From the NCBI RefSeq assembly GCF_001194135.2, contig NC_068988.1, forward strand, positions 73,559,122 through 73,595,701: a stretch of 36,580 bases of DNA, written 5' to 3'. The translations under genes were made by a program, and so were the position numbers. The notes under the pieces were generated by a model. That model was not told where the DNA came from. It was given only the letters and a program-made list of their open reading frames with translations, and did not search any database. Shown piece after piece: positions 1 through 36,580 of this stretch (within the stretch, counting starts at the first letter, position 1; every line of letters begins with the position of its first letter). Source of the DNA: Octopus bimaculoides (taxonomy: Eukaryota).

Positions 1-350
1 AAAAGAAATGGAAAAACTTTCAAAATACAAAGACCTGGAAATAGAGATAACTCGAATGTGGAATCTAAAAACAGAAACAATTCCTATCATAGTAGGTGCC
101 TTAGGTATAATAAAAAAATATTCAGACAAATACATAACAAAAACACCAGGACTTAGAAATATATATAACATACAGAAAATTGCACTACTGGGTACTGCAC
201 ACATTCTACGCAAAACACTTTCAATACAGTAAACATAAGAGCACCACAGCAAACCACAGCACATACCCAAGGCGCACAGAGCTGCGCTCGGTAGTGAAGT
301 GAAAGCACGTTATAAAAATAAAACTACTGAATAATAATAATAATAATAAT
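1..350 (+). mobile_element. 3' end of an R4/Dong-like (RLE-clade) non-LTR retrotransposon with (TAA)n tail
   Basis: ORF 8-232 (KEMEKLSKYKDLEIEITRMW...PIIVGALG...IQKIALLGTAHILRKTL) matches the C-terminus of RLE-type LINE ORFs (K..KY.DL..E..W, P.IVGALG). It is followed by a ~100-bp 3'UTR and (AAT)n at 330-350. A near-identical inverted copy lies at 3394-3677. Confidence 0.88.
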
Positions 351-550
351 GGTTTCAAATTTTAGCACAAGGTCAGCGATTTCAGGAGAGGAGGTTACAT
401 CGACCCTAGTACTCAACTGGTACTTATTTCATCGATCCCGAAGGGTGATAGGCAAAGTTGACCTCGGTGGAATTTGAACTCAAAATGTAAAGACGGACGA
501 AATACCGCTAAGCATTTTGTCCTGCGTGCTAAAGATTCTGCCGGTTCGCT
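351..550 (-). mobile_element. tRNA-derived SINE (family A)
   Basis: The minus strand reads ..GCGAACCGGCAGAATCTTTAGCAC.. (A-box-like), ..GAGTTCAAATTCCACCGAGGTCAACTTTGCC.. (B-box-like) and then TCGATGAAATAAGTACCAGTTGAGTACT. Its (ATT)n tail coincides with the LINE tail at 330-350. Confidence 0.8.
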
Positions 551-554
551 CACA

Positions 555-604
555 TAATATAAATTTGAAATGCTTTGGTGTGTAACTTTTGGCCCATCCT
601 ATAT
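555..604 (-). mobile_element. Possible Tc1/mariner-type terminal inverted repeat fragment
   Basis: The minus strand TATAGGATGGGCCAAAAGTTACACACC resembles TA|CAGGGTGGGCCAAAAG-type Tc1/mariner termini. No partner end was found. Confidence 0.3.
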
Positions 605-609
605 TTTTA

Positions 610-1720
610 TATTACAAATTATGAGAGAGTATCGTTTACTGAGGTAAATTAAGCAGCTTTATCTAGATGATAAGTTGATATTAGTTTACCCTCTGTCAAT
701 GTTATTAGAGTGAGAAATCTTATCGTTAATATTGCTACTTCGTTAATATAAGCATTTGTAGTGATCCGATATATTGATTAACATGAGAATTATTGTTATG
801 ATTACTCGATGAAATTTGTGTTTTAGTTGGGAATTGATGGTACTTATAAGCGATGGTACTTATATGCGAAGAGTTTACATATTTTACTAAAAATTAGTTT
901 CTTATTTATCGGGACATTTACTCTTACAAAATAATTTAAATTGTTAACGAATATACAAATAGACATTTTAGTTACATATTTACAAATAAACTGACTGCAA
1001 TTATTAAGGTATTCGTCATGTTTCTATCTTTAAATCTCTTAAGTTTATCATTAAAGATTGAATTAGAGTTCTCGAGAATATTAATTTAGTTGCATAAAAT
1101 AGTTATATTTTATTCTCTCATCATACCGACTTCGCCTTAATACATCATTATAATGCATCATCATTAAAATTTCTTTCATTAGCTGGTAGATTCGAAATCT
1201 AGGGGTAAAGATGATTAGAAACTATTAATATCAAACTGTTAGAGATATTTCTATTTATTTTCTGATAACACAAACCATTGTATTATCTCATATCCCAACG
1301 AGAGAGGTTCACATAATTTTTAACTTATTTTATCTACTATCCTCTAACTGATGTCACCATAGTTTGATTTACAGGGATGGTTCTTCCAAAATGTTATCAT
1401 AATCTTTAATGTTAAAATGAGATGGTCTTGGACTGAAAGATTCCATCTTATACCACTTGATTAAGATGAGTAACTAAGTTGTATCTCTTCTCATTTATAT
1501 TTATAAAAATACTTCGCAAGCCCTTTCATAACTTCTGTGCAATTCTTTCATTAGAAATTCATTGCGTTTTTTCATGTTAATTGAATATAAATTTCCAGTT
1601 TTACCCGAAGGTATATGTAAAAGGTCAGAATGCTTAATATACGAAATCCCTATTGAAAAATCCTTCTAGAAGGCTTTTATTTAATACTTATTACTAAATA
1701 TGTTAAAGAATCGAGTTCTT
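610..1720 (-). pseudogene. Highly degenerate Penelope-like element (Neptune-type) reverse transcriptase region
   Basis: Manual minus-strand translation near 1200-1440 gives ILTLKIM...PCKSNYGDIS*RIVDKIS*KL...WFVLSENK...QFDINSF. This matches the PLE RT pattern P.KS.IG.ISK.ILDKI...WF...FDI..FYPS. It has many stops and frameshifts. Confidence 0.55.
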
Positions 1721-1765
1721 GAATTTTGTGGATATATTTTTCCAGTGCATAAGCACTAATTCAAG

Positions 1766-1770
1766 CCACA

Positions 1771-1815
<45 letters not shown>

Positions 1816-1848
1816 ACAAACGCACACACGCATTTATACATACATACA

Positions 1849-1920
<72 letters not shown>
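1766..1920. repeat. Compound microsatellite (CA)n/(TACA)n/(TC)n
   Basis: Directly visible. It produces the spurious HT/SL/ER-repeat ORFs. Confidence 0.97.
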
Positions 1921-1921
<1 letters not shown>

Positions 1922-2089
1922 AGCAAAGCCAACTCCCCAGCATCTCAAGCATAATTAAGAACCCTGGCAATTTATACCAACGACAAAACCCGAAATACGT
2001 ACTTCCAACAAATTTACCCAGATAGCAAAACCAGCCTCTCAGCAATCTTAACATAATTAATAACACTGATAATTTATACCAATCAAATT

Positions 2090-3130
2090 ACAGCAAACAT
2101 TTTTTAGACCGAGTGAAGAGTAACATGCTGGAGAAACCCAAAGTAATTAATTTATCAAAGAAAACTCTCTCTGCAACAAAAATCAGTATACTAGCTAAAT
2201 GATTGAAATTTACCCCAACCTCATGAAGATCTAACCAGAATGAAATTAAAGACAATATTTCAGAATTCTGCAGAAAACTACGACTCAGAAGCACTGACTA
2301 CAACAACGAGGATGAATCACTGATTAAAAACAGAAGCAATTATCTCTCACCTAAAGGTTGGAATAAAACGCTAGATGACTTCTGTGACCATATCCAAAAT
2401 TTCCTAAATACTTTCCATATGCCAAAAATTGATTCAAACCTCAACAATCTAGAATGGAAAAATCTAATTGAACTACAAAAGGACAAAGGCCTGACAATTA
2501 AAGAAGCAGAAAAAGGAAATGTTTCATTCCAAATACTACAAAAACCTAGTATTAGCCATGCTAGAAAACGATACCTTCTACGAAAATGTTGTAAACTATA
2601 AACAACAAAAAACAATGAAAAAAACCTTGCATCCTTAATTCATCTACATGGAAAAGGCCTGACAGAACAAGAAATAGATTATATCATGCACTTTAAATGC
2701 AAGCCTAGACTTTTTTACAGCCTACCTAAAATACATAAAAGCAAGATAGTTACTGAATCTTGCAAACAATCACCAGGCAAATACATAAATATCCTAGCGC
2801 CAGAAGATTTAAAGATAAGACCCATTATTAGCTGGCCCAGCCTGTGAAACCCACCGCCTAAGCAATTTTCTAGACATCCTACTGAAACCCTTGCTGAAAT
2901 ACATCAAAAGTTTCATTAGAGATGATCTAGATATGCTTGAGCACCTACCAAAAACAACTAATGAAGAGACATTATTGGTTTCCTTCGACGTTATTAATCT
3001 TTACACCAATATCTCACATGAATATGGAATAAAAGCAATGAAACTCTGGCTGGAAAAGTGCCTCGAAGAACTACCGGAACGCATAAACCAGGTTTTTATT
3101 ATTGAAACATAAAATTTATATTTCAGAACA
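2090..3130 (+). pseudogene. Penelope-like element reverse transcriptase fragment
   Basis: Fragments include VINLSKKTLS...LKFTPT, LTIKEAEKG (IK.ADKG motif), FYSLPKIHKS, KIRPII, and SFIRDDLDML...LLVSFDVINLYTNISHEYG (ORF 2891-3112). All are PLE RT motifs. The region is disrupted by stops and frameshifts and truncated at about 3130. Confidence 0.85.
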
Positions 3131-3132
3131 AT

Positions 3133-3275
3133 TTACATTATTTACAATTGACGGATATTTGTCCTCATCTTGTTTGTTGCTAACACAACGTTTCGGCTGA
3201 TATACCCTCCAGCCTTCATCAGGTGTGTTGGGGAAATTTCGAGCCTGGGTTCTCATTCCTAAGGTATTTTTCGAT
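3133..3275 (-). mobile_element. Short PLE-terminus-like repeat segment carrying a hammerhead ribozyme
   Basis: The segment abuts the PLE RT fragment in opposite orientation and contains CTGATGA-stem-GAAAC on the minus strand. It is bounded on the other side by (CTT)n(TTA)n. Confidence 0.6.
3182..3229 (-). ncRNA. Minimal type-I hammerhead ribozyme (predicted)
   Basis: Minus strand: ACAC-CUGAUGA-A-GGCUG-GAGGGUAUAU-CAGCC-GAAAC-GUU-GUGU. The core is intact, stem II is a 5-bp GGCUG/CAGCC, stem III is the palindrome AACGUU, and stem I is ACAC/GUGU. This architecture is known from PLE minimal hammerheads. Confidence 0.75.
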
Positions 3276-3393
<118 letters not shown>

Positions 3394-3677
3394 TTCAGTA
3401 GTTTTATTTTTATAACGTGCTTTCACTTCACTACCGAGCGCAGCTCTGTGTGCCTTGGGTATGTGCTGTGGCTTGCTGTGATGCTCTTATGGTTACTGTA
3501 TTGAAAGTGTTTTGCGTAGGATGTTTGTAGTACCTAGTAGTGCTATTTTCTGTATGTTATATATATTTGTAAGTCCTGGTGTTTTTGTTATGTATTTGTC
3601 TGAATATTTTTTTATTATACCTAAGGAACCTACTATGATAGGAATTGTTTCTGCTTTTAGATTCCACATTCGAGTTA
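3394..3677 (-). mobile_element. 5'-truncated copy of the same R4/Dong-like LINE as 1-350
   Basis: The reverse complement aligns to about 48-330 with 13 substitutions counted by eye over about 285 bp. It ends in the (TAA)n tract. Confidence 0.92.
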
Positions 3678-4195
3678 CCTAATCCTAAAATCTAACTCTA
3701 ATCCTAAAAACTAACCCTTCCCTTCGTATCGATACGTAGATGCATCGGGACCTCTGTATTTAAGTAACGCCGTGAAACTAAAGGTTTTTATGTGTTCTTG
3801 AATGGTTTACAAACATCTATGCTGCAATTGATTTTGTTTCAGCACACATTCACAGATCAAGTCACTTGCTGTGCAAGTAAATCTCCGTAAGATATATATT
3901 ACCCAACCCCACCATTTCGAAGCTTGGGTTTAAAATAAATGGGGAAAATCCCCAGAAAGATTTTCCCCAGAAATTTCTTTATAATCGTAATCTATGCCGT
4001 TTGAGAGGGATTTGTAAAAACATTCATTAAAAGATATCCATCTTCCTGAAAGTTATGAGGGAAAAAAGTCAGATCGTGTGAATTTTCCGAAACTCCTCTC
4101 TCCACCCACTCGGAAAAATTCTTACCCATAAATCCCCATATACTCTAAAGGCACAACATCTAAGCGGTATTTGTAGAAAATTTTGTTAAAAAGTA

Positions 4196-4613
4196 TCTAT
4201 TTTTCTGGATGTTATGAAACAACAAAGTCGGGGGTGTATACATCTGTAGTAATGCCCTTTTATTTATACGATTTTTTTCATTTCATGTTTATTTCATTTA
4301 TTGTTTGCAATGTTCTCTCTCACACACACGCACACTGCAAAGCTGGTGAATTGAAATCTCTATGTTGCTTTGAGGAGAAGGTAAAACTTGGCAAACTGTT
4401 TCCCTCTCTGTTGTTGGACTATCGTGATGTTTATTTTAAAAAGTGTATGACTGTCATGAAATAATGAAAGCAATATTTACTAAGCAAGAAAGAACTATTA
4501 TACAAAGAAATAATTAGACGTAAAATATAAAAATTATTAGAATTGGGAATCAAATGTGAAAATATTATCAAGGGACTAGCAGAAAAACGCCCGGAGGGCG
4601 GTCTTTCTGCTAG
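4196..4613 (+). mobile_element. Non-autonomous Helitron-like element
   Basis: The 3' end is a GC hairpin (CGCCC-GGA-GGGCG) followed by GTCTTTCTG-CTAG|T at 4610-4614. The internal translation HCKAGELKSLCCFEEKVKL resembles the Helitron Rep N-terminal C..C...CC..GKV.L motif. The 5' A|TC boundary at 4195/4196 is tentative. Confidence 0.45.
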
Positions 4614-5172
4614 TTTATCTAACTATGCTCTTAAAGAAACGTATTATGATGAAATCTGGCAGATCTCTAATATCGAAGATATACAAAAAATTCGATTGTT
4701 AAAGTGAAATTATTAAATAGATGAATCTTAATTATAGTACAGTTTTTTTCTCATCATTTATTAAATAAAGTAAAATAAACTTTGTATTTTGCTAAAAACT
4801 TCATTTACACAAATTCATTAAAAAAAATTCTCTCGTATTAAATATAACAGTGTTGTAGAAACATAACATTGTTGCATCGATGAACTTTAATTACAAATGA
4901 AAACGACAACATAGAATCACACATGACTGTGACTGATTTTCCAGCAATATTCTTAGAGGTTTGGCCATAATTTCTGAAATGGGGAGCCAAAATAACCTAA
5001 ATCTCACTAAATTAACAACTACTAAGGAGTGTTGACACTGATATGAGAGTGTATGTGAATACACACTAACAGAAACACACGCATACACACACGCATTCCC
5101 ATACCCACGTATACGCTCATATTCGGACGCGCGCAAGCACGCACACATACACACATATCAATATTATAAACA

Positions 5173-7108
5173 TCAGGTCACGTGATAATCTTTTCGGCTT
5201 GTGAGAACGACTTCTGTCAAAAAATCAATTAACCAGTATAGCGAGAAAAACAATGGGGCATATAAAAATCTATCGAAATAAATAAGTGAGCGCTTCAAAG
5301 TTGGCAACAAATTTTGCTCTTTGATTAATTTCCTTATACGTTTCTGAAAACCCGTATGTAGACCAGCCATCACCGAAGCATTATCATATGCTTGCCCTCT
5401 ACAATTTTGAATACCAATTCTGTCTTACCCTAAATTTTCCAAAATCATTGTCGAAATATTCTCGGCGGTTTTAACTGTTTTCATTGAAATCAACAATTGA
5501 TTCCACAACCTCATCTTTATTTTCACCGATCATAACATAGCGTAAAATTGGATTTGTTTGATTCTTATAAGGAGGGATAGCAAATATCATGGAAAAGTAC
5601 TTAGCTTCTTTTACTTGTTTGATTACTTTGCCTCTTACGTTCTTTCCTAAGATTCCTATAAACTCATTCTGAATAGTAGAAAACAGAAAGGAAATAGCAA
5701 ATTTGTTTCCCAACTGAACTGTTCACGGTGCACTGGATCAAAATGTTGTCAGCAAATGAACTGGCTCTAAAAAATTTCCTCTCTTTTCCATTGCTTCAGT
5801 TTCAACATCAGTCTCAGTTCCCTTATAGTTCACTCCTTCTCGGTGTCCGCGTAAAACTAAATTCTGTTAAGCTAGAAATCTGATAAAATCAAAGTAGGTT
5901 GAAAGGAATTCTTTCCACTTTTTCACTTGGCATTCAACAGCTTCTTATTTTTTATTGCTTTTGCTGGTTTTTAACTAATTGTTGCCTCCACGAGCAATCC
6001 CAGTTCCAACTCCTTTTATTGTGTAAAATTCCGAATGTGAATTGCACTGGGTTCATTTTCAGACATTCTCGGATTCAGTTTCCACCAGAGTTTGAATCCA
6101 GGCTCAGAATTAAATCTTGTGTTACTTCTGTCTGAAAGCAATTTGCAATAAAAGCAGTAAAGAGCTTCATTGGAAGGTGAGTACGACATCTATGATTGCA
6201 AAATCCTTTCACCATTATGAAGAGTCTGAAAAATTTGTTACGCATTAGTCTTTTAGTATGACTCTTTGGTTGTGTAGTGGCGCGTGTGGCCGACATTGGC
6301 CGCCATCTTGGGAAGTGCCATTGCGCATGTGCAAGGGACTTGCCGTCAGCGGAAGTACCCGAGCATGCATGCGCAATGCAACAGGTGGAGAGAAAGCAAT
6401 AGCGTTCGATCTCTTCTCTATCTAGCAGCTGTCGCGACAACACGTTCTTCCAGTGCTCTCTCAACTCGATACCGACATGTGGTCGAAGCTTCCTTAGTAT
6501 TCTAGCGGCATGCCTGTTCACCCAGGAACGAAACGGCTCTACACCAACCTAGAATAAATTATTGATCTGTTGTTACCGTTATCCCTCGTGTTGTTGTATT
6601 TCTGGATTTCAATGATTAATATAAGAACTGGGGAGAGATGGCCGAGCCGTCATATCTCATCCAATTCTTATAGTTGAAACACCTTGGTGAATAACTTCAC
6701 CAAAATCATAATCTGGATTTTGAACCATAGATACACCTTGAAGTACCAGAAAATTCCGTGTGTCATTGCTAATCTTAAATAATTTGTCTAATGCATTAAG
6801 TAAACGCAAAAGATCTGCCACCCATTATATAAGCTAAATATCACTGAATCTCTATGTTAAAATTTTTTATAGGTAGCGAAAATGTTTCTTTTATCAATTT
6901 ATATGACAATGGTTGACTGACTACATACCCGAATATATACCATAGTTAAAGTTACTCTAAATCAAAAACTGAGTAGTGTCCCGATATTAAAAAGCATTTA
7001 AATTTCAGTACAGCCTATATAGGCTTATACAGCAGACCAAGAAGTGTTGCCTCCAAAAAAGCATCGCCCGGGCAGGCCACCCTTCCTCATCCCTTAGCTA
7101 CGCTACAA
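5173..7108 (-). mobile_element. hAT transposon remnant (DUF4371/ZMYM1-like, Tip100-like group): 5' end plus N-terminal and central transposase
   Basis: Minus-strand fragments: ISNDTRNFLVLQG..QNPDYDF (~6700-6790), LHNGERILQS*MSYSPSNEALYCFYCKLL (~6130-6220), TIQNEFIGILG...KEAKYFSMIF..ILRYV (5471-5713) and CRGQAYDNASVMAG (~5365-5410). The terminus-like sequence at 7091-7108 reads TGTAGCGTAGCTAAGGG on the minus strand, similar to CAGTRGCGTAGC hAT TIRs. The other end was not found. Confidence 0.8.
6266..6551. promoter_or_regulatory. CpG-rich cluster of housekeeping-promoter-like motifs
   Basis: YY1-type GCCGCCATCTTG at 6299-6310, ETS-type GGAAGT at 6311-6316 and CGGAAGT at 6350-6356, NRF1-type TGCGCATGTGCA at 6322-6333 and TGCATGCGCA at 6366-6375, and the palindrome TGTCGCGACA at 6430-6439. 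About 20 CpGs lie in an otherwise AT-rich context. Function is not demonstrated. Confidence 0.5.
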
Positions 7109-7679
7109 TGTAAACATAAAATAATGCTAATTTTTTTTAAAACACCGGTCCTACTTATAGCGCAGTTTCGTCTCATCATTTAGTACAAAGCTAAGTGCAA
7201 ACTACTACTTAGATGAAATTTACATGAATGAAATTATATTGAAATGATCTTAGATCATTTTATGTTTCTAAATGATATTGAGCTAAATAAGTAAACAACA
7301 TGCATTAAGCTCTAATTTGTGGTTATAAGCAATTTTTCCTATTAATCATTCCTATAGAAACAATTAAATTTAGGCAAGCTATTGTTTCATTAGGTGCTCC
7401 AGTGCAAGGGAGAGAATCATCTTGTCAGCAGTCAATATCATTTATTTTATTCTTACTTTTTTTCCTGATAGTGAAAGCAGATTTGCCTTTGATAGGATGG
7501 AAGATATCTCATAATATGTATTTTTTTTTTCCCTTGTTTTTCATTTCAACTATAGAATCCTTAATATTCATATCCAACCACAGTTTTCAATTCTCGTATA
7601 TTTTGATTTAACTATTTCGTTTTATTTGAAACTTATCAGTACGAAGCAATACTGATTTCTAAATTATGCTATAAAAATG

Positions 7680-7688
7680 AGAGAGAGG

Positions 7689-7743
<55 letters not shown>

Positions 7744-7776
7744 GGGGGAGAGTTGAGCAGAGAGAGGGGGGCGGGC
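7680..7776. repeat. (GA)n microsatellite flanking a gap
   Basis: Directly visible. Confidence 0.95.
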
Positions 7777-8664
7777 NNNNNNNNNNNNNNNNNNNNNNNN
7801 NNNNNNNNNNNNNNNNNNNNNNNNNNNNNNNNNNNNNNNNNNNNNNNNNNNNNNNNNNNNNNNNNNNNNNNNNNNNNNNNNNNNNNNNNNNNNNNNNNNN
7901 NNNNNNNNNNNNNNNNNNNNNNNNNNNNNNNNNNNNNNNNNNNNNNNNNNNNNNNNNNNNNNNNNNNNNNNNNNNNNNNNNNNNNNNNNNNNNNNNNNNN
8001 NNNNNNNNNNNNNNNNNNNNNNNNNNNNNNNNNNNNNNNNNNNNNNNNNNNNNNNNNNNNNNNNNNNNNNNNNNNNNNNNNNNNNNNNNNNNNNNNNNNN
8101 NNNNNNNNNNNNNNNNNNNNNNNNNNNNNNNNNNNNNNNNNNNNNNNNNNNNNNNNNNNNNNNNNNNNNNNNNNNNNNNNNNNNNNNNNNNNNNNNNNNN
8201 NNNNNNNNNNNNNNNNNNNNNNNNNNNNNNNNNNNNNNNNNNNNNNNNNNNNNNNNNNNNNNNNNNNNNNNNNNNNNNNNNNNNNNNNNNNNNNNNNNNN
8301 NNNNNNNNNNNNNNNNNNNNNNNNNNNNNNNNNNNNNNNNNNNNNNNNNNNNNNNNNNNNNNNNNNNNNNNNNNNNNNNNNNNNNNNNNNNNNNNNNNNN
8401 NNNNNNNNNNNNNNNNNNNNNNNNNNNNNNNNNNNNNNNNNNNNNNNNNNNNNNNNNNNNNNNNNNNNNNNNNNNNNNNNNNNNNNNNNNNNNNNNNNNN
8501 NNNNNNNNNNNNNNNNNNNNNNNNNNNNNNNNNNNNNNNNNNNNNNNNNNNNNNNNNNNNNNNNNNNNNNNNNNNNNNNNNNNNNNNNNNNNNNNNNNNN
8601 NNNNNNNNNNNNNNNNNNNNNNNNNNNNNNNNNNNNNNNNNNNNNNNNNNNNNNNNNNNNNNNN
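7777..8664. other. Assembly gap (N run)
   Basis: N characters, with microsatellites on both sides. Confidence 1.
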
Positions 8665-8696
<32 letters not shown>

Positions 8697-10431
8697 TACA
8701 TGTATATGTATATACATACATACTTACACACACACACACACACACACACACGTGTATAGCCAGACAAAAGGCATGATAAAAATTGTGTGTGTGTGTGTGT
8801 GTGTACATATATTGAAAGGTTATTCTACATGCAATGTATAATCTATGATGATGCATTTTACGTATTTCTTTATGTTTTTTTATCATTTCGTGTTCTGATC
8901 CACTGTATATCAGGTAGGAAATTGCACATTAAATTGACAATTTTATTAAATTTATGTTGGTACATACATACATACATACATACATACATACATACATTCA
9001 TATGTACGTACATTCAAATGTACGTACATTCATATGTACGTACACCTCCGTGCATGCATATGTGTATCTGAAGCGTATAAATCATAGACACAATATAATA
9101 CATTAATGTAGTTCTTCGCACCTTTGTCAACAAGCAACAAATATTATTTCATTTCCAAATATTTCTTAAATGTGTTTAATGTTTAAATAGTATCAAATAT
9201 ATCTAGAACTACGACATTCGATAAAAATAAGGTGCGAGACAAACAAAATAGCATTTTTCCCCTCGTACGTTATTCATGTATCATTTCATCTCGATATGGT
9301 GTAGCTATCTCTCTCGGCGTAAGTCCCTTCCACTCATCTCCTTCCTTTGTTGGTAGTAGCGTCTACCGCTTCTCCCCACACCCCAGCAGCTTTTCTTTTC
9401 CATTTCTAAATGCAGGCGTATACGCACTTGCGCAAGCGCGCCGCACGCTCGCGCGCACACGCACACGCACGCACTCACACGCACACACACGCACACACAC
9501 ACACACACACTAATACGTTTTGCATACATGCATCCACTGTCTTACAAACATTCGTACAATTCTTAATAAGTAGAGAGAGCTTCATTCAATGTGCACATAC
9601 CTTATATTGCAGTGATGTAATTATATATCACAGAGCATTTAGTTCGGCTGTCATCCTTTTTCTCCAGGTATCTACGCTCCAAGAATTAAGTACTAGAAGA
9701 AATGACAAAATGATATTTATAAAATGTACTATCAAAAAAATTGAAGAATCGTGTCTAACAACTATTATCGTTTCTAAAAGCTGAAGAAGGAAACAGGGAA
9801 TGTTTCTTTATACGTATATGTTCAGTATCTGATTATTGGTTGCATACATCATATTCAAATAACTTTCTGCTTGCTTGCTAAATAAATAAATAAATAAATA
9901 AATACTAAAAAGGTTTGAAAAGTAAACAAAAAAAACAAACATCTTATTTATTTGCTGAGAAATCATTGAAAAAACACGGTCATTTTATTGTCAGTGATTT
10001 CTTAAGACTAAAACGGACGCCGAAAGAACCACTCGAAAATTAAAAATAGCACCTATGTTTTGTGACAATGACGTATGTTATATTTTGATAGGTTTCCCGA
10101 GCATTCTAACGTAGTTTTTTTTTTCTCTATCTTTAGCATATTTAGTGCGGACACGGCGAAGAGATATGAGAGTTTCGACAAGATACCCTTTTTATAGTGA
10201 CATTAGTGATAGTAACCGAATACACAAACAACAGAACGCTCGAGAACTCAACCCTTCTGTATATCACAACCGAAGTTATTTGTTTCATTTATTAGACTGA
10301 GCCGGGAAATGGTACATATCTTGGTACAGATATAATGCAATTCCATTTGTAAAATAAGAATCATCAGCAAATTGTATGGTTCTTGCTTAATGTTTATTCT
10401 TATTTCGAAAAAGAAATGTGTTTGCCATTTT

Positions 10432-10435
10432 ATTA

Positions 10436-10492
<57 letters not shown>
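10432..10492. repeat. (ATT)n microsatellite
   Basis: Directly visible. Confidence 0.97.
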
Positions 10493-10493
<1 letters not shown>

Positions 10494-11164
10494 GAAAGGT
10501 GTCGTCTTATCTAATTTAGGAACACTGACTTCGTAAAGTTTTTCCAAAAACGCATTTTCAAATTTTAGTAATGCAGTCAAATAGAGTGCACATATTAAAA
10601 GAAAAGTTGCAATTTATATAACAGTACAGCTAATATAGACATTTTAGCTGTTGTATAGGGAGGTTCACTTCTTTTCACCTATATTTTGGTACTACGTTAG
10701 GGTTTATGAAAATTAACTATATTTTGTAAAAATGAATTAAATATTAACCTAATATATTATACAGATTGTTGTTCTCGCATTATTCAATCACATAAAAAAA
10801 CCTAGTGGAACACATCAAATAATATTGAAACGATAATATTGAAACGAGACGCATAATAGTAAACAGTGCTATACATGCGAAAAATACCAATAGCTTCATC
10901 ACCTGAAGACAAGAATGTGCATAAAAACAGGCTTCCCTTTACAAAGCAGCTTTCTCGTCCTAGATTGTTCAATATAATCATTTCTGTTCTGTTATCATAT
11001 TGGGCACAGGCAATGGTCTGCCATCATATATATATTCTACCTTCCCTGATATTTTCCCCATAGCTTTTGTCTTGGTAGAAACGCTTTCTTTACTCTTCTC
11101 TAGCCAGGGCAATAGTTTGAATGGCTGTGGGTGGAATATTTTTTCAATACTCATGTAACATCCT

Positions 11165-12115
11165 TGTATGTATGTATGTATGTATGTATGTATGTATGTA
11201 TGTATGTATGTATGTATGTTTCTTCGAGATTTATTTTAAGTTGTAACTTTTTCAGAATTCAAGGTGGTCACCAACAAAGTGATGAGGCTTTTCTTTTTGT
11301 TCAAATTAAAACAACCCCTGCATTTGTGGTTACATGTATTGGTTGATGTATGCATCATATGTGTGCATGTGGATAAACTTGTACTCGTGGGAGTGTGTGT
11401 CACGATAAAACACAAGTATCTATGTTTCATTAATGTTTAAGTATGCTCATATCTCATATGTATATGTGATTGTGTGCATTTGCTCACCAAAGAAGCTCAA
11501 ATAGAAAATCCCTGAAATGTTTCACAAACTTTCACTGTACCTTTAATCGATTGTATCCGAAGACGCGAATCAGCCGGCTGTTCTTTGGGGTGGGGGGATC
11601 CCAAGCATTTCTAGGTTTCTATGCAGATGTTGTTAGGTAAGCCAGTGCATGTATGATAATACGAACAAATAAAAATCTATGACCTGGATATAAGAACAGT
11701 AGGTTTCTCGTTAGTTCTCCGTAAGTTTTCCCTTTTGTCAAGTTTTAAAGTGACATTCACATTCGCTGTGTTGCTGATCTCCACCACGGGTCACAACGTT
11801 TACTCCATCTCCCGTATAACTATAGCTGGCATGTTGTGCTTCCACTGGTTTTGGAACGTTCTACCCGTATTTAATTTTAGAGGTGTTCGTAATGTCTTTT
11901 GTTCTGATAAGCCCTTGATATAGCCTTCAAGACGGGAAAGTAATATTTTGTGGGCATTTTTGAGAAGATTCTGACGTTATGAATATCTTCCACATTGGTA
12001 TGGCACAACTGACACTTCCTATCACAGCATAGAGACATCGCCATCTGTTTCGTTTATCAGGTATTTAATAGTTATCCCCTGTTCTTGAATAGCATAAACT
12101 TAGCATTCTAGGTGA
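11165..12115 (-). mobile_element. Degenerate 3' part of an R4/Dong-like LINE (third lineage) ending in (ACAT)n
   Basis: Minus-strand fragments: YAIQEQGITIKYLIN, RKCQLCHTNVEDIH (CCHC-like), KHNMPAIVI..VVEISNTANVNV (RLE PD..E-like), KTYGELTRNLLFLYPGHRF, and SIKGTVKVCETFQGF. These are followed by a 3'UTR and a (TATG)n tract at 11166-11219 on the plus strand. Confidence 0.75.
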
Positions 12116-12121
12116 TACAAA

Positions 12122-12145
12122 CACGCGCGTGCGAGCACACACAAA

Positions 12146-12176
<31 letters not shown>

Positions 12177-12183
12177 GCGCGCA
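12122..12183. repeat. (CA)n-(CG)n alternating purine-pyrimidine tract (Z-DNA-prone)
   Basis: About 10 consecutive CG units at 12161-12182 after (CA)n. Confidence 0.9.
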
Positions 12184-12199
12184 TTCATATATGCATATA

Positions 12200-12275
12200 C
12201 AGTAATCCCTCGACTATCGCGGGTGTTACGTTCTAAAACCCACCGCGATATGTGAAAATCCGCGAAGTAGAAACA
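12200..12275 (+). mobile_element. Tigger/pogo-like (Tc1/mariner superfamily) terminus
   Basis: TA|CAGTAATCCCTCGACTATCGCGGGTGTTACGTTC...CCGCGATATGTGAAAATCCGCGAAG follows the TA target plus CAGT...CCTCG pattern of Tigger-type ends. It is interrupted by a SINE tail. Confidence 0.65.
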
Positions 12276-12279
12276 ATAC

Positions 12280-12519
12280 TTCTTTTATTTATTTCAGTCA
12301 TTTGATTGCGGCTATGCTGGAGCACCGCCTTTAGTCGAAGAAGTCGACCCCAGGACTTATTCTTTGTAAGCCTAGTACTTATTCTATCCTTCACTTTTGC
12401 CGAACCGCTAAGTTACAGAGACGTAAACACACCACCATCGGTGTGACAAACAGGGTGGGTGGGTGGTCGGAGGGACAAACACAGACAAATACATACATAC
12501 ATATATGTATATATATGTG

Positions 12520-12588
<69 letters not shown>

Positions 12589-12620
12589 CTGCCTGTATGT
12601 TTGTATGTATGTACTGGAAG
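12280..12620 (-). mobile_element. SINE family B, 3' half with internal microsatellite (head missing)
   Basis: Reverse complement of the 3' half of the SINE at 21693-22146 (TTTACGTC..GTAACTTAGCGGTTCGGC...GACTAAAGGCGGTGCTCCAGCAT..GCAGTCAAATGACTGAAA). Confidence 0.85.
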
Positions 12621-13065
12621 GAAAAAGAGTTACCCCTTCACCAGATCTTTACATTTTGTGGAATTGTTGTTGCCTCCAATTTTTTCACAATCCAGTGAAA
12701 TTTCAAACTTTTTCTCAAAAGTTTTAAATAAACCCGTAAGAACCTCCTTTCATTAATTTTCTCATAGATACATTAAAGATTGCTGCCTTCAATTTCTCTC
12801 GACTTGGAACAAGAAATTCCTCAAACAGTAATTTGAAAGGGTAACCTACCTTATCCAAACTTCAGTAATTTGCGTCAATCGATTTCATGGAACGTAATTC
12901 GATATGAAGTACCAGGAGCAAGATATTTTCTAATTATACCAGGAGGATGTTTCTGATGTACTTCCCAATACAGAAATCTCTTCTTTCCAGCCATTCTTTT
13001 CTTACCCAGTCATTTCATGTAGCTCAACTGTGTCATAAACACACACAGAAAAAAAAAAGAAAGAA
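12615..13065 (-). pseudogene. DNA transposase fragment, probably Chapaev3-like (CMC superfamily)
   Basis: Minus strand: WVRKEWLERR..., ENILLLVLHIELRSMK, LDKVGYPFKLLFEEF..SREKLKAAIFN..MRKLMK, GNNNSTKCKDLVK. These match the LLPPLHIKLGLMK...KLKAGIF.GPQIR.LMK...FLGN motif set, which I associate with Chapaev3. The family assignment is from memory. Confidence 0.6.
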
Positions 13066-13292
13066 AATTAGTATAACCGCTTTCTTGATGAAGCAGTATG
13101 GAAATCATTTTCAACTTACCACATAACATCTAATTATGTTTGACGTATTTGTGCTTTCCAGTACGACTTTCATCGATTCATACCTTAGATTAAGATGTGC
13201 AGAATGGCCAATCAGTACAGTAACTAACATGCCGTATGTCTTTAAATAGTCGTATATATTTAGCTGTCTTGAATTGGAACTAGTTAGAGTTA

Positions 13293-13452
13293 TACATACA
13301 TACATACATACATACATACATACATACATGCATGCATGCATGCATGCGTGCGTGCATGCGTGCGTGCATGCGTGCGTGCATGCGTGCGTGCGTACGTACA
13401 TACATACANNNNNNNNNNACATACATACATACATACATACATACATACATAC
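13293..13452. repeat. Compound (ATAC)n/(ATGC)n/(GTGC)n microsatellite with a 10-N gap at 13409-13418
   Basis: Directly visible. Confidence 0.95.
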
Positions 13453-14840
13453 GGGCTGCTTGATGAAATCCGAGCCATTGATGTGAAAGCCCGAAAAATA
13501 CTAACAAGCACACATAATCTCCGCATAAACAGTGACGGAAACCGCCTCTACTTAAAACGAAAACAAGGCAGCAGAAGCTCAACTTCAATCCAAAATGCCT
13601 TTGAATGTCGCACCATATGCCGTCGGCAACATCTTCTAAACACCAACTGTCGAAATGCGTCCCTTAACCAAGTTTGCATACATGAGGCTGATAACATCAT
13701 AAGACGTGGAAGGCAGCTCGTTGAGCAACACTCTTTGTCTGATAACCTAGAATACATGCCCAAGGAAGTCGCACGACTACCGCAACCTATCACGAGATGA
13801 AAGGATGAAATTATATGAGCAAAAGACTATGCCTGGATATGTCAGTAGAAAGCTCCGTGATGGTAGTAACATCGATCATCAAAGCAGTTTATCGTAGACC
13901 AATAGCCGGATTACTAACTCCTACTTTGAAGGTTATGCGTTTGCAATCTAGGAACAGGAAATATCAACCAAGTACCTGATGCGCAAAAGGGATAGAGTTG
14001 AAGGAAAAGCCGTAAAATGTGACAACAGATGCAGACTTTGTGGAGTTAATACCGAAGATATCACCCACATCATAAGCAGTTGTGCGAAAATATAATCACG
14101 GTGTTATCTACCGATGAGACATGATGTTGTAGCTAGGACACTCTATAATGAAATCTGTCGGAAGGCTAATCCCGAAGACAAAGAAATAAGAGCACATAAT
14201 AGCCACTCATAATAAAAGGAATACTAGTGGAATGTACCAGTGAAGCCCCCAATAAAATGTTAGCACAACAGACCTGATATAATCATAAGGGATTAAGAAC
14301 AGAAACTGTGCACAGTTGTGGAAATTAGTTGCCCAGTGGATGTTAACATAAAGCTGAAGATCAGTGAAAAAGAGAAAACCTATGTTGAACTATTCAGAAA
14401 TCTATAGTTACTCTATCCAGATTACAAGTTCATGCTTATACCTGTTATTATTGGGGCCCTGGGATATGTAACAGACTGCCTAAATACCAATCTTGAGAAA
14501 CTAGGCTTCTTAAAACCAGAAAGGAAAAAGCTAATTTGAAGACTACAGATCTTATCCATCACTAGAACTGTAAAAATCTGTAAAACTTTCCAGAAGTTTA
14601 TCATTTAAATATATATCAGCATGTCTAGATATGCAATTATATACATGAGAATACATACATAAAACATACAAATCTGCACATACATGCATACATACTTACA
14701 TACAAAAATACCCTGTTGTTGATGTTGAAATTCCAATGAAGGAACCTTGCGTCTAGGTTAGAAACCGGTTCTTTCTCTATTGGCAAGAAATCTTGATACA
14801 AACTGAATAATGACATACATATGGAGCCTTTTATTCATAC
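13453..14840 (+). mobile_element. 5'-truncated R4/Dong-like LINE with CCHC motif, RLE domain and complete 3' end, embedded in (ATAC)n
   Basis: Fragments: DEIRAIDVKARKILT..RLYLKRKQG, FEGYAFAI*EQEISTKYL, CRLCGVNTEDITHIISSC, HNRPDIII..VVEISCPVDVNI..EKEKTY, and IPVIIGALGYV, with a stop at 14606-14608. The 3'UTR ends ...GAGCCTTTTATTCA followed by (TACA)n. Confidence 0.92.
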
Positions 14841-15060
14841 ATACATGTATACATACATAATACATACATACATACATACATGCATACATACATACATACA
14901 CACGAGCTGTGTCTTCGCGCAATAGTGAGCGGTTTGAATTATGTAAAGAAAGTGCACACACATACACATATCAAATAGACCAAAGCAAAAAGCAAAACAT
15001 TTGAAAATACAGTCATGTTATACACATGTGTGTATAACATACATACATACATACATACAT

Positions 15061-15204
15061 ACATACAAAAATACCCTGTTGTTGATGCTGAAATTCCAAT
15101 GAAGGAGCCTTGCATCTAGGTTAGAAACCGGTTCTTTATCTATTGGCAAGCAATCTTGAAATAAAGTGAATAATGACATACATACATATGAAGCTTTTTA
15201 TTCA
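15061..15204 (+). mobile_element. Isolated 3'UTR copy of the same LINE family
   Basis: Near-identical to about 14697-14836 (CAAAAATACCCTGTTGTTGATG...AGAAACCGGTTCTTT...AATAATGACATACAT..AGCTTTTTATTCA). Confidence 0.9.
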
Positions 15205-15778
15205 CGATTGTAGTAATTGTCGACTGAAACTTGAATTTAGCATGCAGAGAGTTACTACAAACAACATGGCTGGACTCAACATCAACAATAACATAATCGA
15301 GGAACAGAACGAAAACAAATTCTTTCTAGCTGTAGCTATAGAAGAAACCGTAAATACAGAATTCATTTCTCTTGGAGTTATGAATTGATTACTGATCTAT
15401 TTAACTGCTACAAAAAAGCGAAACAAAACTCTGCTGTTGGTTATGTGAATCGATCGAAATCATATTGGGACGATCTGCATCCAGAAATAAATCATTTTAC
15501 TGCGAAGCAACTACGCCAAATAGCGACATTTGTAGAACATAGGAAGAAGGTTAGTAACTGTAACTTTATTAAAAAACCGAAAATTTACCTTCTTCACAAT
15601 TCTATAAGCAAAAACGAAAACGTGAAGACGTAAGACTACCACGTGGTTTCGCAGATAGCGATGTTCAAACAGATTCCATAGTGCCTGCCAGCCAAACTAC
15701 ATTACTGGCTAAAGTAACTGACCACTGTCCCCTACTACGACTATGGTAAATAGCATGCACAACCACAACGATTATTGC

Positions 15779-15823
<45 letters not shown>

Positions 15824-18279
15824 CAGGATTATACACCGGTGAAATGTGCCCTTATTGAAATTTTCCGAGAAGAAATAATTTTGGCTTTGAAGTACTCTCT
15901 TGAGGAGAGAGTATTCTCTACCAAAGTAAGTAAAAAAAACAAAAAACATCAGTTAACGGTATTAAAAGCTGTTAACAAAATTGGTGACGAGTATTTACAG
16001 CAGTGTGATGAACCCACATTCTGACAGATTAACGCCTGCCTATACGTTCTGGCTACTCTTGCAAAGCAGTACATGAATGACATTCAAAAAGTAAAGAAAA
16101 CTGAAACAACAAAGAAGGTACCAACATAGGTTTTGAAGACAGAGAAAAAGATAACTGGTTTACGGAAGACCATCAGTCGTGTGAAGATTCTTATTGCGTG
16201 CAAACAAGCAAATTACTATACGTCCCACCAACAGAAAGTAAAAAAGGAGTTAAAAATGATGTTTGGAGACAGTAAAAAGAAGACACTCACTTGCAAAAGC
16301 TGTCAGTGAGAAACTCCGACATCAGAAAAGTATAACCGAGAGAAAAACAATAAACAAAAAATTTAACCGGAACCAGGCAGCTGTATACAAAGACATGAGA
16401 AGAGGAGCAGTGAACATCACAGAAACTCCTGTTATATATACAGCATTGATGGTGATACTCTTTCAACTGTAATCCAGTAACTTCAGGATGGAAAAGCACC
16501 CGGCAGAGACTTGATTGTTGGATATTGGTACAAGAAGCTAACCTTCTACCGACCATATCTTATCAATCTGTTCCAACAAACTCTCAATGAGAACAATAGC
16601 ATATCACACTGGTTAGCTCCGGCAGAGACAAAATTGACCCCAAAATGTAGAACCACCGACATGGCAAAAAACTACCGGCCAATTACATGCCAGAACTTAA
16701 TGTATAAGATAGATACAACATGCTTAAACCCTTCCTCCAGGACCATTGTGAAACCGATAACATCATCACAGCAGAACAATGCAGCTGGGAAGAAAGGAGT
16801 CTGGGGATGTGCCGATCAATTAATCAACAAAACTGTGATGTCAGAAGTGCGAGAGCATAGGAGGAACCTGGTTTCAATGTGGCTAGACTACAAGAAAGCC
16901 TTTGACTCTCTTCCCCAGTCATGGATGATAGAAGACCTTCAATTTGCTAAAGTTCCAATGAGCATAGTCAAGGCCATAGCTGACCTGACTTCATCGTGAG
17001 TCACCATCTTGAAATTAAACAAAAAGAGTGACTGTATTATTACTGATAGAATGCAGTATCGCAAAGCATATTCCAAGAGGACAGCCTCTCTGTGATGTTG
17101 CTTATACTTTCTGTAAAGCCCTTGTCATTCATGTTAAGGAAGTCTGGTTCAGAAGGAAACAGAAATACCAAAATTACACAGTTTCTTTGTGGATGACTTG
17201 AAACTTTATGCAAAGAATATGCACGAGAAGAAAAATAGTCTTGACCTATAAACAACATTCTCAAAGGATGTAGAGTTGGAGTTTGGTGAGGATAAATGTT
17301 ATTATATGGTTGTAAAAAGGGGGAAAACTGTAAACCAGACTAGCAACATCCCCCTCAATGACTTGACTGTTTCCTCTATATCTGACGAGGAATGTTACAG
17401 GTATCTAGGGGTGGATGAAAACATATGTTACAATGGCACCTGTAACAAAACATGTGTCACTAAAGAACATTACAGCCGAATAAAGAAAATTTGAACCTCA
17501 GAACTTTATATTGAATAAAACAGTGGCCACAATGTGTTTGCAGTGTCAGTAGTCATACCAACATTTGGGCTGCTTGACTGGACGCTTGATGAAATCCGAG
17601 CCATTGATATGAAAATCCGAAAAATACTAACAAGCACACATAATTTCCACATAAACAGTGACGGAGACCGCCTCTACCTAAAACGAAAACAAGGCAGCAG
17701 ACATCGATCCAAAATGCCTTTGAATATCGCATCATATCCTTTCGGCAACATCTTTTAACCACCAAGCGTCGAAGTGCATACATGAGGCTGATAACATCAT
17801 AAGACTTGGAAGGCAGCTCCTTGAGCAACATTCCTTACCTAACAACCCTAACCCTAACCTAGAATACATGCCCAAAGAAATCACACGACTCTACCGCAAC
17901 CTATCATCAGATGAAAGGAGGAGCATATATGAGTAAAAGACTATGCATGGATATGTCAGTAGAAAGCTCCGAGATGATAGTAACATTGATCATCAAAGCA
18001 GTCTATCATGGACCAATAACCAGATTACTACCTCCCACTTTGAAGGTTATACATTTACAATCCAGGAACAGGAAATATCAACCAAATACCTGATGCACAA
18101 AATGGATAGAGATGCAGAAAAAGCAGTAAAAGGTGACAACCGATGCAGACATTGTGGAGTTAACACTGAAGATATCATCCACATCATAAGGAGTTGTCCG
18201 GAAACGTAATCACGGTGTTATCTGCCGATGAGACATGGTGTTATAGCTAGGTTACTCTATAATGAAATCCGTCGGAAGG
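15205..18279 (+). mobile_element. Near full-length but disrupted R4/Dong-like LINE (N-terminal region, RT, CCHC), truncated before the RLE
   Basis: N-terminus DLFNCYKKAK..GYVNRSKSYWDDLHPE. RT motifs NYRPITCQNLMYK, GCADQL, WLDYKKAFDSLP, IFQEDSLS, FVDDLKLYAK, EFGEDKC, YRYLGVDE. Also CRHCGVNTEDIIHIIRSC. 17570-18279 is homologous to 13453-14170. There is an internal (AGT)n at 15779-15823. Confidence 0.92.
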
Positions 18280-18900
18280 ATGGTTTATACACATCAAACT
18301 ATCTAAATTTTAAAATTTACAACTGAGAAGATGCTTTGGCAGGGTCACAGAATTGTGATAGATTCATTCAGAAAACAGGTGATTTCCATCTTTAGTTCTA
18401 AAAATTTCTATCGATACTAACCTAATTAGGACTAACTTTTTAGATGTTTCTTTTGACATTAAAATTAATTTCTATAAATCCTTCCATAAGCCCAACGAAA
18501 ATCTAAGATATATTAATAAACACTCTTGCCACCCACTATCATATTTAAGAACTTAATTCCGAACATTATTCGTAGAATCACAAATCTTTCTTCGTGTAAA
18601 GAAATATTTGAAAACGCATCCCCGTATTAAGATAAGGCTTTACCGGATAGAAGCTTTATTGATAGAATATTTTATACCCTCTACCTCCTCAACCATTTAG
18701 TCATAAGTTTAGGTTCCACAATATTTTATAGTTCACCCACCCTTTTCCCTAAATGTTAGGCCAAATATATGTAAAAGATTTTTAGTCTTATTAGATAATC
18801 AGTTTTCCCACTGATATAGGAAAATATTTAATAGGCACACAATTAAAATTACATACTCATGGTCCCCTAATGTAAAGGCCTATAACAATAAGCAACCGAT
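18280..18900 (+). pseudogene. Penelope-like (Neptune-type) RT C-terminal fragment
   Basis: Fragments: DGL, TNFLDVSFDI..YKSFHKPNENLRYINKHSCHP, NLIPNIIRRITNLSS.KEIFENASPY, HPFSLNVRPNICKRFL..L, and KIFNRHTIKITYSWSPNV. These are hallmark Neptune-type PLE motifs. Confidence 0.82.
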
Positions 18901-20029
18901 AACTTGGACAGGACTTGGATGCATATACAGAGATAAATCTAAATGATCTCTATGGCTGGCATGCTCTGTTTTTTTAAAATTTTTTTATAAAGCACAGGTA
19001 TCGGTAAACTATGGCAGCGGCCAGACGAGGACGTTTACTTGAGCCGAGTAACAAAACCCACCCCCAGAGGGATGTCCACATTAATGGGTATGTCCTTATG
19101 GGACCATAATTTCCACTCGAACTTAATTACAGTGCGACGGGCCGTTAGAATTATATGAACCTGTTTCCGAATGAGATCTAAGTTCTTAAGAGTGAAAATG
19201 ATGGCATTGTTAAGAAGAATGGGTGATACGTTAGAATAGTATTGACCAATGATCACTTAAATAAATGTGTTGCTTATAATTCCTTCGCTAAAGTGTTTCG
19301 ATAATTTATCTTTGTTAGCTGTCTAGAATTTTTACTCAGCTTAATAACTATAAGTTTTATTTGTCCTCCTCCTATCTCCCCGATATCAAAGTCTAAAGAA
19401 TTTTATTGCCCCGCTTAAGATTCTCTTATCCCTAATCTCTTTAGTCCTCCCTACCTCCTCTACTTCTCTACCGAGCATCCTTCTCCTTCGACTTGAGGAC
19501 ATCTGTAAATACATCTACTTTGTTTTCTTTTAGGACAACCTACCCACTAACTTTTACTTTCATTAATCTTTTGACCTTGATTTTGTTATTTTCAACTTGT
19601 CATTCATACTGTGGCTAATCTGATAAACCATTTGTCCATCTCAAAGTGACAATGTAAACAATTTATAGGTAATAGGGCCTGAAGATTGACTGAGCAGGTT
19701 TTATGTGTTATAAGTTATGTAACCAACAGTTTTAGTTATGAAAAAATTGCAGCCCGTGCTTTACCTGTTCCATTCCTTACATTCTCGGATTTTTATTCGC
19801 ATTTGTAGCAGCGTTAGTTGCTTAACTGTGAGTTGTATGGTGACTGCCAGCTTATCAAAATTTCCTTTGATTTCAATATGGGATGAAGAGTTTACTTACG
19901 ATGGTTAACAAACTCGTTTTATCGTACACTGTCCGCCTTTGAACATCTATACTAGTTGTATACATACTCGAAGCTTACTAACACACTACACCAGAAACCT
20001 TGGACGTACTTACCTATTACTCTATATGT

Positions 20030-20030
20030 A

Positions 20031-20104
<74 letters not shown>
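20030..20104. repeat. (TCTA)n microsatellite
   Basis: Directly visible. Confidence 0.97.
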
Positions 20105-20105
<1 letters not shown>

Positions 20106-20179
20106 GTCTGTCTGTCTATTTATCTTTCCTTATCTTCCTCCTCACCAACATCTCTCGCTATGTAGCTATTGACCAAACT

Positions 20180-20473
20180 NNNNNNNNNNNNNNNNNNNNN
20201 NNNNNNNNNNNNNNNNNNNNNNNNNNNNNNNNNNNNNNNNNNNNNNNNNNNNNNNNNNNNNNNNNNNNNNNNNNNNNNNNNNNNNNNNNNNNNNNNNNNN
20301 NNNNNNNNNNNNNNNNNNNNNNNNNNNNNNNNNNNNNNNNNNNNNNNNNNNNNNNNNNNNNNNNNNNNNNNNNNNNNNNNNNNNNNNNNNNNNNNNNNNN
20401 NNNNNNNNNNNNNNNNNNNNNNNNNNNNNNNNNNNNNNNNNNNNNNNNNNNNNNNNNNNNNNNNNNNNNNNNN
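20180..20473. other. Assembly gap (N run)
   Basis: N characters. Confidence 1.
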
Positions 20474-21692
20474 TATATATATATATATATACGTATGTAT
20501 GTATGTATGTATGTATGTATGTATGTATGTATGCATGTATGTATAAATGGATCTCGGTTAGAATTTCAGAATATGAATGTTCATTGAATTTTCGTGTCAA
20601 TGACTGAATAATCCACAGGTACATGTACTTAGGCTAAATCAAGCACAGAAGGCCATCCGATGGGCTTCTGTAGTGTCTGTTTTTCTGTCTACCTAATGTT
20701 ACTGAGAAGTTTTGAGTAGATCCGAGGTATCAAAGTATAGTTGACATTCATCTAATTCATATTAACATCCTTAAAATTTTGACATTAAACAATGTCGTCT
20801 TTCATATAGGAGCTAACAGATTATTTTGCTTAAGTCTGATTACCAATAATTTGTTTGAGGTCTTTGGAAAATTTAAATCACGAACTAAATCATTAATTCA
20901 GACTAGATGAAGGGTTTAGCACCCTTCATGTCTATAGGTTGAGTGTAAGTTTCTTTTTCTGTGCTTCCCTCCTTAGTGAAGCATTTGGGTTCACTAATGA
21001 CGACTAAATTATTAAATCCGAGAACTGACACTTTAGCGCAATGAAGTATAAGCTGAGGAGAAGTTTGGGTAATTTATCTTCGATTTGGTTCTGGAGCTAT
21101 ACCCAGAGATAGCCGTACAAAAGTAACTACCTTCATGATAGCTCGTCTGCTCTCTTCAAACAATAGCAAACCAGAATTTACCTTTGTTCCATTATTTCAG
21201 ATTTACTATGCAAGTTAGTCACTCTGGAATGCGTGAAATATGCTTTTCTCTCAAAATCTGTGACATGTTGCGGCATTTTTTTTTTCCTAAATGATCCAGA
21301 AATATATCGGGTGATACCCAGCAAGTATTTCCACTTGTGATACCCATATTTATTGACCATAGTAGATTCTTCATCACCACAGGAAAGTCTGTTAGGGTGT
21401 TTCATATTTCCTTTGCTCTTCTAAGTTATCAGAGGAGTTTTGTATCGTTTTACGATAGCATAAGTTTATGCATACTTCTCATACAGATAGACACACACAA
21501 CCGCATGCGCACACATAGTCATGTGCGCGCGCGCGTGCATGTGTGTGCGTGACGTGCGTGCGTGTGTCCTAGCTCAAAATAATTAATAATTTTATGAATT
21601 ATCAGTTGTTCGTTGTGTACTTTGAATAATACGAAAACAAATTGTCTAATTACCGAATATGTGTGAACACACACATACACATATATATATAT

Positions 21693-21873
21693 AGGAGTGG
21701 CTGTGTGGTTAGAAGCTTGCTTCCCAACCACATGGTTTCGGGTTCAGTCTCACTGCGTGGTATCTTGGGCAAATGTCTTCTACCATAGCCTCAGGCCGAC
21801 CAAAGCCTTGTGAGTGGATTGGTAGACAGAAACTAAAAGGAGCCCGTCGTATATATATATGTATGTATGTATG

Positions 21874-21907
<34 letters not shown>

Positions 21908-22146
21908 TGTATGTATGTATGTATGTTTGTATGTATGTATTTGTGTGTCTGTGTTTGTCCTCCCTTGTTTGTCACACCGATGCTGGTGTGTTTACGTCCC
22001 CGTAACTTAGCGGTTCGGTAATAGTGTTAATAGAATAAATACTAGACTTACAAAGAATAAGCTTTGAGGTTGATGTGCTCGACTAAAGGCGGTGCTCCAG
22101 CATGGCCGCAGTCAAATGACTGAAACAAGTGAAAGAATAAAAGAAT
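21693..22146 (+). mobile_element. Full-length tRNA-derived SINE family B with CORE-like segment and internal (TATG)n
   Basis: A-box-like TGGCTGTGTGG, B-box-like GGTTCAGTCTC, CORE-like CTTGGGCAAATGTCTTCTAC, an internal microsatellite at about 21849-21945, a conserved 3' half and an A-rich tail. Homologues lie at 12280, 26520 and 35172. Confidence 0.88.
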
Positions 22147-22289
22147 ATAGTTAAAAAAGTAAACATTTTAACCATAATTTTTTTATTTGTATGAACTCTT
22201 AACTCCTTTTCACCTGTACACACACACGCACACAAACACACACACACATACATGTATGTATGTGTGTCTATATATACATATACATATAC

Positions 22290-22352
<63 letters not shown>

Positions 22353-22439
22353 TGTATATCCACACGCGTGTACGTGCACATACATACGCAAATACACACA
22401 CACACAAATGCGCGCTATAACATTTCCTTTTCCTGTTAG

Positions 22440-22700
22440 CATGTGTACCTCTCTATAAAACCAAAACTCTTCTGCTCATTGTAACACTGTATGAAATGTG
22501 AATCCTAAATAGTGTATTCTCCCTGATGAAGGAGGCAGTATCTAATGTTTGGATTGGAATACCCTCAAATTATGGATTACTATACCCCTGAAACGGCCGT
22601 TGGAGCATCCTTACCTAATTATTTAAACTTAACCACCTATATCTGTTCTTTGGAAACTCCAGCCTCCATGCTTAAAACTTTATTTATTCACTTTCTCATA
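22440..22700 (+). mobile_element. Probable solo Penelope-like terminal repeat (pLTR) or retrozyme-like remnant
   Basis: TATAAAA at 22454-22460 precedes a hammerhead motif. No coding sequence was recognised nearby. Boundaries are approximate. Confidence 0.45.
22519..22605 (+). ncRNA. Type-I hammerhead ribozyme with extended stem II (predicted)
   Basis: CUCC-CUGAUGA(22523-22529)-AGG...CCU-GAAAC(22590-22594)-GGCC-GUU-GGAG. Stem I is CUCC/GGAG, stem III lies within the palindrome AACGGCCGUU, and a long imperfect stem II can be drawn. Confidence 0.7.
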
Positions 22701-22904
22701 AGGACTTATATTTCTATTCCTTAATATTTTTAACAACGCTTTTAGTCTGTTAGTAGGATAGTAGTTCAAGATGCTTATATATAATTTTATACATTAACAT
22801 TTTTCTACCTCAGTTTGATTTTTCTACCCATATATGTATATTATATATTTATATATTTATGTATTCATAAGTTTTTAATCTGTTTTAATATTTTAATAAC
22901 TGAT

Positions 22905-22914
22905 NNNNNNNNNN
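22905..22914. other. 10-N assembly gap
   Basis: N characters. Confidence 1.
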
Positions 22915-22951
22915 TACATAAATATATATATAAATAAACATATATATACAT

Positions 22952-22982
<31 letters not shown>

Positions 22983-23126
22983 CACACATACATATATACA
23001 TATATATGCATGTGTATATATATGTAATTTTGTATGTACATATGTATCTATGTATCTATCTGTTTATATATATGCATACATGTGTTCATACACACACACA
23101 CACACACATACACACACAAACACACG

Positions 23127-25430
23127 AAGGATCGGATTTAAACCAAAGGGGCCCCATGGCACTTCAAGTTCGGTGGCCCCTCACAAACAACACTTATAAC
23201 CTTGGAAAATCACCATATTTAAATCTCAAAACCCATAAAAAATGCCAGAAATTGAATTTGACGGTTTAGCAAAGGCAGTCTGAATGCATTAATTAATGCA
23301 AAATTTTGTGATCTAGACTAAATATAGCAAGTTTTACTAACTTACTGCTATATACTACTGCAATATCTACAAAAAGTCTTTCTTTCTGCATTTGGTATTT
23401 AAAAAGTCTTTAGCGAATTCTTCAGACTGTGTTGTCTTTAGAACACTGCTCTCTACATCCAAAATGCAGAGAGCACTTAGTCTTTCATGGGTCATCGTGG
23501 TCCTCAGGTAATTCTTTATCAGATCCAACTTACTAAACGACCTCTCTTCTGAACAATTCGTGACCATCCAGCACAAAAATATTTTTAAAGCTTCATCAAC
23601 ACTAGGAGAGGTTTCAGCAAGCCCTTCATTATGAATAAAAAGTGCCTGTTGAGATGGGGTGAAACATAACTTGAGTTTACAAAAACCTGCAAACTGTACA
23701 ATTTCTTCTATGATCACTAGGGAAAGCAGTGATGAGTTTCACAGCTTCAGATCTTATTTCTGCATCAGGTAAACTACATAAGCCCGCATTGACTTTAAAC
23801 TTCCCATACACTGATTGATAGGCTACCCTATATTTTTGTAAGGCAACAGACAACAGATCTAAAATGACATTGAATGTTCCGTGTCTGAACTTTTCTTTTG
23901 TAGAAAGGACAACTTCCTCTGAGGCTGATGCTGGGTTTACATCATGTTTATTTCCTTTCCTTGCTCTACCTTTTGTTGCTTTATACTCTGTGTTTCCACA
24001 CATGTTCCTGGCATCCAACTTCAATTCTTCATACCTATCTCGCAATGATTTCAGAAAACTTTCCAAAGAATCAATAAGATCCATCGCTTTAATCAAATCA
24101 ACTTCAACTCCTTGAAAAGCTTCATTTGGACTGTTAAACCGTACATGAATTATATTCCAAATCTTAACCATCAGAGCAGTTTCAAGGCAATCCATTTTGT
24201 CTGCCAATGTCTGAGCTTCTTATCTTGCTTCAGATGTTTGCTTTAGATCATCGTCAATATCTCTAAGCGCATTTTAAATGCAGCTATATCCATCAACGAG
24301 GGCTTCAGTAGCATCAGCTTCCTGACAAGTACTTCAAAGTTAGCACTCTTTTATTGCCTTCCAAAGATTTAATCAAATTTTCCCATCTGTGTGTTAATGC
24401 AAACAAAGAGGTGTGTAACATTTTTATGAAACCAAAATAGCTAACAGCTTCAACAAGCAGCAGCTTGTCCAACAAAATTCTACGAATGAGCAGCACAAGG
24501 AATGAAAACTGCAGCCAGATTCTTTTCCTTGAGTCTGGCTTGTATTCTTGTGCAGTGACAGAACATATCACTGGCGTTATCATAGGACTGTCCCCTGCAG
24601 TCTTCAAAATTTATACCCTTTTTTTTTAAAAAATTCTAAGAGAGATGTAGCCAGTACTTCCTCTTTGTGAGAGCCAGTTTGCAGGAAAGGTAACAACCTT
24701 TCTATTGGCTTATCAGAAATAGCATAACGCACAATAACCGTTAGTTGGTCAACATGAGCCTGGTCTAGTGCTGAGTCTACAGAAACAGTGAAGTACTTGG
24801 CAGTTTTAAGTTCTGTAACAATATAATTCTTGACATATTTGTCATTAATAGAACAATTTCTTCGTAGATGGTAGATTACTGCTTATCACTTCCAGGATTG
24901 CCAAATGTTTTCAAGTGACCCATTAGAAATGGATCAAATTGTGCCATAAGTTCCGTAATTCCTAGAAAATTCCCATTGTGTTTAGAGACTATTATCTCTT
25001 CACTATTTCTGAATGCCAGACCTCTCACGGCCTGAAATATTGTCACAACCACAACACGGTGTAATACTTCAGTCCAGTATTTCTTGTTTTTCCAACTTGT
25101 TAACATGAGAATATTCCTTTCATAAAAGATTGAACTTCAACACAGAATCTCTGTGGCCTTGACTTTGTTCATGTGTTTTCATTTTCTCCTCTGCTTTTTT
25201 TTTTTTTTTTCTCAATCGTTAAAGCCTTCCTTGTTGGAAAACCTGTCAGGTTGGCTTGACATTAAAGTACAGTAAAAGCAATAAACTGCACCCTTTGATG
25301 AACTGTACAGAAATCACTTTTTTTATAAGATGCTTACCATAGTCATGAGTGGTGTAAAACATTGAATTTTAAAAATAATGATAGCGTCCAAACAGTTTGC
25401 CTTTCCCTGGTTGATAATGGTGTCGTGGTT
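23127..25430 (-). mobile_element. hAT transposon (DUF4371/ZMYM1-like) with disrupted transposase
   Basis: Minus-strand fragments: YSSSKGAVYCFYC, RGLAFR..HNGNFLG..ELMAQFDPFL, AKYFTVSVDSALDQAHVDQLTVIVRY, CRGQSYDNAS, FIPCAAHS, and the hATC dimerisation domain VTNCSEERSFSKLDLIKNYLRTTMTHERLSALCIL (23367-23717). The terminus at 23127-23140 (AAGGATCGGATTTA) resembles CAGGGCCGGATTTA. The upstream end was not found. Confidence 0.9.
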
Positions 25431-25603
25431 ACGAGTAGGATTCGGAGACATTTTAATTTTGACATATGGCTGATTTTGCCAGAAAGAACATGGCTAGGTC
25501 TAGATCCCAGCATGCCGCTTCACTATCTATGACAGTAGGACATGATTATAAATCAAGATTGGTTAATTTTTTGTACACTCCCCATTATTATTGGTTTCAT
25601 TTT

Positions 25604-26010
25604 CATGAAACTACTGGCAGTGAAACGCGGGCTATGACTACAGAGAACTTGCGAAGGCTTGAAAGAAATGAACCTAGGGTAATGTTAGTGTACACGTACG
25701 ACAGAGTGCAAATGATTTAAGAGGAAAATTCAGTGTAAGCTGCATCTGTTTCTATGTGCAAGAGAGAAGACTACGCTGGTTTGGTCATATGACGCGTATG
25801 GGTGAGTGCCGAGCTCTAATTGTGGAGGGAACCTGTGGAAGGGGTAGACGTGGGACGAAGTGAAGACGTAGCCTCACTGAAGAAATGAAAAAGGACCTGA
25901 AGTCATGGCGATTTGCTCTACTTCAGAAGACGCGTCAAGCTAAGTAAAGTCGCGGTCATCTATACATACAGGCATGTCCTTTACAGGTACCAGTGCAACG
26001 TAAAATGCAC
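25604..26010 (+). mobile_element. RTE-clade LINE 3' fragment
   Basis: GSETRAMTTENLRRLERNEPRVM...VQERRLRWFGHMTRM...VEGTCGRGR matches the RTE C-terminal GSETW / RRLRW.GH..RM / G.R.RGRP motifs. Confidence 0.8.
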
Positions 26011-26034
26011 TCATACCGGAATTAGACAAACGCA

Positions 26035-26091
<57 letters not shown>

Positions 26092-26519
26092 GCGCCTTTA
26101 TTTGCAAATGGTCATTCTAAGGTCATTGTTCAGTCATGCGTTGAAAGAAGGAATTTGAACTAGGGACAATGAAATTTTTCTTTCAATCTTTATTTCTATA
26201 TACATTCATACACACACATACACACGCAAACACACATACACACAGAGATAAACACACGCACACACATAGATACATACATACGAACGTACATTTTCAGAAG
26301 TGGTATTTTTTCCCTTTTCTCTGTCATAGGGACACCAATCCGCATACTATTCCCTTTTGAGGGTTTTGTATGGGGACTGGTGTCGCTAAAGTGGAAAAAT
26401 CTATGGTTATTTATTATTAATGACATCATTTGTATGGTTAAGCCCTAGCACCTATGACTACAGCTTCGTCAGGTACCATTCTCTTTACTTGGAATTGAAA
26501 ATAAATATCGAAAACATAA

Positions 26520-26908
26520 GGCACAGATATGGCTGTGCGATTGTGGTTAAGAAGCTTGCTCTGCAAAAATGTGGTTTCAGTCTCTCTGCACTAACCCTGG
26601 GTCGAGCACCGTCTTGCGAGTGAATTTGATAGACAGAAACTGTGTGGAAGCCCGTCGTATGTGCGTTCGTGCGCGCACGTGTGTGTGTTTGCCATCACCA
26701 CCTCTTAACAACGGGCATTAATTTGTTTACGTCTCCATTACTTAGCGTTTCGGCAAAAAATACCGATTAATATAAGTACCAGACTTAAAAACAAAAAGAA
26801 AAACATAAGTACTGGGGTTGATTTGTTCAACTAAAGACCTTCAAGGCGATGCTCCAGCATAGCCGCAGTCTAGTGTCTAAAGCAAATAAAAGATAAAAAA
26901 AGATAAAG
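26520..26908 (+). mobile_element. Diverged SINE family B copy
   Basis: Homologous head (GGCACAGATATGGCTG..GGTTAAGAAGCTTGC), GAAGCCCGTCGTAT, TTTACGTC..ACTTAGCG and GCTCCAGCAT..CCGCAGTC, with an A-rich tail. Confidence 0.8.
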
Positions 26909-27849
26909 CAAGTTAAAGATAACACATCTATCGTGTTATTTTGTTTTGTGAGGCTCTAATGTTCTAACATACTAGTGAAAGTACATCCTGACTCCTCTAA
27001 GTCAAAGCAAGGATTATCAAAGTTGATATAAATTACGTCATTGATTGCTTTTGTATTTTGGTATGAATTCTGTCTACTCGTTTAGAAATATATTGAATCA
27101 ACGCCAAGTGCTAATGATGTTATTCCTCTAATTTTACAGCCCCTGATAACTTGCCTGACAGTAACTAATGCTATCTCTCATTAAATAGTGGATATCAGTC
27201 AGTTACGTCCATGTATTACCCATCAGAAAGCATACCGCAAACATTTCTTAGAAGTCACGATGTAACAAGGCAGTACATATTGGTCATTCACTAATCAATA
27301 TGCGAGAGTTGTTGTGATGACGGGACTATTGCAATCCGATACTAATACATTTAGATTTTAGATCCGATATATCTTTGGCTTGCGAATTTGTCATACATAA
27401 TTTTGTTATCAAAAGTATGTCTAAACATGATATAGCGGCACTTATACGTCTTAGATGTAGAATCGATGTAAGATTTATTGTCATATAGCGTTACTGCATT
27501 ATCTATAATATAAATCCCGTGCTGTATGTGTGTGTGTGTAAAAGATCATAACGGCCGTGTTTTCCAACTGATTTTCTCCAAAGTGAGAACATACATTACT
27601 TATGCTCCAGGGATGGTTTTAGACTCTTACAATTTTTCACATAAGGAGTAACGGGCCCCATGGTGGCAGAAAATACCGGTTCCTGGGTTACGTGGAGAAG
27701 GGAGGTAACTCTATGCGATGTAACTTTCAGAAATTGATTGTCTGCCTTACATCCATTGGTCATTTAAAAAAATTGCTTTTTATATTAGATTCACGTCTTT
27801 GAAAGTTTTTAAAACTATTTACTTACGGTTTTCTAGCGTCACTGACATC

Positions 27850-27908
27850 TATTTCTCTCTATCCATCTCTATCTCGCTATCTATATCGCTCTATCCATCT
27901 CTATTTCT

Positions 27909-27940
<32 letters not shown>

Positions 27941-27990
27941 CTGTATGTCTGTCTATATCTTATCTATCTATCTGTATGTCTGTCTATATC

Positions 27991-28029
<39 letters not shown>

Positions 28030-28043
28030 ATTTGTCTAACTAG

Positions 28044-28095
<52 letters not shown>

Positions 28096-28110
28096 CTCTC
28101 TCTATATCTC
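27850..28110. repeat. Compound (TCTA)n/(TC)n microsatellite inside the Helitron
   Basis: Directly visible. Confidence 0.95.
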
Positions 28111-28207
28111 ACTCATTCTCTGTTGTTTTCACTTTCATTTTAAGACGCTATTGTTTTCACTTTAAGTTCAATCACTATTGTTTTCACTGTAAGTTTTCAA
28201 TTGCGAC

Positions 28208-28445
28208 AAATTACTGTCAGATAGAAGTTCACAATTACTGATGAAAGTAATTTCATACATAATTTACTGACAGATGTAACTTTATAAATTTCACTTCAAT
28301 CTATAGACTTTGTTAAATTTGCCTACAAATTTCTTATTTACTTTTGCAACGTGTTGACTTTTTTTTTTTTGACAGAATTACTGATAAAAGTAAGTTCATA
28401 ATTTACTGACACAAGTAACTTCAAAAATTTCACTTAAATCCGTAC
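28208..28445 (+). repeat. Degenerate ~24-28-bp subrepeats (AATT(T)ACTGA...GTAA.TTCA) duplicated as a ~150-bp block
   Basis: AATTACTGATGAAAGTAATTTCAT..AATTTACTGACAGATGTAACTTT.AAATTTCACTT at about 28233-28300 recurs at about 28377-28440. Confidence 0.7.
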
Positions 28446-28667
28446 ACTCAGTTAATTTCCTTAAGAATTTCTTATTTACGTTGGCAACGGTTTTGTGTTT
28501 TTCTGTTGTTGACGGCTTTTTTCAGGTTCCTTCGACACTGGCTCTTTGGTATACCATAAAACACTCAGTATACAAAAAAAAAAAGAACTATGCCTGCGTA
28601 TGTTTCCTGAAGAATTGAAGAAGACAGTAATATCGACATTTGTGTATTTCTGTATACGCATATAACC

Positions 28668-29281
28668 ATGCCTAGAAGGAAAATGTCAAATTTGTCTACA
28701 ATGTCAAGATCAGCTAAAAAAATGTCACTGTCCAGGGAAAGAGAGACAGTTGCAGAAAGGGAAGCATACAAAGAAACGAACTGACTGTGCACTACAAAAG
28801 CCAGAGCATCTCAAAGTGATGAACAGAAGTATGGACGGCTGGCAAGGAATAGGATCTCCATTGCAGAACGAATAACAGTTGCAACAGCTCAGAGAAGCAA
28901 CTTCTATGAATCAGCTTTCAATTATGATCCAGCAGTTCATTATGCAAATGACACTAGAGTTTCTATTGGTGCAATGGCAACCAAGTGCATACATTGTAAA
29001 GCAAGGAAGTGGCCTGGAGAGATATCTGCACTGTGCTGAAGTGGTGGAAAGGTTAAACTCCCTGCAATCCCCCAACCTCAAGAGCCATTGAAGAAACTGT
29101 TGTCATCAACTGACTAAGATTCCAAGCACTTCCAAAACAAAATTAGACAATGCAATGCTGCACTACAGATGACATCATTTGAGATTTAACTGAGACTGGA
29201 TTGATGCAAACTTTCAAGATCCAAGGTCAAATTTATCGTTGGATTGATTCTCTACTACCTCTATCAAATGAATCACCAAAA
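28668..29281 (+). pseudogene. Helitron Rep/helicase N-terminal fragment
   Basis: MPRRKMSNL...AFNYDPAVHY..VSIGAMATKCIHCKARKWPGEISALC*SGGKVKLP..PQEPLKKLL...IRQCNAALQMTSF, then a frameshift to TFKIQGQIYRWIDSLLP. This is the classic Helitron N-terminal motif series, with 3 in-frame stops. Confidence 0.88.
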
Positions 29282-29599
29282 TCGGCCTTTCATTGTTTAT
29301 AATCTGTACCTGTTTTTTGATTACGAAATAAGCTACACAAAACGTGTTTTTGTATTACTTGCATTTACTTTATATACATATATGAGTTAAAAACTTTCTT
29401 TTAACATTTCATTTAACGTCTATGTTCCAGGCAGGCATGGGCTGGAGAGTTATTAATGTAGAAAGTTGGTATCTCAACTACTAGCAGTTGAGACCTGAGT
29501 AATCTAGACGGCGTTTTTAAATTTCATTATTCTCTTTAACCCGAGCAACGCTGGATATTTCTGCTAGTATTCATATATTTGCGTGATATGCACTTACAT

Positions 29600-30330
29600 T
29601 GAAAGTGATTGCCAGTGGCTTTTTTTACAGGTTCAGATGTATCAGTCCCTGGTTGAGAATTCCAGGGTTTTAGAGTAGTGGAATTTTTCTTGCCGCAAAT
29701 TATATTATTTTGTTCTTGTGTGTTTACTGCTTCTATTGGCGTGTATATTTTTAGAATTAGAGCATATGTAAGATTTCACTCGACTGTTTGCCTGCCAATT
29801 TGAAATTAGAGATTTATTAATATGGGAAAGTGCGGCATTGTCTTTCTTAGTACGATTTTCGTTATTACGGTTGGAATCAGCGGTTTCATTGTTTATAAAA
29901 TAGTTGGATGTTTAAGAGTTTATCCTCTCCGTTCAAGTTAGTATCGATAGGATATTCTTCCAGTAGTTGATCGTTAAGATTTCCATCTACATTTTGGTTA
30001 GTGGTGTTACCTCTATAAGGAAAGAGAGTGAGAGAGAAGAGAGAAAGAGAGTGAGAGAGAGGAGAGAAAGAGAGTGAGAGAGAGAAAAAAAGTTGATCAC
30101 GTTCAGTACAAGGGTTTTGTTAAAAGTAATTGCTAATTTTTAGGTATATTAATTTGTCGATGTTATCTGTAAGGTTTAGTGTTGTAGAATATGATAATTT
30201 TATTGTGTAGTTGTTGAAGATGTTAAGACATTTTGTGGTTAGAAGGAAAGATTTTATTTTAAAAAACTGGTTAGCTATTTCTGTACCGGTGTTGTTGTAT
30301 AAACAAAAATTAGGTGAAAATGCGCAAAAA
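29600..30330 (-). pseudogene. Degenerate Penelope-like (Neptune-type) fragment
   Basis: Minus strand 30330-30130: FSPNFCLYNNTGTEIANQFF...NIFNNYTIKLSYSTTLNL, matching WFNPPFS..TNIG..F..KIFN..TIKLSYS..PN. The extension to 29600 is tentative. Confidence 0.55.
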
Positions 30331-30979
30331 CATTACGGGAATTATTGTATTCTTTTAAGATAAATTAAAGATACAAAACAGGTGGAATATTTCATTTAAA
30401 TACATCAAATCTTTTAAACTCACATCACATAAGCGGTTTCATCCACGTAACAGGATTTTTGAAATGAATATGTTTGTAGTAGTCGCAATATGTTAGTTTT
30501 TGTAGCTAGACAGAGAACTAGCTTCTGCGGTTTATGTATATGTGAATGAGTGTGTATATGAATGTATACATATATATATATGTAGGTATACATACATACA
30601 TACATGCATATATACCTCTCAGATTTGTTTACAGGAAACATTTTGAATATGGAAATAAAGCTCCTATTCCATTATACCGGCTACAGTCTAATGATGTAGA
30701 CTGGTGAACCAGTGTTTTGGGTTTGCATCGAGCTGTACCGATATAATGTGGGATAATTATAGTTATAATAGCAATAATCCTTGAATGGAACTTATAAACA
30801 TTTCACGCGTCGCTACGCGCGTTTCCATAAATCACATGTCTCTTAAGATCACAGTCCGTATTCCTGGGATATTATAGTGTAGTCTGTAGTATCTGTGGAC
30901 ATGGGGTAGATCATCTGCGTGGATTCATTTTTTCAGGCTATGTAACATTAATCGATGTTCACCAGAGGGATGTTTATCT

Positions 30980-31230
30980 CTTTTGACCTGTGCGAAAGAT
31001 AGAGTGACCCGAGAATAGTATACTCCCTTCTTACAAAGATAAAGTGTGTATTTATTTTGAGAAGCATTAACTATGCCTGCGTATGTTTCCTGAAGAATTG
31101 AAGAAGACAGTAATATCGACATGAAGTGCAGCCTCTCTTTGACTCATGAAAACTACATCATACCACACTTTGCAATACAAGAAGAGGAGAATGCTATGCA
31201 ACAACTTGCAAACAAAAATAAACAGTGAAA
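30980..31230 (+). pseudogene. Old R4/Dong-like LINE fragment
   Basis: TMPAYVS*RIEEDSNIDMKCSLSLTHENYIIPHFAIQEEE aligns with MPGYVSRKLRDGSNIDHQSSLS..FAI.EQE of the LINE at 13830-13970. Confidence 0.65.
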
Positions 31231-31563
31231 CCCTTGGAGCCCCAAGATGCAGCCGAAATATTAATTAGGTTATATTTCTATGGAAATATCTCCTGGATAT
31301 TTCTTCTCTATTACCTGTATATCTTGGCGGAAATTTTCTCCCTGTTCATCACTAACGTCTCTCAAATTCTGTGGAAATTGATCCAAGTGACTGAACAAAA
31401 AATTGTATCTTGGTGTTCATTTTTGCATCCCAACGAAAGAAAAGGCTAGAGCATTTTTCCAACAATTTTCTTGTAACTGACTGCTTTATTGTTGCTAAAA
31501 AAAGATTTTGTTGTGTTTAAGATTCTGTATCAAAAGAATAAAAGGACCCTAAGTCGCAAATTT

Positions 31564-31816
31564 GTGGAGGCGCGTGGCTTGGTGGTTAAAGTGTTGGACT
31601 AATGATCGTAAGATTGTGATTTCGATTCCTGGACCGGCAGACGCGTTGTGTTCTTCAGCAAAACATTTCATTTTCACGTTGCCTCAGTCCACTCAGCTAG
31701 CAAAAATGAGTAATCCTGCGACTGACCGGCGTCCCATTCAGGTGGGGATTATATACGCCATTGAAACCGGCTCTCATGAGCCTGGCATGACTCGAGAATG
31801 AATCATTTATTTATTT
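31564..31816 (+). mobile_element. tRNA-derived SINE (family C)
   Basis: GGAGGCGCGTGGCTTGGTGGTTAAAG (A box), GATTTCGATTCC (B box), CORE-like TTGTGTTCTTCAGCAAAACATTT, CCTGCGACTGACCGGCGTCCCA, and an (ATTT)n tail. Confidence 0.8.
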
Positions 31817-32137
31817 GAGTCGTAGATTTGCACAAAGCCGTTGGTAATAGGGAAAAGTAAATGCTACAAGGCTTTGAAATCTATTAAAGTTTACCCAGTA
31901 AGACACTGTGCAAATATAAATGGCTGAGTTACAACTGGCATGCTAGGATAGTTTTTTTAAATGTTTGTGATGGGAACCAGAGTACACTGCACTTCTGCAG
32001 ACCTAGAACAGTTTGCAAACATTTTTCTTAATCAAAGTTTAAATCATATGTAAGAAAATTGTTTGCACAGTGTATATACCGCCCAATTGTACACATTTAT
32101 CTTATCCGAAGACCAAAGAATACTGCACTCTCTGAAG

Positions 32138-33381
32138 CAGCGCTTCTCAACCATTTTTTGTTGTGCGCCCCTAAAATCGATTTCAGAGCCTCATGCACCC
32201 CTTGTTACAGCCGAAAATTGCACGATTTTATAATTACTATTGAAATGTCATAAGTAGTTTATATTTAATGCATTAACCAGCCAGCAAAAATGTAACAACA
32301 ATAATTTAAGTTCAGACTTTTTGCATGCTTGGAAACATTCATTTTTTAAAGATTTTTGAACGAAGCGCAGAAACTGTTAGAATAATTTTACTTAAGAATT
32401 TTAAAAATGTATACAATGCAAAAAGTGTACAAGAATAAAAATGTTAATGCGACCCTTGAGGTTGCTTTTCTGTCACCAGTTTGGTAAAACGTGGCTGGAG
32501 GTAACTCAAACGCAGTCGCGTTTATTATAAGAATGCAGAACCAACGAAAAGCCTCTTTCGGCAAGGTTTGGTGTTGGGAAGCTTATAACGAATGGCTCAG
32601 CAGTTTCGTATAGAGTCGGATATTTGTTCTTACACTGTAACCATGCTTGTATCCAGTTTCCTTCGGCAATTTGGATGAAACGTTCATCAACAAGGGCCTG
32701 GCAGAGCTCTATTTGAAAACATGCAGGTTGCTGGAAGACGTCCTCCATTGTGAAGGTATTAAGTCTGTCGACAAATAAAAGGATGTGTAAATGAATGAGA
32801 TCCTGAAAATGCAGGTGAAAGCTTTAACTGGATTGCCTATTCTCTGATCAATCACAACCCTTAACCCATCGCATTTTCTTGGCCTTTGATGTTAATAAAT
32901 TTAATTTGAAGAGAAAATATGACAATTAGGATCATAAGTGAACAACTAAAATGCATAAAGTATCAACAAAACACTTACCAAAAAAAGCGTGATACGAAGA
33001 GTTTGTTGATATGACGTAAATTTCTAGTGAATAATCGCTGAATGCTAACTTGATGGTAAAGTCAGACAGCAATGATCAGCGCAGCGGCTCAGCTAGACTA
33101 TATAGAGGTGCGCGCTTAACGTACGCGCGAGATATTTCGCGTGTACGTTACGAATCCATGAGACACCTACGCAAGCCTGCAATATTATTATTGATCCATG
33201 CGGGGCTGCATGCTCAAAAAACAACTATAATTGTGGTCAATATGTACGTACTTGCGTGCCAATGCGCACGCTGTGCGTGAACTTTGTAGTCTACGCTGAG
33301 CAATTTTTCTCAATTAACAGAAATAAGAAAAATGACATTTCATCGCAAGAATTTTTCATGCACCCTCATTGAGAAGCGCTA
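32138..33381 (-). mobile_element. hAT (Charlie/SPIN-like) deletion derivative with TIRs and degenerate 8-bp TSD
   Basis: TIRs are CAGCGCTTCTCAA (32138-32150) and TTGAGAAGCGCTA (33369-33381). The flanks CTCTGAAG and TTCTAAAG match at 6 of 8 positions and resemble NTCTAGAN. ORF 32506-32748 gives W..KYPTLYETAEPFVISFPTPNLAERGFSLV, a Charlie-type dimerisation domain. Confidence 0.88.
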
Positions 33382-33439
33382 TTCTAAAGTCTAAATTTTC
33401 CCCACTTTTCATGGAACGTATGAGGTGTGGTGATAGCTG

Positions 33440-34443
33440 GCAAATCTATACCGACAATTATTGAAGAATTTAACATGAGAGATGTTCTTTGATTCATTTC
33501 TAAAATATGAGATAAGATGAAAGCATCCACACTAAAGAAAGACTGGAAAACATCATGGTCTGCTTTGATGTTTGATAATTCACCAGGTGAAAATGTTCAC
33601 AGGGATTTTGCAAGATATCTTGTATCAAAGTTGTTCATAAGTTGTTTGACAATTCAAGTGGATAAATGTCGACAAAGAAAACACCGGTTGTGTACCATCT
33701 TTCAGACTGTCATGATCAGGCTCAACGACGTGTGAACATTTGCCAATATTTGTAAACAACTGCTGGCAAATCCTCGAGATGCCCGTTTCTGGCGTCGAAT
33801 TGTTACTGAAGATGAAAAATGGATCTATCTTCGTAGTCATAATAAGAGAAATCAGTGGCTTCATTCCGACCAGGCTTCAGAACCTGTTGTCAAACAAAGG
33901 CGGTTTGAACAGAAGACTGTGTTCTGTGTTTGGTGGTATTTCGAAAAGGTGTTGTACTTGTCCCAGGTAATCAAGTTGTGAACGCTAACCTTTATGCTCA
34001 ACGCCACGAGTATATGATGCTTAGAACACTCACTACTCGGCATTGAACACGCACTCCTACAACATGATAATGCCCCAGCTCACACTGCCAACATGACCAA
34101 GCGGTTGAGGAACTTGAAGGGCTGGAAGTGCTGCTTCACTCTCCTTACAGTCCTGAGCTTGCACCATCAGAAAACTAACTTTTCCAACCATAGCTCATTT
34201 CCTGCTTGGATGGCGGTTCAGTAATGCGGATGAGATTGAAAAACTGGTGCAGGGAGATTTTTTTGCTTCTAAACTAGCCAAATGATATAGGTATGTAGTT
34301 GTCAAATTGAGCTTCTGACACAACGATGACAACAGACAATAGAATATTATGGGATATATTTTGATGAACAAACACTTTTGGGGAGTATTTTCTTTGAACC
34401 ATTAATCCAATAATTGTAATATGGAATAACTTTTTACCTCAAC

Positions 34444-34444
<1 letters not shown>
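33440..34444 (+). mobile_element. Mariner transposon remnant with disrupted DDD transposase
   Basis: Fragments: RRVNIC..LL..RFWRRIVTEDEKWIY, QWL, KTVFCVWW, LLQHDNAPAHTA, HSPYSPELAPS and F.SK. A right-TIR-like GGAATAACTTTTTACCTCAAC lies at 34423-34443. The left end is uncertain. Confidence 0.88.
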
Positions 34445-34474
<30 letters not shown>

Positions 34475-35171
34475 CCCTGTGGGTGTGTTCTGTCTGCATA
34501 TGCTTCTCAGTATGTCTACGTTTGTGGGTGTCTATAATATATAAATGTGTTTATATGCCTAAATTATCGGCTTGACTGCATATAGTCGTCGCATCGAAAA
34601 TAGAAAGTAACAATTTCTCAAGAACTTAATACTTTTACTCTGGATTGTATTTTAGTAATATATATTAATCTATTTGTCTCCACAAGCTTATGTTTTATCT
34701 GGGTTTTTATGGTCGTACATATCCTCAGTTATCTCATTTGTATATTTGCTGACATGTACGTCTATAAATGTGCATTGGCATATACTTGGATGTATTTGTG
34801 TGTGTGCATGAATAGTTATATATATATTTATTATGCACCTACGTAAATACATTATGTTAATCTAAATCTGCATATTTTCTGGAGTGGTTCATCACCTTCA
34901 AACTGTACCACATTCTTTATTCACATATATGGTTCTGAATGCAATGATTTCTATATGCTTAAATGCTTCTCAAAATAAACACACACTTTGTCTTTAATGT
35001 TTCGTAGAAGTTACAAAACATTCGGCTCTAAAGAAGTTATAGAAACACTCGGCATTGAGTGTACTGCTTAGTTGAGTAGAAACAGTTGGAAGCTAATGAA
35101 GTTGATTACGTATTTCCTGTTCCCTTGTCGATAACCTATATATATATATATATATAATGCGCGGCTGTGTA

Positions 35172-35392
35172 GGCGCAGGCGTGACTATGTGATAAGAAGC
35201 TTGCTTGCCAGCCACAGGGTTCTGGATCCAATCCCACTGCGTGGTACCTTGGTCAAATGTCTTCTACTATAGCCACGGGCCGACCACAGCCTTGTGAGTG
35301 AATTTGGTAGATGGAAACTGAAAGAAGCCCGTCGTATACATACATATGTGTGTATGTATGTATGTATGTATGTATGTATATATCTATCTATC

Positions 35393-35435
<43 letters not shown>

Positions 35436-35678
35436 ATGTGTGTGTGTGTGTATGTGTGTGTGTGTGTGCGTGTGTGTGTATATCTTTGTGTCTGTGTTTG
35501 CCTCTCATCTTGTTTGACAACCGTTGTTTGTGTGTTTACGTCCCCGTAAACTAGCGGTTCGGCAAGATACACCGATAGAATAAGTACTAGGCTTACAAAG
35601 AATAAATCATAGGGTTCATTTCTTCGACTAAAACCCTTTAAGGCGGGGACTAAGACAAGCAGAAGAATAAAAGAATAT
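35172..35678 (+). mobile_element. Full-length SINE family B with expanded internal microsatellite
   Basis: GGCGCAGGCGTGACTATGTGATAAGAAGCTTGC head, CCTTGGTCAAATGTCTTCTACTATAGCC CORE-like segment, a microsatellite at about 35335-35482 and the conserved 3' half. Confidence 0.88.
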
Positions 35679-35704
35679 CTGTGTGTGCTTGAGTGTATCA
35701 TATT

Positions 35705-35785
35705 TGTGTGTGTGTCCCACAACCGCTGGATAACCGGTGTTGGTGTGTTTACGTCCTCGTAACTTAGCAGTTCGGTAAAAAAATA
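35705..35785 (+). mobile_element. Extra internal fragment of SINE family B
   Basis: ..ATAACCGGTGTTGGTGTGTTTACGTCCTCGTAACTTAGCAGTTCGGTAAAA. Confidence 0.75.
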
Positions 35786-36251
35786 AACATATATTTCGCT
35801 TAGGCATCACGATACTAATAACCTGGTGGAGAACTCAATACACGCATGTTTCTGAATGAAGTATTAGTCGAGTACAGACAGGAATTAAAAAAAAAAGAAA
35901 TGACAAAGGAATAAACGAAGTTCATAAGATAATCGTTTATTCCTTTGTCATCTCTTTTTTTCTTATAGACACACACACACACAAACAAACAAACATTTTA
36001 TAGAAGCTGTAATATTGCACATATCTGTATCTGTATATCTGTGTATATATAAAAGAAAGGATGTTTGTGTGTGTGTGTACGTGAATGTGGTCTATGCATG
36101 TCCACAAATTAGCACGCATGTCGCTCCAATTTTAGGAGGTGATGTGTTATAACCTTATATGCATTTTGGCCAATTTTATTCTCTCAGAGGCACCCGCGTA
36201 TAGCTGTAAAAATCGATAAACTTTTACGAATTTTGAAGTTTGTTGACATGG

Positions 36252-36254
<3 letters not shown>

Positions 36255-36303
<49 letters not shown>

Positions 36304-36304
36304 A
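36255..36304. repeat. (GA)n microsatellite
   Basis: Directly visible. Confidence 0.95.
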
Positions 36305-36580
36305 ATTGTATGTTTGTGAGAGGGAGGGTGAAGGAGAGATCTATTTTGTTTGCCAGCGTCTGTGTGGTAGGCAGCAAAGCAACAAGCAAAAAGAAAAAAT
36401 ACCTTCTCTCTATATATCTCTCCCTCCCTTACACACACATGCCAGTTATCTCTCTTTCTTTCTTTCTCACACACACACACCAACATTACACACAAAACAC
36501 ATGTTGCCAAAAAGAAATACACGCTTTCTTTTTATAGTGAGTATGCCAGACAGAAAGTGTGGTGTGTATGTGAAGTTCTT

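What the first reader, a model, noticed from the sequence alone, without database searches (positions are those of the whole stretch)
6262..6670. Ready-made housekeeping-promoter cassette inserted inside a hAT transposase gene
Seen: on the minus strand the transposase reads ..QNPDYDFGEVIHQGVST (~6680) and resumes at KRLMRNKFF/QTLHNGERIL (~6255), with about 410 bp of non-transposase DNA between. About 285 bp of that DNA is CpG-rich and carries YY1 (GCCGCCATCTTG), two ETS (GGAAGT), two NRF1-like motifs and the perfect palindrome TGTCGCGACA, which is similar to the BANP/ZBTB33-type TCTCGCGAGA. It is bracketed by imperfect inverted repeats GGTTGTGTAG (6268-6277) and CTACACCAACC (6539-6549), with TA just beyond the right one. 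Established: YY1, NRF1, ETS/GABP and BANP-type motifs are the typical set at vertebrate CpG housekeeping promoters. Inference: this may be a small mobile element (MITE) that captured or mimics a host promoter and spreads it. That the flanking transposase segments were originally contiguous is based on my recollection of this hAT family.
Basis: partly seen in the sequence, partly recalled or inferred. Interest (0 to 1): 0.72.

Follow-up and report, generated by a model that had tools for sequence, protein, structure and literature searches.

The report
Promoter-like 0.4-kb insertion in dead transposon
A 400-base, CpG-rich piece of DNA that looks like a housekeeping-gene promoter followed by a poly(A) signal really was inserted into a decayed hAT transposase gene, but it lacks the ends of a MITE and is more likely a lone retrotransposon LTR or a one-off copy of a host promoter.

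Summary
A related hAT copy from a public assembly (L001, about 84% identical) has the uninterrupted site, so window 6273-6672 is a true insertion. It is flanked by an exact 4-bp target duplication (GTTG), possibly extending to 11 bp, and no target bases are lost. All four motif classes (YY1, ETS, NRF1-like, CGCG palindrome) occur within 277 bp. None of 5000 dinucleotide shuffles reproduces this. The insert has CpG o/e 1.0, while the hAT flanks have decayed to 0.59.

The MITE reading is not supported. Half of the proposed left repeat arm (GGTTG) is hAT flank. The repeat pair is at chance level (47% of shuffles match or beat it). There is no TA on the left side. About 120 bp of the insert was left unexplained, and that part holds the best AATAAA plus GT-rich poly(A) site in the window.

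Promoter, then poly(A) signal, a TG start and a 4-bp duplication fit a solo LTR best (about 0.4). The 3' end reads TA, not CA. A captured host promoter fragment (0.25) and an unclassified retroposed repeat (0.15) remain open.

No second copy was found anywhere. The source genome could not be searched, so mobility is untested. The finding is ordinary to mildly interesting.

The parts
6673..6776 (-). Upstream part of a decayed ZMYM1-like (DUF4371) hAT transposase pseudogene, reading ..FLVLQGVSMVQNPDYDFGEVIHQGVST.
   Evidence: It aligns to L001 598-701 at 85% identity. The protein is colinear with its homologues.
5304..6272 (-). Downstream part of the same hAT pseudogene (KSHTKRLMRNKFF.. TTF-type zinc finger, DUF4371 region), with several frameshifts and stop codons. 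It is truncated near 5290.
   Evidence: It aligns to L001 698-1669 at 84% identity. The stitched translation hits DUF4371 proteins at up to 1.5e-88.
6269..6272 (+). Left copy of the duplicated target, GTTG. The duplication may extend back to 6262 (CTCTTTGGTTG).
   Evidence: L001 has a single CAAC (hAT sense) where the window has one on each side of the insert.
6673..6676 (+). Right copy of the duplicated target, GTTG. The duplication may start at 6666 (TCTTATAGTTG, 8 of 11 bases matching the L001 site).
   Evidence: No target bases are lost relative to L001.
6273..6672 (+). The inserted DNA: 400 bp if the duplication is 4 bp, or 393 bp (6273-6665) if it is 11 bp. It begins TGTAGTGGCGCG and ends CCAATTCTTATA.
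   Evidence: It is absent from L001 and from all protein homologues. No Rfam family or tRNA matches it. The window holds no second copy.
6273..6543 (.). CpG-island-like core with 54% GC and CpG o/e 1.00. This is the putative promoter, or U3 if the insert is an LTR.
   Evidence: It is the only CpG-dense block in the window that is not a microsatellite.
6295..6316 (-). Composite box read on the minus strand: ACTTCC (ETS), then CAAGATGGCGGC (YY1, containing an ATG at 6306-6304), then CCAAT.
6319..6378 (.). NRF1-like dyad. The perfect 11-nt inverted repeat CATTGCGCATG / CATGCGCAATG encloses CGGAAGT (ETS, 6350-6356).
6430..6439 (.). The perfect palindrome TGTCGCGACA. It shares the TCGCGA core and 8 of 10 bases with TCTCGCGAGA.
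   Evidence: it is present in 0.08% of shuffles and is the only TCGCGA in the window.
6553..6605 (+). Poly(A)-signal-like unit on the plus strand: AATAAA (6553-6558), followed by the GT-rich stretches TGTTGTT (6568-6574) and GTGTTGTTGTATTTCTGG (6588-6605).
   Evidence: It has the strongest downstream GT-rich element of all 94 AATAAA hexamers in the window.

Best explanation
The segment is a nested, transposition-type insertion of about 400 bp (6273-6672) into an old, dead ZMYM1-like hAT copy. Its anatomy is best read on the plus strand as a solo LTR of an uncharacterised LTR retrotransposon.

On that reading, the U3 region is a CpG-rich pol II promoter carrying the CCAAT/YY1/ETS/NRF1-like cluster at 6295-6378 and a CGCG palindrome at 6430. 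An R region ends at a canonical AATAAA plus GT-rich poly(A) site (6553-6605). A short U5 follows. The element starts with TG and is flanked by a 4-bp target duplication, GTTG.

The 'ready-made promoter' would then be the element's own promoter. LTR elements copy their promoter with them because reverse transcription regenerates U3, and recombination between two LTRs leaves a solo LTR behind.

What is shown: the insertion, its boundaries to within 7 bp, the duplication, the motif enrichment, the poly(A)-like site and the CpG retention. What is inferred: LTR identity, the direction of transcription and any activity.
For: - The empty site in L001 and the colinear homologues establish an insertion with a precise target duplication and no loss of target bases. 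That is the signature of integrase, transposase or target-primed integration rather than break repair.
- The duplicated GTTG is exact, and 4-6 bp is the LTR/integrase range (established knowledge).
- The insert begins with TG (TGTAG).
- The promoter-motif cluster is highly non-random.
- It is followed on the same strand, 150-250 nt downstream, by the best AATAAA plus GT-rich site of 94 in the window.
- The size of 400 bp is typical of an LTR.
- No coding potential or relatives were found, and no structured-RNA family matched.
- The region is a graveyard of nested transposable elements.
Against: - The 3' end reads ..TTATA, not ..CA. It is one C-to-T transition away from ..TTACA, but the rule is not met as it stands.
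- No second copy, paired LTR, primer-binding site or polypurine tract was seen.
- The duplication could be 11 bp (8 of 11 bases matching), which would point to target-primed reverse transcription instead.
- The YY1 box is oriented for minus-strand transcription. In human promoters YY1 sits just downstream of the TSS and NRF1 upstream of it (PMC11269187), which fits a minus-strand promoter at least as well.
- A CpG o/e of 1.0 beside decayed flanks implies a young or protected insert. A young LTR would be expected to keep its terminal CA.
Confidence: 0.4

Rival explanations
1. The insert is a one-off copy of a host gene's promoter and 5' end. Read on the minus strand it would be about 350 bp of upstream DNA, a TSS near 6315-6325, the YY1/ATG box and 11 codons. 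It would have been captured into the hAT remnant at the DNA level, by repair of a staggered break or by template switching. It would not be a mobile family.
For: - The minus-strand motif order is CGCG palindrome, NRF1-like, ETS, NRF1-like, ETS, YY1 with ATG. This matches the positional preferences reported for human promoters (PMC11269187).
- An early AATAAA on the antisense strand is what divergent promoters typically show (established knowledge).
- The insert has no TIRs, no canonical LTR end, no poly(A) tail and no pol III boxes.
- No second copy was found anywhere searched.
Against: - A clean target duplication with no deleted bases is unusual for captured filler DNA.
- A randomly captured fragment would have to happen to be a promoter, and promoters make up only a small fraction of a genome.
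- Most 0.4-kb insertions inside old transposable elements are themselves transposable elements.
- The ATG opens only a 17-codon frame.
Confidence: 0.25
2. The insert is a member of an unclassified non-LTR-type repeat, either SINE-like or an internally deleted LINE that keeps its 5'UTR promoter and 3' tail. It would have been inserted by target-primed reverse transcription with an 11-bp duplication, giving an insert of 6273-6665.
For: - The right flank continues to match the L001 target for 11 nt (8 of 11), then homology stops abruptly.
- In plus orientation all the transcription-factor sites lie within the first 170 nt, as in the internal promoters of LINE 5'UTRs.
- There are no TIRs.
Against: - The extra 7 nt match at only 4 of 7, which has a chance probability of about 0.13, so the 11-bp length is not established.
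- There is no poly(A) or simple-repeat tail.
- ARAGORN found no tRNA-like head and Rfam found no 7SL, 5S or other family.
- The insert has no similarity to the tail of the LINE-like element in the window.
- The AATAAA at +281 would truncate such an RNA before its observed end.
Confidence: 0.15
3. This is the reader's model: a 283-bp MITE (6268-6549) bounded by the inverted repeats GGTTGTGTAG and CTACACCAACC with a TA target site.
For: The repeat pair and the right-hand TA exist. The segment is small and non-coding.
Against: - GGTTG (6268-6272) is hAT flank, present in the empty site of L001.
- The repeat pair is at chance level, with 47% of shuffles scoring at least as well.
- There is no TA on the left side.
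- The model leaves 6550-6672 unexplained, although that stretch is also absent from L001.
Confidence: 0.03
4. The segment is not an insertion at all, but an intron, normal hAT sequence or an assembly chimera.
For: The window has assembly gaps elsewhere.
Against: - L001 and eleven homologues lack the segment and read straight through the site.
- The junctions ACT|ATAAGA and ..CCA|AAG are not GT-AG splice sites.
- A target duplication is present.
- No gap lies within 1 kb of the segment.
Confidence: 0.03

Closest known systems
Solo LTRs of Ty3/Gypsy-type retrotransposons (for example the arthropod mdg1/412 group, which I recall from memory as having TGTAG..ACA ends and 4-bp duplications)
   Same: It is a few hundred bp long, starts with TG(TAG) and has a 4-bp target duplication. 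It has a promoter followed by a poly(A) signal on one strand, and it sits nested inside another transposable element.
   Different: The 3' end is TA, not CA. No paired copy, primer-binding site, polypurine tract or internal gag/pol was seen. Family membership cannot be tested without the genome.
Promoter and first-exon capture by transposons (bat Helitrons carrying the NUBPL promoter; plant Pack-MULEs). This comparison rests on my own knowledge.
   Same: A host-type promoter fragment is found inside or next to mobile DNA.
   Different: Helitron ends are absent: no 5'-TC, no CTRR-3' with a hairpin and no A|T target, and there is a duplication instead. MULE-type TIRs are also absent. Here the hAT is the recipient of the DNA, not the carrier.
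Vertebrate CpG-island housekeeping promoters (the NRF1, ETS/GABP, YY1 and BANP/ZBTB33 motif set)
   Same: The insert has the same motif vocabulary, CpG o/e of about 1, GC above 50% and a length above 200 bp. YY1 lies downstream of the NRF1 and ETS sites on the minus strand.
   Different: The organism is unknown and probably not a vertebrate. The NRF1 sites are imperfect (TGCGCATGTGCA and a half-site). The palindrome is TGTCGCGACA rather than TCTCGCGAGA. There is no evidence of a TSS, open chromatin or a downstream gene.
Internal promoter of the LINE-1 5'UTR, with its YY1 box and CpG island
   Same: A mobile element carries its own CpG-rich pol II promoter with a YY1 site near one end.
   Different: The YY1 box is antisense relative to the promoter-first orientation. 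There is no LINE body, tail or poly(A).

Membership tests
   The empty site places the ends at 6273 and 6665-6672. The ends TGTAGTGG.. and ..CCAATTCTTATA are not inverted repeats. The proposed left arm includes 5 nt of hAT flank. The proposed pair is matched or beaten by 47% of shuffles.
   The duplicated target is GTTG, possibly up to 11 bp. There is no TA on the left. As an 8-bp duplication it would match at only 6 of 8.
   The source genome is not searchable. There were 0 further copies in the 36-kb window, 0 in translated protein collections and 0 homologous loci in JGI metagenome contigs.
Solo LTR | 5'-TG ... CA-3' termini with a short inverted repeat | tested here: not met
   The 5' TG (TGTAG) is present. 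The 3' end is ..TTATA, which is TA rather than CA and one transition away from ..TTACA.
Solo LTR | A 4-6-bp target-site duplication | tested here: met
   GTTG at 6269-6272 and 6673-6676 is exact, and it occurs only once in L001. A longer duplication is not excluded.
Solo LTR | U3 promoter, then an R region with a poly(A) signal, then U5, all on one strand | tested here: met
   This is met at the level of sequence motifs only. The promoter motifs lie at 6295-6439. The AATAAA with the best GT-rich downstream element of 94 sites lies at 6553-6605. No transcript data are available.
Solo LTR | Related full-length elements with two LTRs, a primer-binding site, a polypurine tract and gag/pol | not testable with these tools
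   This needs the source genome.
SINE | A pol III head derived from tRNA, 7SL or 5S | tested here: not met
   ARAGORN found none. Rfam found none at gathering threshold or at E<=10, apart from one chance miRNA hit at E=9.3.
SINE | A poly(A), simple-repeat or LINE-derived 3' tail | tested here: not met
   Neither end has such a tail. The insert has no similarity to the LINE-like tail in the window.
Helitron | 5'-TC, CTRR-3' with a subterminal hairpin, insertion between A and T, and no duplication | tested here: not met
   The ends are TGTAG../..TTATA. The target CAAC is duplicated and the site contains no AT.
CpG-island-type promoter | At least 200 bp, GC at least 50% and CpG o/e at least 0.6, with housekeeping transcription-factor motifs | tested here: met
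   The core is 271 bp with 54% GC and o/e 1.00. All four motif classes are present, against 0 of 5000 shuffles.
CpG-island-type promoter | Transcription initiation, open chromatin and hypomethylation | not testable with these tools
   There is only an indirect hint. The flanks lost 16 of 30 CpGs to TG/CA while the insert keeps o/e 1.0. That could equally mean the insert is young.
hAT superfamily, ZMYM1-like / DUF4371 (the host element) | A TTF-type zinc finger plus DUF4371 and an RNase-H-like transposase core | tested here: met
   The stitched translation gives E=1.5e-88 to proteins carrying PF14291 and PF27073. The window's copy itself is too decayed for a direct Pfam hit.

The most novel reading that the evidence does not exclude
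The insert is one copy of a mobile family whose cargo is a complete host-type housekeeping promoter (CCAAT/YY1/ETS/NRF1-like sites plus a CGCG palindrome). This family would stay unmethylated after insertion and would seed new CpG-island-like promoters across the genome of a non-vertebrate animal. The preserved CpG content next to strongly decayed flanks would be the footprint of that protection.
Probability: 0.1. Interest if true: 0.65.

Novelty: new member of a known kind. Interest (0 to 1): 0.3.

Why it matters
If the piece belongs to a repeat family, it would be a clean example of a transposable element distributing a housekeeping-type, CpG-island-like promoter with its own terminator. It could be tested directly with copy-number, CAGE and methylation data. 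If it is a single captured promoter, it documents a rare route by which promoter DNA is duplicated into new contexts. As it stands, it is one nested insertion in a transposon graveyard, with no evidence of activity or spread.

Tried and rejected
- **Intron.** The junctions are not GT-AG, and the homologues and L001 read straight through the site.
- **Structured RNA or a SINE head.** Rfam (gathering threshold and E<=10) and ARAGORN were negative.
- **Coding exon.** There was no Pfam hit. A six-frame search of 5.8 billion proteins gave no relatives, although its candidate list may have been saturated by long proteins. A full HMMER scan with the longest frame gave only two repetitive, unrelated hits.
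- **Other copies.** A blastn search within the window found nothing longer than 19 nt. An exact 22-mer was absent from JGI metagenome and IMG/VR contigs. The NRF1-dyad pattern found 12 loci, but none is homologous beyond 16 nt. Host-like contigs L001, L002, L003 and L016 hold no copy.
- **Organism identification.** A second hAT copy gave no near-identical protein; the best named hit was 63% identical, from a firefly.
- **LINE partner.** The tail of the LINE-like repeat (ending at 14165 and 18279) is not similar to either end of the insert.
- **The 12-nt inverted repeat at 6620-6631 / 6661-6672 as a hairpin end.** It is comparable to background repeats in the AT-rich flanks, and part of it may be target sequence.
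- **Other CpG-dense blocks (5031-5150 and 9171-9500).** These are CACG-type microsatellites, not islands.

Full report
**Context.** The window is AT-rich (36% GC, CpG o/e 0.72) and full of microsatellites, assembly gaps and transposon debris. It looks like a metazoan genome, probably an invertebrate. Two protein searches gave no near-identical named proteins, so the organism was not identified.

On the minus strand, 6776 down to about 5290 is a frameshifted, stop-ridden fragment of a ZMYM1-like hAT transposase. A stitched translation hits DUF4371/PF27073 proteins at E values down to 1.5e-88, with 43-64% identity.

**Checking the observation.** In an alignment with eleven homologues, the window's ..QGVST (ending at 6672) and KSHTKRLMRNKFF (starting at 6266) line up without a gap against ..PGVSTKGSARKLTRDWFF.

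The decisive result came from fetching the contig that encodes the closest homologue (L001, an ENA assembly). Its hAT copy is about 84% identical in DNA to the window's copy, and it is continuous where the window is interrupted. Window 6776-6673 matches L001 598-701, and window 6272-5304 matches L001 698-1669.

In hAT sense, L001 reads ..GGTGTGTCAACCAAAGGACAAACT.. The window reads ..GGTGTTTCAAC|TATAAGAATTGG.. at the upstream junction and ..CGCCACTACA|CAACCAAAGAGTCATACT.. at the downstream junction. So CAAC (GTTG on the plus strand, 6269-6272 and 6673-6676) is duplicated, and no target base is missing.

The right flank goes on matching the L001 target for seven more bases at 4 of 7. This is compatible with an 11-bp duplication but is not significant by my own estimate (chance about 0.13). 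The insertion is therefore 6273-6672 (400 bp) or 6273-6665 (393 bp). It is not an intron, because the junctions are not GT-AG. It is not normal hAT sequence either.

**Is the motif cluster more than chance?** Yes. In 6273-6549 all four motif classes are present (YY1 core, GGAAGT, TGCGCATG and TCGCGA), and none of 5000 dinucleotide-preserving shuffles reproduces this. The rest of the window has no CGGAAGT, no TCGCGA and no extended YY1 box.

The two NRF1-like sites are the arms of a perfect 11-nt inverted repeat. An ATTGG/CCAAT box overlaps the YY1 box. The core 6273-6543 has 54% GC and CpG o/e 1.00. The other CpG-dense blocks in the window are CACG-type microsatellites.

The hAT flanks show methylation-type decay. 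Of 30 CpGs in L001 that align to the window's flanks, 10 are kept and 16 have become TG or CA. The flanks have o/e 0.59, against 0.87 in L001. The insert shows no such decay, so it is either younger than most of that decay or has been protected from it.

**The MITE model fails.** The left arm of the proposed inverted repeat (6268-6277) contains GGTTG, which is hAT sequence present in the empty site. The pair (10 matches with one gap) is the best long-range inverted repeat in the segment, yet 47% of shuffles do as well or better. TA occurs only on the right. The model also ignores 6550-6672, which is equally absent from L001. The true ends, TGTAGTGG.. and ..CCAATTCTTATA, are not inverted repeats.

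The hallmarks of other classes are also missing. For Helitrons there is no TC/CTRR, no A|T target and no absence of duplication. For SINEs there is no tRNA/7SL/5S head and no A-rich or LINE-like tail.

The AT-rich 120 bp on the right carries AATAAA (6553-6558) followed by TGTTGTT and GTGTTGTTGTATTTCTGG. Among the 94 AATAAA hexamers in the window, this one has the strongest downstream GT-rich element. On the plus strand the insert is therefore a promoter-like block followed 150-250 nt later by a textbook poly(A) signal. I found this after looking at the sequence, so it is suggestive rather than a formal test.

**Interpretation.** A clean target duplication with no loss of target bases points to enzyme-mediated integration rather than break repair. 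An element that carries an untranscribed promoter along with it, followed by a poly(A) signal, that starts with TG and makes a 4-bp duplication is what a solo LTR looks like. I take this as the best single explanation, at about 0.4.

Its weaknesses are real. The 3' end is TA, not CA, although it is one transition away. No partner LTR or second copy was seen. The high CpG content suggests a young copy, which sits awkwardly with a mutated terminus.

The main rival (0.25) is a one-off copy of a host promoter. On the minus strand the order is CGCG palindrome, NRF1-like, ETS, NRF1-like, ETS, then YY1 with an ATG. This matches the reported human preferences, with NRF1 upstream of the TSS and YY1 just downstream (PMC11269187). 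An early antisense poly(A) site is typical of divergent promoters (my own knowledge). Against this rival stand the clean duplication and the low prior that a captured fragment happens to be a promoter.

A target-primed, non-LTR repeat with an 11-bp duplication is a third option (0.15).

**What could not be done.** Substitutes were all negative:
- a search within the window;
- a six-frame protein search (of limited sensitivity);
- a full HMMER scan of one frame;
- two exact-pattern scans of JGI metagenome contigs and one of viral contigs;
- four host-like contigs.

These argue weakly against a very high-copy family in any sampled organism. They say nothing about the source genome.

**Verdict.** The 'promoter cassette' description is fair. 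The MITE mechanism is rejected. The most likely identity is an ordinary kind of object: a solo LTR or another nested element carrying its own promoter, or else a captured promoter fragment. Interest is modest unless genome-wide data show a family that spreads unmethylated, housekeeping-type promoters.

Noticed in passing
window 23370-25290 (minus strand): A second, different ZMYM1-like hAT copy with much longer open frames (176 aa and 116 aa) and a recognisable hAT dimerisation domain. Its best named relative is a firefly protein at 63% identity over 46% of the query.
   Followed up: partly
window 13458-14165 and 17584-18279; RT ORF at 16511-16999 (plus strand): Two copies (84-92% identical) of the 3' part of a LINE-like element, about 4.1 kb apart. 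Both end at ..AATGAAATC[CT]GTCGGAAGG. An RVT_1 fragment lies between them.
   Followed up: partly
window 5031-5150 and 9400-9510: CpG-dense blocks that are CACG/ACGC-type microsatellites, not CpG islands. They would confuse a simple CpG-island scan.
   Followed up: yes
window 6620-6631 / 6661-6672: A 12-nt inverted repeat (11 of 12 bases, 29-nt loop) lies right at the right-hand junction of the insert. It is probably chance, because part of it may be duplicated target sequence.
   Followed up: partly
L007 1573-1630, L009 663-720, L012 1631-1688 (JGI contigs, about 41% GC): Three eukaryote-like metagenome contigs share a long palindromic element built around CATTGCGCATGCATG..., flanked by CTGCAGTGGG. 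This looks like a repeat family carrying NRF1-type palindromes, unrelated in sequence to the window's insert.
   Followed up: no
window 6776-6800 and about 5290: The hAT copy is truncated at both ends. L001 positions 1-597 and everything beyond 1669 have no counterpart in the window. What replaced them was not examined.
   Followed up: no
window 7777-8664, 13409-13418, 20180-20473, 22905-22914: Assembly gaps (runs of N), each flanked by microsatellites.
   Followed up: no
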